Shown here piece after piece: positions 1 to 64,000 of a stretch of DNA of 64,000 nt (its first letter is position 1; each line of letters begins with the position of its first letter). Under the pieces are notes generated by a model, which was given only the letters and a program-made list of their open reading frames with translations, had not been told where the DNA came from and made no database searches. The DNA is taken from positions 1 through 64,000 of the forward strand of contig JAIXOQ010000033.1 in the NCBI GenBank assembly GCA_027486675.1, read 5' to 3'. The translations under genes and the position numbers were made by a program. This stretch comes from Pseudomonadota bacterium. GTDB taxonomy: Bacteria > Bdellovibrionota > UBA1018 > CAIMNF01.

Positions 1-362
1 GTCCTTTCGCCCGGATGGTCCGGGTCATATTGGGTTCAAAACCTGATTATGAGGTAACGAGCCGTTTCCTCACTATTAACGCACCACAGCTCGGTCGAAT
101 TCATTACGAGGCAATTCGGAGCGGCAAGTATCCTAACTGGAATTTGATCTGCAGCCCTTACAGAGATATCATTTCGAGCGACGGAGCCTATATCACCGAC
201 AAGGTATTTCACTCTAAGGCATATGAAATTGTTTCCCCAAGCCAGAGTGATGCAACCAGCAGCCTCTATGCTGATTACTTCACCAAACGTGTAGCTCATC
301 AAGATTCGGTGGAGCACGATCGTTTGGTTCTGAAAGCCCAAAACATCAACGGCCCAAAATAA
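1..362 (+). CDS. hypothetical protein, 3' portion (frame open to window start; first ATG at 15)
   Basis: Protein-like ORF with no stop between pos 1 and the first ATG; weak hairpin+T-run downstream; no family recognised. Confidence 0.35.
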   Translation, partial: PFARMVRVILGSKPDYEVTSRFLTINAPQLGRIHYEAIRSGKYPNWNLICSPYRDIISSDGAYITDKVFHSKAYEIVSPSQSDATSSLYADYFTKRVAHQDSVEHDRLVLKAQNINGPK

Positions 363-379
363 AGAAACGTTCGAAACAG

Positions 380-424
380 GGGCAGGTAGGGATAAGATCC
401 ACGCTTGCCCCCGTCTTTTTTGAT
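380..424 (+). terminator. weak rho-independent terminator-like hairpin + T-run
   Basis: ggggca...tgcccc stem followed by cgtctttttt. Confidence 0.3.
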
Positions 425-485
425 CCCCCGACGCTGGGAACTTGATTGGCTTAGTGCGCATCCCTTGCGCTAAACTCATTCCTAC

Positions 486-1817
486 ATGAGCCAACGCCCT
501 TCGATCATCACACCTCCCCCCGGCCCAAAAGCAAAAGCCTTAATCGCCCGCGACACGTCAGTCACCTCTCCTTCCTACATCAAAGAATATCCGCTCGTCA
601 TCGAGCGAGGTGACGGAGTTTGGGTTACTGACGTGGACGGCAATCGCTACTTAGATTTCATGGCCGGCATCGCTGTCGCATCGACGGGCCACTCCCATCC
701 AAAAGTGGTCGCAGCCATTCAAGAAGCGGCCGGAAAATTCCTCCACATTTGCGGTACGGACTTCTACTACGAATCGATGATCGCTTTGTGTGAACGTTTA
801 TCCACTGCGGTGCCTGGAATGGGCAAAAGCAAAGTTTTCCTGACCAACAGCGGCACCGAAGCAGTCGAAGGTGCGATCAAACTTGCGCGCTACCACACCC
901 GCAGACAGAAGCTCATCGCTTTCAAAGGCGCATTTCATGGGCGCACTATGGGCGCAATTTCGCTGAACTCTTCAAAGCCCGGACAACGCGCGCACTTCGG
1001 ACCGCTCCTGCCAGGTGTTGAACACATTCCCTATTCTTACCCGTACCGATGCTCCTACAACCACAAGGCAGAGTGGTGTCAGGTCAATTGCGAGTGCGCG
1101 ACCAAACTAGAAACCGATTGGTTCTTAAGTCATTTTCTTCCCGATGAAGTGGCGGCAATTTTTGTCGAGCCCATCCAAGGCGAGGGTGGTTACGTCATGC
1201 CTGCCCCGAAGTTCCTAAAAGACCTAAGACGCATTTGCGATCAACACGGAATTTTGCTGATCTTTGATGAGGTGCAGTCAGGGATCGGACGCACGGGGCA
1301 AATGTTTGCAGCAGAAACACTCGGTGTAGCACCCGACATTTTACTCACTGCTAAAGGCATTGCTTCAGGAATGCCTATTGGCGCGATCATCGCGCGCGAA
1401 TCAGTGATGACCTGGCCACGCGGGACCCACGGCTCAACCTACGGCGGCAATCCTGTCTGCTGTGCGGCGGCGAATGCGACTTGGGATGTCATCCAGCCCC
1501 TTCTTCCTAAGATTCGCGAAGTTGGAAAGACACTGTATGAGGGTCTAACTACGCTCCAAAAGAAGTTTCCATTTATCGGCGATATCCGCGGAACCGGGCT
1601 CATGATCGGGGCCGAGTTCATCCACACGGATAAACGTCCAGCATCAGACTATGTAGGCAAACTAGAGCAGCTCGCTTTCCGTAAAGGACTGCTCTTGCTC
1701 TCATGCGGCAAATCAACGATTCGTTTCGCGCCACCACTCATCATCACGGAAGCGGAAATCAAAGTTGGACTGGAGATCTTAGAGCAATGTTTGACCGAAC
1801 TCGGCGTCCCAAGCTAA
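486..1817 (+). CDS. class III PLP-dependent aminotransferase (4-aminobutyrate/acetylornithine aminotransferase family)
   Basis: 443 aa; motifs GTDFYYES, FDEVQSGIGRTG, TAKGIASG typical of class III aminotransferases. Confidence 0.9.
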   Translation: MSQRPSIITPPPGPKAKALIARDTSVTSPSYIKEYPLVIERGDGVWVTDVDGNRYLDFMAGIAVASTGHSHPKVVAAIQEAAGKFLHICGTDFYYESMIALCERLSTAVPGMGKSKVFLTNSGTEAVEGAIKLARYHTRRQKLIAFKGAFHGRTMGAISLNSSKPGQRAHFGPLLPGVEHIPYSYPYRCSYNHKAEWCQVNCECATKLETDWFLSHFLPDEVAAIFVEPIQGEGGYVMPAPKFLKDLRRICDQHGILLIFDEVQSGIGRTGQMFAAETLGVAPDILLTAKGIASGMPIGAIIARESVMTWPRGTHGSTYGGNPVCCAAANATWDVIQPLLPKIREVGKTLYEGLTTLQKKFPFIGDIRGTGLMIGAEFIHTDKRPASDYVGKLEQLAFRKGLLLLSCGKSTIRFAPPLIITEAEIKVGLEILEQCLTELGVPS

Positions 1818-1837
1818 AGAAGAACAAAGTCCTTTCC

Positions 1838-2728
1838 ATGAAAGAGGCGATCGCAGGCTTTGTCAGCCCAGGCGACGATCTTTATATTGAAGGATTCACA
1901 CACCTGATCTGTTTTGCCGCGGGCCACGAAATCATCCGCCAAGGCATTGGGAATCTGACTGCGTCCCGCTTAACGCCTGACCTGGTTTACGATCAACTCA
2001 TCGAAGCAGGCTTAGTCAAAAAGCTCGTCTTTAGCTGGGCAGGAAATCCAGGCGTGGGAAGCCTTCATGGGTTGCGCAGAAGAACGCAAGCCGGAGTCAC
2101 AGACCCGATCGAACTTGAGGAATACTCCCACTTCGGAATGGTTGCACGCCTCCTTGCGGGGAGCGCGAATCTCCCCTTCTACCCGCTCACCAATTACCGA
2201 GGGACAAACATCGCTGACGTAAATCCTAAGATCAAATCGATCCTCTGCCCTTACACAGGAGTAGAACTTGCGACAGTCCCTGCCCTTCACCCAAACATCG
2301 CCATCATTCACACACAAAGAGCGGACGCGGAAGGAAACGCACAAGTCTGGGGACTCATGGGCACGCAGAAAGAGGCCGCATTTGCTTCAAAAAAGGTGAT
2401 CGTAGTGACCGAAGAGATTGTTCCTACCAGCACGATCCGATCCGATCCGAATCGCACGCTCATTCCCGGACTCATTGTGGATGCAGTCGTTCATGAACCC
2501 TGGGGCTGCCACCCATCTTATGCTCAGGGCTTTTATGACCGCGACAATGACTTTTATGTGGAGTGGGAAGACATCTCCAAGGATGCAAAAACTTACCAAG
2601 ACTACCTGGCTGAATTCGTACACGGCGTAAAAGATCGAGCGGGTTATCTAGAGAAGCTCAACTCTGGTCTAATGGCTCGACTCAAAGCAAAACCGAAAAA
2701 ATGCGAAGGAGTGGACTATGGATATTAA
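1838..2728 (+). CDS. CoA-transferase subunit A (3-oxoacid/glutaconate CoA-transferase family)
   Basis: ORF opens at 1703 overlapping the upstream gene; ATG at 1838 (MKEAIAGF...) is the likely start; family I CoA-transferase A-subunit-like sequence. Confidence 0.75.
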   Translation: MKEAIAGFVSPGDDLYIEGFTHLICFAAGHEIIRQGIGNLTASRLTPDLVYDQLIEAGLVKKLVFSWAGNPGVGSLHGLRRRTQAGVTDPIELEEYSHFGMVARLLAGSANLPFYPLTNYRGTNIADVNPKIKSILCPYTGVELATVPALHPNIAIIHTQRADAEGNAQVWGLMGTQKEAAFASKKVIVVTEEIVPTSTIRSDPNRTLIPGLIVDAVVHEPWGCHPSYAQGFYDRDNDFYVEWEDISKDAKTYQDYLAEFVHGVKDRAGYLEKLNSGLMARLKAKPKKCEGVDYGY

Positions 2729-3503
2729 GCCCATCACCTCTTCTGAACGCATGGCAGTTCGGGCCGCAAAGGAGCTTAAAAGCGGTGAAGTTGTATTTGT
2801 AGGCATCGGTCTTCCAAATCTTGCATGCAATCTTGCGCGAGCCACTCACGCACCTGAACTTTTTATGATCTATGAAAGCGGCACTATTGGGACTATCCCT
2901 GCCCGCCTTCCCGTTTCTATCGGTGATCCCACTCTTGTGACAGACAGCCTTGCAATCTGCAGCCAAAGCGATGTCTTTCAGTGCTATCTACAAGGGGGCC
3001 TCATTGAGGTCGGATTCTTGGGCGGCGCACAAGTGGATCGTTACGGAAACATCAACACGACGACCATTGGTGACTACCAAAAACCAAAGGTCCGCCTTCC
3101 TGGAAGTGGCGGGGCGTGTGAGATCGCAACTCATTCTCATCGAGTGCTTATCATGATGCGCATGACGCCAAAATCATTCGTATCAGAGGTCGATTTTGTA
3201 ACCAGCCCAGGACAAAAGATGGTGTCGAATTTAGCGGGTCGCGACCAAGGCGCCTCTAGGGATTCATTGAATCTCCCAGGCTACGGGCCAGTGACTGCAA
3301 TCACCGATGTCGGGGTTTTAGAGTTACTCGATGGGGAGTTTAAGCTCACGGAACTTTATCCAGGGGTTTCCTTTGAGGACGCTCAGGCGAAGTGTGGATG
3401 GCCCCTCAAGAGGGCCGCTCAGGTTCAAACGACCGCCGAGCCCTCACTCAACGACATCAACTTGCTGCGGAATAAAATAGATCCAAAGTCTCTCTATTTG
3501 TAA
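2718..3503 (+). CDS. CoA-transferase subunit B
   Basis: 261 aa, overlaps subunit A stop by 11 nt; SGEVVFVGIGLPNLA... typical B-subunit N-terminus. Confidence 0.75.
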   Translation: MDIKPITSSERMAVRAAKELKSGEVVFVGIGLPNLACNLARATHAPELFMIYESGTIGTIPARLPVSIGDPTLVTDSLAICSQSDVFQCYLQGGLIEVGFLGGAQVDRYGNINTTTIGDYQKPKVRLPGSGGACEIATHSHRVLIMMRMTPKSFVSEVDFVTSPGQKMVSNLAGRDQGASRDSLNLPGYGPVTAITDVGVLELLDGEFKLTELYPGVSFEDAQAKCGWPLKRAAQVQTTAEPSLNDINLLRNKIDPKSLYL

Positions 3504-3512
3504 GGTGATCTT

Positions 3513-4046
3513 ATGGCTAAAAAAATTCTTTCTTCCCTCGCAATCCTGATCGCCATTCTTTTAGGCCTCACTGCGCTGCTTCCGTCCGACTATACGATCA
3601 CTCGACAAGTGAGAGTTCAGGCGCCAAGAGATGTCGTCTTTTCAAAAATCGATGACTATACCAAGTGGAAGGCATGGAGCCCTTGGTACGAACGGGAGCC
3701 TGATGCAAAGGTGATGTTCAGTGGTACACCAGGGCAGCCCGGCTATGCGATGCAGTGGCAGGGAAAAGAAATCGGCGAAGGGTCACTGATCCTGCGCTCT
3801 GTTGAGGCGCCTAGCCGGATGGAGTCAGAGCTCCAGTTTGTTTCACCTAAGATGTCGCCAGCAACAGACCAGTGGTCCTTGGTTGCTGTGACGGATCAGG
3901 AGACCTTGGTCACTTGGACTAACCATGGAAATCTCGCCTGGCCTCTCGACCGCGTTGTAGGGCTTTTTTTAAACCGAATGCTCGGTGGTGAAATGGAACG
4001 TGGACTTGCAAAACTTAAACTCATCTCAGAAGGGGCAACACCATGA
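3513..4046 (+). CDS. SRPBCC (Bet v1-like) family protein with N-terminal signal/TM segment
   Basis: 177 aa; hydrophobic N-terminus, W-rich SRPBCC-like core. Confidence 0.55.
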   Translation: MAKKILSSLAILIAILLGLTALLPSDYTITRQVRVQAPRDVVFSKIDDYTKWKAWSPWYEREPDAKVMFSGTPGQPGYAMQWQGKEIGEGSLILRSVEAPSRMESELQFVSPKMSPATDQWSLVAVTDQETLVTWTNHGNLAWPLDRVVGLFLNRMLGGEMERGLAKLKLISEGATP

Positions 4047-4432
4047 TCGTTCTTGCCAATGAATCGAAGACTGCAGGATTAGGACTTTGCATAGTTCGGG
4101 TACTCACGGGCGCAATGATGATCACGCATGGACTCCCAAAACTCTTAAACTTCAGCGAGATGGTGGCGAAGTTCCCTGACCCCATCGGATTTGGAGCTCA
4201 GTTCACCGTAGGATTCACGGTTCTTGCAGAACTTTTTGCATCCATCACTTTGATCCTGGGCATCCTGCCGCGCCTATCAGCACTCCTAGGTCTCATCACC
4301 ATGGCCGGCGCATTCTTTATTGTGCATCGGGCTGATCCATTCGCTACAAAGGAGCTCGCAGCCCTCTATGCCACGCTGTACCTCGTGATTGTCATGTGCG
4401 GTGGCGGTAAGTTTCAGTTGAAGCAGGGTTAG
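4043..4432 (+). CDS. DoxX family membrane protein
   Basis: 129 aa, 4 predicted TM helices, 4-nt overlap with the upstream gene. Confidence 0.7.
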   Translation: MIVLANESKTAGLGLCIVRVLTGAMMITHGLPKLLNFSEMVAKFPDPIGFGAQFTVGFTVLAELFASITLILGILPRLSALLGLITMAGAFFIVHRADPFATKELAALYATLYLVIVMCGGGKFQLKQG

Positions 4433-4503
4433 GGCCTCTGATCAGGGCTTGTCAATTACTAGTGTTGACCCAACAAAACTACCTCTGTTTTGCGCCAAAG
4501 CTC

Positions 4504-4532
4504 TTGTAACTCGGATACTGCTTCGCTAGATT
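4504..4532 (+). promoter_or_regulatory. putative sigma70 promoter for tRNA-Glu (TTGTAA-N17-TAGATT)
   Basis: -35/-10-like hexamers with 17-nt spacer about 20 nt upstream of the tRNA 5' end. Confidence 0.35.
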
Positions 4533-4552
4533 GTTGTTTCACTTCTTCATGC

Positions 4553-4627
4553 GTCCCCATCGTCTAGCGGTTAGGACACTGCCTTTTCAAGGCAGTAACC
4601 AGAGTTCGATTCTCTGTGGGGACGCCA
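4553..4627 (+). tRNA. tRNA-Glu (anticodon UUC), CCA encoded
   Basis: GTCCCCATCGTCTAGCGGTTAGGAC...; 7-bp acceptor stem GTCCCCA/TGGGGAC; anticodon loop TTTTCAA; T-arm GTTCGATTC. Confidence 0.95.
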
Positions 4628-4975
4628 CTCTCAAACCCTTCTTACGTTAAACAGCACCCAACCACTCATCACCCCCACAGAGGCGTAGAGTGCATCACCA
4701 GGTTTTTTGTGAACCGGTGGAGGTCTTTTTTATCAAAAGAGACTTCAAAGTGATCGCGCTTCAGTTTCCCCTAACGGGCGCCATTTAACGCCTTCTCCTG
4801 TAAGGATGTGAGAGTGCAGTCCGCCACAGGGAAACAGAGCCAGAAGTTCAACCATAGTTCGACACTGAAGGCCTAGAGCACGATGCGAGCGACACTCTCC
4901 GCGGGAACGACTGGAATCCATTTATCGTTTCGGCAGATGAATCTGACTGTTTGGCGATGAGTCTTAGATTTGGGC

Positions 4976-5467
4976 TCAGAGATACAAAAAGTGAGCAACG
5001 ATCTCCATGTCTTCTTTCAGGTCAAATGCAGCGTCTTTGAAGCTCGGGGGACCGAAGCTCCCTTTGGCATCTCGAGAAACGGCAAGACCCTCCCGAGGGA
5101 TACCAATCCAATTCGTATCCATCTCTCCACTCGCGTTTTCGTCATGGATTGCGGACACCGCGTAGGTGCCTGGCACCAAATCCGAGAGCACGGTGGTTAC
5201 TAAATCCGGGTCCGTGATCTCAAGAGAGACCGTCTTAAAAGCTTCTTTCGCTTCGTCAGGAAATCCATTTTTTGAAAGGTAAAGACGCACGATGACCTTC
5301 CCTTTCGCGTTCTTCAGCCCCTTCAGCTTGATCTTCAGACTGAAGACCGGAGCGCTTGGAATGGCAGGATTCGGCGTAAGCTCCGCGGATCGCACTTCGC
5401 CAACCATTGCCAGGCCTAGAGCTAGAAGCATTCCTATCTTTTTGATTTTCTTGACTTTAATTTTCAT
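4976..5467 (-). CDS. DUF2141 family secreted protein
   Basis: Start taken at MKIKVKKIKKIGMLLALGLAM (signal peptide); DUF2141-like core GTYAVSAIHDENASGEMDTNWIGIPREG. Confidence 0.6.
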   Translation of the reverse strand: MKIKVKKIKKIGMLLALGLAMVGEVRSAELTPNPAIPSAPVFSLKIKLKGLKNAKGKVIVRLYLSKNGFPDEAKEAFKTVSLEITDPDLVTTVLSDLVPGTYAVSAIHDENASGEMDTNWIGIPREGLAVSRDAKGSFGPPSFKDAAFDLKEDMEIVAHFLYL

Positions 5468-5505
5468 GGCACTAACAGAATACAGCAAAATATTAGGCGG
5501 CGGAA

Positions 5506-6426
5506 TCAAACGCCGCTTCGCAGCCTGCACTCATCCGTCAACTCTTGAAGCAAGATCGCTACTCTCCGCTCACCCCGCCTCAATGCTGCGGTCACACCAA
5601 AGAGGTCGATGGGACGCGAAGTCCAGCTCGGCAAAACGGCCTGAAGCTGGCGCGTCTTGAGTTCCCGTGCAACGACAAATTCTGGAACCAGACATAGCCC
5701 TCGTCCTGCAGTCGCCACTCTCTTGATCGCGCTTAGGCTGTTGATTCGCAGAGAATGCTTCATCTCAATTTCGCGCTCTTCTTTCGTTCGTGAATTAACC
5801 ATTATCCCATCCGTAGCTGGACTCTGTCCTTTTTCGGGCAGAATTCTCAAAAGCCATGCAGGATCAATGTCCTCGATCCGGGCAATTTTGTGCTTCTTGA
5901 GAAAGTCTGGCGATGCATAGAGCTGACGTTGCACGGTGGTGAATCGGCTCTGAATGAAACTCTTGGGAGCCAGCACTGAACCCACTTCAATAAAGAGATC
6001 CTGGCTCGCGTAATCGACAGTATCTGGTTTGTTTTTCAAAGTGAGATCAATCCATAGCTTGGGATACTTCTCTGAAAATCTGGGTAAAAACGAATCGCAG
6101 AGAAAGAACCCAAATTCAAAGGGACACATAAGACGAATCAGCCCTTGTGGCTCGTCGCTCAGAGTACCAATGTATTCCTGTGCCAGACTGAGTCGCTCCA
6201 TTGCGTCAACGCAGAGCTCAGCGTACCGGTGGCCAACATCGGTAAGCGCAAAGTGTCGGGTACTTCGCAAAATCAGAACATGCCCAAGTGCCAACTCAAG
6301 ATTCTTTAATCTTCGACTCACATGAGAGTTGGGCAGACTCAAAACCTTTGCCGCCTTCGAAAGCGAGCCCTGGCGTGCGACTTCTATAAAAATCTGAATA
6401 TCCCGAGGGTCAGCCGATATTTCCAT
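5506..6426 (-). CDS. LysR family transcriptional regulator
   Basis: N-terminal HTH IQIFIEVARQGSLSKAAKVLSLPNSHVSRRLKNLE, LysR substrate-binding domain. Confidence 0.9.
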   Translation of the reverse strand: MEISADPRDIQIFIEVARQGSLSKAAKVLSLPNSHVSRRLKNLELALGHVLILRSTRHFALTDVGHRYAELCVDAMERLSLAQEYIGTLSDEPQGLIRLMCPFEFGFFLCDSFLPRFSEKYPKLWIDLTLKNKPDTVDYASQDLFIEVGSVLAPKSFIQSRFTTVQRQLYASPDFLKKHKIARIEDIDPAWLLRILPEKGQSPATDGIMVNSRTKEEREIEMKHSLRINSLSAIKRVATAGRGLCLVPEFVVARELKTRQLQAVLPSWTSRPIDLFGVTAALRRGERRVAILLQELTDECRLRSGV

Positions 6427-6504
6427 ATATAGAAAAATAACATCTAATATCAGCTAAATGCGGAACAATTGCTCTGCGATACCTTGTTTTCACAGGAGCA
6501 CTTT

Positions 6505-6963
6505 ATGCAAAAAATCACCTTCGATGACTTCTTGGAAATTCAGAACTTGGTCACTGCTTACTGCATCACAACGGACAATGCTGACGCCGATGGATTCATG
6601 GCCTTATGGGTCGAACCCCAGGATTTTGGCGGATACGAAAGTGGGCCTTTTGGCAGCATGAAGACTTGGCAGGAGCTATACGATTTCGAAAAACACCATG
6701 TGGGCCCCGGTGGCGTGGCCAATGGGAAGCGGCATCAATCCACCAACATCCACATCCGTCCCATTAGCTCGACTGAAGTCCGCGTAACAAACGACTTGGT
6801 CGTGCTCGAGGTCGCGGACGAGCCACGAGTGATTGCTACTGGTCGCTACAATGACAGCTTGGTCGTTAAAACGTCCAAGGGCTGGAAATTCAAAAAACGG
6901 ACGCTGAACGTCGATTCGGGGTTTTTTAAACTGGCAGAGAAGATGGGAATGGGGAGGAAGTAG
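6505..6963 (+). CDS. NTF2-like/SnoaL-like domain protein
   Basis: Divergent from the LysR gene; AGGAG 8 nt upstream of the ATG at 6505; NTF2-like fold signature. Confidence 0.5.
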
Positions 6964-7338
6964 ATGAAATCCTCTCTCCATTCATCAGCCACAGTCGTGG
7001 ACCAAACAGACCTATCCGTTAATCATAACGGCAGGGTCGTCCTGATCAATCAGTTTACTGCCAACCCTGGCGCACTGGATCAGTTTATAGCGATACAGAA
7101 GTCAGAATATGTGGCGCTTAGGGGTAAGGTGAAGGGCTTTATCGCCAATCGTCTGCATCGCGCCGTTGATGGAAAAAGTGCTGTGAACATCGCAATCTTT
7201 GATTCTTTGGAAAACTACAAAGCATGGAGAGAGAGCGAGCTTTTTAGAAAACACGTCGAAGTCATCCAACCCTACATCGCGAAATCCGAGCCTGGAATCT
7301 ACGAAATCGTCTATGAAGGGGGCCACTCAAATCTTTGA
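6964..7338 (+). CDS. antibiotic biosynthesis monooxygenase (ABM) domain protein
   Basis: 124 aa; ABM-like VVLINQF...IAIFDSLENYKAWRESELFRKH. Confidence 0.6.
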   Translation: MKSSLHSSATVVDQTDLSVNHNGRVVLINQFTANPGALDQFIAIQKSEYVALRGKVKGFIANRLHRAVDGKSAVNIAIFDSLENYKAWRESELFRKHVEVIQPYIAKSEPGIYEIVYEGGHSNL

Positions 7339-7434
7339 TCCATTTGTGAAATAATTTTTTTGGAATGTCCTTTTTCAGCTTCTCAAATCGTCATCTCCTT
7401 GAAGAGTCTCGAAAAACAAAAGGAGAATGAAGTC

Positions 7435-7797
7435 ATGCAATATGCAATCGTCGTTTACGAAACCAAAGATCAGATGGACTGCCGCACAAACCCTGAAAAG
7501 GCCGAAGCCTATTGGGGTGCTTATTTCGCCTATTCCCAAGCACTCGAGAAAGCCGGAGTAGCACGAGGTGGCGAGGGGCTCCAAACTCCAGATCAAGCAA
7601 CGACCGTATCCATCCGAAATGGGAAACGCCATGTTCAAGACGGACCGGTGATCGATACGAAAGAGCGTCTCGGCGGCTTTTTTGTCATCGAGGCAGCCAG
7701 TCTGGATGAAGCGCTCGAGTGGGCCTCAAAATGTCCCGCCGTCAATGGAGGCTCTGTTGAAGTAAGACCGACCCTACCTCGACCCCCGGGTGCATAG
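7435..7797 (+). CDS. YCII-related (DGPF) domain protein
   Basis: AAGGAG RBS before the ATG at 7435; MQYAIVVYE...GGFFVIEAASLDEALEWA typical YCII. Confidence 0.7.
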   Translation: MQYAIVVYETKDQMDCRTNPEKAEAYWGAYFAYSQALEKAGVARGGEGLQTPDQATTVSIRNGKRHVQDGPVIDTKERLGGFFVIEAASLDEALEWASKCPAVNGGSVEVRPTLPRPPGA

Positions 7798-7803
7798 ATC
7801 CAC

Positions 7804-9045
7804 ATGGACGATTCCAGCTTAGAGGCGAGAGATACAATCGAACGATCGGTCAGGAGCTCTTACGGGAGACTCCTGGCCTTTCTTTCTGCCCGGTCCAAGG
7901 ATATCGCGGCATGTGAAGATGCGCTCTCGGAAGCATTTAAGAAAGCATTGGAAAAATGGCCCAAGGAAGGCGTTCCTGAAAATCCCGATGCATGGATCCT
8001 GACTGCGGCAAGGAATCGCCTTCTCGATCAAGCAAAACACAACACGGTAGTAAACAGCTCTATTTCGACCTTATTGATGCTCGATTTAGAGCGGACCGAT
8101 ATTCAGGGAAGGGATGCACTCTTTCGGGATGAACGGCTGAAACTACTTTTCGTCTGCGCTCATCCTGCTATCGATTCTTCGGTACACACCCCTCTCATGC
8201 TTCAAGTCGTTTTGGGTATAAATGTAGCCGATATCGCTTCAGCATTTCTGGCATCCCCCTCCTCGATCGCTAAAAAGCTCACTCGTGCGAAGAGGAAAAT
8301 TCGCGACACTGGAATCGCTTTTGACGTGCCTGGAGCAGAGGTGCTGAGTGGAAGGTTGGAGTCGGTACTCGAGGCGATCTTTGCTGCGTATGGGCAATCC
8401 TGGGATCACTTGACCACTCCGAGAAACGACCTGCGAGCCCTCGATTCCGAAGCCGTGTACTTGGCCGAACTCTTGGTCACTTTGCTACCGAACGAACCTG
8501 AACCCATGGGGTTGCTTTCATTGATCTACTTTTGTGAGTCGCGAAAACATGCTCGACGCTCAATTGAAGGCCGATACATCCCGCTCGACGAACAAGACGT
8601 GAGTCTATGGAATTTCGAACTTCGAAATAAAGCGGAACGACTTCTAGAGCAGGCGTTCACCTTATCGAAGGTGGGACGGTTCCAAATTGAGGCAGCGATA
8701 CAATCTGCTCACGATCATCGGGTGAGCCGTGGGGTCGATAATCGTGCCGAACTCGTCAAACTTTATGACGGTCTGATCGGATTCAGTCCTACTCTTGGTG
8801 CCCTAGTGGGCCGTGCAGCTGCTGTAGCAGGCTCTCAAGGTGTCGAAGCAGGGATGATCCTCCTCGATGCTATTCCGAAGGAATCTGTTTCGCAGTTTCA
8901 ACCCTTCTGGGCGCTTCGTGCTTCTTTTATGCAGAAAATCGGCAACGTTACAGAAATGCTCACAGCCGCGAATCGGGCCGTCGGCCTCACTGAAGACCCA
9001 AGTGTCCGAGATTACTTGATGCAACTCTACCGAACACAGGGTTAG
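7804..9045 (+). CDS. RNA polymerase sigma factor (sigma-70 region 2/4 N-terminus with long C-terminal extension), YCII-associated type
   Basis: 413 aa; 6-nt gap after the YCII gene; DAWILTAARNRLLD region-2-like motif. Confidence 0.7.
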   Translation: MDDSSLEARDTIERSVRSSYGRLLAFLSARSKDIAACEDALSEAFKKALEKWPKEGVPENPDAWILTAARNRLLDQAKHNTVVNSSISTLLMLDLERTDIQGRDALFRDERLKLLFVCAHPAIDSSVHTPLMLQVVLGINVADIASAFLASPSSIAKKLTRAKRKIRDTGIAFDVPGAEVLSGRLESVLEAIFAAYGQSWDHLTTPRNDLRALDSEAVYLAELLVTLLPNEPEPMGLLSLIYFCESRKHARRSIEGRYIPLDEQDVSLWNFELRNKAERLLEQAFTLSKVGRFQIEAAIQSAHDHRVSRGVDNRAELVKLYDGLIGFSPTLGALVGRAAAVAGSQGVEAGMILLDAIPKESVSQFQPFWALRASFMQKIGNVTEMLTAANRAVGLTEDPSVRDYLMQLYRTQG

Positions 9046-9192
9046 GCGATGCTGAGGTGACACTCTTAAGAAGCACCCCACAGTACGGGGCTTTTAACCC
9101 CAGCGAGGCCCGACCCTAACCTACCCCCGCTCCTAACTCGTTGTTTTAATACACTTCGCCTCTTTGGCTCGGCCCTTGCTCCTATCGTCATC

Positions 9193-9399
9193 ATGAACAA
9201 AGACACAGCTGAAGGAAACTGGACTGAAATCAAAGGCAAAATCAAAGCGAAGTGGGCAAAACTCACCGACAACGACATCGATGAGCTCAAGGGAAATATG
9301 GAATCCCTCGCGGGGAAGATCCAAAAGCAATACGGCTATGCAAAAGAGCAAGCCGAAAAAGAATACAAACACTTCAAAGAATCACTCGCCAAGAAGTGA
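9193..9399 (+). CDS. CsbD family stress protein
   Basis: 68 aa; GNWTEIKGKIKAKWAKLTDNDIDELKGNMESLAGKIQKQYGY. Confidence 0.85.
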   Translation: MNKDTAEGNWTEIKGKIKAKWAKLTDNDIDELKGNMESLAGKIQKQYGYAKEQAEKEYKHFKESLAKK

Positions 9400-9422
9400 T
9401 CACAAAGAGAAGGGAATTCAAC

Positions 9423-9575
9423 ATGTTAGAAACAATCGCAATCCTTCTAGTGCTCATGTGGGCACTGGGACTTGGTACAGGGTATACGCTCGGTGGACTA
9501 ATTCACGTTCTCCTAGTTGTCGCAATTATCGCGGTCCTATTTAGGGTCATTAACGGACGAAAGGTCATTCAATAA
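9423..9575 (+). CDS. lmo0937-family small membrane protein (50 aa)
   Basis: Absent from the ORF track (<60 aa). MLETIAILLVLMWALGLGTGYTLGGLIHVLLVVAIIAVLFRVINGRKVIQ matches the conserved lmo0937 family pattern. Confidence 0.65.
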   Translation: MLETIAILLVLMWALGLGTGYTLGGLIHVLLVVAIIAVLFRVINGRKVIQ

Positions 9576-9577
9576 TT

Positions 9578-10090
9578 ATGAAACTTTTACTAGCAATCCT
9601 TACCATACTGCCATTTGGTGCTTTAGCATTTGCTGAAGACAAAAACCCGGCACGCATTGGGCCAAATACAACACTGACTTTTACACCATCACATTCGGCT
9701 TTAACCGAAGACTCCAAAGAGAAACTCAATGCGCTCATAAAAGATGCACGCGCACACGGGAGAATCAATGAGGTCCAAGTTGCGGTCTGGTCTGATAATC
9801 CAGCACCACGGAGGAATGAAAACCTTTCTCCTGCGGACAGGAAACTTGCGGAAGAACGCGGTGAAACAGTCGGAAAGTACTTAAAGAATCACTCCAAGGT
9901 CAGCATCAGCACTTACAACATGGCTGAACGTGCGAGCTGGTTGGCTAAGACTTTTGATACCGCAGACGCTGAGCTCAAGGCTGAAATCGGCACTGGGAAA
10001 GACGTTGCGATGTCAAAAGAGGAATTTCAAATCTTTAAAAACAACGGACAACCATCAAAAGCTGTCGTTCTTGTGATCATGAAACATTGA
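9578..10090 (+). CDS. hypothetical secreted protein
   Basis: 170 aa with signal peptide MKLLLAILTILPFGALAFA; no family recognised. Confidence 0.5.
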   Translation: MKLLLAILTILPFGALAFAEDKNPARIGPNTTLTFTPSHSALTEDSKEKLNALIKDARAHGRINEVQVAVWSDNPAPRRNENLSPADRKLAEERGETVGKYLKNHSKVSISTYNMAERASWLAKTFDTADAELKAEIGTGKDVAMSKEEFQIFKNNGQPSKAVVLVIMKH

Positions 10091-10097
10091 TCGCATC

Positions 10098-10146
10098 AAA
10101 ACCACACTCTGAGATCAAGATGATCTTAGAGTGTGGTTTTCCTTAA
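10098..10146 (+). terminator. rho-independent terminator (18-bp stem)
   Basis: aaaaccacactctgagatc...gatcttagagtgtggtttt followed by T-rich tail. Confidence 0.6.
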
Positions 10147-10157
10147 TCTGGAGCCTT

Positions 10158-10937
10158 ATGATCAGAAGTAAGAAACTCCTTACAACTTTAGTGCTATCGG
10201 TTTCACTGCTCCTTGGAGGGCTATTCCTATTTCAGGATCGCCTAAGGACAAAGAACCGTACTCATCCCAGGATGGGCCCCATCGTCGAGGCAGTGTATGG
10301 GCTAGGCACTGTTATTGCCCCGCAGACCTACCAGGTCAAGACAGCCGTAAATCAGAGCATCAAAGAAATCTTTGTCGAAGAGGGAGATGAGGTAAGAGCA
10401 CAAACTCCTTTGTTTCAGTTTGACGACTCTGGAATCACTCGGGCCCCATTTACCGGAACGATCACTTCAATTCCCCTCAAGAAGGGCGAACTCCTGTTCC
10501 CCTCTACTCCCGCAATCACACTCGTCAACCTAAGAGTCTTGTATCTTGAGGTCTCGCTCGAGCAACAAACGATTCTTCGGGTAAAAGCTGGGCAATCTGT
10601 CGCCATCAGCTTCGAAAGTCTTCGCGGGGAAAAAATTCGTGGAAAAGTGCAGTCCGTATTCCCCCGAGATTCACAGTTCATTGTACGAATTACTTTAGAT
10701 CAATTTCCTGAAGGCATCCTACCAGGAATGACTGCAGATACGGCAATTGAGATTGGTCGAAAAGACAGTGCGCTCAGCGTTCCCATCCGTAGCATTTCAG
10801 CTGGAAAAATCACTCTGATCAGAAATGGCAAAGAGACCAAGGAATCGGTCCAGATCGGTGTGGTCGATGGGAACTGGGCTGAGGTTCTATCCAATAACAT
10901 TCTTCCGTCAGACGAAATCATCGTGAGACTGGAATAA
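10158..10937 (+). CDS. efflux transporter periplasmic adaptor subunit (HlyD/MacA/DevB family)
   Basis: ATG at 10158 with GGAG RBS (ORF-track N-terminus lies inside the terminator); membrane anchor + biotinyl-lipoyl-like domain. Confidence 0.75.
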   Translation: MIRSKKLLTTLVLSVSLLLGGLFLFQDRLRTKNRTHPRMGPIVEAVYGLGTVIAPQTYQVKTAVNQSIKEIFVEEGDEVRAQTPLFQFDDSGITRAPFTGTITSIPLKKGELLFPSTPAITLVNLRVLYLEVSLEQQTILRVKAGQSVAISFESLRGEKIRGKVQSVFPRDSQFIVRITLDQFPEGILPGMTADTAIEIGRKDSALSVPIRSISAGKITLIRNGKETKESVQIGVVDGNWAEVLSNNILPSDEIIVRLE

Positions 10938-10938
10938 A

Positions 10939-12186
10939 ATGCTATTCCTAGCACTTCGCCACTTGCTAAGTCGGAAGCGGCAATCTCTACTCACACTAGT
11001 CGGGATCCTATTAGGCACCGCGGCATACATCGCGATCTCAGGAATGATGCTGGGATTCCAGACATTCATTATCGATCAACTCATCAATAACGATGCACAC
11101 GTCCGTATTTCTGCGCGCGAAGACGTGATTACGGAACACTCACTAGATGCAGATTTTTTTGGACAAGATGCATTGGTCCATTGGCTCACGCCGCCTGCAG
11201 GCAGGCGCGACAATGCATACATTCTCTATCCGCGCGCTTGGACAGATCGCATGGAATCCTCGCCTGAAGTATCTGCATACGCCGAGCAAATGATCGCACA
11301 AGCGATCGTATCGCGGGCAAAGGTATCGACAGCTGCGCGGGTGATCGGTGTGGATCCCACAAAACAGATCCAAGTGACCAACATCCAGAGTTACATGACG
11401 AAAGGCAGCTTTTTAGATATCGGCATGAGCGGAAATCGCATCCTGGTTGGTGACGGGTTGCTGAACAAACTTGGCGCAACCGTACCTGAAACTCTGATGC
11501 TCTCTGTAGGAAAGGGTGTTGCACAGTCTTTTAAAGTAGTCGGGAGCTTTCATCTTGGCGTCAAGAATGCTGATGACACACTGATCTATGGCGCACTCAC
11601 AGATATCCAGACGCTCAATGCAACCCCAAGCCGAGTTTCCGACATTGCAGTTCGACTCACCAACGTTGAGGATGCTGGCAGCCTTGCATCGTCCTGGAAT
11701 ATCTTAAGCCAAGAAAAGGTTCAAAGCTGGGACCAAGCCAATGAGGGCATCATGTCGGTGTTTACCACCCAAGACATCGTTCGCAACTCAATGACGATAT
11801 CGATTCTCATAGTCGCAGGATTTGGGATCTACAACATCCTCAGCATGGCAGTGAATCAGAAGAGACGCGAGATTGCGATCCTAAGGTCTATGGGCTATGA
11901 AGCCAAGGACATCGTCACCCTCTTTCTGGCTCAAGGCCTCCTCCTAGGTGCGGTTGGAGGTCTGGTGGGATGCCTCGTCGGCTACGGAGTCTGCGAAGTC
12001 ATGGCCCGCATTCCTGTAGCGAATCGCGGCATGGGCGGCAACCATATGACTATTGTATTTTTCCCCGGGATCTATGGTCGCGGATTCTTGTTGGCATTTC
12101 TCTCAGCTGGCTTTGCGTCATTTCTTCCTGCAAGGGCCGCTGGAAAACTAAGTCCTATAGAAGTCATTCGTGGAGAAAACTCGTAA
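10939..12186 (+). CDS. ABC transporter permease (FtsX/MacB/DevC family)
   Basis: 415 aa; N- and C-terminal TM segments with a large periplasmic domain. Confidence 0.8.
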   Translation: MLFLALRHLLSRKRQSLLTLVGILLGTAAYIAISGMMLGFQTFIIDQLINNDAHVRISAREDVITEHSLDADFFGQDALVHWLTPPAGRRDNAYILYPRAWTDRMESSPEVSAYAEQMIAQAIVSRAKVSTAARVIGVDPTKQIQVTNIQSYMTKGSFLDIGMSGNRILVGDGLLNKLGATVPETLMLSVGKGVAQSFKVVGSFHLGVKNADDTLIYGALTDIQTLNATPSRVSDIAVRLTNVEDAGSLASSWNILSQEKVQSWDQANEGIMSVFTTQDIVRNSMTISILIVAGFGIYNILSMAVNQKRREIAILRSMGYEAKDIVTLFLAQGLLLGAVGGLVGCLVGYGVCEVMARIPVANRGMGGNHMTIVFFPGIYGRGFLLAFLSAGFASFLPARAAGKLSPIEVIRGENS

Positions 12187-12189
12187 CCC

Positions 12190-12849
12190 ATGGGTATCGA
12201 ACTCAAAGACATTAAAAAGAGTTTTGGCACTCCTCCCACCCAAGTCATTCGCGGTATTTCACTCAATATTGAACTCGGTGAGTTCGTTTCTTTTGTAGGC
12301 CGATCCGGTTGCGGCAAAAGCACCTTGCTCTACATTATGAGTACGCTCGACGAACCCACTTCAGGTCAGGTAATGATCGATGGCAAGGAGGTCACAACTC
12401 TAGAACAGAGCGAACTTCATCTCTTTAGGAATCTGCAAATGGGTTTCGTGTTTCAGTTCCATCATCTTTTGCCCGAGCTTTCAGCAATCGAAAATATCCT
12501 CATGCCAGCGATGAAAGCCAAACGGAGTGGAGAGCGCCGCCCCTATGCGATCTCATTGATGGAGGAGTTTGGCTTAAAGGATAGGCTCGATCATCTCCCA
12601 AGCCAACTTTCAGGAGGAGAACAACAACGGGTGGCTATCGCGCGGGCTCTTGTGATGGAACCTAAGTACCTCTTTGCCGATGAACCCACTGGGAATCTTG
12701 ATTCGGCAAATGGTAACGGCGTCATGAGTCTTTTTAAGAGAGTAAACAAGGAAAGGCGTATGTCCGTGATCTTTGTAACGCATGACACGGAGTTCTCAAA
12801 AATGGCGACCCGACGCATCGAGATGTCGGATGGTCTGTTGGTCTCCTAG
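12190..12849 (+). CDS. ABC transporter ATP-binding protein (LolD/MacB/DevA-like)
   Basis: Walker A GRSGCGKST, signature LSGGEQQRVAIARAL, Walker B LFADEPTGNLD. Confidence 0.9.
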   Translation: MGIELKDIKKSFGTPPTQVIRGISLNIELGEFVSFVGRSGCGKSTLLYIMSTLDEPTSGQVMIDGKEVTTLEQSELHLFRNLQMGFVFQFHHLLPELSAIENILMPAMKAKRSGERRPYAISLMEEFGLKDRLDHLPSQLSGGEQQRVAIARALVMEPKYLFADEPTGNLDSANGNGVMSLFKRVNKERRMSVIFVTHDTEFSKMATRRIEMSDGLLVS

Positions 12850-13232
12850 TATTTCTTTGAGCGACCCACTGCAGAGGCAACCGCAAGCGCGAGTTGCTGC
12901 AGAGGAAATGGCTTCGCTAGAACTGCAGAGACTCCGAATCTCTGCGCCGTATCCGCTTCAGTCTTCATCGCGATTCCCGTCAGGAGAATCATCGGCAAAT
13001 TAGGAAACTCGGCTTTCAGCTGTGCGAGCAATAACAGCCCATTCATGAATGGCATATTAATGTCCGAAACTATAACCACGTAGTCTTGGAGCCGCAGTAG
13101 TGTCAAAGCGGTGAGTCCATTGTCGGCTGCATGAACCTCATAGCCTTCAAGCTCTAGGTGCGTCTTATAGATCATCCTGAGGTCTGCATCGTCATCCACC
13201 AAAAGCACCCTCAGGGACCCTTGAGGACTCAC
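12846..13232 (-). CDS. single-domain response regulator (CheY-like receiver)
   Basis: 128 aa; LLVDDDADLR...VSDINMP...ILLTG receiver motifs; no output domain. Confidence 0.85.
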   Translation of the reverse strand: MSPQGSLRVLLVDDDADLRMIYKTHLELEGYEVHAADNGLTALTLLRLQDYVVIVSDINMPFMNGLLLLAQLKAEFPNLPMILLTGIAMKTEADTAQRFGVSAVLAKPFPLQQLALAVASAVGRSKKY

Positions 13233-14104
13233 GTGTGGACCCCCACTATCCTCTTACGGATCGTTGCTACTTGGTGTTGCCAATAGCCATCACTCGGCCC
13301 AAACCACTTTGTAGAATCCTTAAGTGAACCCATTCGGTTTGTATGCACGGGTACAAACCCGATGGCCCGGCCGCTTTCAATCCATTGCACAACATTGGAT
13401 AAACTACTGCACTCAATGACCCGCTTGGGCTGGACCTTAAGCGACTTAAGATAAACATCGATTTCTGTGCGGAGCTTTGACGATAACTTGTTGCAGGCAA
13501 GAAACAGTCCGGATTTTTCTGAAAGAGCCAAGATCTGCTTGAAATCGGAGTTAACTCCTGTCCCCTCCAGTGTACCCTTCGGCGCAAGGACTCGAACCGC
13601 AAGATCTGCTGTGCGGCGAACCTCACAGAGACCATCACTCTCTTTGGAGCCAAATGAGCCGATGATCTCGTCAAGATGATCCTTGATAAAAGCTGCATAC
13701 AGATTCTCTGAAGAATCTTGGGTGAACTCTATCCGCCCTATGTGATCTTCGCCTAAACACTGATCTAAGAGTGATGGATCAAAAGAAAGTTGGTCATGCA
13801 AATCCTGACACACCCCAACTCTGAGAACACTCTTTCGATCATCCCGTCCTGCGAGCAACTCTTCGTGTAGTTCTTGATAGGCATCAAACATCCGGGTGGT
13901 AAATTTTAGAACCAGCTCCCCATGTTCTGTGCAAACGACCCTGCCTCGGAGTCTCCGAGTCAGAGGTAGTCCTACGGATTCCTCCAGTTGCTTAAGCTGG
14001 TTGGATAATGCTGGCGGAGTGATCCCAAGACGCTTTGCAGCTCTAGAAGTACTAAATTCCTGCGAAAAAACATGAAAATAATACAAGTGCTTAAGGTTGA
14101 GCAT
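13229..14104 (-). CDS. LysR family transcriptional regulator (paralog 1)
   Basis: HTH LNLKHLYYFHVFSQEFSTSRAAKRLGITPPALSNQLKQLE; start taken at MLNLKHL (the ORF opens at 14146). Confidence 0.75.
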   Translation of the reverse strand: MLNLKHLYYFHVFSQEFSTSRAAKRLGITPPALSNQLKQLEESVGLPLTRRLRGRVVCTEHGELVLKFTTRMFDAYQELHEELLAGRDDRKSVLRVGVCQDLHDQLSFDPSLLDQCLGEDHIGRIEFTQDSSENLYAAFIKDHLDEIIGSFGSKESDGLCEVRRTADLAVRVLAPKGTLEGTGVNSDFKQILALSEKSGLFLACNKLSSKLRTEIDVYLKSLKVQPKRVIECSSLSNVVQWIESGRAIGFVPVHTNRMGSLKDSTKWFGPSDGYWQHQVATIRKRIVGVHT

Positions 14105-14203
14105 AAAGGAACAACACTCGGTAGAAAGATTCCGTGAGTTGTTCAATCAGCATTGGGGAAAGTACTAACAATCCCTATTTCAAAGATTGAAATTGTACTT
14201 TCG

Positions 14204-15109
14204 TTATTTGAATTCAAAGTCCTTCTGAAACAGCACATCTAAGGACGGAACCACATTGAGTGGAAGCTTCATCTCATTGCGAACAAAGACCGAGATCTGA
14301 TGACTCCAAAACCCTTCCGTCGGACCGAAAGAACTGAGAGCTTTTGCCGACCTAAAGTCAAGAAGGCAAGGGGTCGGAACGAAGCCAATTGCCGCACCCC
14401 GTTCAATGAGTTGGACAATTGCGCCGGATGAATTGCATACGATCGTTCTCTCAAACTTAATATTTGTCTTTAAAAAGTACGCCTCCGACTCTTGCCTGAG
14501 TACGGACGGCTCCATAGGAAAAATCAAAGCGATCCCTCTTTGTCTTGCGACTTCAAATGGATCTTCCTTCGTATCAAAAAACTCTGGGGCAAAGAGTCGG
14601 ACCGGAAACTCTAAGGTCTGAAACAGGCGGATGTGTTTGCCTATTTCTAGATCCTGGAATGACCCAAAAATAATATCAAACTCCCCATCCTCAAACTGAG
14701 TTTTTAGATGATTGGAAGACCCAAATGTGACGACCGTCGTCTTGGAAAAAGATGAGGTCATACTCTCTAGTAAAAAAAGGAGATCAAAAGAAAAGCGAGC
14801 TCCGAGGTCTCTGCAAACCCCGACTCGAATAGTGGTCGATTCAGCGGCGCTTCTTACAGTGAGTTTGGAATGCAGCTCCTCATAGAGGCTAAACATCCGA
14901 TTCACGTAATTTAAGACCATATCCCCGCACTCGGTCATGGTGACTTGACCCTCCACACGACGGGTCAACCGAACCCCTAGGACCGATTCTAGATGTTTCA
15001 GCTGATTTGAAAGTGCTGGAGCTGTAATCCCAAGTCGCCTTGCCGCCCGGCTTGTGCTGCGTTCCTGCGAGAAGACATAGAAATAATAGAGATGCTTAAG
15101 ATTGAGCAC
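14204..15109 (-). CDS. LysR family transcriptional regulator (paralog 2)
   Basis: Near-identical HTH LNLKHLYYFYVFSQERSTSRAARRLGITAPALSNQLKHLE; probable GTG start after AAGGAG (the longest ORF reaches ATG at 15214). Confidence 0.65.
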   Translation of the reverse strand: MLNLKHLYYFYVFSQERSTSRAARRLGITAPALSNQLKHLESVLGVRLTRRVEGQVTMTECGDMVLNYVNRMFSLYEELHSKLTVRSAAESTTIRVGVCRDLGARFSFDLLFLLESMTSSFSKTTVVTFGSSNHLKTQFEDGEFDIIFGSFQDLEIGKHIRLFQTLEFPVRLFAPEFFDTKEDPFEVARQRGIALIFPMEPSVLRQESEAYFLKTNIKFERTIVCNSSGAIVQLIERGAAIGFVPTPCLLDFRSAKALSSFGPTEGFWSHQISVFVRNEMKLPLNVVPSLDVLFQKDFEFK

Positions 15110-15320
15110 AGCTCCTTTGGATGCAAGTTTGGCCCCATGCCCAGGGAAGCGGTTGACTGAGCTTGGAATCGAATGGGAGGCAGTTGCGTCCTTGCACAGG
15201 TCAGAATGCCCCACACTGACGCCTAGGCTGAAGCAGGGGCGTACGTTGATGCCTCCGAGAGCTTGGCCTAGGCCTTGCTTGATAAAGAAACGTAACCGAA
15301 AACCAAGGAGAAACAGAAAA

Positions 15321-15680
15321 ATGAATCACAATACAACTCAGAATCCGGCTCAAGGAAATTGGAAAGACATTAAGGGTAAAATCAAATCAAAGTTCGGTAA
15401 ATTCACCGACGATGAACTTGAAAGCTTTAACGGGAAGCTTGATCAAATTGCAAGCAAGATCCAAAAGACTTATGGCTACAGCCAGGAACGCGCTGAGAAA
15501 GAGTACGCAGATCTTAAGGCAACATTCGGTTCTTCAGAGCGCGACTCGGAAGAAAAACTGAATAGAAAAGACGACGTGGGCTCCATGCGTAAAGACTCTG
15601 CATCCACGAATGTTCGCCCCCTTGAAAATGGAAAAGATTCTGCTGCTCATACAGCAAAAGTGAAACCATCCGTTAACTAG
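15321..15680 (+). CDS. CsbD family stress protein (paralog 2, with C-terminal extension)
   Basis: AAGGAG RBS; GNWKDIKGKIKSKFGKFTDDELESFNGKLDQIASKIQKTYGY. Confidence 0.8.
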   Translation: MNHNTTQNPAQGNWKDIKGKIKSKFGKFTDDELESFNGKLDQIASKIQKTYGYSQERAEKEYADLKATFGSSERDSEEKLNRKDDVGSMRKDSASTNVRPLENGKDSAAHTAKVKPSVN

Positions 15681-15796
15681 TTTGATGCTGGATTGACTCA
15701 ATCATAACAACGGCGCTCATGCTTCCGCTCCTGAACTCAAAGAGCTGGATCGAAGGCATGAGCGCCACTTTTAACCAAAACAGGAGATTTTTACGT

Positions 15797-17158
15797 ATGA
15801 ATTTCAGTATTCCTCAATCACTTAAAGTAGGGGCACTTGCGGCAACCTACTTCCTGCTCGTTTCTTGCAGCCATTCACCCGCAATCCAAGAGTTTCCCGA
15901 TACAGCCGACGCTTCTGCGGAAGTTGTTCGCCTTGAAAATGATATTGCGCGTGACTTAGGCAACCAGGTCGATGTTTTAGCCCCGGATAGCTTTAAGGAC
16001 GCCTCCAGCGCCCTTTCCGCCGCCCGCAAATCTTTGGATCAGCAGAATGCTCCAAAAGAAACTCTGCATTACGTTGCGGTCAGTCGAGCCTACCTCGCCC
16101 GCGCCAACGCTTATGCCGGTGTAGCACGTACCAATTTAGAGGACGTAACACTCGCTCGTCGTGACGCAATTGCATCAGGCGCACCCGCACTGTTCCCAAA
16201 TGATTTTTCAAAAGCAGATCGCACTCTCGTGAGGGCAACTGCGGACTTGGAGGAAAACGATACCTCGAATGCAATCGAGCATCGATCGGAGCTCCAGGCT
16301 TCCTATATGGACCTTGAACTGCGGGGGATTAAAGAGAATTCGCTCTCGAGTTCACGATTGACGGTCAATGACGCAATTGCAGAAGGTGCCAAGGAATTTG
16401 CGCCTAGAAGTCTTGCGATCGCTCAAAAGAGCCTACTGGACACGGAAGCATTCATCACAGCAAATAGGCACGCCAAGGGGATCATCGCGACTCGAAGCGA
16501 GGAAACGCGTCTTCTGGCTGAACATCTACTCAAGATCACAAGGGACTCCCGATCAGGGAAAAAAGTCTCATCTGAAGACACAGCTCTAAGAATCGAGCGG
16601 GAGGAAAACAAAGTAGAAGCCGGCGCAGTAGCGCTCAGCGCAAATCGGGAGCAACTCGTTGACGAACAACAAAGCAACAGGTCCCTCACTAGGAAGAACC
16701 GCAACCTACAACAAAGCGAGGCATTCAACCGAAGCTTTGAGAATGCACGGTCTGAGTTCAATCAGGGTGAAGCAGAAGTCTATAAGCAAGGAAACTCCCT
16801 TGTGATCCGACTTCGTGGACTAGAGTTTCCTACAGGACAAGCTGTTCTGGCTGGATCTAATTTTCCACTCCTCGCCAAGGTTCAAAAGGTGATCAAAGAC
16901 TTTGGTGACAGCAGTATCGTCATTGAAGGACACACAGACTCTTTGGGTGGGAAGGGTCTCAATGAAAAGCTATCCAATGACCGAGCACGGGCTGTGAAGG
17001 ACTATTTGGTTGCAAACCAAGGGCCACAGTCCTTGAACATAAGCTCTATTGGGTATGATTATCAAAAACCCTTAGGCACCAATAAAACTGCTGAGGGACG
17101 GGCCCAAAACAGACGGGTTGACGTCATTATTGAGGCAAAGGAACCGGGAAGATCTTAA
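15797..17158 (+). CDS. OmpA family lipoprotein with DUF4398-like N-terminal coiled-coil region
   Basis: Lipobox LLVSCS; C-terminal OmpA motif GHTDSLGG...NDRARAV...NRRVDV. Confidence 0.8.
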   Translation: MNFSIPQSLKVGALAATYFLLVSCSHSPAIQEFPDTADASAEVVRLENDIARDLGNQVDVLAPDSFKDASSALSAARKSLDQQNAPKETLHYVAVSRAYLARANAYAGVARTNLEDVTLARRDAIASGAPALFPNDFSKADRTLVRATADLEENDTSNAIEHRSELQASYMDLELRGIKENSLSSSRLTVNDAIAEGAKEFAPRSLAIAQKSLLDTEAFITANRHAKGIIATRSEETRLLAEHLLKITRDSRSGKKVSSEDTALRIEREENKVEAGAVALSANREQLVDEQQSNRSLTRKNRNLQQSEAFNRSFENARSEFNQGEAEVYKQGNSLVIRLRGLEFPTGQAVLAGSNFPLLAKVQKVIKDFGDSSIVIEGHTDSLGGKGLNEKLSNDRARAVKDYLVANQGPQSLNISSIGYDYQKPLGTNKTAEGRAQNRRVDVIIEAKEPGRS

Positions 17159-17189
17159 TTCTTTAGAAGCCATAGATCATTAAGACGAA

Positions 17190-17230
17190 GATGGAGTGCC
17201 CAGAAATTGTTGGCACTCCATCTTTTTTTA
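17190..17230 (+). terminator. rho-independent terminator between convergent genes
   Basis: gatggagtgcc...ggcactccatc + TTTTTTT. Confidence 0.7.
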
Positions 17231-18364
17231 TACTTTTGCTTCTGTCTCTTCGAGCACTTCATCCTCGAGCGTGGGCTCAACCAATCCGTACACGATTTCT
17301 TTGCGATAAAGGGTCTTGCGATTGATCCCGAGTATCTTTGAAGCGCGGTCCTTCTGTCCGCGCGTGTGGGCAAGAACATACTGGATGTAGCACTTTTCAA
17401 TTTCCTCTAAAGTGAGAAGCTTCGCAAATACCCCAACAGTCGCTTTCTGATTCTCAATGATTTGCGCATCCAGAATCTCGCTCTCCCCAATCACGTCATG
17501 ATCTGAAAGAGCAACGGCCCGCTCAATGCTGTTCTCCAGTTCACGAACATTTCCCGGCCACGAGTGCTCGAGTAAACGAGTCAGCGCAGCCTCTGAAAGT
17601 TTCTTTTCTTGTCCTGTTTCTTTGCAGTACTTCTGCAGAAAATGCTGAGCAAGAAGTGGGATGTCCTCTTTACGCTCCGATAATTTTGGAAGCTGTATGG
17701 GCACGACCGCAAGGCGATAGTACAAGTCTTGCCTGAACTGATCCGCCTGAACCAGCTGAGCTAGATCCTTGTGGGTTGCAGAAATAATCCTAACGTCGAT
17801 CGGCTTCGCACGATTCTCTCCGACAGGAGTAATTTCACGTTCCTGCAGCACGCGCAGGAGTTTGGCCTGAAGCTCAAATGGCATGTCTCCGATTTCATCT
17901 AAGAATATCGTGCCTCCATTGGCTTCCTCAAAAAGACCTTTGCGAGACTCACTCGCCCCGGTGAATGCTCCACGCTTATGCCCAAATAATTCGGACTCAA
18001 GAAGGGATGCCGGGATGGCTGAACAATTGATTGCGACAAATCTCTTGTCGTGCCGGTCGCTCTTTTCGTGGATTGCCACTGCGACCATTTCTTTGCCGGT
18101 TCCACTTTCCCCCATCAGTAGGACGTTGCAACTGGATCTCGCCATCTTTTCGATGAGGTCAAAGACCTCACGAATTCGTGCGCTTCGGCCAGACATTTTC
18201 CCCATCGAGCGGATATCGTCTAACTGGCTCTCGAGCGTCTTATGCCTCTCTAAAAAGGGGCGCAATGGGACGAGTGCCTGCGGAACAAGAGTCGTCTTAG
18301 CAAAGCCCGACACTGGGTACTTCTGATTCTTAGGTGTCTCTAAAACACGGGTTTGCGAATTCAT
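17228..18364 (-). CDS. sigma-54-dependent transcriptional activator (AAA+ core + Fis-type HTH, no receiver domain)
   Basis: GESGTGKE Walker A, GAFTGA motif, C-terminal HTH. Confidence 0.9.
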   Translation of the reverse strand: MNSQTRVLETPKNQKYPVSGFAKTTLVPQALVPLRPFLERHKTLESQLDDIRSMGKMSGRSARIREVFDLIEKMARSSCNVLLMGESGTGKEMVAVAIHEKSDRHDKRFVAINCSAIPASLLESELFGHKRGAFTGASESRKGLFEEANGGTIFLDEIGDMPFELQAKLLRVLQEREITPVGENRAKPIDVRIISATHKDLAQLVQADQFRQDLYYRLAVVPIQLPKLSERKEDIPLLAQHFLQKYCKETGQEKKLSEAALTRLLEHSWPGNVRELENSIERAVALSDHDVIGESEILDAQIIENQKATVGVFAKLLTLEEIEKCYIQYVLAHTRGQKDRASKILGINRKTLYRKEIVYGLVEPTLEDEVLEETEAKV

Positions 18365-18603
18365 AGATTGCTGCCTCCCTAACGATGAAGATCAGTGAAG
18401 ATTCCCTGACCATTCAAAAATTGAACTAATACCCGATACCAACGCTCTGCTTATAACTGCTCCGTGTCATCTTAAGTTTTCTTATTCCACTCCATAGGGC
18501 AAAAGCGCGCCTTGGCACCACTTCTTTGATTGTTTTTCTCGCTCCTGCGAAGTTTAAAGAACCCTACAAAATTGGGCGGCCTTTCTGTATATTGAGCAAC
18601 GCA

Positions 18604-19335
18604 ATGCAACCGACCCAAGCCTTTGATAACTCCACGCTCGTGAGCAACCCAAGCTCGGAGTTTGCCGAAAGCGGCCGACTGCTGACGAAAGAAAATTGGG
18701 TGAACGAAGGACTTCTGCAAAGCCTGCAAAGTGAACTGGAACAGTGCGAACATTTAGCGCACCGAAACTATGTTCCGGGCTTTAAGAAAGGTGCTGCTAT
18801 TTCCTGGTTCGACATCCAAAGAAATGCGCCGACCACGGCGGCACTCTACAAGAGTAAAGAACTGCTCGAGTGGGTTTCTTCTTTAGTCGGAGAGGATGTT
18901 CAACTTTGCCCATTAGACGACCCTCACGCATGCGCATTTTACATTTACTCGGAACCCGGGGATCACATTGGCTTCCACTACGATACCTCTCATTATCGAG
19001 GCAAACGTTTTACGCTTCTTCTTGGGATAGAAGACGAATCGAGCTGCATCTTAAAGTGCGAACTGAACCGTAAATACCCAAATGGGAAACCCCTCGAGAG
19101 ACGGGACGTGAAGATCAAACCCGGAATGGCAGTTCTGTTTGATGGCGACGTGATCTACCACGCAGTCACACCCTTGGGTGAAAACGAGAGACGCGTTATT
19201 CTCACTCTTGAGTTCATAACCGACTCAAGAATGTCGGGTTTCGGAAGATTCATAACAAAGATCAAAGACGGCGTAGGATACTTTGGACTCCGATCCGTGT
19301 TTAGCGCCAACAGAACGCCAAGAACACATCATTAG
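18604..19335 (+). CDS. 2OG-Fe(II) oxygenase-like protein (HxD...H triad)
   Basis: HYD...IYHAVTP facial-triad-like motifs; ATG at 18604 preferred over the TTG at 18526. Confidence 0.45.
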   Translation: MQPTQAFDNSTLVSNPSSEFAESGRLLTKENWVNEGLLQSLQSELEQCEHLAHRNYVPGFKKGAAISWFDIQRNAPTTAALYKSKELLEWVSSLVGEDVQLCPLDDPHACAFYIYSEPGDHIGFHYDTSHYRGKRFTLLLGIEDESSCILKCELNRKYPNGKPLERRDVKIKPGMAVLFDGDVIYHAVTPLGENERRVILTLEFITDSRMSGFGRFITKIKDGVGYFGLRSVFSANRTPRTHH

Positions 19336-19350
19336 CGTGGCTCGAAACAA

Positions 19351-20136
19351 GTGAACTCTAGGAAACCATTTTTTGCCGCCATTGCTTCCCAACTCATCGC
19401 TGCTACGCTCACATTGATAGCGATCTATATCTGCTTCCACTCATTCAACCTAAAAATCTCTCCTATTGCAGGCACTGTTTTACAAGGAGTCTTAGCAGCA
19501 GTTGTGAGTGCACGACTGCTACAGCCAAGATGGTGGATCCCTATTCATCTCTGCTTTGCACCCGCACTCCTGATCCTTCAGTCGGTTGATATCCCAAGAT
19601 GGATCTATCTAGCTCTTTTCTTGATTCTCCTACTACTCAATTGGAACAGTTTTAAAGATCAAGTTCCGCTCTATCTCACGGGTAGACTAATGAAGAAAAA
19701 AATCCAAGCGATATTGAAAGAATCAAACTCCCCTTTTGGTTTTATCGATCTTGGCTGTGGTTTTGCCGGCACACTCTGCTATTTGTCGAAACGCTTTCCA
19801 GACTCCAAATTCGTTGGAGTTGAGACTGCGCCATTAGTATTCATTGCGGCATGGCTGAGAAGCCTCCCCTATCCCAACTGCAAAATAAGATTCAAAGACA
19901 TATGGAAAACCTCTTTAGCGCCGTATGACTTCGTTTACTGCTTTCTGTCTCCTGTGCCGATGCCGGAACTGTGGAAGAAGGCAAAACTTGAAATGAAACC
20001 AGGAACCAAATTCATGAGCAACACGTTTTCTATTCCAGGCGTCAAACCTGATGAGCTCATCGAGCTTAAGGACTGGCGCGATTCGAAGCTCCTCCTCTTT
20101 AGCATAGAAAGAAAGCCCACCCATGCAAAAGTCTGA
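19351..20136 (+). CDS. membrane-anchored class I SAM-dependent methyltransferase
   Basis: Three N-terminal TM helices then methyltransferase motif I FIDLGCGFAG; GTG start. Confidence 0.6.
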   Translation: MNSRKPFFAAIASQLIAATLTLIAIYICFHSFNLKISPIAGTVLQGVLAAVVSARLLQPRWWIPIHLCFAPALLILQSVDIPRWIYLALFLILLLLNWNSFKDQVPLYLTGRLMKKKIQAILKESNSPFGFIDLGCGFAGTLCYLSKRFPDSKFVGVETAPLVFIAAWLRSLPYPNCKIRFKDIWKTSLAPYDFVYCFLSPVPMPELWKKAKLEMKPGTKFMSNTFSIPGVKPDELIELKDWRDSKLLLFSIERKPTHAKV

Positions 20137-21310
20137 TGTTGCCATCATAGGAGCCGGCGGCGCAGGAATGATGTGCGCTATTCATGCGGGGCGCAGAGGG
20201 AGAAAGGTCGTATTGATCGATCACGCAAAGTCGATCGGCGGTAAAATCATGATTTCTGGGGGTGGTCGCTGTAATTTTACAAACACAGGAGCTAGCCCAA
20301 ACCAATACGTCTCGAAGAATTCCCACTTTTGCAAATCAGCGCTCTCTCGGTACCAGCCACCCGAATTTATCCAGATGGTTGAGGCTCACGGCATTCCTTA
20401 CCACGAAAAAAAACTGGGCCAGCTTTTCTGCGATGGATCTGCACGACAGATCGTAGATTTACTCAAAGAGGAATGCCTCAAGATCAAAGCAGAGTTCCAG
20501 CTTGCCTGCGAAGTGACCAAGATACAGAAAACAGCTGAAGGCACGTTTCAAGTAGAAACGACAGGGGGCACCTACCAATGCGAATCGCTTGTGATCGCTA
20601 CAGGTGGGCTCTCGATCCCAAAAATGGGTGCAACAGGTTTTGGATATCAACTGGCCCAGCAATTTGGTCTGAAGCTGATCGAGCGCCACGCTGCATTAGA
20701 CGGCTTCACCTTATCCGCAGAGGATGCGTCACGTTTTGCTGACCTTGCAGGGATATCAGCGGACGTCATTATGACCGCGGGTGACAAATCATTCAGAGAA
20801 AATATTCTATTCACCCACGCAGGCCTCAGCGGACCAGCTGCGCTTCAGGCTTCCTTACATTGGTATGCTGGGGAACCGGTGTCCGTAGACCTATTACCGG
20901 AAACAGACATCTTTGCCCTGTTCAAAGAACAAAAAGATCAGGGGAACAAGTCCTTACTGAAAAATTTTCTTTCCAACTATCTCTCAGCGCGTCTGGTCGA
21001 AAAGCTGTGCGAAGCGTATTTTCCATCCGCTCACCTCCCTCTCCCGCAGATTCCTGAAAAAGCTTTTCAAGAATTCTGCACATTGCTCCACAAATGGACC
21101 TTCATACCGAGTGGGACCGTAGGCTACAACAAAGCCGAGGTCACCCGAGGTGGAGTAGACACCGATGAACTTTCTTCAAAGACCATGGAAGCCAAAAAGG
21201 TAAAAGGGCTTTATTTTGTCGGCGAGGTGATCGACGTGACAGGCTGGCTAGGAGGCTATAACTTCCAGTGGGCATGGGCATCAGGAGCTGCGGCAGGCCA
21301 AGTGGTTTAG
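20123..21310 (+). CDS. HI0933/BaiN-family FAD-dependent oxidoreductase
   Basis: DVAIIGAGGAGMMCA dinucleotide-binding motif; ISGGGRCNFTN typical of the HI0933 family. Confidence 0.8.
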   Translation: MQKSDVAIIGAGGAGMMCAIHAGRRGRKVVLIDHAKSIGGKIMISGGGRCNFTNTGASPNQYVSKNSHFCKSALSRYQPPEFIQMVEAHGIPYHEKKLGQLFCDGSARQIVDLLKEECLKIKAEFQLACEVTKIQKTAEGTFQVETTGGTYQCESLVIATGGLSIPKMGATGFGYQLAQQFGLKLIERHAALDGFTLSAEDASRFADLAGISADVIMTAGDKSFRENILFTHAGLSGPAALQASLHWYAGEPVSVDLLPETDIFALFKEQKDQGNKSLLKNFLSNYLSARLVEKLCEAYFPSAHLPLPQIPEKAFQEFCTLLHKWTFIPSGTVGYNKAEVTRGGVDTDELSSKTMEAKKVKGLYFVGEVIDVTGWLGGYNFQWAWASGAAAGQVV

Positions 21311-21318
21311 TGCAAAAC

Positions 21319-22752
21319 CTAGCGTGTGGGTTTCGGTTTTAAGTCCTCTATGATCTTTTTGTAGTGATCGGCAAGGGCTCGTGGTTTTAAAGTTCCATCC
21401 AGAAAATTGGTCTTAAAGAGACCAAACGTATTTTTCGTAGTCAGAGTCCATTCAAACCCATCGAGCAATGAGTAGTAACAATATCCAATCAAAGGATAAT
21501 CGGCTGAGTTTTGAGTTCTTAAGGCCGAGATTTCCGCCACGTGAGACCTCAAATATTTTTCCCGACGCACATCACCTGCCGCACTGGAATCAGCGGCAGT
21601 CCCATTTTCAGAAATCAAGATTGGGATCATTTTCCCTCGTGCCTTTTTGATACGTGCAACAGCAGACATCAAAGTGGTGCGAAGTCCGATCGGTTTATTC
21701 TCCCATTTCAGTGGATCATAAAGATCACGTGTTTCCTGAGATACCGGCTTCCCCTCGGCCTCTTCGGTCAGACACTTGGGGCAAATGGGGCTGGAGGTGT
21801 AATAGTTCACAGCAAGAAAGTCTTCAGTCCCCTTTAGGCCGGGAACAACTTCTGTGAAATCTTTCAGACTTGAATCAGCCATCTTTGCCAGCCAATTAAA
21901 ACTCAATCTTACGGTACCCGTTTCCAGTGCATCGAGCATGGTCCAGTTAAATACCTGATCCACCACGTCACGAGTCTGCTGTTCGACGATCTTAAGCAAT
22001 CCTGGCTTTGCCGTAAATTCCCGAAAATGGTGAGCGATACCGACTTGTGTTCCAGGCAACGTAGACTTTAAAACCTTGTAGGCAAGGATGTGCGCTTTAA
22101 GCACATTCACAAAGGGACGCATAGCTGCATCCACAGGGCCCTTTCGCACAGGCGGCGTTTCAGCGCCGACGTAACCACCTAAGACATGAGTCATCGGCTC
22201 TTGAAAAGTAATGAATGTTTTTACCTTGGGGGCGATTTCGGCCCTGACCTTTTTTACGAAGCCCTCAAAAAGGGTGGGAGAGTTATCCTTCAGCCAACCC
22301 GGCTTTCCTTTGACCTTTTCCTCCTGAAACCAGGCAGGGAGCGAATAATTAGAAAGAGTAACTATGGGTTCGACATTCATCCCCTCTAATGCACGAATAA
22401 AAGCGGCGTACTTTTGAATCGCACTTTCGTCAAATGTACCCTCTGTTGGCTCAACCCTGGACCACTCCACAGAGAACCGAAAGGCAGTGAGACCAAGATA
22501 TTTGATCGCGTCTAAGGCCTCGCTAAATTCATTCTTCCAAACATGAGCGGCATCTCCACTGGTCTCGTCCGATCTCTTTTCTATCTTCCGGAGGAATTCG
22601 AACTTCCACCAATCACTTTTGACGTTCTTTCCTTCAACGACGTTCCCGGCTGTTGTGGCACACCATTTGAACTCGGCTGGAAGCGCCGCCCGAGCTCCAC
22701 GCGCTAAAACTAGAACCAGTAAAACCGTCGCCGACGTGTTTACTAATTTCAT
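21319..22752 (-). CDS. glycoside hydrolase family 1 (beta-glucosidase-like) with signal peptide
   Basis: ISENG nucleophile motif, TFQEP acid/base region; start taken at MKLVNTSATVLLVLVLA. Confidence 0.7.
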   Translation of the reverse strand: MKLVNTSATVLLVLVLARGARAALPAEFKWCATTAGNVVEGKNVKSDWWKFEFLRKIEKRSDETSGDAAHVWKNEFSEALDAIKYLGLTAFRFSVEWSRVEPTEGTFDESAIQKYAAFIRALEGMNVEPIVTLSNYSLPAWFQEEKVKGKPGWLKDNSPTLFEGFVKKVRAEIAPKVKTFITFQEPMTHVLGGYVGAETPPVRKGPVDAAMRPFVNVLKAHILAYKVLKSTLPGTQVGIAHHFREFTAKPGLLKIVEQQTRDVVDQVFNWTMLDALETGTVRLSFNWLAKMADSSLKDFTEVVPGLKGTEDFLAVNYYTSSPICPKCLTEEAEGKPVSQETRDLYDPLKWENKPIGLRTTLMSAVARIKKARGKMIPILISENGTAADSSAAGDVRREKYLRSHVAEISALRTQNSADYPLIGYCYYSLLDGFEWTLTTKNTFGLFKTNFLDGTLKPRALADHYKKIIEDLKPKPTR

Positions 22753-22805
22753 TGTTTCCAAGAATAGTCTCAGGATCAGGCACACTCAATGGATAATATG
22801 TCGAA

Positions 22806-23915
22806 ATGGCAAAAAACGATGAAACTGCCTTTAAACATTGGATAAGCCCAGAATTACTGAGCCGTATCTCACTTGCGATCCTGAAATCTTATCCAGAATT
22901 TGACCGCATTCAGTTTGAGGGCCTCGCAGAAAAACTCATTCCCCTTGAGCTCAAGGCACGTGTTCAGCTGGTCAGAAACCAGCTGCGGGCGCAACTTCCT
23001 GAAGCCTTTCCAGTAGCTTTAAAGATTCTTCTCAACTCGACGAAACACGGATCCCTGAAGTCCTTTGACCTTTGGCCCTACACAGAGTTTGTACAGACCT
23101 ATGGTCTTAGACACTTAGAAATTTCCTTAGATGCACTGGCTGAATTCACGAAGCTCTTTACGTCTGAGTTCGCAGTCAGGCCGTTCTTAAAAACAGAGGA
23201 AAAGCGGACTATCGAATACCTCATGCAGTGCGCACATTCTAAGAATGAGCACCTCAGACGTTGGGCCTCAGAGGGCTCCCGCCCGAGACTCCCTTGGGGA
23301 GAACGTTTGGATGGATTTATCACTCACCCTGAAAAAACCGTACCTATTCTGGAAGTTCTTAAAAATGATCCCGCGCTCTACGTCAGAAAAAGTGTTGCCA
23401 ATCACCTCAATGACATCACGAAGGATCATCCAGGGCTTGTGATTAAGCTTTTGAAACAGTGGATCAAGGACGCTCTTCCTCCTCAAAAGAGGAATATTGA
23501 ATGGATCATTCATCGTGCGCTGCGTACAGAGATCAAAAACGGAAATCCAAGCGCCTTAGCGCTGATCGGGGTGAAAAGCACCGCGGCCTTTGCGTTGCGC
23601 CGATTCTCAATCAATGGGAAACAATTTAGCATCGATGACAAAATTGAGATGGATATAGAAATTAAATCCGAAGCGCTTCGGCCTCAAAAACTCGTAGTGG
23701 ATTACATCGTGCATTTCGCTCGTGCCTCGGGGAAGACCTCAGCCAAAGTGTTCAAACTGAAAACGGTGACACTCAAAGGCGAAGAAGTATTGAGAATCAA
23801 GAAACACCACAGCCTGAAAGAAGTCACAACCAGAAAACACTACCCAGGCGCTCATGCCATAGAGCTTCAGATCAACGGTCAAAAATTAAAAAGGGTCTCC
23901 TGGAGGCTCAGTTAG
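22806..23915 (+). CDS. HEAT-repeat DNA alkylation repair protein family (AlkC/AlkD-like)
   Basis: 369 aa, all-alpha HEAT-like repeats; RRWASEGSRPRLPWG motif. Confidence 0.45.
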   Translation: MAKNDETAFKHWISPELLSRISLAILKSYPEFDRIQFEGLAEKLIPLELKARVQLVRNQLRAQLPEAFPVALKILLNSTKHGSLKSFDLWPYTEFVQTYGLRHLEISLDALAEFTKLFTSEFAVRPFLKTEEKRTIEYLMQCAHSKNEHLRRWASEGSRPRLPWGERLDGFITHPEKTVPILEVLKNDPALYVRKSVANHLNDITKDHPGLVIKLLKQWIKDALPPQKRNIEWIIHRALRTEIKNGNPSALALIGVKSTAAFALRRFSINGKQFSIDDKIEMDIEIKSEALRPQKLVVDYIVHFARASGKTSAKVFKLKTVTLKGEEVLRIKKHHSLKEVTTRKHYPGAHAIELQINGQKLKRVSWRLS

Positions 23916-24331
23916 CGACGACGTCCTCGATGATCTCTTCTGTCTTGACGCCGTTCTTTCACTCGTTCAATCCGGTTCTTCCGTTCCTCTTTTGGAAGGC
24001 GTCTAAATCGCGTGACTCTCATCCGCACTCTTCTTTGTTGATCCGGGTCAAGGCTTCTAAACTTTCTATAACGCTCGCGGATCTCGCTCTGTCGGCCTGG
24101 TTCCATTTTTTTGAACCGTTCATGCCGTAAGCGCAATTCTTTTTGCTGATCTGGATTCATCTCTTTCCAGCGCTGATATTGTCCCCGAATACGGACACGA
24201 TCCGCTTCACTCATCGCATTCCACTTCGCACGCGCTGAAACATCAGCGCTCAGACTTTCATCCAAAGCATAGGCCGGCCGGATCGCAACAGACAAAAATA
24301 CCGACAATATCAGCAGAAGCATTCGATTCAT
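23912..24331 (-). CDS. DUF3106-like periplasmic repeat protein
   Basis: Signal peptide; repeated W/R..L.P.QQ..R motifs; sits in the ECF sigma operon. Confidence 0.5.
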   Translation of the reverse strand: MNRMLLLILSVFLSVAIRPAYALDESLSADVSARAKWNAMSEADRVRIRGQYQRWKEMNPDQQKELRLRHERFKKMEPGRQSEIRERYRKFRSLDPDQQRRVRMRVTRFRRLPKEERKNRIERVKERRQDRRDHRGRRR

Positions 24332-24534
24332 TTCTGAGTCCCCTCGTTTGGCAGCAGTTCCGGAGATGAAGGCTCTTCTTCATGCTCAGGCTTCTCTTCC
24401 GCTGCATCCGCCAGAATCAAATCAAAGTCTTCAAAGAACTCAAGATCTTTGAGGATCTCTGCATCCACATCTGTTGCTGCAAGTGCCACTGCAGAACAAA
24501 ATGCCACCGAAAGAAATGTTTTATTAACCTTCAT
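24328..24534 (-). CDS. small acidic secreted protein
   Basis: Start taken at MKVNKTFLSVAFCSAVALA; E/D-rich mature region. Confidence 0.4.
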   Translation of the reverse strand: MKVNKTFLSVAFCSAVALAATDVDAEILKDLEFFEDFDLILADAAEEKPEHEEEPSSPELLPNEGTQK

Positions 24535-24901
24535 TCTGCTCCTCCGGAAGCAACTCGGCCCAATCTTCCTCATCTATTGAAACCAGCAGATCGTCCTCTA
24601 AACCTTCCGCAAATTCGAAATCCTCAATCAGTTCAAACGCCTCGAAGAGCACGACACCATCCTTCGGATCTAGGTTTGTGGGATTGGTTTTAGTGAACAA
24701 GAGATAACTCCCGGACCCTAATACGAGCAGCGTTAAAAATGCGGGCACTCTACTTTTGTAGCGATACAACTGGATCAGCCGATCCAACCAGGAATCCTGA
24801 GGAAACTCGGATTCAAATTTGTGCCAAAATTCGCGATCAAAGGATCGAGAAGGCTTAACTTGAGTTTTAGTCCGTAACCTATGGAAGAAGTCTTCTTTCA
24901 C
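24524..24901 (-). CDS. putative anti-sigma factor (single-pass membrane protein)
   Basis: Directly follows the ECF sigma gene with a 4-nt overlap; one TM helix; acidic C-terminus. Confidence 0.4.
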   Translation of the reverse strand: MKEDFFHRLRTKTQVKPSRSFDREFWHKFESEFPQDSWLDRLIQLYRYKSRVPAFLTLLVLGSGSYLLFTKTNPTNLDPKDGVVLFEAFELIEDFEFAEGLEDDLLVSIDEEDWAELLPEEQNEG

Positions 24902-25392
24902 ACTAACGCCCCACCCTCAGATGCAAAACATTCTTTCAGTCGCTGCTTAGCTCTGAAAATTTCAGTCTTGATTGTCCCAAGCGGCCAACCCATCAATTCA
25001 GAAATTTCTTGATACCCGAGCTCGGAATGAACCCTCAAAGCGATGACTTCGCGCGTCGCATCTGGCAATAATCCGAGACACTTCTCAATCCTAGCTCGAT
25101 CTGTAGCAGCGATCAGCAGCGCTTCTGCACTCTCTGCTTCATCGACGATTTCGCGCTCGATCTCTTCGCCTTTGTGTGTTCCGAACATGGGGACTTCAGA
25201 CTTTCTTCTTAAGTGATCGAGTGCCGTATTCTTTGCGATAGCCCATAGCCACGTCGTAACCTTTGATCCTTCCAAAAATGACTCCCGATTTCGGTAAGCT
25301 TTGAGGAAGACTTCTTGGGTAAGCTCTTCGGCAATCCGATGCTCCCGAACCATCAGCCTAACAAAATTTAGAATTGGACCTCTCCATTGCAT
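24898..25392 (-). CDS. ECF (sigma-70 family group 4) RNA polymerase sigma factor
   Basis: EVFLKAYRNRESF...TWLWAIAKNTALDHLRR region 2; region 4 HTH; start taken at MQWRGP. Confidence 0.85.
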   Translation of the reverse strand: MQWRGPILNFVRLMVREHRIAEELTQEVFLKAYRNRESFLEGSKVTTWLWAIAKNTALDHLRRKSEVPMFGTHKGEEIEREIVDEAESAEALLIAATDRARIEKCLGLLPDATREVIALRVHSELGYQEISELMGWPLGTIKTEIFRAKQRLKECFASEGGALV

Positions 25393-25567
25393 ATAAAACA
25401 CCTGGAAGGAACTGCGGCTCGATAATGGGTGGCTCTCGTCACGCATAGAGTGGGCTACAGCTTCTCCTAGATATAGGACGGATCAGAAGGCCAAAAGTTT
25501 CAAGATGTCTTAGAATATTCATTTTATTCATTCTGAAACTATTTTTCCCCTCCTGCGTCTTATCCCT

Positions 25568-26032
25568 ATGAACAAACGAAAGGACTACAATGCCATGACC
25601 CTGAAACTACTGCCAATTGCCGCTTTAGGCATAACTCTACTCTCCCTCTCTGCAGAGGCCAGCCGCGAAGATTTCCGGCAACATAGACAACGCACTCGCA
25701 TCCGCGAAGGTGTTCGTTCGGGCGAACTGACACGGCCTGAGGCACGTCATGCCCGCCAGGATCAACGAAAGATTCAAGGCTTGGAGAACCGGCTTGAAAA
25801 CGCCCGCGCTTCAGGCAATGAAAAGAAGGCTGATCGCTTAGAAAATAAGATCGAAAAGGTTCAGGATCGTGCAAGTCGCAGGCTCTATAAAAACAAACAT
25901 GACGACGACTCCCGTCCGTACAGTGGAGCGGAACATTCCCCAGGCGACGACCATGGTGGAAACAGTTCTAACAACTCCACTCCGCAATCTCCTGTAGCTC
26001 CAAGCACCCCGGGCAGCGCGACAGGCCAATGA
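25568..26032 (+). CDS. hypothetical secreted protein (basic/coiled-coil)
   Basis: Signal peptide MTLKLLPIAALGITLLSLSAEA; divergent from the ECF sigma operon. Confidence 0.45.
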   Translation: MNKRKDYNAMTLKLLPIAALGITLLSLSAEASREDFRQHRQRTRIREGVRSGELTRPEARHARQDQRKIQGLENRLENARASGNEKKADRLENKIEKVQDRASRRLYKNKHDDDSRPYSGAEHSPGDDHGGNSSNNSTPQSPVAPSTPGSATGQ

Positions 26033-26991
26033 TCTTCGCTCTAGCTCTGATTCTTCTTTTCCCGGTTACCGGAAACGCACAAGAAGAGGAGGCCTCTCCA
26101 GAGGCTGAATCCTATACCCGTGGTTCTTCGGTAACCGGGGATATCACCGTAGGACGTGATGAATACCGACAAACATCGGTCAGCGCGTCACTCGGTCAAT
26201 CTGAATCTACCGCTCTCTTGCTGCGGATCAGTCGATCTACGAATGCGTTCACCGATGCCGCAAGTTCGGCATCCGCCGGCGTCGATATCGATGAAGGCAG
26301 CCTGAGTCGCTTGCGCATTATGGGTAACTATTACGTTGAGCCCTTTGATGTTCGAGGCCTAGGAGGCAGTGCGCGCACGGACTGGCGCATCAGTGACCTT
26401 TGGAAGAGTGATCTCCTGACTCAGATTGGTGCGGATATCCAAGGAACCTACTATTGGGAAAAGGGTGGAGCTGGGACTGAGGCCGAGACAACAGAAACTG
26501 AAACCGAGTCCACCTCGGGTAAAGGACGCGGCAGAGGGCGGGGCCGAGGCGGTAGCACCAGTACCATTCTGAGCAGCAATGGGGTTTGGCAGCTGAGCAC
26601 TGGAGTCTTTGCAAGTCAGGACCTCAGCAAGACCATCAGTATTGATATCAGCGCTCGGAAGTATTTTTATCTCGGCTCAAATCTAGAAGACGGAAACACC
26701 GCAATCAGCGATCGTCCATTCACCACCAGCAACATGGCTTCACTCGTGGATGGTTTTCCTTCCTGGATGGCAGAGATTGGGAGTTTTTGGTCCGGTATTG
26801 AAAAACTCTCTTTAGGTGGATTCATTGGGTTCACACGAGCACGATCAACCTCGTCTGGGATCTTAGTCAGTCCAGGTGCTGAGGGAACTTTCTATTTCAG
26901 CAAGAACTGGTCTGCGGGACTCAGTGTTTCAAAAACGATTTCACCGAGCTCGACCCTCACATCTATCTTTGCTTCGTATCGATGGCCCTAA
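26029..26991 (+). CDS. hypothetical secreted protein, possible outer-membrane beta-barrel (C-terminal ...YRWP, GRGRGRGRG tract)
   Basis: Signal peptide, alternating amphipathic segments. Confidence 0.4.
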   Translation: MIFALALILLFPVTGNAQEEEASPEAESYTRGSSVTGDITVGRDEYRQTSVSASLGQSESTALLLRISRSTNAFTDAASSASAGVDIDEGSLSRLRIMGNYYVEPFDVRGLGGSARTDWRISDLWKSDLLTQIGADIQGTYYWEKGGAGTEAETTETETESTSGKGRGRGRGRGGSTSTILSSNGVWQLSTGVFASQDLSKTISIDISARKYFYLGSNLEDGNTAISDRPFTTSNMASLVDGFPSWMAEIGSFWSGIEKLSLGGFIGFTRARSTSSGILVSPGAEGTFYFSKNWSAGLSVSKTISPSSTLTSIFASYRWP

Positions 26992-27368
26992 TACGGCTGA
27001 AGACTCTGCAAGTTGACTAAAGGGCATTGCAAGGACGGATTTAAGGGACAACTCCCTTGGCTAAAGCTTCCGACAAACCGGACACGGTAGATCAAAGCAC
27101 TAGCAGTTTGTGAAATCGGTGCGATGCTGAGCTGATTGTTATAAAGCTGATTTAGAACATTCACGGCATCAAAGCTTGAACCGTTGGTATTCACATAGTG
27201 GTGAGTGCTTGCAAAATAAAGGCTACTGCCGCCCCCAATGATCCCCTGAACCGGAACATTGAGCTGCCCCTCTTGAACACCCGTTTGATTGTTGATGTTG
27301 ACCGCGTTGTTGTTGCCGAGTCCGCAACCGAAGAAAACAAGGGCCAGCGTGAAAAAGCAGTACTGCAT
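26988..27368 (-). CDS. hypothetical secreted protein / possible lipoprotein
   Basis: N-terminal hydrophobic segment with FFGCG. Confidence 0.35.
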   Translation of the reverse strand: MQYCFFTLALVFFGCGLGNNNAVNINNQTGVQEGQLNVPVQGIIGGGSSLYFASTHHYVNTNGSSFDAVNVLNQLYNNQLSIAPISQTASALIYRVRFVGSFSQGSCPLNPSLQCPLVNLQSLQPY

Positions 27369-27417
27369 GACTGTTAAAACCCCCGGACCTTATTTTGCCA
27401 CAAGGCAGCGTCAATTT

Positions 27418-27786
27418 TCAGGCGACGCTGGACCCGACACTGATGGCCCAATAGATCAAGACTCCCTGAAGGGGCAGGCGTAAGAAGAGCACCCACTTTG
27501 GGATTCCTGTCCCCTCTTGCCCTAAGCGAAGCATATGAATATTTGCAGGAAAAACCGCCACTAAAAGTGCAACCAATCCCCAAGTGGCCAGTACTTTGAG
27601 CCCCGCAACCTGCACCAACAAACCCAATAAAATCTCAGCAAATCCACAGAGGAGGTTCAGCTCTTTAGGATAAGGAAGCCACGGCGGCATGATCTTCAAG
27701 TACATCCTAGGCCGAACGAAATGCATCAGCCCTGCTGCGACATAAAATGCCGTCATCGCGACGGAGCTCAAGACCTGAATGGTCAC
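27418..27786 (-). CDS. DoxX-like family membrane protein
   Basis: 122 aa, 4 TM helices. Confidence 0.55.
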   Translation of the reverse strand: MTIQVLSSVAMTAFYVAAGLMHFVRPRMYLKIMPPWLPYPKELNLLCGFAEILLGLLVQVAGLKVLATWGLVALLVAVFPANIHMLRLGQEGTGIPKWVLFLRLPLQGVLIYWAISVGSSVA

Positions 27787-27792
27787 AAAAAC

Positions 27793-28701
27793 CTAGTCGA
27801 TCCCCTTAGAGATGCCCATCAGTTGATGCATCGTGCGCTGCATACCATCGGTCGAACCATCTAAGAACAACATGTTACCCTTGCCTTGTTCAGCTACGCT
27901 CTTCAATGTTTCGGTCCACATCGCAAATAGAAGTAAAGACGAGTCGAGCTGCGCAGAGCTCATGGAGCGAGCCGCCTCACTCATCCCCTTAGCAACTTCT
28001 TGTCTGAAAAGCGCGACACCCTGCCCCCGAAGTTGTGCGGCCTGACGCTCCGCTTCTGCAGCAATACGAATGGCATTTCCTTCGGCTTCAGCACTCTTGG
28101 TTTTCGTGATCAAGAGTGCTTGGCCTTCATTCTCTGCAGCCGCCTTCAAATTGTTAGATGCAACGACCTTCGCCATCGAATCAATAATCGCCTGATCAAA
28201 GGTGATGTCATTTAACTGCAGGTCAATCAGATGATAACCCCAGCCCTCTAAGGTGCTGTCGATTTGGCCCTTCACTTCTTGTACGATTTCACGCCTAAGT
28301 CCCAAAACCTCAGACTGGCGCTTCGTTGCGACGTAGCCCCGGATGCTTCCTTCAATGGTCCGCACCAATGCCTGCATGAAGCTCCGCTCATCCATAAATT
28401 TGAAAGCGACGTTCTTCACAGTTTCTTCTTCTTGGTTAAGTACGGCGTACAGAAGCATCGTCTTAAAATAGACATTTGCCTGATCCACGGTGATGGCTTG
28501 GAACTCAAGCTCCACCGAACGATGCTGAACCGAAATCACACGAAAAATCGATTCGATTACAGGAATTCTAAAGTTAAGCCCCGCCTGCATCATACGACGG
28601 TATTTACCAAAGACGGTGACCACCGCCATCGTGCCTTGTTGCACAGTTACGAAACAGGTCACGACCAAAAAACCTAAACCCACAATAAGAATCCAAGACA
28701 T
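27793..28701 (-). CDS. SPFH/band-7 (stomatin-prohibitin) family protein
   Basis: N-terminal TM helix + SPFH core; C-terminal coiled-coil AEAERQAAQLRG. Confidence 0.8.
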   Translation of the reverse strand: MSWILIVGLGFLVVTCFVTVQQGTMAVVTVFGKYRRMMQAGLNFRIPVIESIFRVISVQHRSVELEFQAITVDQANVYFKTMLLYAVLNQEEETVKNVAFKFMDERSFMQALVRTIEGSIRGYVATKRQSEVLGLRREIVQEVKGQIDSTLEGWGYHLIDLQLNDITFDQAIIDSMAKVVASNNLKAAAENEGQALLITKTKSAEAEGNAIRIAAEAERQAAQLRGQGVALFRQEVAKGMSEAARSMSSAQLDSSLLLFAMWTETLKSVAEQGKGNMLFLDGSTDGMQRTMHQLMGISKGID

Positions 28702-28743
28702 CTCTCAAACCTCCCACCCGCGGGATTTGCGGTCAACCCCGAA

Positions 28744-29658
28744 CTAACTGCCCCCTAAGCCGTCTGAAAAGGCTGTGAGCTCGGTATTGTGATATCGAGT
28801 GTATATGGACAGATGGTCAATCAGGCCTTGCACCGTTTTCGTGGTGCACCAGGTCCTGCGGAATAGCCGGTTCATATTCGCCCGCAACATCGCGCAAGTG
28901 TGATTGAGCGAAAATAGAGGATCAAACTTAAGCTTCTTAAGCTCCCCTTGGCCGGTGATGGATCCGCGGCCGCCCGGGTTTTGCGTATGAGAACAGAGCG
29001 GGAAGTGTTTCTTTAGAATTTTTGGATAATGGGGATTTTCATCGGAAGTGAATTCTGCTGTATCTGTCACGTAGGGCTTTAGGTCCCGCATGAGTTGCTC
29101 CCATCCCTTGCGACGCTCGTCCGGACGGTAGCCGTACTTACGCAAAGCAGTTTTTGCAAGCAGCCCCTTAGCGGGCATCTTTGATACCCGGAAACCCAAG
29201 ATTTTACGTGTTTTTGGATCGACCGCGAGCGCCACACTGAGCGGCTTACATTTGGTGTGTTCACTCGTCTCTAGGTCGTCAAACTGCACAGAGACCAGGG
29301 GCTGTTTTAAAAAAGGCGCGATGGTCTGTTGATGCTGCAATCGAGCCTGTTCGGCAAGAAAACGAAAGCGCCGGACTACGGTCTTTGGGTTCACGCCTAG
29401 GACTTTAGCCGCTCTGCGCTGAGAGACACCTGAACAGAAGAGCTTCATCAATATCGGATTGATGTGACGCTTCTTCTGCCAGTAGCGTGGATCAAAAGTC
29501 GCTTTTGAAAAGTACCTTCCACAGAGCCTGCAGAAGTAGCGCTGGATGTAGCGGCTATCTGAAGCTCGGTAGGAGGACCCATTTCGGACGATGTGTTTTG
29601 TTTTTGTAGCCAAGTGAGGCTGCGGGACGCACTTAGAATTGGGGCAGCTGATTTTCAT
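28744..29658 (-). CDS. IS1-family transposase (fused InsA-InsB type)
   Basis: N-terminal zinc ribbon CPNSKC...CRLCGRYF; HTH RRAAKVLGVNPKTVVRRF; C-terminal InsB-like region ending ...LIDHLSIYTRYHN; stop codon lies inside the left IR. Confidence 0.65.
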   Translation of the reverse strand: MKISCPNSKCVPQPHLATKTKHIVRNGSSYRASDSRYIQRYFCRLCGRYFSKATFDPRYWQKKRHINPILMKLFCSGVSQRRAAKVLGVNPKTVVRRFRFLAEQARLQHQQTIAPFLKQPLVSVQFDDLETSEHTKCKPLSVALAVDPKTRKILGFRVSKMPAKGLLAKTALRKYGYRPDERRKGWEQLMRDLKPYVTDTAEFTSDENPHYPKILKKHFPLCSHTQNPGGRGSITGQGELKKLKFDPLFSLNHTCAMLRANMNRLFRRTWCTTKTVQGLIDHLSIYTRYHNTELTAFSDGLGGS

Positions 29659-29759
29659 GCCCTGCGATAGATCAAGATTTAGGCCAAGATTACTCTGGAA
29701 TCTTCGCGCATCTCGCCCGCCACCTCCCTCAAATATCAGACGGCTTAGGGGGCAGTTAG
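28744..29759 (-). mobile_element. IS1-family insertion sequence (1016 bp) with perfect 24-bp terminal inverted repeats
   Basis: CTAACTGCCCCCTAAGCCGTCTGA at 28744-28767 and its exact reverse complement at 29736-29759 bracket a single transposase ORF; no flanking direct repeat. Confidence 0.75.
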
Positions 29760-29765
29760 AACAAC

Positions 29766-30101
29766 TTGGCCTACCTCGAAATCTTTGAAGAAGCACGTTG
29801 GCAGATGATCAAAGAAAGGGGCTATGGATATCCAAAGACTCAGACCTTAAAGTTAGGCCCCGTCATTTTGGGAATCGACATTCAGTTTAGGAAAGAGATT
29901 TTGCTGCGGCAATCCTGCGTCGTGCTGAGCACTGTACAGGTCTATGAAGGGAAAATCGGAAAACTAGCCCAAGAAATGAAGTCCGAAACAGGGGACCTCA
30001 TGTGCCGCGCTGTCTACACGATTGGGCTTTTCGATATGACGGCCAGGAAGCTTGTAACCCCAAGCCCCGAGTGGCTGCACGCTTGTGGCTTAGAGCCTTA
30101 A
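29766..30101 (+). pseudogene. hotdog-fold (4HBT/YbgC-like) acyl-CoA thioesterase lacking ~20 N-terminal codons
   Basis: ORF starts 7 nt after the right IS IR at YLEIFEEARW...; this aligns to the mid-N-terminal YxxFEEAR region of YbgC-like thioesterases, so the segment with the catalytic Asp is missing. Confidence 0.5.
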
Positions 30102-30119
30102 TTTGCGCTAGAATGGGCT

Positions 30120-30281
30120 ATGAAAAACGAAAACAGCAGCGAAAACCAACCCGACAATAAGGATTCGCTCGGCTTTACCATGGGTAAGAGCCCTTGGTTC
30201 CTCTACGCATTAGCTCAAATTCCAATTTTGATTATCTTGGGTGTTATTGCTTACTTCATCTATCAAAATAGGACAGGGTAA
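30120..30281 (+). CDS. possible small membrane protein (53 aa)
   Basis: Absent from the ORF track; MKNENSSENQPDNKDSLGFTMGKSPWFLYALAQIPILIILGVIAYFIYQNRTG has a single TM helix. Confidence 0.25.
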   Translation: MKNENSSENQPDNKDSLGFTMGKSPWFLYALAQIPILIILGVIAYFIYQNRTG

Positions 30282-30292
30282 ACTGAAGGACC

Positions 30293-30655
30293 ATGTCTCT
30301 TCAAAAGAATGTTTTAGGAACCACTCTTAGGATTTGTTCGCGCTCACCGCTCACGGGCTATTACCGCAATGGTTGCTGTGAAACAGACGGCGAAGACGCT
30401 GGCGAACATACCGCTTGTGTTGAGGTCACGGCTGACTTCTTAGAGTTTTCTAAAAAAAAGGGGAACGATCTTTCCACACCTCACCCCCAGTTTGAGTTTC
30501 CTGGCCTAGTGCCCGGCGACCGATGGTGCGTCTGTGCTGGCCGCTGGGCCGAAGCGCATGCAGCAGGACAGCCTGCAAAGCTAGTTTTAGACGCGTGTCA
30601 TGAAAGCTTATTGGACTATCTCGATTTAGAAGAACTCAAAAAATTCTCCGTTTAA
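30293..30655 (+). CDS. DUF2237 family protein
   Basis: GYYRNGCCETDGEDAGEHTACVEVTADFLEFSKKKGNDLSTP...GDRWCVCAGRW conserved pattern. Confidence 0.7.
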   Translation: MSLQKNVLGTTLRICSRSPLTGYYRNGCCETDGEDAGEHTACVEVTADFLEFSKKKGNDLSTPHPQFEFPGLVPGDRWCVCAGRWAEAHAAGQPAKLVLDACHESLLDYLDLEELKKFSV

Positions 30656-30712
30656 AGACTAATATAGTGCAACCTATCGATCATACACCTTGTGTATAGA
30701 AGGACTAACAGC

Positions 30713-31186
30713 ATGAAGACATTACTCGTATTTGCACTTTCAGTTTTCAGTTCAGCAGCATTCGCAGCCGGAGACGCAGGTTGCGGTCTGGGTTCGATTA
30801 TCATTAAAGACAACACAAAAGTGATGCAGGTTCTTGCTGCAACCACCAACGGAACTTTCGGCAGCCAGACTTTCGGTATCTCAACTGGAACCTCGAACTG
30901 TTCATCAAAAGGTCTAGTCATGAATGAGAAGTCAGCGCAAATGATCGCTGAGAGCAATCTTCCTTCCCTAAAAGTGGAAGGTGCACGTGGAAACGGATCC
31001 ACTCTTTCAGCATTCGGCCTGGCTTTGGGCTGCAAAGAAGAGTCACTCGATCGTTTCGGCGCAACGATGAAAAAGAACTACTCTAACGTTTTTGGCGGCA
31101 ACAAAGATGCTAGCCAAGTAGTCAGTGCTGCTCGCGCTCAAGTTTCAAGTGATTCTGCTCTGAAACAAGCATGTTCCAACGGCTGA
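30713..31186 (+). CDS. DUF3015 family secreted protein
   Basis: AAGGA RBS; signal peptide; GCGLGS...NCSSKGL...LGCKEES DUF3015-like Cys pattern. Confidence 0.65.
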   Translation: MKTLLVFALSVFSSAAFAAGDAGCGLGSIIIKDNTKVMQVLAATTNGTFGSQTFGISTGTSNCSSKGLVMNEKSAQMIAESNLPSLKVEGARGNGSTLSAFGLALGCKEESLDRFGATMKKNYSNVFGGNKDASQVVSAARAQVSSDSALKQACSNG

Positions 31187-33045
31187 TCTCTGATCTTCTA
31201 AAAACTCTAGGGGCCACTCGTAAAGAGTGGCCCCTTTTTTTATTCGCCCTGAGCCCCACCTTAGAACAATGGCAGGAGTGGCGAACACTTCTTCATACTC
31301 GCGCATCCACCTTCACTGAGGAACGCAGTGAGGTAGTCAACGATGAGTTCTTTCTCACCCCTACCGGTCGTAACGACTTCAAAACAGAAGCCCTCGCATT
31401 TGAAGAGGCTGCAGAGCCGAACTCAACTCGCAGATTCATCCTCCAGGGCGAAAAGCTCCATGCGCAATGTGCATTTCCTTTGCGGTTTAAATGGCTTGAA
31501 TCTGTCTCTTCTAGATCCATCCCAGCCGTCCCCTGCCCTTCGCTCAAGAAATGGCTCAACCAACTAGCACCCCAGTCCGTTGTCCTCGTTTTCTCCTCCC
31601 CCTACTTAGGCAGTCCAGCCTCATTATTTGGTCATACTTTCTTTAGAATCGACAAAAAGAAGAACCCTTCCGATCCAGAGCTGATGCTTTCCTATGGAGT
31701 CGGATTTGAGGCCGCGGCCAACGAAAGCGAAGCGCTGATGTACGCAGTCAAAGGACTGCTCGGACTTTACCCCGGACGCTACTCGGTCACCCCTTACTAC
31801 CAAAAGGTCCAAGAATATGGGCACGTTGAAAACCGAGACCTGCACGAATACAAATTGAACCTCACTCCAGTGGAAACGGAACGTTTTGCACTTCATTTGT
31901 GGGAACTTCAATTTGCTGTTGCCCGCTACTTCTTCTTTAATCGCAACTGCTCCTACCACACGCTGGCGCTTCTTGAGATCGCTCGTCCTGGTATAGACCT
32001 GCGATCCAAGTTCGGAGTTATGACCGTTCCTGTGGACACAGTACGGGCTGTACGGGCTTCAGGTCTCATCAAAGAGGAGCCCCACTATCGCCCAAGCCTA
32101 AAAACCCAGATCCAGTCGGGTCTTCAAGCACTTGACCCCAAGGAACAATCTCATTTCTTTTCCTTAAGAAAGGGCGCAACCCTTCAAGGCAACGAATCTG
32201 CAGCACTCCTAGACACACTGCTGGATGATGAACAGTATCGAGCGTTTCGGGGTGGCAAGAGCCCACTCGATGCGTCCCAAACATTGCGTGAAGATTTGCT
32301 CCTTGCCCGATCTAAAGAAGAAGAAAGCACAAGCAAACCAAAAGTGACACTTCCTGCTTCACCAGAGGGCGCTCATGAGAGCACAAGAATTGCGCTTAGC
32401 GCAGGCCGCATTCCTCAAGGAACAGGAACATTCATAGAGTTTCGCCCTGCATTTCACGGACTGCTCGATCCTGAGGCTGGGATGCTTCCTTACTCCCGAC
32501 TGAGCCTGGTTGAAACCAAACTCGGTGTTGCTCGAATTCAAAACAAAACACAGTTTCGACTTCAGGAACTTGAATTTGCTTCAGTCGAACAGTACGCGCC
32601 TTCGACGGCACTCGACTTTCAGCCAGCATGGGTCTTAGGCGGAAAGCTCTTGCGCTTTAATGATCCGGATAATTTTGATCATCTTGGGTTTAGATTCCAA
32701 GCAGGCTATGGAGCAAGTCAAGAGATCAAGGCTGGCGCCGTACGGCTCTTAGGTTATGTGATGGGAAAAGGGGCGATGGACGCTTTCGGATTTGATTATT
32801 TTGCACGCCTGAGACCGTCGACCAGCGCAGGCCTAGTACTGACAGTGGGCTCTTTCCGAATTTGGAATGAAGCGGAAACGAGCATCCGTTTTCCTGGGAA
32901 GGCATCTTGGGTTTTGCAGCTCGAATCGAAGGCATCCTATGCCATCACAAACAACTTCCAACTCAATGCGCACCTTACGGAAGTTCGGGGGGACAACAAC
33001 TTCCGGTCGCGAATCGCGACCGGAGCTATTGCTTATTTTTATTAA
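31171..33045 (+). CDS. DUF4105 (Lnb N-terminal periplasmic domain) protein; start uncertain
   Basis: N-terminal W..LLH....FFL..G...F..EA....C.FP.RF.WL pattern, then FGHTFFRID core. The only in-frame ATG is at 31171, upstream of the terminator hairpin. Confidence 0.6.
   Translation: MFQRLISDLLKTLGATRKEWPLFLFALSPTLEQWQEWRTLLHTRASTFTEERSEVVNDEFFLTPTGRNDFKTEALAFEEAAEPNSTRRFILQGEKLHAQCAFPLRFKWLESVSSRSIPAVPCPSLKKWLNQLAPQSVVLVFSSPYLGSPASLFGHTFFRIDKKKNPSDPELMLSYGVGFEAAANESEALMYAVKGLLGLYPGRYSVTPYYQKVQEYGHVENRDLHEYKLNLTPVETERFALHLWELQFAVARYFFFNRNCSYHTLALLEIARPGIDLRSKFGVMTVPVDTVRAVRASGLIKEEPHYRPSLKTQIQSGLQALDPKEQSHFFSLRKGATLQGNESAALLDTLLDDEQYRAFRGGKSPLDASQTLREDLLLARSKEEESTSKPKVTLPASPEGAHESTRIALSAGRIPQGTGTFIEFRPAFHGLLDPEAGMLPYSRLSLVETKLGVARIQNKTQFRLQELEFASVEQYAPSTALDFQPAWVLGGKLLRFNDPDNFDHLGFRFQAGYGASQEIKAGAVRLLGYVMGKGAMDAFGFDYFARLRPSTSAGLVLTVGSFRIWNEAETSIRFPGKASWVLQLESKASYAITNNFQLNAHLTEVRGDNNFRSRIATGAIAYFY
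31209..31244 (+). terminator. rho-independent terminator-like hairpin (aggggccactc/gagtggcccct + T7)
   Basis: Perfect 11-bp GC-rich stem and T-run 24 nt after the DUF3015 stop, but inside the annotated reading frame of the next gene. Confidence 0.55.
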
Positions 33046-33052
33046 AGAGCCC

Positions 33053-34108
33053 TTAGCGGGACTGAATAGAAGCGATCACTCGGCGGTTTTGAGTGCGACC
33101 ATCCGCTGTTGCATTGTCTGCAATCGGATTCGCCGGACCATAACCTTTAGAGGTGATTCGGGTTGAGTCTGCACCAAGTTGCTTCACCAAATAGTTTGCA
33201 ACTGCAGCCGCACGTGCTTCAGACAGAGTCACGTTCTTTGACGCTACTCCCCTTGAGTCACTGTAGCCTTGAATCTCCATCTTGAGATCACTGTGATCGG
33301 CAAGAAGCTTTGAAATTTTCTCAAGTTCGGAGTGAAACTTCGCATCCACGACTGCTCGTGAAGGTGCGAATTGCACTGCGATGGTCATATCGACTTTTTG
33401 ATCGAGTAAACAACCGAGCGAGTTCACGCTTTGGCCTGAAGGTGTACCTGAACATTGATCGATGCTGTTACGCACGCCATCACTGTCATCATCACCATCT
33501 GCTTTTGCTACTGGCTTCGCAACCGGTGCTACCATAGGTTCCGAATGATCAGATTCACCAAAGTAGAACGTCAGGTTCAACTGAGGAATAATAGTATGTT
33601 CGTTTGGAAAGCCACTTTGATCTGCGATCACTAAATTATAGCGACCACTGACACCGACTAAAAAACAATCGGTCATCGCGTAATCAAGACCGATTTTCCC
33701 GTTCACAAACCAGTTGTCAAAGCTTCCACTTTGATCTCCGTGAATCGTTGCATACCCAGCGCCGAATCCTAAAACCGGCGTCATGCGAGAAGTGGACATA
33801 ACACGGTAGTTTAAGCCCGCTCCGAATAGGTTCCGCTTTGGATTTCCGCCTTCATATTGAAGCCTCGAAAAATTAAGCTCAATACCTAAAGCATTCGTGA
33901 AGTTATAGAGTCCGCGACCATCAAAGGCCCAACCCGTACTGTTCGCGTCCCGAAAGGTCGGCGACTGAAATGGGAGAGCAGCACCTGCTCCAACTCCTAT
34001 TCCATACCTACCTTTCAGCTCTATCGCGTCACTACTCTCAATGGCGAATGCGGGACTTACACTGCTTAAAACAAAGATCGCTGATGCGATCTGATGACTA
34101 AATTTCAT
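33053..34108 (-). CDS. OmpA family outer membrane protein (beta-barrel + TSP3-like Asp-rich repeat + OmpA domain)
   Basis: Signal peptide; DGDDDSDGV; C-terminal OmpA motifs GYSDSRG...NRRV. Confidence 0.8.
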   Translation of the reverse strand: MKFSHQIASAIFVLSSVSPAFAIESSDAIELKGRYGIGVGAGAALPFQSPTFRDANSTGWAFDGRGLYNFTNALGIELNFSRLQYEGGNPKRNLFGAGLNYRVMSTSRMTPVLGFGAGYATIHGDQSGSFDNWFVNGKIGLDYAMTDCFLVGVSGRYNLVIADQSGFPNEHTIIPQLNLTFYFGESDHSEPMVAPVAKPVAKADGDDDSDGVRNSIDQCSGTPSGQSVNSLGCLLDQKVDMTIAVQFAPSRAVVDAKFHSELEKISKLLADHSDLKMEIQGYSDSRGVASKNVTLSEARAAAVANYLVKQLGADSTRITSKGYGPANPIADNATADGRTQNRRVIASIQSR

Positions 34109-34225
34109 AAAACACTCCTTTGTGTCGTTCGATTTGAAACAACGCTGTTCTTATAGTTGGGGATTAGCAAATCATTCCCTTGATAAATTTACTCAAACAA
34201 TGATGAAGGATGATAAAGATGAGAG

Positions 34226-34516
34226 ATGACCAAACACCTCCGAACTCTAGGACTCATCGAAGGAACCTCGGCATTGATGCTCTTTTTTATCGCCATGCCT
34301 CTCAAGTACATGGCAGGGCTTCCTATCTTTGTTCGTGTGATAGGAACAGCACACGGATTTTTATTCATCGCCTATGTGGCTCTTGCCGTTGCTGCTGCGG
34401 GCGAATACCGCTGGTCGATCAAGAAGCTTGGATTAGCGCTCCTTGCGTCGATCCTTCCTTTTGGTCCCTTTCTGTTGGATCGAAAGCTATTTCCGGAATT
34501 GCAGAAGCGGGAGTAA
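34226..34516 (+). CDS. DUF3817 family membrane protein
   Basis: 96 aa, 3 TM helices; RTLGLIEGTSALMLFFIAMPLKYMAG. Confidence 0.6.
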   Translation: MTKHLRTLGLIEGTSALMLFFIAMPLKYMAGLPIFVRVIGTAHGFLFIAYVALAVAAAGEYRWSIKKLGLALLASILPFGPFLLDRKLFPELQKRE

Positions 34517-34549
34517 CCTTTAGACGAACCGTCATAGGAGGCTCATCGC

Positions 34550-35128
34550 ATGTTCTTTGCTCTCATTCTTTCATTCTTTTCAGCGCACGCACTTCACCTT
34601 GAAATTCAAGGGGGCGTAAATCTCGCGGATCCATCTTTAGTCGGTCCCACGACTACAGGTACTGGTACGGGTCTTTTAGGCGGAGTAGGTCTTGGGATTG
34701 ATGTGGCGCCCTTTGTTGATCTTGAACTGGGCCTTCAATATGTGAATCGTGTGGTGGACTTCAATGCAGGCGGCGGCACAACCAATGAACGCTCCACCAA
34801 TCATTTTCTAATCCCAGTGCTCTTTCGTTTCGATGCGCTCCCGATCATTGGCATTGGTGTCGGCGCTTACTATTCGATGGCAACGGGGAGTGTAAAAAAC
34901 ACGATCAACTCTTCAGTCGGTACATCCACTTATGCAGTCTCTGGATTGAAAGAAAACGAGCTGGGCTTCCTAGGAAGCTTAGATGCCATGCTTTCAGTCG
35001 CTCCCGGCGCGAAATTCGGGGTGGACGCTCGTTACCTCCTGGGGCTAACGGATCTAACCGTAAATAGCTCTACTTCCGAAAAATCCCGCGATTTACAGCT
35101 CATGCTTAAGCTTCAGGTCGGCATTTAG
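34550..35128 (+). CDS. outer-membrane beta-barrel protein (OmpW/porin-like family)
   Basis: Signal peptide, alternating beta-strand pattern, C-terminal ...LKLQVGI. Confidence 0.55.
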   Translation: MFFALILSFFSAHALHLEIQGGVNLADPSLVGPTTTGTGTGLLGGVGLGIDVAPFVDLELGLQYVNRVVDFNAGGGTTNERSTNHFLIPVLFRFDALPIIGIGVGAYYSMATGSVKNTINSSVGTSTYAVSGLKENELGFLGSLDAMLSVAPGAKFGVDARYLLGLTDLTVNSSTSEKSRDLQLMLKLQVGI

Positions 35129-35246
35129 CCCAAGCCGTGGAGTTTATTCATTTATTTTAGTTTAATATCGACTCCGGGAAGCGTTTTTTCTTTCTTTTTC
35201 TATTGTGGACCATTATAATCGGACAATTCTTTGAGGAGGTTCTGCA

Positions 35247-36647
35247 ATGGGTCGTAAGGCTATTTTAGCTCTCATGCTCGCTCTGCTAGGAGCATACGCA
35301 TACAGCCTAAAACGCGGCGAATCTGCCGACGCCTCTGCTGATCCAGGACTAGATAGCAATCTGACCGCTTCTACTGATGAACAAGACGAGAACTACGCAG
35401 ACTACCCAGAGGATTCCGAGGAAGCTCAGAGCTCAGACTCTGGGCAAGATGCGAGCGAATCCACCGGCACCACAGCGAGCTCCGCTTCCACATCCCCTTC
35501 ATCTGGTTATGGTGTGCCGTCCCCCACCCTTGCACCTCGTGTTTCGTCCGGCTTCCCCGATGACGACGATGAAGATGACGACGATGCACTCGAAGAAGAG
35601 ATCGCAGCACGCGATGCAGCTGCTGCCCGTGAACGCATCAGAAGCCGTGAAGTACGTGATGACTACTCTGCGAACGCGATGCCTTTCCTTCCCTTAAATC
35701 CACGCTCTAAGCGACTGGCTGAGAACTGGAATTTCCAAGCACCGGGCCTTTCTAAAGAAGAAATCGCGCCGATGCTGGCTCAAAACCAGCCTAAGAATAT
35801 TTCCTATTTTGGCGATAGCGGCATCATGAACATCACCCCCGCTAAGAACGCACAAGGGACTGAACAAACAGATAAAACGCTCAATATCGCAAGCCAAGGT
35901 TTCATCACGAAAACCCAAAACGCCCGAGCAAACACCATCGCAAAAAATGCGGCAAGCGGATCCACTACAAACCCAAGCGCGACTCCTATGCCTGGGACGT
36001 CTGACATCAACGCAAGAACGACAAATACTGCCTCAATCAGCACTCTGATTCGGCTTCCATCGGATGGGTTTGAGATCGCAGAATTTAGACCGGGCTTCCG
36101 CGACGACAGAGAAACTAAGTTGAAACCCGTCGCTGATGATCTTTATGATGCGATTGCAAAACAAGACTACGATTCTAAAAGCTGGTTTAATCCGAAGAAT
36201 CCAGACGAAGTGAAGACCTACCTCACCAAGATTCTGTCACTCGGACATGGCGGAACCTTGGTTCTTAAGGTTAAAAATGACGGATTCATATCTAATGAAC
36301 CCGGGGAAGATTTTGCGCTTCTTGAGAATGCTTTCAAAACCTCAGGCGGAAACATTTATCAGGAGTACGGAAGAGTTGGGGTCTCAGACTCTCTGAATGG
36401 AGACGTCAAATGGTTTCCATGCAATCCCCAAGAAAAAAATGTGACCTGGTGCTTTGGTGCAGTGTCAGGCGACGATCAAGAACGCATTGATCTCTTTGAT
36501 CTATCGGTGATCAAGGTGAAAAGCGCAAAATATATCTGGATTCAAGACGTAGGCACAAATCAAAACCTATCTGATGGTGCAGCCATTCCCACTGAAGGCT
36601 GTGACTTAGACTATGTCCGCTTGGATCACGCATATTCCACGAAGTAA
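35247..36647 (+). CDS. hypothetical secreted protein with acidic S/D/E-rich low-complexity N-terminal half
   Basis: GAGGAGG RBS; signal peptide; DDDDEDDDDALEEE tract. Confidence 0.5.
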   Translation: MGRKAILALMLALLGAYAYSLKRGESADASADPGLDSNLTASTDEQDENYADYPEDSEEAQSSDSGQDASESTGTTASSASTSPSSGYGVPSPTLAPRVSSGFPDDDDEDDDDALEEEIAARDAAAARERIRSREVRDDYSANAMPFLPLNPRSKRLAENWNFQAPGLSKEEIAPMLAQNQPKNISYFGDSGIMNITPAKNAQGTEQTDKTLNIASQGFITKTQNARANTIAKNAASGSTTNPSATPMPGTSDINARTTNTASISTLIRLPSDGFEIAEFRPGFRDDRETKLKPVADDLYDAIAKQDYDSKSWFNPKNPDEVKTYLTKILSLGHGGTLVLKVKNDGFISNEPGEDFALLENAFKTSGGNIYQEYGRVGVSDSLNGDVKWFPCNPQEKNVTWCFGAVSGDDQERIDLFDLSVIKVKSAKYIWIQDVGTNQNLSDGAAIPTEGCDLDYVRLDHAYSTK

Positions 36648-36652
36648 TCCTT

Positions 36653-37639
36653 ATGAAAAAGCCAAACATGAAGTTCTTAGCTCTCCTCCTCCCATTGCTT
36701 TGCTCCACGAGCGCACACGCAAAAGAGGTCCTACACACATTTCTTAGGCCCGTTACGGGATTCATCAATCATGTGGATCCAAGCGAGCTTCGATTTTTTG
36801 ATGAAAGCGGCTTAAGCGATGTGCTCAAAATTCCTAGTCAGCCGGGCGAAACATTTCGAATAACTCAAAGCACGAAGTATACGGTCTTAGACAAAACCAA
36901 AAAAAATTCCGAAGGCAAAGACCAAGATTATTGCGCACTCAAGTCCCAAAGTCCTATGAACATGGGTGCAAACAGCGGGATGATTCTTGCCTATCCCTAC
37001 TTGGTCGGTGTGGACCGGGTCTGCATCATTGATGAATCCAGAAGGCAGATTCGTTTGCTTGCTACACTAACTGCATCACCCAATGACTATTATGTCGCCT
37101 TCGCGGGCTTTGAGGGCGGGCATTACCATTTTTTGATCAATGGGCGTGATATGAGTCAACCTACCGGGTATCTAAAAAAATTCAGCATCAATGTGAAGAC
37201 CGACAGGATCACCAGACCGACCACTCTGCCTCTTTCGATTCCAGGCTACTCGGGGCCCATGATTTATTCTCAAGGTGAAGTCTATATCACTACTTGGATT
37301 GGCATAGTGAAGGGGCCAAACGATGAAGAGCAAGACATGGGGCAAAATATTGTGAAGCTCAACAAAACGATGAGCGCTTTAATTCCCACGCAAATGTGGG
37401 GTTTCAAAGGTCAAAGCCAATTTTTATTATTCAATGAATTAGAGGCATTCTTTTTTAATGGGTTAGACACAAACATCGGGAGCTACTCGGTCACTCGTCT
37501 GACCAATATAAAACCCTTCGGAGAGTTTATTCCGACCTGCACGCCCGTTCAATCTTATGGCGAACGGCAATGGATCAGCTACTGCGCCGAAGGAAAGACC
37601 CTAGAACTCCGCTCAACAGAAGAGCTGATGGTTCGCTAA
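36653..37639 (+). CDS. hypothetical secreted protein
   Basis: Signal peptide MKFLALLLPLLCSTSAHA; no family recognised. Confidence 0.5.
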   Translation: MKKPNMKFLALLLPLLCSTSAHAKEVLHTFLRPVTGFINHVDPSELRFFDESGLSDVLKIPSQPGETFRITQSTKYTVLDKTKKNSEGKDQDYCALKSQSPMNMGANSGMILAYPYLVGVDRVCIIDESRRQIRLLATLTASPNDYYVAFAGFEGGHYHFLINGRDMSQPTGYLKKFSINVKTDRITRPTTLPLSIPGYSGPMIYSQGEVYITTWIGIVKGPNDEEQDMGQNIVKLNKTMSALIPTQMWGFKGQSQFLLFNELEAFFFNGLDTNIGSYSVTRLTNIKPFGEFIPTCTPVQSYGERQWISYCAEGKTLELRSTEELMVR

Positions 37640-38506
37640 CTGAAACGTTAGCGCATCAGTCACCCAAGCCTGAGACCCCTCACGCGCAAGCGCCTGCACA
37701 CTTAAGCCTCTTTCATGCAAGGACTTCACCCACTGCCATGCCCAGATGTAGTGCGCAAACCGTGGCGTGCCGACTGCGTACTGTTCCGTGTCGTAGAGCT
37801 CCCGGTAGTGCCCTCCGGTGAGGGCACGTCTCACCGCGGCATCAATCGAATCGGCATTTTTCATCGCGATCTCAAAAGACGCAGCTGTTTGATAGGTGTA
37901 TTTGGCTGCAGGCTGACCGGGATTTAAAACTTCGGACACTAAGCAGCTGTAACCTTCGTTAAACAGGTGCTCAACTACCGGCAACACTTCCACCATGTGA
38001 TCGTGATCTAAGACATGGGACAACCCGTGTGCACTCCAGACCTCAGGTCGCGATTCGCGTGCGACATGGGTCAATTCATGAGTAACTAAAATATCTTTCG
38101 CATACTGCGAGATGAAGGGCTCATCTAAACCTAAAAAAACCCGGTGCTGCCCATTGTGGAACCTTGCGTATCCATCCATAAGCTCAAAGGCGCCAAAGAG
38201 GACAACCTCCCCGCCTAAGGTTATGCCTGTGACCTCTTGAACCCGCCCGATCTGGTGTCGGACGCCCGCCTCTTCTTGATCCGCTTTGACATCCCTTAAC
38301 GTCTTGGCGCGGTAATCGTCCCATTTGAGTTCTGCTACCTGACTATAGAGAGTGAAGCCTCGGTAGCCTTCAAAATCATACAAGAGAGGGGCGAGTACCT
38401 CTTGGTGTGGACCTATGTATTCCTTCTGAAATTGAGCTTCAGTGGGCGGACTTGTCCAGCGTTCTAAACACGAGCGCAGCGACGGAAGAAGATTGATGAC
38501 CTGCAT
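37613..38506 (-). CDS. DUF2268-like putative Zn-dependent peptidase (HExxH)
   Basis: VTHELTHVARE motif. Confidence 0.5.
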   Translation of the reverse strand: MQVINLLPSLRSCLERWTSPPTEAQFQKEYIGPHQEVLAPLLYDFEGYRGFTLYSQVAELKWDDYRAKTLRDVKADQEEAGVRHQIGRVQEVTGITLGGEVVLFGAFELMDGYARFHNGQHRVFLGLDEPFISQYAKDILVTHELTHVARESRPEVWSAHGLSHVLDHDHMVEVLPVVEHLFNEGYSCLVSEVLNPGQPAAKYTYQTAASFEIAMKNADSIDAAVRRALTGGHYRELYDTEQYAVGTPRFAHYIWAWQWVKSLHERGLSVQALAREGSQAWVTDALTFQLANHQLFC

Positions 38507-38518
38507 TGAAGCTTCAAA

Positions 38519-39523
38519 CTAAAAAGCTTCGTTGAAGGCGACGTCCCCTTCAATCCCAACTTGATACGACGAGACACGTCGTTCAAAGAAATTGGTCACT
38601 TCTTGAACGTCCTGAAGATCAAGGAACGGGAAAGGATTTTTCACGTTATAGACAGGCGCCATGCGCAGAGCCTCAAAACGGCGATCGGCTACAAACTCCA
38701 GGTACTGACGCATATCCCTCACGGAAAGCCCTGACACACCTTGGGCAAGCACATCGTTTGCAAAAGCTGTTTCACATTCGATGGCATCGGCGATCATCTT
38801 CCGGACATCCTCCTCAAGATTTGAATCAAAGATACCTGGCTCCTCCTCGCGAATGATATCAATCAGACGAAAGGCAAAAGCCATATGCATGCTTTCATCC
38901 CGAAAGACCCAGTTGGTCCCCGTAGCTAAACCATGAAGCAGACCGCGAGAACGCAGGTAATAGACGTAAGCAAAAGCTGCGTAGAAGAACATGCCTTCAT
39001 TGCAAGCCGCAAAACAGATCAGGTTCTTTAAGAACCTACGGCGATCGTCGATATTCTTGAGGCGTCCGATGTCGTGCACGGAGTCCATCCACTGAAAAGA
39101 GAACTCCGCTTTGCGACGGATCGAAGGAATGTTGCTGACTGCAGCAAATGCTTCGTTGCGCTCTTTTGGATCGGGAATGTAGCTATCGAGCAGCGTCAGG
39201 TAGAACTGCACGTGGACCGCTTCTTCAAAGAGCTGGCGCGAAAGATACAACCGGCCCTCAGGTGAGTTCACGTGTTGGTAAAAATTCAGCACTAGGTTAT
39301 TTGCAACAATGCTGTCCCCGGTTGCAAAAAAAGCGACCAGACGCTGAATCAAGTGGCGCTCGCCGGGTGACATTTTTTCCCGGAGATCCATGATGTCTGT
39401 GGAAAAATCAACTTCCTCCACAGTCCAAGTGTTTTTAATCGCATCCCGATACATATCGTAGAGATCGGAATACTTCATCGGTCTGAGAGTCAGATTAAAT
39501 CCAGGATCAAGAATCATTGGCAT
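38519..39523 (-). CDS. nrdB: class Ia ribonucleoside-diphosphate reductase beta subunit
   Basis: Di-iron/tyrosyl radical motifs (EEAVHVQFY..., FYAAFAYVYYLRSRG). Confidence 0.9.
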   Translation of the reverse strand: MPMILDPGFNLTLRPMKYSDLYDMYRDAIKNTWTVEEVDFSTDIMDLREKMSPGERHLIQRLVAFFATGDSIVANNLVLNFYQHVNSPEGRLYLSRQLFEEAVHVQFYLTLLDSYIPDPKERNEAFAAVSNIPSIRRKAEFSFQWMDSVHDIGRLKNIDDRRRFLKNLICFAACNEGMFFYAAFAYVYYLRSRGLLHGLATGTNWVFRDESMHMAFAFRLIDIIREEEPGIFDSNLEEDVRKMIADAIECETAFANDVLAQGVSGLSVRDMRQYLEFVADRRFEALRMAPVYNVKNPFPFLDLQDVQEVTNFFERRVSSYQVGIEGDVAFNEAF

Positions 39524-41979
39524 GCCTCACAGGTTTCAGGGTTTTCAAGGGAGCACGACACCGCCGCCGTAGCCTCCGGAGTTTCTGTCTTGGTAGAATT
39601 TGCTGACATCGCCTTCGAACCGGTGACCGTGGTCGCCTTTTGAATGCGAGTCGCAGGGCGGGACCGAAGGTAATAAGTCGTCTTAAGCCCCATCTTCCAA
39701 GCGTACATGTACATAGATGAAAGTTTACCTACGTTTGGACTCTCTACGAACAAGTTTAAAGACTGGCTTTGATCGATGAACGCCCCACGAGCAGCAGCAA
39801 GATCGACCAAGTTCTTCATCGAGAGTTCCCATGCTGTTCTATAACGATATTGAATATCAGCGGGAATCCGATCGATACCCTGTATCGATCCCTCATTGTG
39901 TTTGAGGTCCGAGATCATGTTTTCGTCCCACAGACCACGACTTTGCAGTTCGCGGACTAAGAACTTATTGATCTGGATAAATTCACCCGACAGAGTTTCA
40001 CGCTTAAACAAGTTGGAAACCATAGGCTCGATGGACTCTGTGCAACCTACGATTGAAGCAATCGTCGCCGTTGGTGCGATCGCGATCAAAAGGGAGTTCC
40101 TAAGCCCATGGGTCTTCACTTCGGCACGAAGTGATTCCCAATCTAGCTCTTTAGACAATGTTGGGTTTTTCCAGAAGTCGAACTGGAGTTTTCCATCGGC
40201 AGCACGCGTGTCTGCGAAGTTTTCGTGTGGTCCATCGGCTTTGGCGAGCAAGTTTGAGGCCTTTACAGCATAAAAATAGACGTATTCTTGGATCTTAGTC
40301 GAAAGCGCAAGTGCCTCAGGTGAGTCAAATGCGATTTCCATCTTCAGGAAAACGTCTTGGAGCCCCATGACCCCAAGCCCAATCGGGCGCCACTTGAAGT
40401 TCGATCCCTTCGCCTGTGGGATGCAGTAGTGATTGATGTCGATCACGCGGTTTAAGTACGGCACTACGGTTGTGACCGTCTTTTTTAAGCGATCGAAATC
40501 AAAATCACCATCGATGACGTGCTCGCTCAAGTTGATAGAACCTAAGTTGCACACGGCTGTTTCCGGATCGGAAGTCACCTCTAGGATTTCAGTACAGAGA
40601 TTGGAAAGGTGAATCACGTTTCCATTTTTTCCGGTCTGATTGGACTTTAAATTTGATGCATCTTTGAAGTTCATCCACCCGTTACTGGTTTCGGCAAGAG
40701 TGCGCATCATGCGGCCATAAAGATCTCGAGCTGGTACCTGTCTGACATAACGTTTTTCGGATTCTGCTTTAGTGTAAGCTGCGCGAAATGCATCTCCATA
40801 GAGATCAGGAAGCTCCGGCATCTCTTTTGGATCAAACAAGGACCACACACCGCCTTGCTCAACTCGCTCCATAAAAAGATCAGGCACCCAGTTTGAAATA
40901 TTGAGATTGTGAGTGCGCTGAGCTTCGTCTCCTGTGTTGTTGCGAAGCTCTAAAAATTCCTCGATATCCGCGTGCCAGGATTCCAAGTAAACACAGCATG
41001 CACCTTTTCGTTTTCCGCCTTGATTCACTGCGGCGACCGAGGAATCCAAGGTTTTTAACCAAGGTACAATTCCGTTTGATTTCCCGTTTGTCCCTCGGAT
41101 CAAAGATCCTCTGGAACGCACTCTGTGATACGCGACACCGATGCCACCTGAAAACTTGGATAGTTCGGCAATTTCTGCGTAGCGTGCGTAAATGGAACGC
41201 AATTCATCTTTCGGAGAATCGAGCAAGAAGCAGGAAGACAACTGAGGTGTGAGTGTGGCGGAGTTAAAAAGAGTTGGCGTGCTTGGCATGAACCGGAAGC
41301 TTGAAACCATATCGTAGATGGTCTGCGCCTCTTCCGTGGTGGTTGAGATACCGATAGCAACGCGAGCAAAAAAGTATTGAGGTGCTTCGATGACTTTACG
41401 GCTTTTTGGATGCCGAGTTAGATAGCGGTCGTAGACGGTTTTTAGGCCGAAGAACTCAAAGAGATCATCACGGCTGCGATCGAGCTTCATGCCGGTCGCA
41501 AGTTTTTTTACTGCAGGATTCAGAAGACCATTATGAACGCCCGCTGTGAGCGAGTCCTCGAAGGAATGAATCCCTTGAGATGCAAGCTCCTGCTCAATTT
41601 TCTCAGAGAGAATGCGCGCCGCGAGCCGAGCGTAGTCTGGCTCGATTGTGATCATTCCAGAAGCGAGTTGAATTCCTGCTTCTAGAAATTCCTTCTCGTT
41701 TGCATTCGGAGAAAGGGAGGAGAAAACACGCTGGGAGATGTCTTCCAACACGATGCCGGGCAACCCTGCTGCCAGAGTGCGGAAGCGAAGCTCTACATTG
41801 ATCCGGCTGTAGGGATGACTATCGTTCTCAATCGGGTCTAGCTTAAAACTTTCATTCATCTCAATCGGTGTAGCGCGCAGAGAAAGAGGCGATGGCGCCC
41901 CTAAATCCTGAACAGGTAGCCCCTCGACCGGCAAAACAACACTCTCACTCACCCCTCGGTCAACATTTGGCGTTTTCAT
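39514..41979 (-). CDS. nrdA: class Ia ribonucleoside-diphosphate reductase alpha subunit
   Basis: ATP-cone, catalytic NLCTEI, C-terminal redox tail ...CEACQ; start at MKTPNVDRG behind a GGAGAGGAG RBS (ORF extends to TTG at 42006). Confidence 0.9.
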   Translation of the reverse strand: MKTPNVDRGVSESVVLPVEGLPVQDLGAPSPLSLRATPIEMNESFKLDPIENDSHPYSRINVELRFRTLAAGLPGIVLEDISQRVFSSLSPNANEKEFLEAGIQLASGMITIEPDYARLAARILSEKIEQELASQGIHSFEDSLTAGVHNGLLNPAVKKLATGMKLDRSRDDLFEFFGLKTVYDRYLTRHPKSRKVIEAPQYFFARVAIGISTTTEEAQTIYDMVSSFRFMPSTPTLFNSATLTPQLSSCFLLDSPKDELRSIYARYAEIAELSKFSGGIGVAYHRVRSRGSLIRGTNGKSNGIVPWLKTLDSSVAAVNQGGKRKGACCVYLESWHADIEEFLELRNNTGDEAQRTHNLNISNWVPDLFMERVEQGGVWSLFDPKEMPELPDLYGDAFRAAYTKAESEKRYVRQVPARDLYGRMMRTLAETSNGWMNFKDASNLKSNQTGKNGNVIHLSNLCTEILEVTSDPETAVCNLGSINLSEHVIDGDFDFDRLKKTVTTVVPYLNRVIDINHYCIPQAKGSNFKWRPIGLGVMGLQDVFLKMEIAFDSPEALALSTKIQEYVYFYAVKASNLLAKADGPHENFADTRAADGKLQFDFWKNPTLSKELDWESLRAEVKTHGLRNSLLIAIAPTATIASIVGCTESIEPMVSNLFKRETLSGEFIQINKFLVRELQSRGLWDENMISDLKHNEGSIQGIDRIPADIQYRYRTAWELSMKNLVDLAAARGAFIDQSQSLNLFVESPNVGKLSSMYMYAWKMGLKTTYYLRSRPATRIQKATTVTGSKAMSANSTKTETPEATAAVSCSLENPETCEACQ

Positions 41980-42175
41980 CTGGCTCCTCTCCATCATTGG
42001 ATTCAACTGAACTCGGGCTCTTAGCCCCGACCTTCTGTGTTAGATCCCTGACCCCTTACCGCGCAAGACGACAAGAGCCCGAGGCCCAAATTTTTGGGCC
42101 AAAATCTTCAGACAACAGAGATACGGGGTAGACCACGGGCAGGGCCTTATACTTCGGCCCATCCCCTGCCCTTAA

Positions 42176-42222
42176 CCACAATATATAGGGGTGTCGCTCC
42201 CAGGTCAACCCACCTATTGTGG
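42176..42222 (-). promoter_or_regulatory. palindromic operator candidate in the nrdA leader (CCACAATA-N31-TATTGTGG; inner CACAATATATA resembles an NrdR box half)
   Basis: Perfect 8-bp inverted arms about 200 nt upstream of the nrdA start; adjacent GC-rich hairpins in the 5' UTR. Confidence 0.3.
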
Positions 42223-42305
42223 TATTACACTAAATAAATCGACAGTTTCTCGTCGCTTGATTAGTGGATTTAAGTGCTAAACGAAGCGGAAAATCCCCCA
42301 TGGTA

Positions 42306-43514
42306 TCAACGATCTAGGACCCTCATCCGACAGAGGTAGACCAGTACTATCCCGACTAAACCACCCCAGAAAAGAGCTGTCTGAGCGCTGGTGGCTTGGG
42401 CCACTCCGCCCAAAAAGAAGCCACCAATCATTGGACCTGATTTAAAGCTTAAAAGCTCGATCCCACCTAAACGTCCACGATACTCAGAAGCGATCGTTTT
42501 ATTCCAAAAAGTATGGCGAAAAATTGCACTCACCATATCCGCATAACCCGCAAGCGCCATAAACATTAACAAGAACCAAAAGTTCTGCTGTAAACCAGCC
42601 AAGGAAATACACAAACACCAAACGGCTGCGGAACCCGCTATCCATGACATTTGTCGCTTTGGTTTTGCCATCCAACCACTGCTTAATGTCGCAATCATCG
42701 CTCCACACCAAAGACTAGAATGCAAAAATCCGAGCGCCTGCCCTCCTCCGTTTTGCTCCGCTAATGCAGGAAAAAGAAGGATCGGATAAGCAAAAACGTT
42801 TGCTGCAATATCAATTCCGTAACTCGCTAAAATATCTTTGCGACCCCAAAGATACCGAAGCCCGTCGATCATATTTGCCAATGCCCCTTGAGCTGCATGG
42901 GACGCTTGCACCAGAAAATCAACTCGCACGCGCGAGATGAGAATCATGCTTGCGATATAACTTACGGCGTCTAACCAATACGTCGCAGCAACACCTATGC
43001 GAGAAATTAAAATTCCCGCGAACGCAGGTGCAATCACGCTTCCGAAGGTGACGCGAAAGCCTGCCAATGCTCCGGCTGCAGCCATTTTTTCAGGTGGAAC
43101 TGTGAGCGGTAAAACCGCAGCCATCGCGGGACGGTGGATGCCCTCTAAAAACGCGATCACACCACTGAGCGCATACAAAAGCGGAATCGAGCGGAAATTG
43201 AGGGTGGCGGCAGTCGCGAGTCCTAAGGTTGCCATCGTCTGCAACCCTTCCGTCCAGAGGATGAGTTTTATCCTCGAAAAACGATCTGCAAGCACGCCTC
43301 CCCAGAGCGCACTCACCATGAGCGGGACTAACTGCGCAATTCCGACCGCACCCACCCACGCATTCGAGCGAGTCATTTCATAAATCTGGTAAGGAACTGC
43401 AACGGTCGTGACCGCTGATCCAATGAAAGAAACGAGCTGCGAGAAAAACAACCTTCGATACGAAGCGGAGTCGCGCAAAGGCGACAGATCCATTACAAAC
43501 TTACGAAGTTTCAA
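42306..43514 (-). CDS. MFS transporter
   Basis: 402 aa, about 12 TM helices, MFS motif GGVLADRFSR. Confidence 0.8.
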   Translation of the reverse strand: MKLRKFVMDLSPLRDSASYRRLFFSQLVSFIGSAVTTVAVPYQIYEMTRSNAWVGAVGIAQLVPLMVSALWGGVLADRFSRIKLILWTEGLQTMATLGLATAATLNFRSIPLLYALSGVIAFLEGIHRPAMAAVLPLTVPPEKMAAAGALAGFRVTFGSVIAPAFAGILISRIGVAATYWLDAVSYIASMILISRVRVDFLVQASHAAQGALANMIDGLRYLWGRKDILASYGIDIAANVFAYPILLFPALAEQNGGGQALGFLHSSLWCGAMIATLSSGWMAKPKRQMSWIAGSAAVWCLCISLAGLQQNFWFLLMFMALAGYADMVSAIFRHTFWNKTIASEYRGRLGGIELLSFKSGPMIGGFFLGGVAQATSAQTALFWGGLVGIVLVYLCRMRVLDR

Positions 43515-43762
43515 GCGCGCAGAGACTCAAGTTTATCTTTTTCATCTAGCGCGGCGAGCTCCGTAAAGCCACCAATCAGACGATCACCCGCATAGATCAT
43601 CGGCACTGTTTTCATCTTACTCTTCGCGCAAAGCTCATCCCATTGTGCGTCCGAATAATCATCAATCGATTCTTCTGAGTATTTAAATCCACGCTGATCC
43701 AGCAGCTTTTTTGCTTTAATACAGTACGGACACACTTTCATTGTAAATAACTTGATACTCAT
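43511..43762 (-). CDS. glutaredoxin (CPYC active site)
   Basis: 83 aa, KVCPYCIKAK, TVPMIYAGDRLIGGF. Confidence 0.85.
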   Translation of the reverse strand: MSIKLFTMKVCPYCIKAKKLLDQRGFKYSEESIDDYSDAQWDELCAKSKMKTVPMIYAGDRLIGGFTELAALDEKDKLESLRA

Positions 43763-43824
43763 ACACGGTCTCCTTGGTAGATCAATTGTGAGCCCATAGT
43801 GCTCTATGTCATCCTACAACTACC

Positions 43825-44208
43825 ATGAAAAGCTTAGGAATGAGGCACGTCGCCTTAAATGTTTCTGACCCTGAACGCTCAAAGTCTTTCTACTGCAAGG
43901 TCCTTCATATGGAGGTGGAGTGGGAGCCAGATGCAGACAATATTTATCTCTCGACCGGAGGACAAGATAACGTTGCCCTCCACAAAGGGACGCCTGGGCC
44001 AGGATCTTTGGACCATATCGGTTTCTTCGTAAGGAGCCACGCCGAGGTCGACGAATGGTACGAAGAAGTGAAAGCGGCAGGAGTGAAAATCCTACGCGAG
44101 GTAAAAACTCACCGCGACGGCGCACGATCTTTCTATCTTGCGGATCCAGATGGAATCGTCATTCAGATTCTGGCGCATCCGCCAGTTATTGCGGCTTCCC
44201 AACGATGA
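43825..44208 (+). CDS. VOC (glyoxalase/bleomycin resistance) family protein
   Basis: 127 aa; MRHVALNVSD...LDHIGFFV. Confidence 0.7.
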   Translation: MKSLGMRHVALNVSDPERSKSFYCKVLHMEVEWEPDADNIYLSTGGQDNVALHKGTPGPGSLDHIGFFVRSHAEVDEWYEEVKAAGVKILREVKTHRDGARSFYLADPDGIVIQILAHPPVIAASQR

Positions 44209-44232
44209 GAAGAGAATTCATTGGCGCAGCGC

Positions 44233-45426
44233 CTAGACCAACTTTCCGAGCGTGACCCTGCCCTTTTTAAGTGCGAACGCGACATTGCCGTGCAAGAACT
44301 CAACAATCTGCGATGCAACGCCGTCATGAATTTCTGCTGGAATCACGCCTAAGGACCGAAACTCTGACAAATCTTTCGGTGGAAATCGCACCAACCGCAA
44401 CATTGCGTCTGAGGTCATAAGGTGTTTTGCAGACAACTCAACTTCGTCTGCCAAAATTTGAATGAAGAGTTTAAAGAGCTCAAGTCCACGGGACTCTTCC
44501 GCGGATGGGATCAACGCCCGCTCTTTGGAGCGACCAAAACCACTGACCTCACCCCGAACTTTTCCTTGCTGGATTGCGCGAATCAACATCGCGCCGGTCT
44601 CCCCCTTCATCTGACCTTTAGAAAGGCCACGGAACTGTAGCAGCTGATCTAATGTTTCAGGTTGCGCGCGCGTGAGATCCATGATGGTGCCATCGTCTGC
44701 GACCCAGCGCCTGGGTATGTTGAGTTTTTTTGCGCGCTCCTCACGCCACTCCATGATGGAAAGCAAAGTGCCATAATCGCGAGGCTGGATTCTTCCGGAC
44801 TGAGAAAGTTTTCGAGCAAGATCCTCCGGCGACGGATCAAAAGTTGCTGCATCTGCTGACTTGCCTGAAACTTCTAATGCCCAGGCCTTTCTACCACTGG
44901 CCTCTAATTTCTTTAAAAGTGGATCAGAAAGACGAATGAGATCCCTGACGTCCGATAAGGCGTAGTCCAACAGATCTTGTGAGAGGGGGCGCTTGCCCCA
45001 ATTCGTACGCGCATGGCCTTTCGGTAACTCAATTCCAAGCAACTGTTTGGTGAGGGCACCTAAACCCACTGAATCCCCTAATCCAAGCAAAGAGGCGCCC
45101 ACCGCGGTATCAAAAACCGGACTTGCAGTGAAGTTAAACCTTGCCCACAAACACTCTTGATCCCCGTAAGCTGCATGAATAATTTTAAGGACTGCCGGAT
45201 CGATCAATAGACTTTTCAGGGGTTCAAGATCTTCTTCAGTGATGATCGTGCGGCAATCAACGATGACGGCTTCCGTGCGGGTCGCAAGCTGAATCCACTC
45301 AAGTTCAGGATAGAAAGTAGACTCACGAATGAACTCAGTATCGAGGGCAATCGCGGATTCATGTTTGTGCCGCTCGCACCAATCACGGAGTTGCTTAGGT
45401 TGATTGATTAATGGGGAATTTTGCAT
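44233..45426 (-). CDS. rnd: ribonuclease D (DEDDy 3'-5' exonuclease + HRDC domain)
   Basis: IALDTEF..., H(x)4YALSDV, C-terminal HRDC; start taken at MQNSPLIN (ORF opens at 45558). Confidence 0.75.
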   Translation of the reverse strand: MQNSPLINQPKQLRDWCERHKHESAIALDTEFIRESTFYPELEWIQLATRTEAVIVDCRTIITEEDLEPLKSLLIDPAVLKIIHAAYGDQECLWARFNFTASPVFDTAVGASLLGLGDSVGLGALTKQLLGIELPKGHARTNWGKRPLSQDLLDYALSDVRDLIRLSDPLLKKLEASGRKAWALEVSGKSADAATFDPSPEDLARKLSQSGRIQPRDYGTLLSIMEWREERAKKLNIPRRWVADDGTIMDLTRAQPETLDQLLQFRGLSKGQMKGETGAMLIRAIQQGKVRGEVSGFGRSKERALIPSAEESRGLELFKLFIQILADEVELSAKHLMTSDAMLRLVRFPPKDLSEFRSLGVIPAEIHDGVASQIVEFLHGNVAFALKKGRVTLGKLV

Positions 45427-45436
45427 CCCCAGTAGG

Positions 45437-45892
45437 TTATGCGACTCGGGTATGGGTTTCAGCTGGAACTTCGAAAACCCGCACACGAACTTGAGCAGTC
45501 GGGCCCGCGAGGACAAAGTCTCTCTTGGCTGGGTCTTCCACAAAGAGCTGAAACGCATACTGAGCGATCACTGCCGACGCCTCTTTTTCAGCCTTCTGAT
45601 AGGCCTCAATCTTCATGCGGGACTTAAACCACTGCAGCGCGTTTTCTTGAACTTCCGCTTTCAATGCCGGCTGCGAAACCATCTTTTCAACGAAATCCGC
45701 GAAGGCTTCGTCCTCACCCTCGGCCTGTTTGCGCATCTGATGCACACGCGAAAGCGGCGATGGGTCTTGACTGAGTACGGCGAGCTCCATTTCTAGGATC
45801 TCGGTCGTTTCGGTCAGAGTTTCGTGGAGGATAGGTTGCTTGCCCTCCACATGAACGATCAGGGCTATGGTGGTTTGCGAATTGCGACTCAT
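45437..45892 (-). CDS. hypothetical protein
   Basis: 151 aa, protein-like, no family recognised. Confidence 0.4.
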   Translation of the reverse strand: MSRNSQTTIALIVHVEGKQPILHETLTETTEILEMELAVLSQDPSPLSRVHQMRKQAEGEDEAFADFVEKMVSQPALKAEVQENALQWFKSRMKIEAYQKAEKEASAVIAQYAFQLFVEDPAKRDFVLAGPTAQVRVRVFEVPAETHTRVA

Positions 45893-45970
45893 GTATCCCT
45901 TATCGGACTATTTTAGTCAGAAATTAACACCTTAACATTTGATCCTTTACCGCGATACGCTACGGGACAC

Positions 45971-47614
45971 ATGAGTTCTAACCTATTGGAAACACAGGTT
46001 AAAAAGCGAAGAACATTCGCCATTATTTCCCACCCAGATGCCGGCAAAACCACGCTTACGGAGAAGCTCCTGCTTTACGGCGGGGCGATTCACCTGGCTG
46101 GCGCGGTGCGCGCAAAAGCTTCCCAACGCCACACCACGTCCGATTGGATGGAGATTGAAAAACAACGCGGGATCTCGATTAGCACTTCAGTGCTTCAATT
46201 CGAGTTTGAAGGATCGATCTTAAACCTTCTCGACACACCGGGTCATAAAGACTTCTCCGAAGACACGTACAGAACGCTCACTGCAGCGGATGCCGCCATC
46301 ATGCTCATCGATGCGGCTAAAGGTGTAGAGCCCCAAACACGTAAACTCTTTGAGGTCTGCCGGATGCGCGGCATTCCAATTTTCACCTTCATCAATAAAC
46401 TCGATCGACCCTCACAGGAACCTCTAGAGCTCTTAAATGAACTCGAAAATGTTTTAGGCATCCGGTCCTGCCCAATGACGTGGCCGATTGGTTCTGGAGA
46501 TCGCTTTAGGGGCGTCTATGATCGAGCTTCAAAAGAGATTCTTTTTTTTAGTGCAGAAGGCGAGGCAAATACACGCGGAAGACTGGCCACAAAAAGAGTG
46601 CAAGGCATTGATGATCCGGAGTTTCTCCCTTCTTTGATCGGCGGAAGAGTGGACGAGTTCGAGGCTAAAAATATTTTTGACCAGTTCCGCTCTGAAGTAG
46701 AACTCCTTGAGGCCGCAGGAGACGAGTTTGATGAAGAACGTGTCAACGCAGGCCAACTGACTCCTGTCTTTTTTGGGAGTGCGATGAATAACTTTGGAAT
46801 CGAAAGCTTCCTACAAAAGTTTATCTCTCTTGCTCCTAAACCCGCCCCACGGAAGTCAAAAGAAGGCGCTGTCGTTGAGCCGACTCAAAATAGTTTCAGT
46901 GCGTTTGTCTTTAAGATTCAGGCAAACATGGATCCATCTCATCGGGACCGAGTAGCATTCATTCGCATCTGCTCGGGCCACTTTGAGCGCAACATGGCGG
47001 TACGCCACTATCGCTTAGAAAAAGAAATAAAACTGGCGATGCCCGTCTCTTTCTTCGGACAAGAACGCGTGGTGGTTGAGGAGGCTTGGCCAGGAGACAT
47101 CATTGGGCTGATTGACACTAACGGTTCTCTTCGCATCGGAGACACACTCAGTCAAAAAAAGGGCCTACACTTCCAAGGTGTGCCTAGCTTTTCCCCGGAA
47201 CATTTCAGCACCGTCATTTTGCTCGATCCGTTAAAACGTAAGCAGCTGCAAAAGGGAATCGAACAATTGTCCGAGGAAGGCGTCGTTCAGATTTACCGGC
47301 AACCCGGCATGGGTGACAAAGATCCTGTGCTTGGCGCTGTCGGTGCATTGCAGTTTGAGGTTTTGCAGCACCGTTTGAAGACGGAATACACAGTGGATGC
47401 TCGGCTAGAAAAACTTCCTTACGTTCACGCGCGCTGGGTTACGGGCCAAAACATTGACCCCACCGTCTTTGATCGAAGAGAAGACTCAAAGTACCTTCAA
47501 GATCGGGACAAAAACCCAGTCATCCTCTTTAAAAGTGACTGGTCTCTCAGGTGGTCCGAAGAAAACTACAAGAATATTTCTTTCGGGAAGACAGCGCCTG
47601 AGGCAAAGGCGTAA
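45971..47614 (+). CDS. prfC: peptide chain release factor 3
   Basis: G-domain AIISHPDAGKTTLTEKLL, DTPGH, NKLD. Confidence 0.95.
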   Translation: MSSNLLETQVKKRRTFAIISHPDAGKTTLTEKLLLYGGAIHLAGAVRAKASQRHTTSDWMEIEKQRGISISTSVLQFEFEGSILNLLDTPGHKDFSEDTYRTLTAADAAIMLIDAAKGVEPQTRKLFEVCRMRGIPIFTFINKLDRPSQEPLELLNELENVLGIRSCPMTWPIGSGDRFRGVYDRASKEILFFSAEGEANTRGRLATKRVQGIDDPEFLPSLIGGRVDEFEAKNIFDQFRSEVELLEAAGDEFDEERVNAGQLTPVFFGSAMNNFGIESFLQKFISLAPKPAPRKSKEGAVVEPTQNSFSAFVFKIQANMDPSHRDRVAFIRICSGHFERNMAVRHYRLEKEIKLAMPVSFFGQERVVVEEAWPGDIIGLIDTNGSLRIGDTLSQKKGLHFQGVPSFSPEHFSTVILLDPLKRKQLQKGIEQLSEEGVVQIYRQPGMGDKDPVLGAVGALQFEVLQHRLKTEYTVDARLEKLPYVHARWVTGQNIDPTVFDRREDSKYLQDRDKNPVILFKSDWSLRWSEENYKNISFGKTAPEAKA

Positions 47615-47627
47615 ACTAAATCTAAGT

Positions 47628-48788
47628 ATGAAATTAGGCCTGGTGCTGACCGGTGGTGGAGCAAGAGCTGCATATCAGGTTGGAGCCATTCAAGCGCTTT
47701 CAGAGATCGCAGGAACTGAACATAATCCCTTTCAGGTCCTGACTGGCGTTTCCGCAGGTGCCATCAACGTAGCCTTTTTAGCTAACGGCGTCGATCATTT
47801 TGGAGTCGCAGCACAGGCCCTTTGGGATCTTTGGGCGAATCTCACCACGGAACGGATTTTTAGAACCGATGCCTCAGCGGTTACTTCTGTAAGCTCAAGA
47901 TGGATTCGCACGTTAAGTTTCGGTGGATTCGCCGCTTCAAAACGTGCCAATTATTTGCTCGACACAAAACCTTTGCGCGAGCTTCTTCAGAAGGAACTCA
48001 ATTGGGATAAGATCCGCGCCAATATCGCAAATGGTCACCTGCACGGCTTAGGGTTTTCTATGACCAACTACCTCACAGGGACGGCGATCAGCGTCTATGA
48101 GGGGCATCCATCGATAGAACCCTGGCTTCGCAATACGCGACTGGGGATGCGCACCAACCTCACCACAGACCACGTGATGGCTTCGAGTGCGATTCCAGTT
48201 TTTTTCCCACCTGTCAGCATAGACGGCGCGTTTTATGGAGATGGGTGTGTTCGCCTCACCTCCCCTGTTTCACCGGCCATTCATTTAGGGAGCGACCGCC
48301 TGATCACAATCGGCATCCGGTACGCTCGAACACCTGAAGAAACGATTGCGCTCAACGCCACTCTGAGACGGGACCAGATTTCTATCGCTGAAATCGGCGG
48401 AGTACTTTTGAACGCAGTTTTCTTGGATTCATTAGAAACGGACTTAGAGCGCCTGCAAAGAATCAACAATACGATCAGTCTCATGACCGAAGAGCAACTC
48501 AACAAACTCAAGAACCCACTCAGGAATATTCCTGTCCTCGCACTTCGTCCAAGCCAAGATCTTGGGCAACTGGCTCAAGGATGCTTGAAAGAATTTCCAA
48601 CCTTCTTGCGGTTTCTGCTGCGCGGGATCGGCGCAAAAGAGGACAAAGGCTGGGACCTCTTAAGCTACCTTGCGTTTGAATCGGTCTACACCAGGCAACT
48701 TCTTGATCTTGGGTACCGAGATACCTTGAGAAAGAAGGAAGACATTCTGGAGTTTATGTTCGGGGATCCATCTAGGATTACCCGCTAG
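47628..48788 (+). CDS. patatin-like phospholipase family protein
   Basis: LVLTGGGARAAYQVGA oxyanion motif, GVSAG nucleophile motif; ATG at 47628 (ORF opens earlier, overlapping prfC). Confidence 0.8.
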   Translation: MKLGLVLTGGGARAAYQVGAIQALSEIAGTEHNPFQVLTGVSAGAINVAFLANGVDHFGVAAQALWDLWANLTTERIFRTDASAVTSVSSRWIRTLSFGGFAASKRANYLLDTKPLRELLQKELNWDKIRANIANGHLHGLGFSMTNYLTGTAISVYEGHPSIEPWLRNTRLGMRTNLTTDHVMASSAIPVFFPPVSIDGAFYGDGCVRLTSPVSPAIHLGSDRLITIGIRYARTPEETIALNATLRRDQISIAEIGGVLLNAVFLDSLETDLERLQRINNTISLMTEEQLNKLKNPLRNIPVLALRPSQDLGQLAQGCLKEFPTFLRFLLRGIGAKEDKGWDLLSYLAFESVYTRQLLDLGYRDTLRKKEDILEFMFGDPSRITR

Positions 48789-50487
48789 AGTCTAAATTCA
48801 TTTTTTCTATCAGGTACCGAAAGTTTCTCTCAATCTGACCCCTCCTCAGTTTCAGGGTCGGAGTCAACTCGTGTTCATCTACTGAAAACTCACGGGAGAG
48901 CACAGCAAACTGAAGAATTTTTTCCCAATGCGGACGATTCTTTGAAACTTGGTCTAAGTGCTCGCGGATTCGTAGACGGACACCAGAGGACACCACTTCA
49001 ATGCCCTCGATCGCGCCCGCCTGAAACCTAAGGGCCAGGAGTTCCGGCTCCTTCAGTGTGATCAACGCACCCAAATGCCCGCGTCCATCCCCGACGATGC
49101 AAGCTTGAGAAATCTCTGGCAGTTCTTGGATCGCTGCCTCTAAGGAATTGGGGGATACCATGCGCCCACTTAGAAGTTTGACGATTTCGCGATTGCGTCC
49201 AATGATGCGCAACTCGCCTGAGGACATCGACCAGTCGCCCAGATCTCCGGTCAAGAGCCAGCCATCCACTAAAGCGGCTGAGGTTTCTTCTTTCTTTCGG
49301 TAGTACCCTAAAAAAACATTTCGCCCACGAACCCGAATCTCACCATCCGGCCCGATCTTCACTTCAACTCCACTTGCAGGCTTCCCCACTGAATCTGGAT
49401 CAACCTGATCTAATGCGGTTGCTGTGATCACACCCGCGGTCTCACTCATCCCGTAGACTTCGTGGATAGGAATTCCAATATGTTGAAACCAACGAGACAC
49501 CTCGGGGGGAAGTTTTGCTGCACCACTGACGGCAAGACGTAGGTCCCCAAGTCCCAGGGAAATACGTACTTTTTTTAAGAGCCAGTCCCTAGGAAAATCC
49601 AGCCATTGAGATTTCTCGGACCAGATCCAGAGCTTACTCAAGGCACGCTTCTGCAACTCTGGAACACTTTCAAGCTGAGACAGCAAAGCATCACGGAGTT
49701 TCGACCAGACCCTAGGCACCGCTAAAAATAATGTAGGACGCGCAACCTTGAGTTCTTCCGAAAAGCGCTCAAAGTCCTGACAAAGATGCACGGAGTAGCG
49801 TTGGCTGATCGCAACTGCGATCGTCTGCAGCTTTTCCGCTACGTGAGATAGAGGCAGGAAGGAGAACAAACGCCCGTGAGCAAACGGTAGATTCCATTGA
49901 CGAGTCAAACAATCGGCCGCAAAGGACAGATTGTCTAAACTGAGCATGACCCCTTTTGGCATCCCGGTGGTTCCGCTGGTGTAGACAATCCATGCTGGAA
50001 GGAGCGGATCGATCTCAGACAGATACTTCTCAAAAGTGAGAACTGCACCCTGAGACTCTTCTAAAGACGGAATCCAAGATTCGAGCACGATCCAGTTACT
50101 GCAGCCCACTTCTAGGCTACGAAGTCGGTCTCGGTAAACGCTCGATTGAACAATGATCCAAGTCGGATCGGTTTCTTCTAAGATCGCTTTCACTTCTGGA
50201 TCGATAGAATTTGGAGTGAGGGAAACACATATACCCCCTGCGAGAACGATCCCTAACTCCCAAAAAATTCGTGTAGCAGAATTGTGGGCATAAATCGCGA
50301 CCCTATCCCCTGGCTTAAATTCACCTTCGCGGAGCTGCCTTGCAATGGCCTCAACCGTTCTTAAGGCGTCTCCCACAGGGAATTCCTGCAGCCGGTGATC
50401 CGCATCCATCTGCTGATACAAAACCGCACCTTCGGCATCTTTGTGCCAAAGGAGGAAGCGGTGTAGAAGAGTACGCGCGTCGCGCAT
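48778..50487 (-). CDS. AMP-dependent acyl-CoA synthetase/ligase (long-chain fatty acid-CoA ligase-like)
   Basis: YTSGTTGMPKGV AMP-binding motif. Confidence 0.85.
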   Translation of the reverse strand: MRDARTLLHRFLLWHKDAEGAVLYQQMDADHRLQEFPVGDALRTVEAIARQLREGEFKPGDRVAIYAHNSATRIFWELGIVLAGGICVSLTPNSIDPEVKAILEETDPTWIIVQSSVYRDRLRSLEVGCSNWIVLESWIPSLEESQGAVLTFEKYLSEIDPLLPAWIVYTSGTTGMPKGVMLSLDNLSFAADCLTRQWNLPFAHGRLFSFLPLSHVAEKLQTIAVAISQRYSVHLCQDFERFSEELKVARPTLFLAVPRVWSKLRDALLSQLESVPELQKRALSKLWIWSEKSQWLDFPRDWLLKKVRISLGLGDLRLAVSGAAKLPPEVSRWFQHIGIPIHEVYGMSETAGVITATALDQVDPDSVGKPASGVEVKIGPDGEIRVRGRNVFLGYYRKKEETSAALVDGWLLTGDLGDWSMSSGELRIIGRNREIVKLLSGRMVSPNSLEAAIQELPEISQACIVGDGRGHLGALITLKEPELLALRFQAGAIEGIEVVSSGVRLRIREHLDQVSKNRPHWEKILQFAVLSREFSVDEHELTPTLKLRRGQIERNFRYLIEKMNLDSSG

Positions 50488-50502
50488 CCCTTAAGGATGC
50501 CC

Positions 50503-52320
50503 TTAGAGGGCCCCGAATGCACTAAACTCAGCGGGGCTTAGGCTTGCCACACCAAATTTTTCTAAAATGAGCTTTCGGTAAAGCCTGTGGTACCAAAAGT
50601 AATTCCGGCCAATCAGAGTGACGTAATTCCTAGTTTCAGCGTAAGGAATCAGATCTAAGAAAAGCATCCTGTTCCCCACCGGATAGCGTGCACGCCAGCG
50701 ATCGACCGCTTCTGGACCCGCATTGTAGGAGGCGAGTGCTAGCTCAACGTCCCCATCAAACCGATTAACGAGCATCTGAAAGTATTGAATCCCAAGACGA
50801 ATATTTGTATCCGCATCGAGAAGCTGCCGCTTGCTCACACCACGCTGCATCGTGCGCGCTGTCGCTGGCATCAGCTGCATGAGACCCACTGCTCCAACCG
50901 GCGAGCGGGCATTGGCCCGGAATGCGCTTTCCTGGCGGATTAGGGATGCCACCAAGATGGGATTCATACGGCCTGCGTGTTTTAAAACGAGATCAAAAAA
51001 CTCGAGCGGGTAGAAGAGCTGAAGCGTTTTATCGACGACGTATTCTGCCTTAGAGCGAAATACGCTATCGAGCAGACGAAATAGTGCTACGGGGTTGCCT
51101 GCGCGGTAAGCGAAGGATGCGAGGTAAAGCCTGACACCCGGTTCAAGCTGACTGAGCTCCTCAAGCTTCGGCTGAATCGGCGTCAGCAGCTTCAGCACTA
51201 AATCTTTACGTTTTCTTCGTGTCATTTCTTCCATGGCTTGGATCCATGGATTCACGCGCTCATCGAGTGCACTCCGCGTTTGTACGAGCGGATCTATTTC
51301 TTGGCCTAAGTTCCCAGACAACACCGAATCCCCGTCGGATAAAGAAAGCGTATGAAAGCCAAGAGGATTCATCTGAAAAAGTGCGTCGTAGTTATCAAAA
51401 AACGCGCTTTTATCCTTTGTTTCCCGAGCACACCATGCGGTCCAATAACGTGCTCGTGAAGAGTAGTCATTCATGACGGCATTGGATAAACGCTGCAAAG
51501 GGGGCGCCGCTGTCACGCAGTCTTTCTTAATGATCGATAGCAGTGCCAGACGAAATCTGGAGTTGTCCGTGTATTTGGTCGTCTCTGCGCACTGATCGGC
51601 CCTGGCATAAAGCCGGATAGCACGTTCGCGAAACTCTTCTTCAGGCATTTGCTCTTCGCTTTTTAGACCTAAGAAATTGTAGAGTTCGCTCGGCGCACAA
51701 ATCCCAGGCTCTAAAATCTTTGCTTCGACGGTCTTCAGCCCTTCTGTGATTCCAGGAAATGTTTTCAGCGCACGGTAATAGTCCCCTGGCCGTTGCTTCG
51801 GCACGGGAGCATATTCACCTGACTCAAGTTTTTGTGCGATTTGTTCAATCACAGGTGCGGGAGCGCGTCTACGCCGTTTTTTCGGGCGTTCTTGCTCCAC
51901 TTTTAAGTTGGGCGCAGTCGGTCCTTCTAACGCATCTTCTGACTGAAGCCAGCGAGCATACCATTTCGGCTTTAAAAATCGACAGGCTTCAGGCGCCCCG
52001 GTGAGCACACGGCAACGAAGAGGAAGCGGACGGGAGCCGGGGTTGACTGCCAATGCGCGCTCAAATTCATCAAAAAAGGAAATGTCTTCAGTTTTTAGGC
52101 TGGCATCGGGCGGGACATTTTCCAGAACTGAAGAAAATCGAACACCACTGCCCGATTCAGTAGTTCTTGCGTCGATCACTCGACGCGTGCGGACTTCTTC
52201 GCGGATCTCTCTCTTCACGGAACTACATGAAATAAAGAACGGGAGAAGGCTTAAAAAAAGTGCGAAACTGAGGCGGTGAGCTGGCTTTGGATAACAGATG
52301 AGTGGTCGTCTCTTGATCAT
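50503..52320 (-). CDS. soluble lytic murein transglycosylase (superhelical domain + SLT domain), lipoprotein
   Basis: Lipobox FISCSS; SLT motif GLMQLMPATA...ASYNAG. Confidence 0.8.
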   Translation of the reverse strand: MIKRRPLICYPKPAHRLSFALFLSLLPFFISCSSVKREIREEVRTRRVIDARTTESGSGVRFSSVLENVPPDASLKTEDISFFDEFERALAVNPGSRPLPLRCRVLTGAPEACRFLKPKWYARWLQSEDALEGPTAPNLKVEQERPKKRRRRAPAPVIEQIAQKLESGEYAPVPKQRPGDYYRALKTFPGITEGLKTVEAKILEPGICAPSELYNFLGLKSEEQMPEEEFRERAIRLYARADQCAETTKYTDNSRFRLALLSIIKKDCVTAAPPLQRLSNAVMNDYSSRARYWTAWCARETKDKSAFFDNYDALFQMNPLGFHTLSLSDGDSVLSGNLGQEIDPLVQTRSALDERVNPWIQAMEEMTRRKRKDLVLKLLTPIQPKLEELSQLEPGVRLYLASFAYRAGNPVALFRLLDSVFRSKAEYVVDKTLQLFYPLEFFDLVLKHAGRMNPILVASLIRQESAFRANARSPVGAVGLMQLMPATARTMQRGVSKRQLLDADTNIRLGIQYFQMLVNRFDGDVELALASYNAGPEAVDRWRARYPVGNRMLFLDLIPYAETRNYVTLIGRNYFWYHRLYRKLILEKFGVASLSPAEFSAFGAL

Positions 52321-53223
52321 GTTCTCGATACTTCTCTTCGTTTCATGAACGAAGCTGTAAATTTGGGAATACCTACCTATTGGTCCGAACCAACATTAAT
52401 TCTAGCATCGCATGAACCGAATGCACTGCGTGTGAGAAGGTATAGTGGAGATTTTAAACTCGGTGAAATTGAACTTGTCCCTGCGTCACAGTTTTGGCAG
52501 GCGCATTACCGGGTAGATCCGCCCGTGAACGATGCGTACTTTGCCCCGCTTGCTGTGCTGGAGCGTGCGCTCGGGGATCGGGTGATGAATCCTCCCGCAC
52601 TTTTGCGAAATCAAAGTGAAAAAATCCCTCCTGAGTCGCTGAAAGAGTTCAGACCGGTCACGGTGACTCTAGGGTCTGCGAAAGACTTAAGGTTGGCTTG
52701 GGATGAACTGGTGAACATCCAGGAACTGGTGGTGAAACCCTGGGGCGAAGCCCAAAGCAAGGGCGTGCACCGCGTGAAAAAACCAAATGACTTTTCTGCA
52801 TGGGAGGCATTGGTGAATCAGGAGACCCAGGCGTTCACACGCACGGTCGTGATCCAGGAATTTTTGGATGGGATCGAGCGGGGCGAACTTCGGTCCTGGT
52901 TTATTTTTGGAAAATTCTTAGGAGCACTGCGCAAACATCCACTGCCCAATGACTTCCTGGTATCGGTCGATGCTGGCTCCCGCCTGGAGCGGTATGACGT
53001 TAAGCTCGAAGACAAGCGTGAGCTGGATGCCTTGGGAGCGGTGCTTATGGCCCAAGGCGCAGCCCTCGCTGCGATTGATTGGATCCCAGGCCCGGGGAAG
53101 AGCGGATTTTCAGGCGCAAAGATTTCGGACTACAACATCACATCGCCAGGACTGCTGGTCCAGATGGAGCAACTTCACGGAAAGAACTTTGCTGCAGAAG
53201 CGATTGGGTGGCTGCGGCGGTGA
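52276..53223 (+). CDS. glutathione synthetase-like ATP-grasp protein
   Basis: The N-terminal D..(x)..DTS..FMNEA pattern and C-terminal ATP-grasp resemble GshB. GTG at 52276 would overlap the divergent slt 5' end by 45 nt; alternative ATG at 52345. Confidence 0.5.
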   Translation: MSWLWITDEWSSLDHVLDTSLRFMNEAVNLGIPTYWSEPTLILASHEPNALRVRRYSGDFKLGEIELVPASQFWQAHYRVDPPVNDAYFAPLAVLERALGDRVMNPPALLRNQSEKIPPESLKEFRPVTVTLGSAKDLRLAWDELVNIQELVVKPWGEAQSKGVHRVKKPNDFSAWEALVNQETQAFTRTVVIQEFLDGIERGELRSWFIFGKFLGALRKHPLPNDFLVSVDAGSRLERYDVKLEDKRELDALGAVLMAQGAALAAIDWIPGPGKSGFSGAKISDYNITSPGLLVQMEQLHGKNFAAEAIGWLRR

Positions 53224-53251
53224 GGCCGCAGCCAAAACGTTAAAACAACGG

Positions 53252-53620
53252 CTACTTTTTTGCAGGAAGAGCTGCAGGCGCTTTGCACTGTCCACCGACG
53301 CTCACTAGCGGCGACACACAGCCTGACTTGATCGGGAGCGTAGTCACAGGGCGCGCTATCCCTTTCGATGGGCCTGCCGCGCCGCCATTCTGAGAGCTGG
53401 TGCTCCGAAGGACCTCGCTCTCTCCGCCACAAGCTTTCGATGCATCGGCCCAACAATTCTTTTCGGTGTCAGTCCGGCCATTGCCTTCAGTCCCATTTTT
53501 GCAGGTCCAAGAACAGGACCAACCGGTCTCATACTTGTACGCTCTGCTTTGCTCCGGAAAAAAAACAGCAGTAATCACGGTAATAAAGAGAAAGGAGTAA
53601 AACTTGTTTATCTTCTTCAT
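53252..53620 (-). CDS. small secreted cysteine-rich protein (operon gene 3)
   Basis: Signal peptide; SCSWTCKNG...NCWADASKACGGE pattern shared with the two upstream genes; ATGA overlap. Confidence 0.55.
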   Translation of the reverse strand: MKKINKFYSFLFITVITAVFFPEQSRAYKYETGWSCSWTCKNGTEGNGRTDTEKNCWADASKACGGESEVLRSTSSQNGGAAGPSKGIARPVTTLPIKSGCVSPLVSVGGQCKAPAALPAKK

Positions 53621-53910
53621 GACTTCTTCCCCTGGATGTTCTGGAATACACTCTTGGGAAGTACATTCTTGGGAATCGCTTTGCGCTCATTGCAGCTGCT
53701 TCCAGACTTCTCTTCGCAGTCGACAGTATCGCAACCACCGGTCGAATTAAAACTACCTGTAGCGCCACTGGAACAGACCCAAGTACATCGACACCCTCCC
53801 GAGTCCATCGCCATACTGCCCCAAGTCCGTTTTGCGAAAGCATCATTCATGAAGAGGGCCGTGAACATGAACGTGATCACCGTAACTTTTGAACCTTTCA
53901 AATTTTTCAT
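53617..53910 (-). CDS. small secreted cysteine-rich protein (operon gene 2)
   Basis: Signal peptide; CRCTWVCSSG...GGCDTVDCEEKSGSSC. Confidence 0.55.
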   Translation of the reverse strand: MKNLKGSKVTVITFMFTALFMNDAFAKRTWGSMAMDSGGCRCTWVCSSGATGSFNSTGGCDTVDCEEKSGSSCNERKAIPKNVLPKSVFQNIQGKKS

Positions 53911-54179
53911 TTCGAGGCCCCATTCTGCAGCACCGTAATCGCAGGCTTCGTCAAAGTAGTTCCGCCCTTAACTGCAATTTTTTCACCACAGGCATTAATT
54001 GCCGTAGTCCTGCAATTCAGTGCATTCGCCCACTCCCCAAGCTGCTGGCTTCCTGAATTGCCGTTGTCACACGTGTATGTGCAATACTTAGAATTATTCA
54101 TGTCCACTTGTTTAAGTGCAAAAGCGGGACTCACTGAAAACAACATCGCAAAAACCGAAACCATAATCATCAACTTCAT
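53907..54179 (-). CDS. small secreted cysteine-rich protein (operon gene 1)
   Basis: Signal peptide MKLMIMVSVFAMLFSVSPAFA; YCTYTCDNG...NCRTTAINACGEK. Confidence 0.55.
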   Translation of the reverse strand: MKLMIMVSVFAMLFSVSPAFALKQVDMNNSKYCTYTCDNGNSGSQQLGEWANALNCRTTAINACGEKIAVKGGTTLTKPAITVLQNGASK

Positions 54180-54344
54180 TCTGTTCCCCTTTTTCTTAGT
54201 TCTTGACCAAACTACTGGTGACTACCAAGAACACGAAAACTCCCGTCTTCCGGTCGAGCTAGTGTTGATTTTAGATTACCCTCCGCCCTAAACAAAAATC
54301 AATGCGTCATCTATGACATGCGCCATGAGGCGCTTGAGAGGTTC

Positions 54345-54385
54345 GTAAATTTACAAATAGAATCTGAGTTTCCATTTGTAAATTT
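54345..54385. repeat. perfect 13-bp inverted repeat TAAATTTACAAAT-N15-ATTTGTAAATTTA
   Basis: Read directly from the intergenic region between the Cys-rich operon and cassette copy 1. Confidence 0.5.
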
Positions 54386-54454
54386 ATAGGGAATCTCTGA
54401 TTCCGGCTGAAGACTGGCCCGCTCCTGGGTTTACAACCCTGCTTTCTGCACTGC

Positions 54455-54468
54455 CGTTTCCGGAAACG
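54455..54468 (+). promoter_or_regulatory. 14-bp perfect palindrome CGTTTCCGGAAACG upstream of cassette copy 1
   Basis: Identical palindrome recurs upstream of copy 3 (57681-57694) within a conserved ~90-bp block. Confidence 0.35.
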
Positions 54469-54515
54469 AAAACTTCCTAAGTGTTTCATGAGCCTAGCCT
54501 AGGCAACTTTCGCCA

Positions 54516-54543
54516 TTGACGAGCCCCCCCCCCAATCTAAATT
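54516..54543 (+). promoter_or_regulatory. putative promoter TTGACG-N16-TAAATT with a 10-C homopolymer in the spacer
   Basis: Conserved in all three cassette copies; C10 tract at 54524-54533. Confidence 0.4.
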
Positions 54544-54606
54544 GGAAAAGTTGCCAGGGCGGGTGGTCTGTCGGGGCGGGATAACTTTTAGGGAGATAAA
54601 ACCGAG

Positions 54607-54954
54607 ATGAAAAAGATTTTTGGACTCATGGCGTTTGGGATGGTGTTGGTTGCGGGGACTGCGGAGGCACGCAATTACGCCTGCTTTAACTGTAAAGTGG
54701 GTCAACCCTGCAAAGTGGACCTATTGGTCACTGTTACGAACTCAAATGGCACAGTTACAACCAGTACAGAGTCTATCAATGGAATCGGGGTCAGGGACGG
54801 AAGCGGCACAGCTTGTGGCGCGCGCGTAGCGACCGCCGCGCTTCCGCTTGGGAGCCGACTTGTGCCACAAACAAACTGCACCGGAGGCGCGGTAGCGGTA
54901 GCCGGTATGTGCGCTAAGGCATCAATCGCAGTCTCGGCAACACCAACAAAATAA
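54607..54954 (+). CDS. secreted cysteine-rich protein, cassette copy 1 (conserved signal peptide, variable mature domain)
   Basis: MKKIFGLMAFGMVLVAGTAEA|RNYACFNCKVGQPCK...; RBS TAGGGAGAT. Confidence 0.6.
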   Translation: MKKIFGLMAFGMVLVAGTAEARNYACFNCKVGQPCKVDLLVTVTNSNGTVTTSTESINGIGVRDGSGTACGARVATAALPLGSRLVPQTNCTGGAVAVAGMCAKASIAVSATPTK

Positions 54955-54979
54955 CCGCCCTCAATCATTCAATTGATAT

Positions 54980-55022
54980 CGGGCCCTGGGACCAGACCTT
55001 GTCTGCCCGGGGCTTCTTTTTG
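54980..55022 (+). terminator. strong rho-independent terminator (conserved with the copy 2 terminator)
   Basis: gggccctgggaccagacc/ggtctgcccggggc bulged stem + TTCTTTTT. Confidence 0.65.
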
Positions 55023-55115
55023 CGTGTGCTCGCCACACGATTTGCCTATGGTAAACTTCCAAAAATGCAGGCCTTGCTTCAGTGGAACTATCGCTCTTTT
55101 CCGCTGGGAGAAACC

Positions 55116-55382
55116 ATGAACATTCAGATGGTGAATTTCGGAGAGTTTTTAATGTCGCGCCCAGCTGGACATGTGGCAGCGCAAATCATCGTTGAGAATT
55201 TCAGACCTGCTTCCCACGACTAAGTCATTGAGCTCGACTTTCTTAACGTGAAAGCAATCGGTCCATCTTGGTTGCACGAAGTGGTCAAGGGACTGCGCGG
55301 CAAGTACCCAAACAAAATCCAAGTTTTAGATCAAGGCAATGCCTCCGTGATTGAGTCGCTCAAGTTTGTCGACCTTCGGTAG
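55116..55382 (+). pseudogene. STAS-like (DUF4325) gene inactivated by an in-frame TAA (GAA>TAA at codon 36)
   Basis: About 90% nt identity to the intact gene at 57341-57607. Upstream, 55065-55115 keeps only the first and last codons of the GHKL ATPase gene (internal deletion), producing the chimeric ORF 54999-55223. Confidence 0.65.
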
Positions 55383-55519
55383 TTACGGCCTGAGTAAGAA
55401 CCAGATCATTTGGGTTGCACGTCCAGCGCATCAAGCGCAACTTCTGTTGCACCCAAAAAGTAACAATTCTTCATCTCTAAATCTTGGTCTCACCCTGGGG
55501 TTTTTTGTGCCGAAATCAG

Positions 55520-55915
55520 TCAATCCCCGTACACATCAAACTTCAATGTAGATCGTGCGTGAAGCAGCTTCTTATCCAAAGTCCACAGCGGTACTTTGTA
55601 TTCAGCCGCAAGCGTTCCAATCAGACAGTCTAAGGTCCCCAAAGTGATGCCGTTTTTCCTGGCCCGGAAATAATTCCACGCTGCCTGCCCCCAATGACGA
55701 TCTGTGACTTCCAGAAATTCAAAACCCAGCATGTACTCCCAGAGACTATGAAAAATTTCAGGCGTCCGGGCACCCTGGCAAACTTCTACGTGTATCGGAC
55801 GCACAATGCAGATCGCTGCGTTGTTCTTGATCATACGCTTAAGTCTCATGCACTCCGGATTCTTCGGAAGTGATCCTGCAATCCAAACCGAACTATCGAC
55901 GAGCACGGGTTGCAT
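55520..55915 (-). CDS. vapC: type II toxin VapC (PIN domain)
   Basis: VLVDSSVWI N-terminal PIN motif; conserved acidic residues. Confidence 0.7.
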   Translation of the reverse strand: MQPVLVDSSVWIAGSLPKNPECMRLKRMIKNNAAICIVRPIHVEVCQGARTPEIFHSLWEYMLGFEFLEVTDRHWGQAAWNYFRARKNGITLGTLDCLIGTLAAEYKVPLWTLDKKLLHARSTLKFDVYGD

Positions 55916-56108
55916 TGTTTGACCCTTTTTTCGTCACGGCACTTGAATCAAAGAAGTCCGTCCCAAGCATCTCAAACATACCCTGCCTTCTGCTTTGAGC
56001 GATCAGCGCATCAAGCGCATTGTTCAAGGTCTCTTTGATTGAATTCGTCCCGCCTAGTTTCCGGGCCAAATTTAACTTCTCTTCATCAAGCTCAACTGAG
56101 GTCTTCAT
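55893..56108 (-). CDS. vapB: type II antitoxin VapB (ribbon-helix-helix/Rv0623-like)
   Basis: 71 aa; MKTSVELDEEKLNLARKLGG...; overlaps the vapC start. Confidence 0.6.
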   Translation of the reverse strand: MKTSVELDEEKLNLARKLGGTNSIKETLNNALDALIAQSRRQGMFEMLGTDFFDSSAVTKKGSNNATRARR

Positions 56109-56226
56109 ATATCAAATATCTCCGTATCAGATATATTGTATCACAGCAGCATGGATCGCGATTCAGCGTGAACTGGGAATTAGTTCTTTAATAAAAACAA
56201 ACACTTACGGCGCGCAATTTTCACCA

Positions 56227-56254
56227 TTGACGAACCCCCCCCCCAATCTAAATT
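56227..56254 (+). promoter_or_regulatory. putative promoter TTGACG-N16-TAAATT with C10 tract in the spacer (copy 2)
   Basis: C10 at 56235-56244. Confidence 0.4.
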
Positions 56255-56319
56255 GGAAAAGTTGCCAGGGCGGGCGGTCTGCCGGGGCGCGCTCTTAACT
56301 TTATGGAGATTTAACCGAG

Positions 56320-56649
56320 ATGATGAAGATTTTTGGGCTCATGGCGTTTGGGATGTTGGTGATGGCAGGGAATGCGGAGGCAGACGTTAAATGTGATCCT
56401 TATCAAGGTAGAGGTTTCAAGTGTAGCGGCACCCTTGCCTGCGGGAAATCATTCTTAGTGATAGAGCTACAGGGAGGTGGAGGCGGCAGTTGGCACTGCA
56501 GCGCCACTCGCGTCGGTCAAAGCCCAGACATTGTGACAGGTGGTTCACCCATTTCTTCACTCCCTCAATCAACAGTGCAGCAGCTTCCTGCCGATCTTAA
56601 GGCTAAGGTGCAAGCAGCTCAGCAAAAAGCCGCAGCACCAAAAAAGTAA
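56320..56649 (+). CDS. secreted cysteine-rich protein, cassette copy 2
   Basis: MMKIFGLMAFGMLVMAGNAEA|DVKCDPYQGRGFKCSGTLACGK...; K/A-rich C-terminal tail. Confidence 0.6.
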   Translation: MMKIFGLMAFGMLVMAGNAEADVKCDPYQGRGFKCSGTLACGKSFLVIELQGGGGGSWHCSATRVGQSPDIVTGGSPISSLPQSTVQQLPADLKAKVQAAQQKAAAPKK

Positions 56650-56675
56650 CCGCTCTTAATCGTTCGATTCATTTC

Positions 56676-56717
56676 CGGCCCCGGGACCAGACCTGGTCTG
56701 CCCGGGGCTTCTTTTTG
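56676..56717 (+). terminator. strong rho-independent terminator
   Basis: gccccgggaccagacc/ggtctgcccggggc (14 bp with 1-nt bulge) + TTCTTTTT. Confidence 0.7.
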
Positions 56718-56759
56718 CCAGTGCGACGCCACACTGAGTGTCTATGATAAACTTCAAAA

Positions 56760-57344
56760 ATGCAGGCCTTGCTTGAATGGCACTTTTCCACAAAACCTCA
56801 AACAGACAACGCCGAGGTTTCTGGAACTAGAGATGTTTTTGAAGCTCGGTCTCAAAAAGTATTTTCTGCTCTTCTAAAACATGGTTTTACCGAATCTGAT
56901 GCAAGCCTGGTCTATTCAATCATTGGAGAACTCGGCAATAACTCCTTTGACCACAATCTCGGTTTTTGGCGCGATCAGCCCGGCTGTTACTTCAGTTTTG
57001 AGTTCGATGCTTCGGGCGTAACCCTTGGACTGGCAGACCGCGGACGTGGGATCTTTAACTCGCTCAAGAGAGTCCTTCCAGAACTCCAGAGCGACCAAGA
57101 GGCAATCGAAATTGCTTTTCAAAGAGTCATCTCAGGTCGCGCCCCTGAGCAGCGTGGTAATGGACTTAAATTTGTGCGGGCGATCATCAATGGCAATCCA
57201 AAACGAGGGCTTGTAGCTCGTTCTGGCACAGGTCTACTCGCCTGTGGTGGCCATGCAAGTTGGATCGCTACGACATCGAACTCACTTTTTTCGGAACCCA
57301 CCGTAGGCGGCACAATCGCTCTTATTCGCTGGGAGAAACCATGA
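56760..57344 (+). CDS. GHKL-superfamily ATPase (HATPase_c; anti-sigma-factor/partner-switching kinase-like)
   Basis: N-box ELGNNSFDH, G1 box DRGRGI, G2 box GNGLKF; 194 aa with no sensor or transmitter domain. Confidence 0.6.
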   Translation: MQALLEWHFSTKPQTDNAEVSGTRDVFEARSQKVFSALLKHGFTESDASLVYSIIGELGNNSFDHNLGFWRDQPGCYFSFEFDASGVTLGLADRGRGIFNSLKRVLPELQSDQEAIEIAFQRVISGRAPEQRGNGLKFVRAIINGNPKRGLVARSGTGLLACGGHASWIATTSNSLFSEPTVGGTIALIRWEKP

Positions 57345-57607
57345 AAATACAGATGGTGAAATTTGGAGAGTTTTTGATGTCGCGCCCAGCGGGACATGAA
57401 GCGGCGCAAATCATCGTTGAAAATTTCAGACCCGCGTCCCACGACGAAGTGATTGAGCTCGACTTTCTGAACGTGAAAGCAATCGGCCCATCCTGGTTGC
57501 ACGAAGTGGTCAAAGGACTGCGTGGCAGTTACCCAAACCAGATCCAAGTTTTAGATCAAGGCAATGCCTCCGTGATTGAGTCACTCAAGTTTGTCGATCT
57601 TCGGTAG
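57341..57607 (+). CDS. STAS-like domain protein (DUF4325-like), translationally coupled to the upstream ATPase
   Basis: ATGA start/stop overlap; GGGAGA RBS; MKIQMVKFGEFLMSRPAGHEAAQIIVENF...IELDFLNVKAIGPSWLHEVV. Confidence 0.55.
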   Translation: MKIQMVKFGEFLMSRPAGHEAAQIIVENFRPASHDEVIELDFLNVKAIGPSWLHEVVKGLRGSYPNQIQVLDQGNASVIESLKFVDLR

Positions 57608-57680
57608 CTGCGGCCCAAGTAAACATCAGATCATTTTGGTTTCACGGCCGGCCGAGCTCGATTGAGCTCCCCAGCACTGC

Positions 57681-57694
57681 CGTTTCCGGAAACG
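57681..57694 (+). promoter_or_regulatory. 14-bp palindrome CGTTTCCGGAAACG upstream of cassette copy 3
   Basis: Second exact occurrence. Confidence 0.35.
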
Positions 57695-57741
57695 AAAATT
57701 TCCTAGGCGTTTCATGACCTTAGCTTAGGCAACTTTTGCCA

Positions 57742-57765
57742 ATGACGAGCCCCCCCATCTAAAGT
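57742..57765 (+). promoter_or_regulatory. degenerate cassette promoter (ATGACG ... TAAAGT) with C7 tract and shortened spacer
   Basis: C7 at 57750-57756; spacer is 12 nt versus 16 nt in copies 1 and 2. Confidence 0.3.
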
Positions 57766-57830
57766 GGAAAAATTGCCGAGGCGGGCGGTCTGCTTCGGCG
57801 CGGGATAATATGTAGGGAGATCATACAGAA

Positions 57831-58082
57831 ATGATGAAGATTTTTGGGCTCATGGCGTTAGGGATGGTGGTGTTGGCAGGGGCTGCGGAGGCGAAGCGAA
57901 TTTGCAGACAAGGATCTCCAGCAACTGGATGTTCGATAGAGTGCACATCCCAAAGTTCCAACGATTGTACTATTGCGTGCACTGGATCTCAGTGCCGTGT
58001 TATCAGATCGGGTGGCCCCGATTATTATGGGGAGTGCTACGGCAAAGCTGTTCAAAAGAACAACACTGCTGCTTCCAAATAA
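57831..58082 (+). CDS. secreted cysteine-rich protein, cassette copy 3 (8 Cys)
   Basis: MMKIFGLMALGMVVLAGAAEA|KRICRQGSPATGCSIECTSQSSNDCTIACTGSQC... Confidence 0.55.
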   Translation: MMKIFGLMALGMVVLAGAAEAKRICRQGSPATGCSIECTSQSSNDCTIACTGSQCRVIRSGGPDYYGECYGKAVQKNNTAASK

Positions 58083-58207
58083 ACATTAGATTATCAAATA
58101 CTACCCCTTTTGTGTGCTGCGTCCGCAGTCATCCTGAAAGGGGGCCCTCTCTCCAGTTACCGATACCCGAAACAAATTTTTCCTAACCAAGACTCAGCCC
58201 AAGAAAC

Positions 58208-58444
58208 TCACTTCACGCACTTTCCACTGGAGAGCTTCAGTCCTGCATCGCATTTACCCGAGGCGCAGGCCTGGCCGAGTGCGCACTCTGTCTTTGAGGA
58301 CGACGTGCCTACAGTAACCGGAACAGGCCTACAGTTGCCGCGATCCGGTACATAACCAGGAGGACACTTCCGGTCCGTGGTGGCCCCGAAGGAACTGGAA
58401 CAACAAACTAACCCCAAAAAAACCATGAAACCAAAAGTTCTCAT
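58208..58444 (-). CDS. small secreted cysteine-rich protein
   Basis: Signal peptide MRTFGFMVFLGLVCCSSSFG; mature region with 6 Cys. Confidence 0.5.
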   Translation of the reverse strand: MRTFGFMVFLGLVCCSSSFGATTDRKCPPGYVPDRGNCRPVPVTVGTSSSKTECALGQACASGKCDAGLKLSSGKCVK

Positions 58445-58473
58445 TGTTGCCTCCTAGATCCCTAAAACTTCAG

Positions 58474-58812
58474 TTATCTACACTGACCAGCACCTAACTT
58501 TTTCCCTGGGAGACACACACTGCCAGGCAGTGCAATCTTCCCGCGCGCCTTACAGTTAAAGTAGAAACGGCTCTGCTTACCTACGAAAGCGGTTGGCGAA
58601 CAAGCCATTGCGCCAGTCAAGTCTGCTACGTCTTCATTTCTGCTATTACAGCAGGAAAGTGCGCGAGTATTGTGTTCCGACGTAAAAAGGCACAAAACAG
58701 GCCCGCTTGTCGCATTCGGAGTCGTCATAAACTGACGTGACGCATTGTCCGACGGTATACAAGTTTGAGCACCTGCCGAAATGGATAAAAGAGCGCTAAG
58801 TAGAATGATCAT
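58474..58812 (-). CDS. small secreted cysteine-rich protein
   Basis: Signal peptide MIILLSALLSISAGAQT; 8 Cys including CC. Confidence 0.5.
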   Translation of the reverse strand: MIILLSALLSISAGAQTCIPSDNASRQFMTTPNATSGPVLCLFTSEHNTRALSCCNSRNEDVADLTGAMACSPTAFVGKQSRFYFNCKARGKIALPGSVCLPGKKLGAGQCR

Positions 58813-58898
58813 AAAAATCCCCTTCTACAAGCTTATCGACACAACGCGATAAAAATCAACGTGTCCCGACAGACACACAAAACCCTACTCGCCAAGAC

Positions 58899-60533
58899 TC
58901 AGGGAGAGGCAGGCATTATCCCCTGCCCGAAAATCACCCCACGCTGAGGACCTCGAAGCGGAAGGTCTTCCCACGAAGTGCTCGATACCAAACACTCGCC
59001 CATCAGTTTTGCGCCTGCGAGCTGAGGATCGGTGTGCTTTGGGATGATCTTCTCTTCCGTCACCTCAAACTTTGAACCCCGAAGCTTGAGGCACGACAAA
59101 CCCTTAAAACCGCGATCTAGGCAAGTCAGCATGCGTCCAAAGTCATAGGCCTGGGAACACTGCAAATCCCGTCCCAGTCGCATCTGTGAAAAAATACGTT
59201 CATCGCTATAGTTAGGGCGCTCCGCTTCACTCAAAACACTTCTGTAGTCATTTCCATGGATCAAGGCAGAACAACCCGGAAGATGTTTCGAGCTTTTCGC
59301 GCACAGATAGTCGACATCAAATAGATACTTTTTCAGCGCGCCAAGATAATGATGGATCGCCTCCACATTTTTCCGTCGCCCCCACAGATCGGAACTATGG
59401 TGCGTACTTAAGAAAGCCCCCGTGTAGTCAGCAAGAAACTGCACACGAACAATCAAATCCCGAACCCGCGAAACTTCAGCTGCGTAAAATGCGAGTGTAC
59501 GGCACGCACTTTTGATCGACTGGCGATCTGGACTTGACACTAACTCATCCTCGTCATTTTCGTAATCGAGGAGAGTATTGTATTTGACGTACTTCGCCCT
59601 GAGCGGTGGGATGACTTTACTATTTTTGATTTCTGTCTCTGCACGTTTGAGAAACGCCTGAAAGACATTAGAAAACATCTGATCCCCTGAAAAAGAAAGG
59701 GCATCAAAGGTCAAAAGTTGGGATGCATCTTCGGGTGTCGCCATAGAACTCTTGGGTCCCGACGATTCCGCCTCAGCAATAAGCACAGGGAGGTTCGTCC
59801 TCACTTGCAATTCAAGATTCGAGTCTTCGCTTGAAACTCGTTTCTTTCGATTCAGGGAATAACTCAATTTTAAGATCTTGTCAGCCTCCTCCCGAGAGAG
59901 AACTTTCCCCAGTAGTTCCCCCGTAGGATTCAACAATTTATCCAGCTCAGCAATCGCATCGACCTGCGTACCGCGTGTCTCATCCTTGCTTTGCTTTTTT
60001 CGGATCAAGAGTAGATCCAGGACGTAGCCCTCCTGGACAACTGAGAGATAGCCAAAGCCGCATTTTTGCCGAAATGAGGCGACACTTGATTTTAATTGGT
60101 CAAGGTCACTCGGGATCATTTTGTACTCTGCTTCGGAATGAACATCCCGAAATAGCTCTAATCGGATATGGCGAACTTCACTTTCATTTGACCCCAAAAT
60201 GGATCGACTTACGCCCACCTTAAGGGCATCACCGACAGCCATCCCTGAAGAGGTAGCAAGCTCAAGCTCGCTAAAAGAAGAAATTTTGGAGTTGGAATAA
60301 CGAACACTAAACTCACCCAAATTTCTTAAACTGGGTATTTCGAAGCCTACCGCATTCTGCTCAACGCAAGTGCCCGCCTTGAAGTCACCGGTATAGACAT
60401 CAGCAGCTTGCCCATTAAAGACGCTTTCCTGCATGAGACTTACGTCGAGCACATCGACGGAGGACGCGCCAAAGGCATGATTTCCTTGGAATATCGCAAC
60501 CATCAGACCACACACCCCGAAGAGCTTAAACAT
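58899..60533 (-). CDS. large hypothetical secreted protein (544 aa)
   Basis: Start taken at MFKLFGVCGLMVAIFQGNHAFGA signal peptide; no family recognised. Confidence 0.5.
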   Translation of the reverse strand: MFKLFGVCGLMVAIFQGNHAFGASSVDVLDVSLMQESVFNGQAADVYTGDFKAGTCVEQNAVGFEIPSLRNLGEFSVRYSNSKISSFSELELATSSGMAVGDALKVGVSRSILGSNESEVRHIRLELFRDVHSEAEYKMIPSDLDQLKSSVASFRQKCGFGYLSVVQEGYVLDLLLIRKKQSKDETRGTQVDAIAELDKLLNPTGELLGKVLSREEADKILKLSYSLNRKKRVSSEDSNLELQVRTNLPVLIAEAESSGPKSSMATPEDASQLLTFDALSFSGDQMFSNVFQAFLKRAETEIKNSKVIPPLRAKYVKYNTLLDYENDEDELVSSPDRQSIKSACRTLAFYAAEVSRVRDLIVRVQFLADYTGAFLSTHHSSDLWGRRKNVEAIHHYLGALKKYLFDVDYLCAKSSKHLPGCSALIHGNDYRSVLSEAERPNYSDERIFSQMRLGRDLQCSQAYDFGRMLTCLDRGFKGLSCLKLRGSKFEVTEEKIIPKHTDPQLAGAKLMGECLVSSTSWEDLPLRGPQRGVIFGQGIMPASP

Positions 60534-60580
60534 GGGACCGAATACTATAGAATTTCGATCTAAAGTACAATCCATTGAAA

Positions 60581-61234
60581 TCAAAGACTCACCCACGGGT
60601 TTGGGATGCGCGCAAAGACCGGCACAATCGCAATTTCTGTAAATCCTTGCTTGAGAAACTGTGGGGTAGAAGTCTTGGGCTGCGTCATCGCCACCTCGAC
60701 TCTGACCTGATGGACATTTGCGAGCCTGTACGACCGTGCGCGCATCAAATCCGCGTAAAGCCCCTCTTTCCTCCGTTCAGGCACCACAAAAGCACCCCGG
60801 AGGTACGCTTGATCCGCGACTTGAAAAGAACTCACCCCACCCACGATATCGCCGCCTTCTTCCACAATCAGCGTTTCGTGCCTTGAGTCATTGAGTAAAA
60901 AATACGTCGACTCTATAAGCTGATTCTTAAAATTAGGGTGGATCTGCCAAGCGCGGATTTTACTTTCAACAAAGCGAGGCACGTCTTTCACTTCAAGGAT
61001 CCGAAACCGATTCATATCGGGGCAGATCAGTTTCGCTGGATCCAGCGACCGCATCAGCGCGCGGATCTGAATCACCTCCAGCACTTTGCATTCATCTACA
61101 AGATATCGGTGTAAATCCGGATGCGAACAGGGCCAGAGATGAATCGTGAAATTTGCACTTCTGCGATCATACGCATCGATCACCGCACGAATCTCATGAA
61201 ACCGAGACGGGGGCAGACGCATTCTTGTGATCAA
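60581..61234 (-). CDS. GNAT family N-acetyltransferase-like protein
   Basis: C-terminal IVGGVSSF...AYLRGAFVVPERRKEGLYADLM acetyl-CoA-binding-like motif. Confidence 0.5.
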   Translation of the reverse strand: MITRMRLPPSRFHEIRAVIDAYDRRSANFTIHLWPCSHPDLHRYLVDECKVLEVIQIRALMRSLDPAKLICPDMNRFRILEVKDVPRFVESKIRAWQIHPNFKNQLIESTYFLLNDSRHETLIVEEGGDIVGGVSSFQVADQAYLRGAFVVPERRKEGLYADLMRARSYRLANVHQVRVEVAMTQPKTSTPQFLKQGFTEIAIVPVFARIPNPWVSL

Positions 61235-61362
61235 ATTGTGCCAGCGCTCTTTTGAGGCAGGGGAATCAACATAGGCGAACTCTGGTTCGTACTGGACGAA
61301 AGCGCCGGGAGTGACCGAACTGGTTGCAAGAAAACTAAATTGTATGAAGTCGTCGAGAAGAA

Positions 61363-61731
61363 TTACTCTTCCTCCCCGTCATCTTCATCGTCCTTCTTGC
61401 CGCGCCGACGAATCATGTCTTCCGAAATCGGCTTACCGGCCAGGGATTCATTCACCTCGGTGCGAAGCACCTGCGAGGGCTTAAACGTCAGGACCCGGCG
61501 CGCTGAAATCTGTATGGCGCTTCCGGTCTGCGGATTGCGGCCGGCACGCGATGGTTTTTCGCGGACTAAAAAATTGCCAAAGCCCGAGATCTTAATCTTA
61601 TCGCCCTTTTCTAAAGAGTCTTTCATGGTGTCAAAGATGAGCTCGACCATATCGACGGCCTCTTTTTTTGAAAAGCCTATGCGCTCATGAATCGCGTCAA
61701 CTAGGTCTGCTTTCGTTAGTGCCACCGGCAT
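61363..61731 (-). CDS. ihfA: integration host factor alpha subunit (HU/IHF family) with acidic C-terminal tail
   Basis: Downstream of pheT in the conserved pheST-ihfA arrangement; GFGNF, R-x-G-R-NP motifs. Confidence 0.85.
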   Translation of the reverse strand: MPVALTKADLVDAIHERIGFSKKEAVDMVELIFDTMKDSLEKGDKIKISGFGNFLVREKPSRAGRNPQTGSAIQISARRVLTFKPSQVLRTEVNESLAGKPISEDMIRRRGKKDDEDDGEEE

Positions 61732-61758
61732 GCTCCTTCAACTTTTCTTAACGCCACC

Positions 61759-64000
61759 CTACCTGAGAGCAGCCCCAGTTTCTTTTGCCCAGGCCTCGAC
61801 CATCATTTTGGACGCCCGCTCGACCTCTGCTTCCTCAAGACTGCGGGTCGCATCCGAAAAACTCACTCGAATTGCGACACTCACTTTTCCTTCCGGTAAC
61901 GGAGATCCCTTATAAATATCAAAGACTTTCGCGCCCTTGGCAATCGGCTTACCCGCACGAAGCCCCACCTGCACCAAACGATCCGAGGCAGTCGCGCTAT
62001 CGACGACGAGTGCAAAGTCCCGCTCCATCCCAGGAAACTTAGGCCAATCCTTAAATTGGGCCTCAGCGGCCATCATGAGGGGCAACACAGCATCTAGGTC
62101 GAGCTCACACGCATAGAGCGGCTGGCGCAGACCCAAGCCCTTCTCCAGTCGGGGGTGCAGGCGTCCTGCATAACCCACTCGGCTCTTCCCTACCCACACT
62201 TCGAGTGCTTGGCCTGGATGAAAGGTCGCAGGGATCGGGTCACGAGTTGCAGCAATCAGACGTACCCCTGAGGTACGGGTGCGTGCAAAGAGGCCTTCTA
62301 ACACAGCTTTTAGGTCAAAGAAGTCAACAACTCGGAGGTCCTGACGTAGGGCGTCTGAATGATCCCTGCCCGTCAATACGAACGCGGCCTTCAAAGTTTC
62401 TTTCACCCCGGTGTCGTGACTCCCTACTGCGGCAATGGGTTGGTCAGTCGAATGGAAGGTTGGCCTCACTTCAAAGAGGCGAATCGAAATGGGCTCTGCA
62501 CCAAAATGGTGTCGCTCATTTTCAAGGACCGCCTTCAACAGCCCTGGCAACAAGGATGACACTAAACATTCATGGTCCTCGGTCAGAGGGTTTTGAACCC
62601 GCACCTGGGACGGCAAACCACAACGCTCTAAGAATGTGGAACTTTGAAACGAAAGACTGACAGCTTCAAAAAATCCCAGCTCAACCAATGCATCTTTGGT
62701 TGCATCGATGCGCCTAAGCCTTTGAGCCACAGCCGACTCACGAACAGGCCTGGCTGCAAGGTCTGCTGCAAAAGGAAGCGTCAAAGGAATTTCGTCATAG
62801 CCAATGCAACGAGCTACTTCCTCGATAAAATCTTCTGCAATGTTTAAATCACGACGGAACGTCGGAGGCGTGATAGAAAATTTTCCGCCCGAACGATCGA
62901 CCGAACACTGAAGACCCATCAGAATCTTCGAGATCTCTTCTGGCGATAGACTCATCCCGAGTTGATCCCCGATATAGCTTTCGGAAAACTGCACAACATG
63001 CGAACGCACCTGACTTCGCGCCGGGCTCTGCTTGAACGAAGCACCCACCAGGACCCCCCCAGCCACACGACTCACTAAGTCGGCAAGACGCTTCATCGCC
63101 TTTTCTGGCCCAGTGGAATCAATCCCTTTTTCAAACCGGAGGGATGCCTCGCTTCGGCGGGCGTGCAAGGACGCCGCACGACGCACAAGGACGGGACTAA
63201 ATTCGGCACACTCTAAAAAGATATTCTTCGTCGTTGCACGGACTTCGCTATTGCCGCCGCCCATGACCCCTGCAAGTCCAACGGTCTTCTTGCCATCGCG
63301 GATCACAAGCTCAAATCCCTGAAGCTTCACCGTGCCACCATCCAGAAGTGCGAGCTCCTCTCCTGGAGTCGCAACATCCACCGCGATAGTATCGCCCTCC
63401 AAAAGATCCGCATCGTAGATGTGCACTGGAAATCCAAGATCAAGCATCACGAAGTTACTGACATCGACCAGATTGTTGATGGCTCTTTGACCCACGCTTT
63501 CTAAGCGAGTCTTTAACCAAGCCGGCGATTCCTTTTGAATAACACCTTTCACTAGCGCACCCGCGAACTGAGGCGCATTTTCTCCGGCTTTCAGTTCAAT
63601 TTGCACGGGACTTCCAGCCCAAGCAATTTCGGGAATCTTCTGGGTTTTGAGTGGGACTCCAATGGCTGCTGCCACTTCGCGTGCAATGCCGTAGTGACTG
63701 AGGCAATCCCCTCGGTTGGCTGTGAGCTTAATTTCTAAGATCACATCGTCACGCTCTAAGACATCGGCAATTTTCCAGCCCACGGGTGTGCCTTCAGGTA
63801 AAATAAAAATGCCTTCGGCTTTATCTTTTAGGCCAAGCTCTTCTTCCGAACAAAGCATTCCGAAAGACTCAACCCCGCGAATTTTTGATTTCTCAATCTG
63901 AAGCCCATTCGGGAGTTTTGCGCCGATATTGGCGAGTACTACAACATCCCCGCGCTTCATGTTTTGCGCGCCACAGACAATTTGTAAATAAGGAGCCGCA
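61759..64000 (-). CDS. pheT: phenylalanine--tRNA ligase beta subunit (5'-partial; continues beyond window end)
   Basis: The frame stays open to position 64000; residues before the first in-window Met (…LQIVCGAQN) match the PheT tRNA-binding domain. B3/B4, B5 and C-terminal anticodon-binding domains are present. Confidence 0.9.
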   Translation of the reverse strand, partial: AAPYLQIVCGAQNMKRGDVVVLANIGAKLPNGLQIEKSKIRGVESFGMLCSEEELGLKDKAEGIFILPEGTPVGWKIADVLERDDVILEIKLTANRGDCLSHYGIAREVAAAIGVPLKTQKIPEIAWAGSPVQIELKAGENAPQFAGALVKGVIQKESPAWLKTRLESVGQRAINNLVDVSNFVMLDLGFPVHIYDADLLEGDTIAVDVATPGEELALLDGGTVKLQGFELVIRDGKKTVGLAGVMGGGNSEVRATTKNIFLECAEFSPVLVRRAASLHARRSEASLRFEKGIDSTGPEKAMKRLADLVSRVAGGVLVGASFKQSPARSQVRSHVVQFSESYIGDQLGMSLSPEEISKILMGLQCSVDRSGGKFSITPPTFRRDLNIAEDFIEEVARCIGYDEIPLTLPFAADLAARPVRESAVAQRLRRIDATKDALVELGFFEAVSLSFQSSTFLERCGLPSQVRVQNPLTEDHECLVSSLLPGLLKAVLENERHHFGAEPISIRLFEVRPTFHSTDQPIAAVGSHDTGVKETLKAAFVLTGRDHSDALRQDLRVVDFFDLKAVLEGLFARTRTSGVRLIAATRDPIPATFHPGQALEVWVGKSRVGYAGRLHPRLEKGLGLRQPLYACELDLDAVLPLMMAAEAQFKDWPKFPGMERDFALVVDSATASDRLVQVGLRAGKPIAKGAKVFDIYKGSPLPEGKVSVAIRVSFSDATRSLEEAEVERASKMMVEAWAKETGAALR

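What the first reader, a model, noticed from the sequence alone, without database searches (positions are those of the whole stretch)
54450..58082. Thrice-repeated cassette: conserved promoter + conserved signal peptide + hypervariable Cys-rich secreted domain
Three plus-strand genes (54607-54954, 56320-56649, 57831-58082) share about 150 bp of near-identical upstream sequence and a near-identical 21-aa signal peptide (MKKIFGLMAFGMVLVAGTAEA, MMKIFGLMAFGMLVMAGNAEA, MMKIFGLMALGMVVLAGAAEA). Downstream of the signal-peptidase site the mature domains are unrelated in sequence and length (94, 88 and 62 aa; 6, 4 and 8 Cys). A conserved export leader fused to a diversified cysteine-rich payload is the architecture of bacteriocin, toxin and effector families, and of animal toxin gene families. 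I do not recognise these proteins as a named family.
Basis: seen in the sequence. Interest (0 to 1): 0.85.

Follow-up and report, generated by a model that had tools for sequence, protein, structure and literature searches.

The report
Repeated promoter-leader module with swapped secreted payloads
An uncultured Bdellovibrionota bacterium carries a tandem array in which the same promoter (with an unstable run of C's) and the same export signal are joined to three unrelated small cysteine-rich proteins, which looks like a switchable, recombining set of secreted proteins of unknown function.

Summary
Genes A (54607-54954), B (56320-56649) and C (57831-58082) share 108-160 nt of upstream DNA and a 21-aa Sec/SPase-I signal peptide. 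Their mature parts show no similarity at protein, DNA or any-frame level.

- The repeat is a tandem unit of about 1.5-1.7 kb: module, payload, terminator, HATPase-like gene, DUF4325 gene. A and B are also conserved 3' of the payload, so the payload is a bounded, replaced segment.
- Each module holds a poly-C tract (10, 10 and 7 C) between sigma-70-like hexamers. These include the only G/C runs longer than 7 in 64 kb.
- Two contigs from related strains carry the module after the same DUF4325 gene, with 9 and 10 C, mosaic UTR/leader combinations and a sharply diverged payload.

The payloads are orphans: no Pfam, NCBIfam, PDB, PADLOC or PHROG match, and 0 hits for A among 1.84 billion representatives.

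Best reading: a lineage-specific family of exported disulfide-rich proteins. The payloads were exchanged by recombination between conserved flanks, and expression is probably switched by poly-C slippage. It works like Mycoplasma vlp/vsp systems but is not a member of them. The toxin or bacteriocin function is untested.

The parts
54448..54606 (+). 5' module of cassette A. It comprises the distal part (D4, 54448-54515), the -35-like TTGACG (54516-54521), poly-C10 (54524-54533), the -10-like TAAATT (54538-54543), a 5'UTR stem-loop (about 54553-54577) and the RBS AGGGAG (54590-54595).
54607..54954 (+). Gene A, 115 aa. Signal peptide at 54607-54669 (MKKIFGLMAFGMVLVAGTAEA). Unique payload at 54670-54936 (6 Cys). 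The last codons and stop (54937-54954) are shared with B.
54981..55022 (+). Intrinsic-terminator hairpin plus T-run after gene A. It is conserved with the terminator after B.
   Evidence: (D3)
55066..55382 (+). Decayed remainder of unit A. The HATPase-like gene has an internal deletion of about 530 nt (start fused to end, 55066-55115). The DUF4325 pseudogene (55116-55382) has an in-frame TAA at codon 36.
   Evidence: (D6, D1)
55520..56108 (-). VapC (PIN, 55520-55915) and VapB (55893-56108) toxin-antitoxin pair. It is inserted between unit A and module B and replaces the distal part of module B.
56214..56319 (+). 5' module of cassette B, with the distal part missing. It comprises TTGACG (56227-56232), poly-C10 (56235-56244), TAAATT (56249-56254), the UTR stem-loop and the RBS.
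56320..56649 (+). Gene B, 109 aa. Signal peptide at 56320-56382. Unique payload at 56383-56631 (4 Cys, Lys/Ala/Gln-rich tail). The tail and stop are shared with A. The terminator lies at about 56676-56717.
56760..57344 (+). HATPase_c_2-like protein (194 aa). It is the intact copy and part of the duplicated unit.
57341..57607 (+). DUF4325 (STAS-like) protein, 88 aa. It is the intact copy and overlaps the HATPase-like stop codon.
57674..57830 (+). 5' module of cassette C. The distal part is present, the tract is poly-C7 (57750-57756), and the -10-like hexamer is TAAAGT (57760-57765). TTGACG is mutated to ATGACG and a new TTGCCA (57736-57741) lies 18 nt upstream of the -10.
   Evidence: (D4)
57831..58082 (+). 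Gene C, 83 aa. Signal peptide at 57831-57893. Unique payload at 57894-58082 (7 Cys). There is no conserved 3' flank.
53252..54179 (-). Three paralogous small Cys-rich secreted ORFs with a different leader (53252-53620, 53617-53910, 53907-54179). They form the left part of the same island.
   Evidence: (z > 6 for the pairs with 53907-54179; z = 2.6 between the other two)
58208..58812 (-). Two further small Cys-rich secreted ORFs (58208-58444, 58474-58812). They form the right part of the island.

Best explanation
This is a tandem array of a unit of about 1.5-1.7 kb, made of a promoter/5'UTR/signal-peptide module, a payload, a terminator, an HATPase-like gene and a DUF4325 gene. It lies in a strain-variable island of an uncultured Bdellovibrionota chromosome.

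Each module drives a small protein that is exported by the Sec pathway and cut by signal peptidase I after A-E-A. This releases a 62-94-aa cysteine-rich, presumably disulfide-bonded, product into the periplasm or medium.

The three payloads are not diverged copies of one another. They are segments that were exchanged or replaced by recombination, with the conserved module (and, for A and B, the conserved tail and terminator) acting as homology arms. Gene conversion also shuffles UTR and leader variants between paralogues.

The 7-10-nt poly-C tract lies between the -35-like and -10-like hexamers. Its length, and so the promoter spacing, is prone to slipped-strand change. Each paralogue is therefore probably switched or tuned stochastically, as at a contingency locus.

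What is shown: the architecture, the boundaries, the orphan status, the mosaicism and the tract-length difference between strains. What is inferred: export, the promoter assignment, phase variation and recombinational replacement. The biological role is unknown. My guess is a variable protein at the interface with prey, competitors or phages.

Sub-confidences:
- architecture: 0.95
- Sec export: 0.8
- replacement rather than gradual divergence: 0.7
- poly-C-mediated switching: 0.45
- toxin or effector role: 0.25
For: Module and leader. They are conserved in 3 window copies and 2 foreign contigs.

Payload boundaries. Both are sharp in A versus B. Identity is 0.77-1.00 from -108 to about +65. It falls to alignment noise from +69 to +333 and returns to 0.77-0.90 from +334 to +480 (D3 and D6).

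Neutral clock. The DUF4325 pseudogene of unit A is 90.6% identical to the intact copy, with 16 synonymous and 6 non-synonymous codon differences including a stop. The payloads, in contrast, show no detectable similarity in protein, DNA or any frame. No other copy of any payload exists in the window.

Cross-strain comparison at the C locus. The DUF4325 gene is about 96% identical, the intergenic region, module and leader are 82-88%, and identity drops to 47-60% immediately after the cleavage site. The Cys spacing is nevertheless kept: C-x9-C-x3-C against C-x8-C-x3-C.

Mosaicism.
- The L008 leader is 61/63 identical to window B but only 56/63 to the syntenic C.
- The L008 proximal UTR is C-like (27/32, against 19/32 to B).
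- L009 combines an A/C-type distal part with a B-type RBS region and leader.

Poly-C.
- Only 4 G/C runs of 7 or more occur in 64 kb, and three of them are in the modules, including both runs of 10.
- The tracts lie inside TTGACG-N16-TAAATT.
- At the orthologous position the length is 7, 9 and 10 in three strains.
- In C, the spacer that is 4 nt shorter coincides with loss of TTGACG and gain of TTGCCA 6 nt upstream, which restores an 18-nt spacer.

Coding.
- Open frames of 62, 88 and 94 codons follow the leader. By my own estimate at a stop frequency of about 0.047 per codon, the joint chance is about 1e-5.
- An RBS and terminators are present.
- Frame 0 has the best codon score for A and B.

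Leader. It has a basic n-region (MKK or MMK), a 14-residue hydrophobic core and A-x-A at positions -3 and -1. There is no lipobox Cys (read from the sequence).
Against: - No expression, export or switching data exist.
- The promoter hexamers are consensus matches only (9 of 12).
- Tract-length differences between strains are expected for any homopolymer and do not prove high-frequency switching within a population.
- There are only five module copies. Of the cross-strain payload, only about 20 codons are trustworthy, because L008 is chimeric from about nt 790.
- The codon score of payload C is not best in frame 0.
- A and C are absent from the public protein collection, and B is present only as a Logan gene call. 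Gene callers therefore mostly missed them or chose other starts.
- Old duplicates whose flanks are kept alike by gene conversion would give the same static pattern as payload replacement.
- The AlphaFold models were too poor to test for a hidden common fold (pLDDT 56 and 47).
Confidence: 0.5

Rival explanations
1. This is an ordinary tandem gene duplication. The mature domains then diverged very fast by point mutation and indels under positive selection. The promoter, leader and 3' flank stayed alike through purifying selection or concerted evolution. The poly-C tract is incidental.
For: The whole unit, including the downstream genes, is clearly duplicated in tandem. All payloads are small, Cys-rich and end in a short Lys-containing tail. 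The orthologous C payload in L008 is recognisably related yet strongly diverged, so fast divergence does occur here.
Against: At the divergence of the adjacent pseudogene (9.4% nt), neutral change would leave the payloads easily alignable. They are at noise level in DNA and protein, and they differ in length and Cys pattern. Both boundaries are abrupt. Mosaic UTR/leader combinations show that recombination is active in the module.
Confidence: 0.25
2. This is a Sec-dependent bacteriocin or toxin family. Each cassette encodes an antimicrobial or prey-directed peptide, and the conserved leader only ensures export.
For: The products are small and Cys-rich, carry a conserved leader on diversified mature parts, and are clustered in a variable island with five more such ORFs. 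The organism belongs to a phylum that includes predators (the predatory habit is background knowledge, not tested).
Against: There is no immunity-like small membrane protein, ABC or C39 exporter, or modification enzyme next to any cassette. No toxin, bacteriocin or defence profile matches. The leader is an ordinary SPase-I signal, not a double-glycine leader. Activity is untested.
Confidence: 0.15
3. The payload ORFs are not real genes. The repeated module is the remnant 5' end of a decayed gene family, or a regulatory or RNA element, and the downstream open frames are fortuitous.
For: The codon scores are weaker than for housekeeping genes: 0.12, 0.06 and -0.15, against 0.26 +/- 0.08. A and C are absent from the public protein collection and B is present only as a Logan gene call. 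There are no homologues anywhere.
Against: Three independent open frames of 62-94 codons start at a conserved RBS, ATG and signal peptide, and two end just before a strong terminator. The Cys positions are kept in the diverged L008 orthologue. The other small Cys-rich ORFs of the island score similarly and three of them are paralogues. No Rfam family matches the region.
Confidence: 0.07
4. The repeat is an assembly artefact.
For: The source is probably a metagenome-assembled contig, and short-read assemblies break at this repeat. L001 begins inside the module, just 3' of B's poly-C tract.
Against: The copies differ by 10-20% and have different flanks. L001 reproduces unit B at 100%. L008 and L009, from other samples, show the same DUF4325-module-leader junction. 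The start of L001 is explained by the 40-nt stretch that is identical in A and B; that this exceeds the assembler's k-mer length is my inference.
Confidence: 0.01

Closest known systems
Mycoplasma variable surface lipoprotein families: M. hyorhinis vlp, M. bovis vsp, M. agalactiae vpma
   Same: They are clustered paralogues with a highly conserved 5' untranslated region and signal-peptide-coding region. Beyond these the coding sequences share no significant homology. In vlp, indels in a homopolymer in the spacer between -35 and -10 turn transcription ON or OFF (PMC2268961, introduction, citing Citti and Wise 1995, Lysnyansky 1999 and Glew 2002).
   Different: Here the leader is an SPase-I signal without a lipobox Cys. 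The mature parts are Cys-rich and lack internal tandem repeats. There is no site-specific recombinase nearby. The tract is poly-C rather than poly-A or poly-T. The host is a diderm environmental Bdellovibrionota rather than a wall-less animal pathogen. There is also a conserved 3' flank.
Promoter-located homopolymer contingency loci of Gram-negative pathogens, such as Neisseria porA (poly-G) and opc (poly-C) and Bordetella fim2/fim3 (poly-C). These examples are recalled from my own knowledge, not from a tool result.
   Same: A G/C homopolymer of about 7-15 nt in or next to the promoter spacer sets the distance between promoter elements, so slippage changes expression. Several paralogues each carry their own tract.
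   Different: Those genes encode known porins, adhesins or fimbrial subunits that are homologous to one another. Switching has been measured there and has not been measured here.
Families with a conserved leader and a hypervariable mature peptide, such as conotoxin superfamilies, double-glycine bacteriocins, and ComC or AgrD pherotype alleles (my own knowledge).
   Same: The export or processing leader is conserved at the nucleotide level. The mature part is extremely diverged and often Cys-rich. Allelic forms are exchanged between conserved flanks.
   Different: There is no dedicated processing, export or receptor gene nearby. The leader is a generic Sec signal. No sequence relationship to any of these families was found.
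Partner-switching-like pair of an HATPase_c_2 protein and a DUF4325 (STAS-like) protein. This is the passenger gene pair of the duplicated unit.
   Same: The pair, with overlapping genes, is widespread: 3487 relatives of the HATPase-like protein were found. In all five relatives' loci fetched, a DUF4325 gene follows immediately.
   Different: In the more distant relatives (L003-L007) the pair has no leader cassette next to it. The link to the cassettes is therefore specific to this lineage and may come from co-duplication only.

Membership tests
SSR-mediated contingency locus (promoter type) | Simple-sequence repeat of hypermutable length (G/C homopolymer of about 7 or more) | tested here: met
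   The tracts are C10, C10 and C7. There are only 4 G/C runs of 7 or more in 64 kb, and 3 of them lie in the modules.
SSR-mediated contingency locus (promoter type) | Repeat located between or next to promoter elements, so that its length sets the spacing | tested here: inconclusive
   The tract lies inside TTGACG-N16-TAAATT. This is a consensus match only, 9 of 12. The transcription start is not mapped.
SSR-mediated contingency locus (promoter type) | Tract length polymorphic among strains or within a population | tested here: inconclusive
   Between strains, the position after DUF4325 holds 7, 9 and 10 C. Within-population heterogeneity needs raw reads, which are not available here.
SSR-mediated contingency locus (promoter type) | Expression switches with tract length | not testable with these tools
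   This needs reporter fusions or RNA-seq of length variants.
Mycoplasma Vlp/Vsp/Vpma-type variable lipoproteins | Conserved 5'UTR and signal peptide, with unrelated mature regions among clustered paralogues | tested here: met
   family description from PMC2268961
Mycoplasma Vlp/Vsp/Vpma-type variable lipoproteins | Prolipoprotein signal with a lipobox Cys at +1 | tested here: not met
   The leaders end in AGTAEA|R, AGNAEA|D and AGAAEA|K. No Cys is at +1.
Mycoplasma Vlp/Vsp/Vpma-type variable lipoproteins | Tandem repeats in the mature region, or a site-specific recombinase in the locus | tested here: not met
   TRF finds no repeats in the payloads. No recombinase domain was found in the island ORFs that were scanned.
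Bacteriocin gene cluster (class II or Sec-dependent) | Double-glycine leader with a C39-ABC exporter, or a Sec leader with an adjacent immunity gene | tested here: not met
   The leader is an SPase-I type. The neighbours are the HATPase-like gene, DUF4325, VapBC and other small secreted ORFs.
Bacteriocin gene cluster (class II or Sec-dependent) | Antimicrobial activity of the mature peptide | not testable with these tools
   This needs peptide synthesis and an activity assay.
Diversity-generating retroelement target | Reverse transcriptase plus a template repeat that matches the variable region with adenine-specific differences | tested here: not met
   No second copy of any payload segment exists in the window. 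There is no RT-like ORF in 52-61 kb. The payloads differ in length and are unalignable.
Polymorphic toxin systems (Rhs, CDI and similar) | Large conserved N-terminal delivery region, a variable C-terminal toxin domain and a cognate immunity gene | tested here: not met
   The conserved part is only a 21-aa signal peptide. There are no toxin or immunity profile hits.

The most novel reading that the evidence does not exclude
The conserved promoter-leader module and the conserved tail-terminator act as homology arms of a payload-exchange system. Unrelated secreted-protein segments are captured and swapped between strains and between paralogues. Each slot is independently switched by poly-C slippage. 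This would give a lineage of (possibly predatory) Bdellovibrionota a combinatorial, stochastically expressed repertoire of extracellular proteins. It would be a contingency-locus strategy previously associated with host-adapted pathogens, now seen in an environmental bacterium.
Probability: 0.25. Interest if true: 0.8.

Novelty: new variant of a known kind. Interest (0 to 1): 0.58.

Why it matters
Promoter homopolymers combined with a shared 5' module on unrelated secreted proteins are classic in Mycoplasma, Neisseria and Bordetella. There they drive immune or phage evasion. A full-text search found no paper that combines Bdellovibrio with phase variation, homopolymeric tracts or contingency loci.

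If the poly-C tracts do switch expression, this island would show that bet-hedging of secreted or surface repertoires operates in an uncultured environmental lineage. It would also point to the molecules that this lineage varies at its interface with prey, competitors or phages.

The payloads are complete orphans, so they are also candidates for new small disulfide-rich folds.

The claim can be tested directly from existing reads (tract-length heterogeneity) and with simple reporter constructs.

Tried and rejected
- Leader searches. The leader, back-translated to a degenerate 30-mer, gave 0 hits in GTDB representative genomes, JGI metagenome contigs and IMG/VR. The conserved 5'UTR motif gave 0 hits in metagenome contigs.
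- Synteny search in genomes. The flanking GSH-S-like protein gave only an unrelated 33% hit in genome contigs.
- Homologues of the payloads. A profile of the three proteins against 5.8 billion proteins returned only B itself. phmmer of A against 1.84 billion representatives gave 0 hits.
- Family libraries. Pfam, NCBIfam, PADLOC, PHROGs and PDB sequence searches gave nothing above the cut-offs for A, B or C.
- Structure. AlphaFold2 single-sequence models of C and A had pLDDT 56 and 47. I did not run fold searches, because they would be meaningless on such models.
- RNA. Rfam finds only a tRNA in the window.
- 5'UTR stem-loop. It is conserved, with 88% of cells paired and 2 compensatory pairs. 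It is not significant with five sequences (55 of 500 shuffles reach the observed values) and is no more stable than shuffles.
- HATPase/DUF4325 link. In more distant relatives the pair has no cassette next to it, so I rejected the idea that the pair is an obligatory partner.
- Mobile-element origin. There is no plasmid match.
- DGR or silent donor cassettes. None were found.
- Start of L001. I first took its start just 3' of the poly-C tract as a hint of tract instability. I rejected this, because the 40-nt identity between A and B explains the assembly break.
- Exact-protein look-ups of A, B (first Met) and C (both starts) found no record.

Full report
**Observation**

ORF listing and repeat finding confirm three + strand genes: A (54607-54954), B (56320-56649) and C (57831-58082). 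Their leaders are MKKIFGLMAFGMVLVAGTAEA, MMKIFGLMAFGMLVMAGNAEA and MMKIFGLMALGMVVLAGAAEA. A direct-repeat family covers their 5' ends (D2 and D4).

A 30-nt leader probe hits only these three sites in 64 kb, against 0 in 100 shuffles. The multiple alignment shows conservation from about -108 (all three) or about -160 (A and C) up to the codon for the last Ala of the leader. After that point nothing aligns.

Nucleotide local alignments and all six-frame comparisons are at noise level as well.

A and B are also alike downstream of the payload. The shared parts are:
- the last five or six codons, the stop codon and a strong terminator hairpin (D3, 85% over 93 nt);
- the start of the next gene (D6);
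- a 300-nt stretch that is 90% identical (D1).

In unit B these downstream genes are intact. They are an HATPase_c_2-like protein (56760-57344) and an overlapping DUF4325 (STAS-like) protein (57341-57607). In unit A the HATPase-like gene has lost about 530 nt internally, and the DUF4325 copy carries an in-frame stop at codon 36.

Module C starts 66 nt after the intact DUF4325 gene. The corresponding junction after the pseudogene of unit A is interrupted by a VapBC pair (55520-56108, minus strand). This explains why module B lacks the distal 70 nt that A and C share.

The structure is therefore a tandem array of a unit of about 1.5-1.7 kb: module, payload, terminator, HATPase-like gene, DUF4325 gene.

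**Why the payloads were replaced rather than gradually diverged**

The pseudogene offers a local neutral clock. It is 90.6% identical to the intact copy, with 16 synonymous and 6 non-synonymous codon differences. At that age, neutrally evolving payloads would still be roughly 75-90% identical in DNA; this figure is my inference. Instead they are unalignable, differ in length and have different Cys patterns. The change happens within a few nucleotides at both boundaries. No other copy of any payload exists in the window, so there are no silent donor cassettes and no DGR-type template repeat.

**Evidence from other strains**

The 90%-identity cluster of the DUF4325 protein contains a second sequence, found on two short metagenome contigs. 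These are L008 (JGI 3300045554) and L009 (ENA ERZ28593726). Both continue from the DUF4325 gene into the same module and leader.

Against the window, identity changes along the locus as follows:
- the DUF4325 gene is about 96% identical;
- the intergenic region, module and leader are 82-88% identical;
- identity drops to 47-60% right after the cleavage site.

The L008 payload begins RKKCRVNETAAGGCTVDC. Window C begins KRICRQGSPATGCSIEC. The payload is thus recognisably orthologous, with the Cys spacing kept but the sequence strongly diverged. L008 becomes 70-76% GC from about nt 790 and is chimeric beyond that point.

The modules are mosaics:
- The L008 leader is 61/63 identical to window B but only 56/63 to the syntenic C.
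- The L008 RBS-proximal UTR is C-like (27/32, against 19/32 to B).
- L009 joins an A/C-type distal part to a B-type RBS region and leader.

Recombination or gene conversion between paralogous modules is thus active.

A more distant syntenic contig (L010) is 80% identical to the window over 8.3 kb. It loses similarity near the 3' end of the GSH-S-like gene (last aligned base 53215; the gene ends at 53223). It carries a 469-aa FG-GAP protein where the island lies here. The island is therefore a strain-variable region.

A crude scan shows that every ORF of 50-160 aa in the window with a signal-like N-terminus and at least 4 Cys lies between 53252 and 58444. An eighth such ORF lies at 58474-58812. 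Among the three minus-strand ORFs at 53252-54179, 53907-54179 is clearly related to the other two (z > 6); the remaining pair is weaker (z = 2.6).

**The poly-C tract**

Each module contains a C run: 10 C at 54524-54533, 10 C at 56235-56244 and 7 C at 57750-57756. The whole window has only four G/C homopolymers of 7 or more, and none longer than 7 outside the modules.

In A, B and L009 the run sits inside TTGACG-N16-TAAATT. In L008 the tract has 9 C and the spacer is 15 nt. In C the spacer is 4 nt shorter, TTGACG has become ATGACG, and a C-to-T change 6 nt upstream creates TTGCCA at 18 nt from the -10-like TAAAGT. This looks like compensation that preserves a promoter.

At the position after DUF4325 the tract is 7, 9 and 10 C in three strains. 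This is the sequence signature of a promoter-type contingency locus. Switching itself is not shown.

A 10-bp stem-loop in the 5'UTR is conserved, with 88% of cells paired and two compensatory pairs. With five sequences it is not significant (55 of 500 shuffles reach the observed values), and it is no more stable than shuffles.

**Are they genes, and what are they?**

Three lines of evidence support coding:
- an RBS (AGGGAG or ATGGAG) lies 12 nt upstream of the ATG;
- open frames run 62-94 codons beyond the leader, and two are followed by terminators;
- the Cys positions are kept in the L008 orthologue.

Codon scores are best in frame 0 for A and B but weak, and they are ambiguous for C. The other Cys-rich ORFs of the island score similarly.

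The leader has a basic n-region, a 14-residue hydrophobic core and A-x-A at positions -3 and -1, with no lipobox. This indicates Sec export and SPase I cleavage; I read this from the sequence and ran no predictor.

No family could be assigned:
- Pfam and NCBIfam give nothing above the cut-offs.
- PADLOC and PHROGs give nothing.
- PDB sequence searches give nothing.
- The 5.8-billion-protein search returns only B itself.
- phmmer of A against 1.84 billion representatives gives 0 hits.
- The AlphaFold models were unusable.

**Organism**

PrfC has a 98% match in a Logan assembly. Its next hits are at 77%, and the best named hits are Bdellovibrionales or Bdellovibrionota MAGs at 71-76%. The neighbours are chromosomal housekeeping genes: RNR alpha, prfC, fadD, slt and pheT. 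The region has ordinary GC content and no plasmid or virus match.

**Comparison with known systems**

The closest functional analogue is the Mycoplasma vlp/vsp/vpma type of family. In those families the 5'UTR and signal peptide are conserved and there is no homology beyond them. In vlp, indels in the spacer between -35 and -10 switch transcription ON or OFF (PMC2268961).

This locus fails membership of that family. It has no lipoprotein signal, no tandem repeats in the mature region and no recombinase. It also fails the defining features of bacteriocin clusters, DGR targets and polymorphic toxins.

It is best called a new variant of a promoter-SSR multigene family, found in an environmental Bdellovibrionota lineage. 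A literature search found no paper that links Bdellovibrio with SSR phase variation.

**Verdict**

The feature is real, lineage-specific and structurally more interesting than reported, because of the bounded payload, the mosaic modules and the poly-C tract. The function and the switching are only inferred. I score interest at 0.58.

Noticed in passing
window 53252-54179 (-), 58208-58812 (-): Five more small Cys-rich ORFs with signal peptides flank the cassettes. 53907-54179 is clearly related to 53252-53620 and to 53617-53910 (SW z > 6); those two are only weakly alike (z = 2.6). All ORFs of this kind in the 64-kb window lie within 53.2-58.8 kb. The mature part of A is weakly similar to 53252-53620 (z = 2.6), mainly in a C-terminal LP..S...C..GG.C motif.
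   Followed up: partly
window 53215-53223; L010 8255-10221: Synteny with a related contig (80% nt over 8.3 kb) ends near the 3' end of the GSH-S-like gene. The relative has a 469-aa FG-GAP protein where the island lies here. The island is therefore a strain-variable insertion or replacement zone.
   Followed up: partly
window 55520-56108 (-): A VapB/VapC (PIN) toxin-antitoxin pair sits between unit A and module B. It appears to have replaced the distal 70 nt of module B.
   Followed up: partly
window 56760-57607; L003-L007: The HATPase_c_2-like and DUF4325 (STAS-like) overlapping gene pair is widespread: 3487 relatives of the HATPase-like protein were found. In some lineages the HATPase-like protein is fused to a winged-helix DNA-binding domain. 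In L007 the pair lies next to integrase, TrbI and FtsK genes. Its function is unknown, and PHROG 3364 matches the HATPase-like protein at 7e-13.
   Followed up: partly
window 54502-54510 and 54547-54555 (also in the other modules): A perfect 9-bp inverted repeat, GGCAACTTT / AAAGTTGCC, straddles the -35, poly-C and -10 region. It could be a binding site for a dimeric regulator. It is partly conserved in B, C and L009.
   Followed up: no
window 54460-54475 and 57686-57701: The palindrome TTTCCGGAAA lies in the distal part of modules A and C, and also in L008 and L009. It is another candidate regulator site.
   Followed up: no
window 58899-60596 (-): A 565-aa ORF bordering the island has no Pfam, NCBIfam, PADLOC or PHROG match.
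   Followed up: no
L008 790-1206: The JGI contig is chimeric. GC content jumps from about 50% to 70-76% shortly after the start of the payload, so only about 20 codons of that payload can be trusted.
   Followed up: yes
L004 7560-7950: In a relative (62% identical HATPase-like protein), the pair is preceded by tRNA-like sequence fragments, and three assemblies end 144 nt after the DUF4325 gene. This hints at a repeat or integration hotspot there.
   Followed up: no

What the first reader, a model, noticed from the sequence alone, without database searches (positions are those of the whole stretch)
54524..54533. Poly-C homopolymers (C10, C10, C7) inside the promoter spacer of each cassette copy: candidate phase-variation switch
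In each copy the homopolymeric C tract sits between a TTGACG -35-like hexamer and a TAAATT/TAAAGT -10-like hexamer: 54524-54533, 56235-56244 and 57750-57756. Tract lengths differ between copies (10, 10, 7), giving spacers of 16, 16 and 12 nt. G/C homopolymers of 9 or more are rare in a 50% GC genome and are hypermutable by slipped-strand mispairing. Their placement in the spacer would turn each promoter ON or OFF with tract length, as in Neisseria, Haemophilus and Campylobacter contingency loci. Copy 3's shortened tract would be an OFF state.
Basis: partly seen in the sequence, partly recalled or inferred. Interest (0 to 1): 0.7.

Follow-up and report, generated by a model that had tools for sequence, protein, structure and literature searches.

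The report
Poly-C tract inside paralogous promoter spacers
Three neighbouring genes for small secreted cysteine-rich proteins in an uncultured Bdellovibrio-like bacterium each carry a run of C's (10, 10 and 7) between the two promoter boxes, the layout of known slippage-driven on/off switches in Neisseria and Bordetella, but actual switching could not be tested here.

Summary
The tracts are real: C10 at 54524-54533 and at 56235-56244, C7 at 57750-57756. An independent Logan assembly also reads C10 at copy 1. A C10 is expected about 0.03-0.05 times per 64 kb.

Each tract lies in a sigma-70-like promoter that heads a monocistronic cassette. The cassette has a conserved core promoter, 5'UTR and Sec signal peptide, followed by an unrelated Cys-rich mature peptide.

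Copies 1 and 2 read TTGACG-16-TAAATT. Copy 3 reads ATGACG, not TTGACG, at that position (spacer 12). It has a better -35, TTGCCA, six bases upstream, which gives an 18-nt spacer. All three observed lengths therefore fall in the 16-18 window, and "copy 3 is OFF" is not supported. This compensating shift is the best evidence that the tract sits in a working spacer.

Hypermutability and switching remain untested. The cassette island is missing from the two closest relatives, and the DNA of three more family members could not be fetched.

I found no support for an RNA-structure role (no Rfam match, no excess folding stability, no covariation).

Verdict: a plausible new member of the known fetA/opc/fim class of promoter-spacer homopolymer switches, in an unusual lineage and so far shown only in silico.

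The parts
54516..54521 (+). Copy 1: -35-like hexamer TTGACG
   Evidence: 5/6 match to TTGACA, 16 nt upstream of TAAATT.
54524..54533 (+). Copy 1: C10 homopolymer inside the promoter spacer
   Evidence: Also read as C10 in the independent Logan contig L099.
54538..54543 (+). Copy 1: -10-like hexamer TAAATT
54544..54606 (+). Copy 1: conserved discriminator and 5'UTR, with a G-rich hairpin and Shine-Dalgarno GGGAG at 54591-54595. The transcription start is predicted, not mapped, at about 54550.
   Evidence: 33 of 34 nt after the tract are identical between copies 1 and 2. The UTR is also conserved in another genome, seen as the translated N-terminal extension of P0243.
54607..54954 (+). Copy 1 gene: 115 aa, Sec signal peptide MKKIFGLMAFGMVLVAGTAEA plus a mature part with 6 Cys
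   Evidence: No Pfam, NCBIfam or PADLOC family.
54997..55022 (+). Copy 1: intrinsic-terminator-like hairpin and T run
   Evidence: Conserved with copy 2 (D3).
56227..56232 (+). Copy 2: -35-like hexamer TTGACG
56235..56244 (+). Copy 2: C10 homopolymer inside the promoter spacer (16 nt)
56249..56254 (+). Copy 2: -10-like hexamer TAAATT
56320..56649 (+). Copy 2 gene: 109 aa (108 aa from the second ATG), same leader, unrelated mature part with 4 Cys
56692..56716 (+). Copy 2: terminator-like hairpin and T run
57736..57741 (+). Copy 3: shifted -35-like hexamer TTGCCA (5/6), 18 nt upstream of TAAAGT
57742..57747 (+). Copy 3: ATGACG, the degenerate homologue of the TTGACG of copies 1 and 2. Its spacer would be 12 nt.
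57750..57756 (+). Copy 3: C7 homopolymer
57760..57765 (+). Copy 3: -10-like hexamer TAAAGT
57831..58082 (+). Copy 3 gene: 83 aa, same leader, unrelated mature part with 8 Cys
54502..54510 (.). GGCAACTTT: left arm of a 9-bp inverted repeat that brackets the core promoter. The right arm is AAAGTTGCC at 54547-54555. Imperfect equivalents occur in copies 2 and 3.
   Evidence: I5, I6. Function unknown; possibly an operator.
54547..54555 (.). AAAGTTGCC: right arm of that inverted repeat
54455..54468 (.). Perfect 14-bp palindrome CGTTTCCGGAAACG upstream of copy 1. It recurs at 57681-57694 upstream of copy 3 and is absent from copy 2.
   Evidence: (D4, I7): 0.21 matches expected by chance at 2 or fewer mismatches.

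Best explanation
Each cassette is a self-contained transcription unit: sigma-70-type promoter, a 5'UTR of about 60 nt with a 5' hairpin and a GGAG ribosome-binding site, a conserved Sec signal peptide, an unrelated Cys-rich mature peptide, and a terminator.

The C tract makes up most of the spacer between the -35 and -10 hexamers, so its length sets the spacer length. In copies 1 and 2 the spacer is n+6, so TTGACG and TAAATT are 16-18 nt apart only for C10-C12. In copy 3 the spacer is n+11, so TTGCCA and TAAAGT are 16-18 nt apart only for C5-C7.

Gain or loss of a C by slipped-strand mispairing during replication would therefore move each promoter, independently, among optimal (17), sub-optimal (16 or 18) and non-functional spacings. 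That would give heritable and reversible differences between cells in which secreted peptides are made.

In the sequenced state all three promoters are at the edge of the permitted window (16, 16, 18). One slip in one direction gives the 17-nt optimum, and one slip in the other direction takes the promoter out of range.

Shown: the tracts, their position relative to consensus hexamers, the conservation pattern, and the compensating -35 shift.

Inferred: the transcription start, use by sigma-70, hypermutability in this organism, and any adaptive value.
For: - Tracts confirmed, also in a second assembly. A C10 is expected 0.03-0.05 times per 64 kb.
- TTGACG-16-TAAATT (copies 1 and 2) and TTGCCA-18-TAAAGT (copy 3) are the only promoter-like sites shared by the cassettes. 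No alternative -35/-10 pair lies between the tract and the start codon (reading).
- In-silico variation of tract length shows that each observed length falls in the narrow 16-18 window (3 of 13 lengths tried). Copy 3 reaches it through a different, better hexamer moved 6 nt upstream. A 5/6 hexamer at one of three allowed positions is expected about 1.4% of the time (my calculation).
- The core promoter and the first roughly 30 transcribed bases are the best conserved part of the unit: 97% between copies 1 and 2, against 90% for the neighbouring DUF4325 gene and 86% for the signal-peptide codons. Mature regions are at random-level identity.
- Copy 2 lost everything upstream of about -17 from the -35 to a VapBC insertion, yet kept the core.
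- The architecture has experimentally established precedents. A poly-C between -10 and -35 of gonococcal fetA (C10-C14 among strains) changes expression (PMC5320596). The C-stretches in the promoters of the paralogous Bordetella fim2/fim3/fimX/fimN genes differ in length between paralogues and strains and alter transcript levels (PMC1891110).
Against: - No population or strain data. Two assemblies agree on C10 at copy 1, though they may rest on the same reads.
- Copies 1 and 2 have identical lengths despite 10-17% divergence in their flanks. All three alleles are in the permitted window, which is what purifying selection on a fixed spacer would also produce.
- No other long G/C tract was seen in the window or in about 50 kb from two close relatives, so there is no sign of a genome-wide contingency-locus lifestyle.
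- The mismatch-repair status of this organism is unknown.
- The promoter is assigned by consensus only. TAAATT and TAAAGT each match 4 of 6 positions.
- Only three paralogues, related by descent, so the conservation arguments have little statistical power.
Confidence: 0.45

Rival explanations
1. Static spacer. The C run really is the spacer of a sigma-70 promoter, but it arose once and was copied with the cassette. Purifying selection holds it at a working length. Slippage variants are rare deleterious mutations, not a switch.
For: - Copies 1 and 2 both have C10 although their flanks differ by 10-17%.
- All three alleles sit in the 16-18 window.
- Copy 3 looks like a tract that shrank and was then repaired by point mutations that created a new -35, which is how a fixed promoter would be rescued.
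- No other long G/C tract in the window or in relatives.
- The organism is a free-living or predatory environmental lineage in which SSR phase variation has not been reported (one search found no relevant paper).
Against: - A pure C10 slips at elevated rates in every bacterium examined (general knowledge; see PMC1891110 and PMC5320596), so some heterogeneity in expression is close to unavoidable.
- A tract under selection only for length would be expected to pick up interruptions over 10-17% divergence. All 27 tract positions in the three copies are still C.
- The cargo is a family with a conserved leader and hypervariable secreted domains, lying in an accessory island. That is the kind of gene usually placed under contingency control.
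Confidence: 0.33
2. The tract is not a spacer element. In this view it is transcribed from an upstream promoter (for example TTGAGA-18-TAGAAT at 54334-54363 for copy 1). It would then pair with the G-rich segment 25 nt downstream (GGGCGGGYGG) as a regulatory RNA hairpin, or form part of a protein-binding site bracketed by the inverted repeat GGCAACTTT/AAAGTTGCC.
For: - The best sigma-70 match in the region (10/12) lies about 190 nt upstream of copy 1.
- RNAalifold pairs the C tract with GGGCGGG in all three copies.
- A 9-bp perfect inverted repeat brackets the core promoter (I5/I6).
- Palindromes lie upstream of copies 1 and 3.
Against: - The upstream promoter-like site exists only at copy 1. 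Copy 2 has no homologous upstream sequence at all.
- Folding energies of the tract-containing region are no better than shuffled controls (z = -0.36, +1.32, -0.30).
- No compensatory pair changes.
- No Rfam match even at E <= 1.
- An inverted repeat separated by 36 nt is too far apart for one dimer and too close for an invertible segment.
Confidence: 0.12
3. Assembly or sequencing artefact: the homopolymer lengths are mis-called.
For: The source is probably a metagenome-assembled contig. Homopolymers are error-prone on some platforms.
Against: An independent Logan assembly gives the identical C10 and flanks at copy 1. The Logan contig breaks at the locus are fully explained by the 40-nt stretch shared by copies 1 and 2 at k=31. 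Three homologous tracts appear in three different contexts.
Confidence: 0.03

Closest known systems
Neisseria gonorrhoeae/meningitidis fetA (frpB) promoter, and the analogous opc and porA promoters
   Same: A poly-C (or poly-G) tract of about 10-14 nt lies between the -35 and -10 hexamers of a sigma-70 promoter. Its length sets the spacing and so the level of transcription. The gene product is exported (PMC5320596).
   Different: - In Neisseria, length variation among strains and within cultures, and its effect on expression, are shown experimentally. Here neither is.
- The Neisseria genes are single-copy outer-membrane protein genes of a host-restricted pathogen.
- Here the tract heads a tandem family of small Cys-rich secreted peptides in an environmental Bdellovibrionota lineage.
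Bordetella fim2/fim3/fimX/fimN promoter 'C-stretch'
   Same: Paralogous genes for secreted proteins each carry a homologous C tract in the promoter. Lengths differ between paralogues (for example C12, C13 and C7 in B. pertussis). Short alleles such as C7 still modulate expression (PMC1891110).
   Different: In Bordetella the tract separates a BvgA activator site ('fim box') from the -10, not a canonical -35. No such activator site is identified here, and copy 2 lacks all upstream sequence. The proteins are unrelated.
Mycoplasma hyorhinis vlp family (my knowledge; cited as refs 20-21 in PMC11868660)
   Same: A clustered multigene family with a highly conserved promoter, 5'UTR and signal peptide and divergent mature regions. 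Each gene is switched independently by a homopolymer (poly-A) in the promoter spacer.
   Different: The vlp products are lipoproteins with tandem-repeat mature regions. Here the signal peptide ends in AEA with no lipobox cysteine, and the mature regions contain no tandem repeats. The tract is poly-C rather than poly-A.

Membership tests
SSR-mediated transcriptional phase-variable promoters (fetA/opc/porA/fim type) | An uninterrupted mononucleotide tract long enough to slip (about 8-9 nt or more for G/C) | tested here: met
   C10, C10. Copy 3's C7 is borderline, although the C7/C8 alleles of Bordetella fimX are polymorphic.
SSR-mediated transcriptional phase-variable promoters (fetA/opc/porA/fim type) | The tract lies within the promoter, between the -35 (or an activator site) and the -10, so that its length changes promoter geometry | tested here: inconclusive
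   Met by consensus prediction and by the compensating -35 shift in copy 3. No transcription start is mapped.
SSR-mediated transcriptional phase-variable promoters (fetA/opc/porA/fim type) | Tract length is polymorphic within populations or between closely related strains | not testable with these tools
   - No reads were available.
- The only second assembly agrees (C10).
- Close relatives lack the island.
- The loci of three further family members could not be fetched.
- Paralogues differ (10/10/7), but that is not allelic variation.
SSR-mediated transcriptional phase-variable promoters (fetA/opc/porA/fim type) | Expression changes with tract length, reversibly and at high frequency | not testable with these tools
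   Needs reporter fusions or single-colony analysis.
Mycoplasma vlp-type variable surface protein family | Conserved promoter, 5'UTR and signal-peptide block joined to divergent mature regions, in a gene cluster | tested here: met
Mycoplasma vlp-type variable surface protein family | Lipoprotein signal peptide (lipobox with Cys at +1) | tested here: not met
   The leader ends ...AG(T/N/A)AEA and is followed by R/D/K. There is no lipobox.
Mycoplasma vlp-type variable surface protein family | Tandem-repeat mature region giving size variation | tested here: not met
   TRF finds no repeats in the three coding regions.
Invertible-promoter switches (invertons) | Inverted repeats flanking a promoter segment of about 100 bp or more, with a nearby recombinase | tested here: not met
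   The inverted repeat around the promoter encloses only 36 nt. No recombinase gene was found in the island.
Known cis-regulatory RNA (riboswitch or leader) | Match to a curated covariance model, or a stable structure supported by covariation | tested here: not met
   No Rfam hit at gathering score or at E <= 1. Z-scores about 0. No compensatory changes.

The most novel reading that the evidence does not exclude
A free-living or predatory Bdellovibrionota lineage uses slippage-prone poly-C promoter spacers to switch individual members of a lineage-specific family on and off at random. The family consists of secreted, disulfide-rich peptides with a conserved leader and hypervariable mature domains, built like conotoxins, and lies in a strain-specific island. 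This would be bet-hedging over an extracellular peptide repertoire (effectors against prey or competitors, or decoys) outside any animal-host context.
Probability: 0.2. Interest if true: 0.7.

Novelty: new member of a known kind. Interest (0 to 1): 0.45.

Why it matters
Homopolymer-driven phase variation is documented almost entirely in host-adapted pathogens, where it serves immune evasion. My literature search found no report of it for Bdellovibrio-like bacteria. If these tracts do switch, it would show that an environmental, probably predatory, lineage uses contingency loci. It would also point to the small Cys-rich secreted peptides as targets of fluctuating selection from prey, competitors or phage. 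The test is cheap: tract-length counts in existing reads.

Tried and rejected
- **UTR core in genome contigs.** An exact-pattern scan with ATCTAAANTGGAAAANTTGCC gave 10 hits in unrelated phyla, about the chance expectation. The same pattern in viral contigs gave nothing. Distant blastn against plasmids and phages gave nothing.
- **Neighbouring ATPase as an anchor.** I used the HATPase_c_2-like/DUF4325 pair to reach related cassettes. It has 3487 homologues. I examined 80 metagenome loci and six contigs of the 62-65% relatives. None has the cassette, and a G/C run of 8 or more occurs only once in 557 kb. The module is widespread and unrelated to the tract.
- **Word-indexed protein search with the three small proteins.** Only the query itself was found.
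- **Logan contig L011.** It starts exactly after the C tract, which at first looked like an assembly break caused by heterogeneity. The 40-nt stretch shared by copies 1 and 2 at k=31 explains it.
- **ENA contigs of P0004.** They all end 144 nt after the DUF4325 gene, the same distance as the tract in the window. Their ends carry no C tract.
- **Other promoter types.** I checked sigma-54, sigma-28 and ECF-type promoter readings of the conserved core by eye. The spacings do not fit.
- **G-quadruplex in the UTR.** The motif is present only in copy 1.
- **AlphaFold model of the copy 3 protein.** pLDDT was 51.6, too low to use, so I ran no fold search.
- **Family databases.** Pfam, NCBIfam and PADLOC gave nothing for the small proteins.

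Full report
**1. Observation**

In the whole 64-kb window, C runs otherwise stop at 5-7 (C5 x25, C6 x1, one further C7 inside pheT at 63054). G runs reach 6 at most.

Markov models of order 1-3, fitted to the window without the cassettes, expect 0.03-0.05 C10 per 64 kb and about 2.5-3.5 C7 windows. One C10 is therefore unusual. The second is its duplicate. The C7 is notable only because it aligns with the C10s.

A Logan assembly of run SRR16126844 (L099) reads the same C10 and flanks at copy 1. Logan contigs break at this locus, but that comes from the 40-nt stretch shared by copies 1 and 2 at k=31, not from heterogeneity.

**2. What the tracts sit in**

Aligning the three copies shows a conserved 5' module, followed by mature coding sequence with no more than random identity. 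The module runs from about 17 nt upstream of the -35-like hexamer, through the tract and the -10-like hexamer. It continues through a 5'UTR of about 60 nt with a GGAG ribosome-binding site and a 21-residue Sec signal peptide (MKKIFGLMAFGM..AG.AEA).

The products are 115, 109 and 83 aa, with 6, 4 and 8 cysteines in the mature part. They match no Pfam, NCBIfam or PADLOC family. Copies 1 and 2 end in terminator-like hairpins.

After copy 2 comes a HATPase_c_2-like gene (56760-57344) and a DUF4325 STAS-like gene (57341-57607). After copy 1 the same pair survives only as a deleted remnant carrying an in-frame stop. A VapBC pair (55520-56108, minus strand) replaces everything upstream of copy 2's core promoter.

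The best conserved stretch of the whole unit is the core promoter plus the first roughly 30 transcribed bases. It is 97% identical between copies 1 and 2, against 90% for the DUF4325 gene and 86% for the signal-peptide codons.

**3. Organism and context**

PheT and the other housekeeping genes place the window in an uncultured Bdellovibrionota lineage. The best named hits, at about 50-53% identity, are Bdellovibrionales and Oligoflexia MAGs.

Two closer relatives have PheT at 85% and 79% identity, and for L100 the ATP-grasp protein is 92% identical. Their gene order is the same on both sides, but they lack the entire 53.2-58.9 kb island. In its place they carry an FG-GAP protein gene. The island holds five other small Cys-rich secreted ORFs, the three cassettes, VapBC and the ATPase/STAS pair. 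The cassettes are therefore accessory, lineage-specific genes, and no orthologous tract is available for comparison.

A full HMMER scan of 1.84 billion representative proteins with the leader profile found three further family members: P0242, P0243 and P0244. They have the same leader and unrelated Cys-containing mature parts. P0243's mis-called N-terminus is a translation of a homologous 5'UTR, so the 5' module is conserved in other genomes.

**4. Is the tract in a promoter spacer?**

The consensus scan finds TTGACG-16-TAAATT in copies 1 and 2. However, TTGCCA, a 5/6 match to the consensus, lies six bases upstream and gives an 18-nt spacer to TAAAGT.

Varying the tract length in silico shows when a promoter meeting the scan criteria exists with a 16-18 nt spacer. 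That happens only for C10-C12 in copies 1 and 2, and only for C5-C7 in copy 3. The observed lengths (10, 10, 7) all fall inside their windows.

A 5/6 hexamer appearing by chance at one of the three permitted positions is about a 1.4% event (my calculation). I therefore read the moved -35 as compensation for the shorter tract. This is the strongest internal evidence that the spacer geometry is under selection. It also means that copy 3 is not an OFF allele.

No alternative -35/-10 pair lies between the tract and the start codon. The one better promoter match (TTGAGA-18-TAGAAT, 54334-54363) exists only upstream of copy 1.

**5. Alternatives examined**

- Rfam gives no hit at the locus, either at gathering score or at E <= 1.
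- RNA folding of the tract-containing region is no more stable than shuffled controls (z = -0.36, +1.32, -0.30). Only copy 3's UTR hairpin stands out (z = -2.2).
- RNAalifold can pair the C tract with the downstream GGGCGGG, but no pair shows a compensatory change.
- A 9-bp inverted repeat (GGCAACTTT/AAAGTTGCC) brackets the core promoter. A perfect 14-bp palindrome lies upstream of copies 1 and 3 only. These could be operator sites. They do not replace the promoter reading.

**6. Mechanism and how far it is shown**

The layout matches experimentally established transcriptional phase-variation switches. One is the poly-C between -10 and -35 of gonococcal fetA, which is C10-C14 among strains and changes expression (PMC5320596). 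Another is the C-stretches of the paralogous Bordetella fim promoters (PMC1891110).

A pure C10 is expected to slip at elevated rates, so some length heterogeneity, and with it expression heterogeneity, is likely. Whether this is a selected switch or a tolerated spacer remains open.

Against a switch:
- Copies 1 and 2 have the same length although their flanks differ by 10-17%.
- All three alleles are in the permitted window.
- No other long G/C tract turned up in the window or in the relatives' loci.

For a switch:
- The tracts are uninterrupted in all three copies.
- The cargo is a hypervariable family of secreted proteins in an accessory island.

I put the switch reading at about 0.45, the static spacer at about 0.33, a non-spacer role at about 0.12, and an artefact at about 0.03.

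**7. Novelty and verdict**

This is a new candidate member of a well-known class, in a lineage and a gene family where that class has not been described. It is of moderate interest and is testable from existing reads.

Noticed in passing
window 53252-58812, compared with L100 12400-16900 and L102 12400-15300: The whole island of about 5.7 kb between the ATP-grasp (GSH-S-like) gene and the 565-aa ORF is absent from two syntenic relatives (ATP-grasp protein 92% identical in L100). They carry an FG-GAP protein gene there instead. The 565-aa ORF (58899-60596) also has no counterpart in them.
   Followed up: partly
window 53252-53620, 53617-53910, 53907-54179 (minus strand); 58208-58444, 58474-58812 (minus strand): Five more small secreted Cys-rich ORFs flank the cassettes. 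The first three overlap by 4 nt like an operon and share a C-x3-C ... C-x7-C spacing, so they look like paralogues. No database family matches them.
   Followed up: partly
proteins P0242, P0243, P0244 (not in the window): Three further members of the leader family exist in other samples (JGI/ENA contig of 3.1 kb; Logan contigs of 20.7 and 24.4 kb). P0243's first 21 residues are a translated 5'UTR homologous to the window's, so that gene start is mis-called. Their upstream DNA, which would show whether the C tract is conserved or variable, could not be fetched.
   Followed up: partly
window 56760-57607; remnant 55060-55383: The HATPase_c_2-like plus DUF4325 (STAS-like) gene pair is a widespread two-gene module with 3487 homologues, some fused to an N-terminal winged-helix domain. 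In relatives it lies next to a tRNA gene, not next to cassettes. The copy after cassette 1 has lost most of the ATPase, and its STAS gene has an in-frame TAA at 55223.
   Followed up: partly
L093-L097 (ENA assemblies GROS21-1): Contigs from five separate assemblies all end exactly 144 nt after the DUF4325 gene. This points to a repeat or a strain-variable junction at that spot. No C tract is present at the ends.
   Followed up: no
window 55520-56108 (minus strand): A VapB/VapC (PIN) toxin-antitoxin pair is inserted between cassette unit 1 and the core promoter of cassette 2. It replaces the upstream region that copies 1 and 3 share.
   Followed up: partly
window 54346-54386: A 20-nt inverted repeat, 90% complementary with a 1-nt centre, lies in the divergent intergenic region upstream of copy 1. 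It overlaps the best sigma-70-like match of the region (TTGAGA-18-TAGAAT, 54334-54363).
   Followed up: no
window 54455-54468 and 57681-57694: A perfect 14-bp palindrome, CGTTTCCGGAAACG, lies about 55 nt upstream of the C tract in copies 1 and 3 only. It may be a regulator site. Because of the different tract lengths, its distance to the -10 differs by 4 nt between the two copies.
   Followed up: partly

Follow-up and report, generated by a model that had tools for sequence, protein, structure and literature searches.

Introduction

To our knowledge, pairs formed by a GHKL-fold kinase and a STAS-domain protein were long known only as the partner switches of sigma factors. In the operons of these switches the STAS gene precedes the kinase gene, the order being spoIIAA-spoIIAB and rsbV-rsbW. 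In the SiaB/SiaC system of Pseudomonas aeruginosa, the SiaA phosphatase and the SiaD cyclase share one operon, and SiaC is, as far as we know, not a DUF4325 protein.

Work from 2026 showed that immune operons and a toxin are also under the control of such pairs, in CapKS and VapKSC, respectively (PMC13373217). CapK, a 368-aa protein with HTH-STAS-GHKL architecture, is activated by ssDNA and phosphorylates CapS at Ser54 (Chambers et al., EMBO J 2026, PMC13373217). The groove that senses ssDNA lies between the STAS and GHKL domains, and Asn218 is the active-site residue mutated in that study (PMC13373217). CapS is a STAS-wHTH repressor whose dimer dissociates on phosphorylation, thereby de-repressing the downstream immune operon; in 348 of 443 cases CapKS sits upstream of such operons (PMC13373217). 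In VapKSC, the kinase VapK phosphorylates VapS, a STAS domain with a C-terminal helix, and the PIN toxin VapC is released (PMC13373217). A 2017 survey of PIN domains described a subgroup of VapC proteins (PIN.4 nucleases) coupled to DUF4325 genes. In the full-text literature that we searched, DUF4325 is mentioned incidentally, with nothing relevant on pairs of a STAS-like protein and an ATPase.

Here we analyse a GHKL/STAS-like gene pair at 56760-57607 of the window, which is the whole 64,000-nucleotide stretch of DNA under study, and compare it with these systems. A previous reading made from the sequence alone (the sequence-only reading) had likened the pair to RsbW/RsbV and SpoIIAB/SpoIIAA.

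Results

The 194-residue protein

The kinase gene (56760-57344, + strand) encodes a protein of 194 residues, which we annotate as a stand-alone GHKL-fold predicted protein kinase of the anti-sigma-factor/CapK type. As the sequence-only reading had it, the protein carries the N, G1 and G2 boxes of this fold, and no sensor, HisKA or receiver domain was found in it. The three motifs (ELGNNSFDH, DRGRGI and GNGLKF) correspond to an N box with E57, N61 and D64-H65, a G1 box with D93, G95 and G97, and a G2 box or lid spanning G133-N-G-L-K137, and all of them fall in conserved columns of an alignment of 35 homologues with 42-64% identity. In this alignment E57, G59, D64, H65, D93, G95, G97, G133, N134, G135, L136 and K137 are invariant, while N60/N61, N66 and the segment S125-G-R-x-P-E-x2-G133-N-G-L-K137 are invariant or nearly so.

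No curated Pfam GHKL model matches the 194-residue protein above its gathering score. HATPase_c_2 reaches 17.6 bits (E 0.0039), below its cut-off of 27.4, and HATPase_c reaches 12.8 bits (E 0.16) with a cut-off of 26.4; a precomputed PF13581 match was present in one of 120 kinase homologues, among the matches listed. The GHKL assignment therefore rests on motif conservation and on the predicted structure. The AF2 model (pLDDT 93.7) displays the Bergerat alpha/beta sandwich, with two short helices preceding the GHKL core. Its best structural matches are SpoIIAB, RsbW and UsfX, and histidine kinases score at most 9.5. Motif conservation together with these low histidine-kinase scores leads us to predict a stand-alone GHKL protein of the serine-kinase type.

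The N-terminus holds about 45 extra residues, including the invariant W7, R24 and R30. Pfam found neither an HTH nor a STAS domain in the protein. Scans of both proteins of the pair with NCBIfam and PADLOC gave nothing meaningful, the sole line being DrmA at E 0.061, which we regard as noise, and a profile of the kinase matched no PDB sequence even at E 10.

The family is large. At E <= 1e-3 it comprises 3,487 clusters of homologues (90% identity), and a search of 1.84 billion representatives clustered at 50% identity retrieved 127, 280 and 739 matches at E <= 1e-30, 1e-10 and 1e-3, respectively. Public sequence sources call the protein a 'hypothetical protein' or leave it unnamed.

The STAS partner

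The second gene (57341-57607, + strand) encodes 88 residues with a STAS fold. Pfam DUF4325 (PF14213, 'STAS-like') matches the product at 29.6 bits with a cut-off of 23, so that the earlier assignment to this family stands, and the same model matches all 35 diverse family partners that were scanned. AF2 models the product (pLDDT 95.1) as a small beta-alpha repeat domain, after which the protein ends immediately; RsbV and SpoIIAA are its best structural matches. Partner length is 84-98 residues in nearly all loci. A word-indexed homology search with the 88-residue protein returned 20 close relatives only, and the broad set of partners was extracted from the kinase loci instead.

Nine positions are invariant in 81 partners from many phyla: G9, L12, S14, R15, F42, P50, S51, E55 and N75. 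Among them, Ser51 (codon 57491-57493, + strand) follows the strand formed by residues 38-41 and immediately precedes the helix of residues 52-63, thus capping the N-terminus of the second helix, where a conserved serine or threonine is found in the STAS fold. The phosphorylated serine of SpoIIAA occupies the same topological place.

Alignment with CapK, CapS and VapS

We used hhalign to compare both proteins with the CapK and CapS sequences in the source data of PMC13373217, the CapK being that of E. roggenkampii. Ser51 and Glu55 of the 88-residue protein fall on Ser54 and Glu58 of CapS (E 3.9e-4). Based on its invariance and on this alignment, Ser51 is the predicted phospho-acceptor of the partner and the homologue of the proven one in CapS. 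The kinase alignment is weak (E 0.019); it sets E57, N61 and D64-H65 on E214, N218 and D221-H222 of CapK, and DRGRGIFNSLKR on DSGLGIATTLKR of CapK. The phosphoserine of VapS, Ser48, comes within one residue of Ser51 when aligned, and a profile of the partner had a sole, weak match among PDB sequences, 'Escherichia VapS' (9z7o_A, E 0.083).

Independently of these alignments, a tblastn search of plasmids with the window kinase matched a Cytobacillus 'ATP-binding protein'; the cores of the two kinases share 35% identity across 92 residues (BLASTP E 8e-13). Downstream of the Cytobacillus gene come a MarR-family gene and an operon of multiubiquitin, ThiF and DUF6527 genes (Bub-like), which fits the CapKS-Bub arrangement of PMC13373217. 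The alignments at Ser51 and N61 and the 35% identity of the core place our pair in one broad kinase/DUF4325 superfamily with CapKS and VapKSC.

Coupling, synteny and distribution

The ATG of the 88-residue ORF (57341-57343) overlaps the TGA of the kinase ORF (57342-57344). A Shine-Dalgarno-like GGGAGA (57331..57336, + strand) lies 5-10 nt 5' of this ATG, within the 3' end of the kinase gene. Both ORFs, their ATGA overlap and the translational coupling claimed for them were thus recovered.

A scan of one genome per species found relatives of the kinase in at least 590 genomes, and 80 of the loci were fetched. These come from Oligoflexia/Bdellovibrionota, Myxococcota, Elusimicrobiota, Lindowbacteria, Binatia and Nitrospirales, with many from Patescibacteria (CPR); the kinase family is found mainly in Patescibacteria, Elusimicrobiota, Bdellovibrionota and Myxococcota. 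Three of the 80 contigs end after the kinase gene, and in each of the other 77 a DUF4325 ORF follows directly 3' on the same strand. Going by the predicted STAS start, the overlap of the two genes is 4 nt in 50 of 81 pairs; in 80 of 81 the genes either overlap or are separated by at most 20 nt. With a family of 3,487 homologues at the 1e-3 level and a STAS gene at every testable locus, the association is far beyond chance. The two checks that the sequence-only reading had named, HMM searches and neighbourhood analysis, were therefore favourable to it: the DUF4325 model is above threshold, the STAS gene is present at all testable loci, and the GHKL assignment is held by motifs and structure.

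No conserved third gene accompanies the pair. After clustering of all flanking ORFs, no other family occurred in more than 6 of the 80 loci. In 42 of 74 loci the next gene downstream has the same orientation, and the genes 3' of the pair are mostly housekeeping: RmuC, the most frequent with 4 of 74, Hsp70, methylmalonyl-CoA mutase, a release factor, RsgA, DnaG, RuvC and others. PADLOC and Pfam revealed no enriched family, of defence genes or others, downstream in the 74 loci. Matches to 'RTasRmuC' and 'RTasDnaG-like' were rejected as defence reverse transcriptases; they are most simply housekeeping RmuC and DnaG, since the same set matches the Pfam models of these two proteins. A single relative of the kinase was found in 2.9 million viral contigs.

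We also looked for a phosphatase, a sigma factor or any other target linked to the pair, and found none in the window, the 80 loci or the 74 downstream genes. In the window there is no sigma factor gene within about 5 kb of the pair, in agreement with the earlier observation, which had also noted, correctly, that the gene order is reversed with respect to RsbW/RsbV and SpoIIAB/SpoIIAA. The lack of a conserved third gene, the mixed downstream genes and the near absence of viral relatives point to an autonomous, chromosomal two-gene module.

HTH-bearing kinases of the family

In 45 of 86 kinases the N-terminus is extended by about 60 residues that form an HTH domain. Among 25 of these kinases that were tested, the domain is an ArsR/MarR winged HTH in 17 and of the MerR type in 8-9; the Elusimicrobiota form P0116 is one HTH-fused example. 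GHKL kinases of 290-320 aa linked to DUF4325 were also seen, in L021 and L073. A separate HTH gene was looked for beside the HTH-less kinases, and none was found. The fusion of two unrelated DNA-binding domains at one position indicates that the kinase often works on DNA, and as a rule the family probably acts on transcription, through a kinase that is itself DNA-bound.

Upstream terminator and putative promoter

Upstream of the pair lies a gene (56320-56649) for a 109-aa, signal-peptide-bearing protein that contains cysteines. The intrinsic terminator of this secreted Cys-rich peptide gene (56677..56716, + strand) has a 14-bp stem followed by a U run and forms the 5' boundary of the module. 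Its hairpin (56677-56709) has a folding energy of -25.1 kcal/mol (z = -2.5), bearing out the strong terminator reported directly upstream of the pair, and the kinase ORF starts about 45 nt after it. A copy of the terminator is found at 54982-55021, in repeat D3.

A putative extended -10 box, TGaTAAACT (56745..56753, + strand), sits 6 nt 5' of the kinase ATG. In the window, in a decayed copy of the pair (see below) and in the relatives L006 and L088, the TAAACT element precedes the kinase ATG by 6-7 nt; TG stands before it in the window. No Shine-Dalgarno sequence is present before the kinase ATG. A consensus promoter scan did not call the TAAACT box, and an Rfam scan of 53000-59000 gave no match. 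The conserved TAAACT and the missing Shine-Dalgarno sequence suggest that the pair has an extended -10 promoter of its own and a leaderless or near-leaderless mRNA, rather than being transcribed by read-through from the peptide gene.

A decayed copy and the peptide cassettes

The unit of peptide gene, terminator, kinase gene and STAS gene is present twice in the window, as repeats D3, D5 and D1. In the second copy the kinase gene is reduced to a remnant (55065..55115, + strand) in which codons 1-8 run directly into the last ~10 codons, with the junction of the 530-bp internal deletion at 55084-55089. We mapped the deletion through the repeat offsets, because the left flank came out misplaced when the intact and decayed copies were aligned globally with MAFFT. 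The offset is 1695 for D3 and D5 (terminator and kinase start) and 2225 for D1 (kinase end and STAS gene), which means that 530 bp of the kinase gene were lost in the copy at 55065-55382. The STAS gene of this copy (55116..55382, + strand) is a pseudogene with 90% DNA identity to the intact gene; it carries a GAA->TAA change at codon 36 (55221-55223) and the substitution E20V, which hits a glutamate conserved at 93%. The two STAS genes differ by 16 synonymous and 6 non-synonymous codons, implying that the copy was under purifying selection until recently. The GGGAGA bases are retained in the decayed copy.

A canonical VapBC pair separates the decayed copy from the next cassette, with the PIN gene at 55520-55915 and VapB at 55893-56108, both on the - strand; its presence here is regarded as coincidental. 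The intact pair ends 66 nt before a conserved block, D4 (57674-57756), which precedes a third peptide gene.

Other neighbours flank the pair in its closest relatives. In L006 and L091 these are SpoVG and tRNA-Gln, and in L088 they are unrelated genes. In L087, L089 and L090 the neighbour is an integrase that stands at the border of a conjugative or mobilisable element; an integrase is upstream of the pair in three relatives. The association with peptide cassettes is thus specific to the genome of the window. The decayed second copy and the closeness to CapK/CapS are additions to what the sequence-only reading had noticed.

Discussion

The previous analysis leads to the proposal, to which we assign a probability of roughly 0.7, that the pair is an autonomous, translationally coupled kinase-substrate switch, where a serine kinase of the SpoIIAB/RsbW/CapK type would phosphorylate Ser51 of its STAS partner and thereby switch an interaction. 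From the observed fold, motifs, homology, synteny with coupling, and alignment of the serine, we infer the kinase activity and the acceptor role of Ser51, as well as the input and output considered below. Mechanistically, the kinase would bind the unphosphorylated STAS protein and use ATP to phosphorylate the invariant Ser51. Phosphorylation would then alter binding by the STAS protein, by the kinase or by both, as in SpoIIAA/SpoIIAB, CapS/CapK and VapS/VapK. For the HTH-less kinase of the window, the output would be a protein-protein interaction with an unlinked target. From its genomic surroundings, the module does not appear to regulate an adjacent immune operon or to have a functional tie to the secreted-peptide cassettes.

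A broader proposal, which we offer as tentative and consider somewhat doubtful as a whole, is that the family constitutes a widespread stand-alone phospho-switch, not described before, of Patescibacteria, Elusimicrobiota, Bdellovibrionota and Myxococcota. The kinase would be the output module: in about half of the members it would act on DNA by way of the fused ArsR/MarR or MerR HTH, and in the HTH-less ones by way of a protein partner. The STAS protein would serve as a phosphorylatable antagonist, and DNA would take the place of the sigma factor. Such a switch may sense a general signal, either the ATP/ADP ratio or a nucleic-acid ligand at the segment of W7, R24 and R30, and would not guard an immune operon.

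The structural matches to SpoIIAB, RsbW and UsfX on one side and to RsbV and SpoIIAA on the other, with HATPase_c_2 as the weak Pfam match, would also be expected of a classical partner switch, in which the kinase, as anti-sigma factor, sequesters a sigma factor encoded elsewhere, to be released by the STAS protein as anti-anti-sigma factor, following the RsbW/RsbV logic. We consider this unlikely: no sigma factor gene adjoins the pair in the window, no recurrent neighbour emerges across the 80 loci or the 74 downstream genes, the two genes stand in reversed order, a linked PP2C phosphatase is missing, and the HTH on half of the family kinases indicates DNA as the target rather than a sigma factor. 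Another idea is that of a GHKL ATPase or nucleotide sensor that would be modulated by STAS binding without phosphotransfer, by analogy with MlaB acting on MlaF. We give it very little weight, because the invariant serine stands exactly at the phospho-acceptor position and the nearest relatives in structure and sequence are all serine/threonine kinases.

Location invites two other explanations. The sequence-only reading had the pair riding behind the secreted Cys-rich peptide cassettes and perhaps controlling them. By analogy with CapK/CapS, which control the operon downstream of them, a local regulator could have been duplicated with its cassette and placed 5' of the promoter region of the next one, as the doubled unit and the 66-nt distance to D4 would fit. 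Nevertheless, this part of the earlier reading did not hold, and such a role seems quite improbable. Pfam shows no DNA-binding domain in either protein; the closest relatives stand beside SpoVG/tRNA-Gln, an integrase or other genes and lack such peptides; little more than half of the downstream genes share the strand of the pair, with no enriched family; and the TAAACT box suggests separate transcription. In addition, one copy of the pair has decayed while its cassette is intact. A toxin-antitoxin or anti-phage module of the VapKSC type, in which the kinase senses infection and frees a toxin held by the STAS protein, would find support in the DUF4325 antitoxins of VapKSC, coupled to PIN.4 nucleases, in the PIN/VapB pair beside the decayed copy and in the integrases 5' of the pair in three relatives. 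We regard this as highly improbable, given that PADLOC has no match, no third gene is conserved, the downstream genes are mostly housekeeping and the PIN gene of the window lies on the opposite strand with its own VapB. The 88-residue protein lacks the tail that VapS needs; moreover, relatives are almost missing from viral contigs, and the pair is common among the many Patescibacteria/CPR loci fetched.

The switch that we favour, that of a serine kinase and its STAS substrate, bears on a family that is uncurated, with no Pfam or NCBIfam model reaching threshold, and that is strictly syntenic with a STAS gene in hundreds of species, most of them uncultivated. It is frequent among uncultivated lineages such as Patescibacteria, and it comes without a linked target. 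Patescibacteria are generally regarded as organisms with small genomes and few regulators. Should the kinase phosphorylate Ser51, the pair would provide a simple and testable signalling module for organisms not yet grown, and for the HTH-fused forms the operators offer a direct route to what the family controls. For annotation purposes, 'CapK-like serine kinase' could serve as a name for the kinase, and 'STAS substrate' for its partner.

With respect to known systems, the pair is structurally closest, in both of its proteins, to SpoIIAB/SpoIIAA and RsbW/RsbV, with which it also shares the serine at the N-terminus of STAS helix 2. It differs from them in its reversed gene order and in the absence of a linked sigma factor or PP2C phosphatase, and the kinase differs from SpoIIAB and RsbW in its extra N-terminal segment and its sub-threshold match to HATPase_c_2. 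VapKSC likewise combines a GHKL kinase with a small STAS protein of the DUF4325 type; however, VapK carries an N-terminal STAS domain that our kinase lacks, the operon of the window includes no co-oriented VapC, and the partner is devoid of the C-terminal inhibitory tail of VapS. Assigning the pair to VapKSC on account of the adjacent VapBC was rejected, since the PIN gene is on the opposite strand, has its own VapB and is not conserved.

The arrangement of CapK/CapS, with a kinase gene followed directly by a STAS gene, is that of the window. Both kinases are GHKL proteins of the anti-sigma type that share the N-box pattern E-x3-N-x2-D-H and an SLKR after the G1 box, and many members of our family have, like CapK, an N-terminal HTH. 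Both partners are DUF4325-type STAS proteins, with the invariant Ser51 aligning with Ser54 of CapS. On the other hand, CapK is an HTH-STAS-GHKL protein of 368 residues, whereas the window kinase has 194 residues and no STAS domain, and its HTH-bearing relatives are HTH-GHKL proteins, also without STAS. CapS is a repressor with a C-terminal wHTH, whereas the partner described here is a bare STAS domain of 88 residues. CapKS sits 5' of a co-oriented immune or stress operon, whereas our family has no conserved neighbour. An assignment to CapKS itself was thus rejected, for want of a STAS domain in the kinase, a wHTH in the partner and a conserved downstream operon. Since the ssDNA groove of CapK needs the STAS domain that the window kinase lacks, the input signal of CapK is not transferable to it.

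Taken globally, homology, motifs and gene order make the module a distant, stripped-down relative of CapK/CapS, the closest known systems being CapK/CapS and VapKSC, and would establish it as a third, minimal architecture of the GHKL-kinase/STAS phospho-switch.

Repeated elements around the kinase/STAS pair

The intact pair, a 194-aa GHKL kinase gene (56760-57344) overlapping an 88-aa DUF4325/STAS gene (57341-57607), lies among cassettes encoding secreted Cys-rich peptides. Three such genes on the plus strand share conserved 5' regions (54448-54668, 56239-56381 and 57674-57892; repeats D2 and D4), which enclose the perfect palindrome CGTTTCCGGAAACG at about 54455-54468 and about 57681-57694, while a common terminator, contained in repeat D3, is found in two of the three. 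Judged by these repeats, the three genes look like a recently amplified cassette family, and a common operator for them is possible. Four further small ORFs with signal peptides occupy the minus strand (53252-54179 and 58208-58812). Downstream of the cassettes, a minus-strand ORF of 565 aa (58899-60596), without a match in Pfam, adjoins a GNAT acetyltransferase gene (60581-61234).

The window also holds a decayed second copy of the pair (55065-55382). Its kinase gene is missing 530 bp internally, with the junction at 55084-55089, and its STAS gene carries a nonsense codon at 55221-55223; compared with the intact STAS gene, 16 codon differences are synonymous and 6 non-synonymous.

Neighbours of the pair in relatives

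The gene immediately 5' of the kinase/STAS pair encodes a tyrosine integrase at three loci from Bdellovibrionota-like relatives (L087, 3793-4884; L089, 3-569; and L090, 3485-4639). The integrases of L087 and L090 lie at the border of a conjugative or mobilisable element, with TrbI, FtsK-like, relaxase and MobC genes. Two other relatives have a tRNA gene upstream of the pair in place of the integrase (tRNA-Gln in L091, tRNA-Asp in L001). From this gene order, a preferred integration site may adjoin the pair.

Relation to characterised kinase/STAS systems

On the Cytobacillus oceanisediminis plasmid NZ_CP085393.1 (locus L093, 53342-57178), genes for multiubiquitin, a ThiF-family E1 and DUF6527 lie downstream of two annotated as 'ATP-binding protein' and 'MarR family transcriptional regulator', making this an apparent CapK/CapS-Bub locus. 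Its kinase core resembles the window's kinase (35% identity) more than it does E. roggenkampii CapK (23%).

A second, distant pair stands beside the family pair in an Elusimicrobiota SAG (L021, 1842-3035, minus strand) and a Roizmanbacteria MAG (L073, 2220-3463, plus strand). Its first gene encodes a protein of 290-320 aa in which a STAS-like N-terminus precedes a GHKL core bearing the NSFDH motif, and the gene 3' of it a DUF4325 protein of 94-103 aa. No PIN gene was seen at these two second pairs, whose architecture is similar to that of VapK/VapS from the VapKSC system (PMC13373217).

The minus strand of the window itself encodes a VapBC toxin-antitoxin pair of canonical type at 55520-56108, made up of a 131-aa PIN protein and a 71-aa VapB and flanked by the decayed kinase/STAS pair on one side and the next peptide cassette on the other. 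A 25-nt sequence repeated in direct orientation, at 55415-55439 and at 55995-56019, brackets the PIN gene. This placement beside the decayed copy is intriguing in light of VapKSC, in which kinase and STAS genes accompany the PIN toxin VapC. In contrast to that system, however, the window's PIN and VapB genes lie on the strand opposite to the kinase/STAS pair, and the toxin has an antitoxin of its own.
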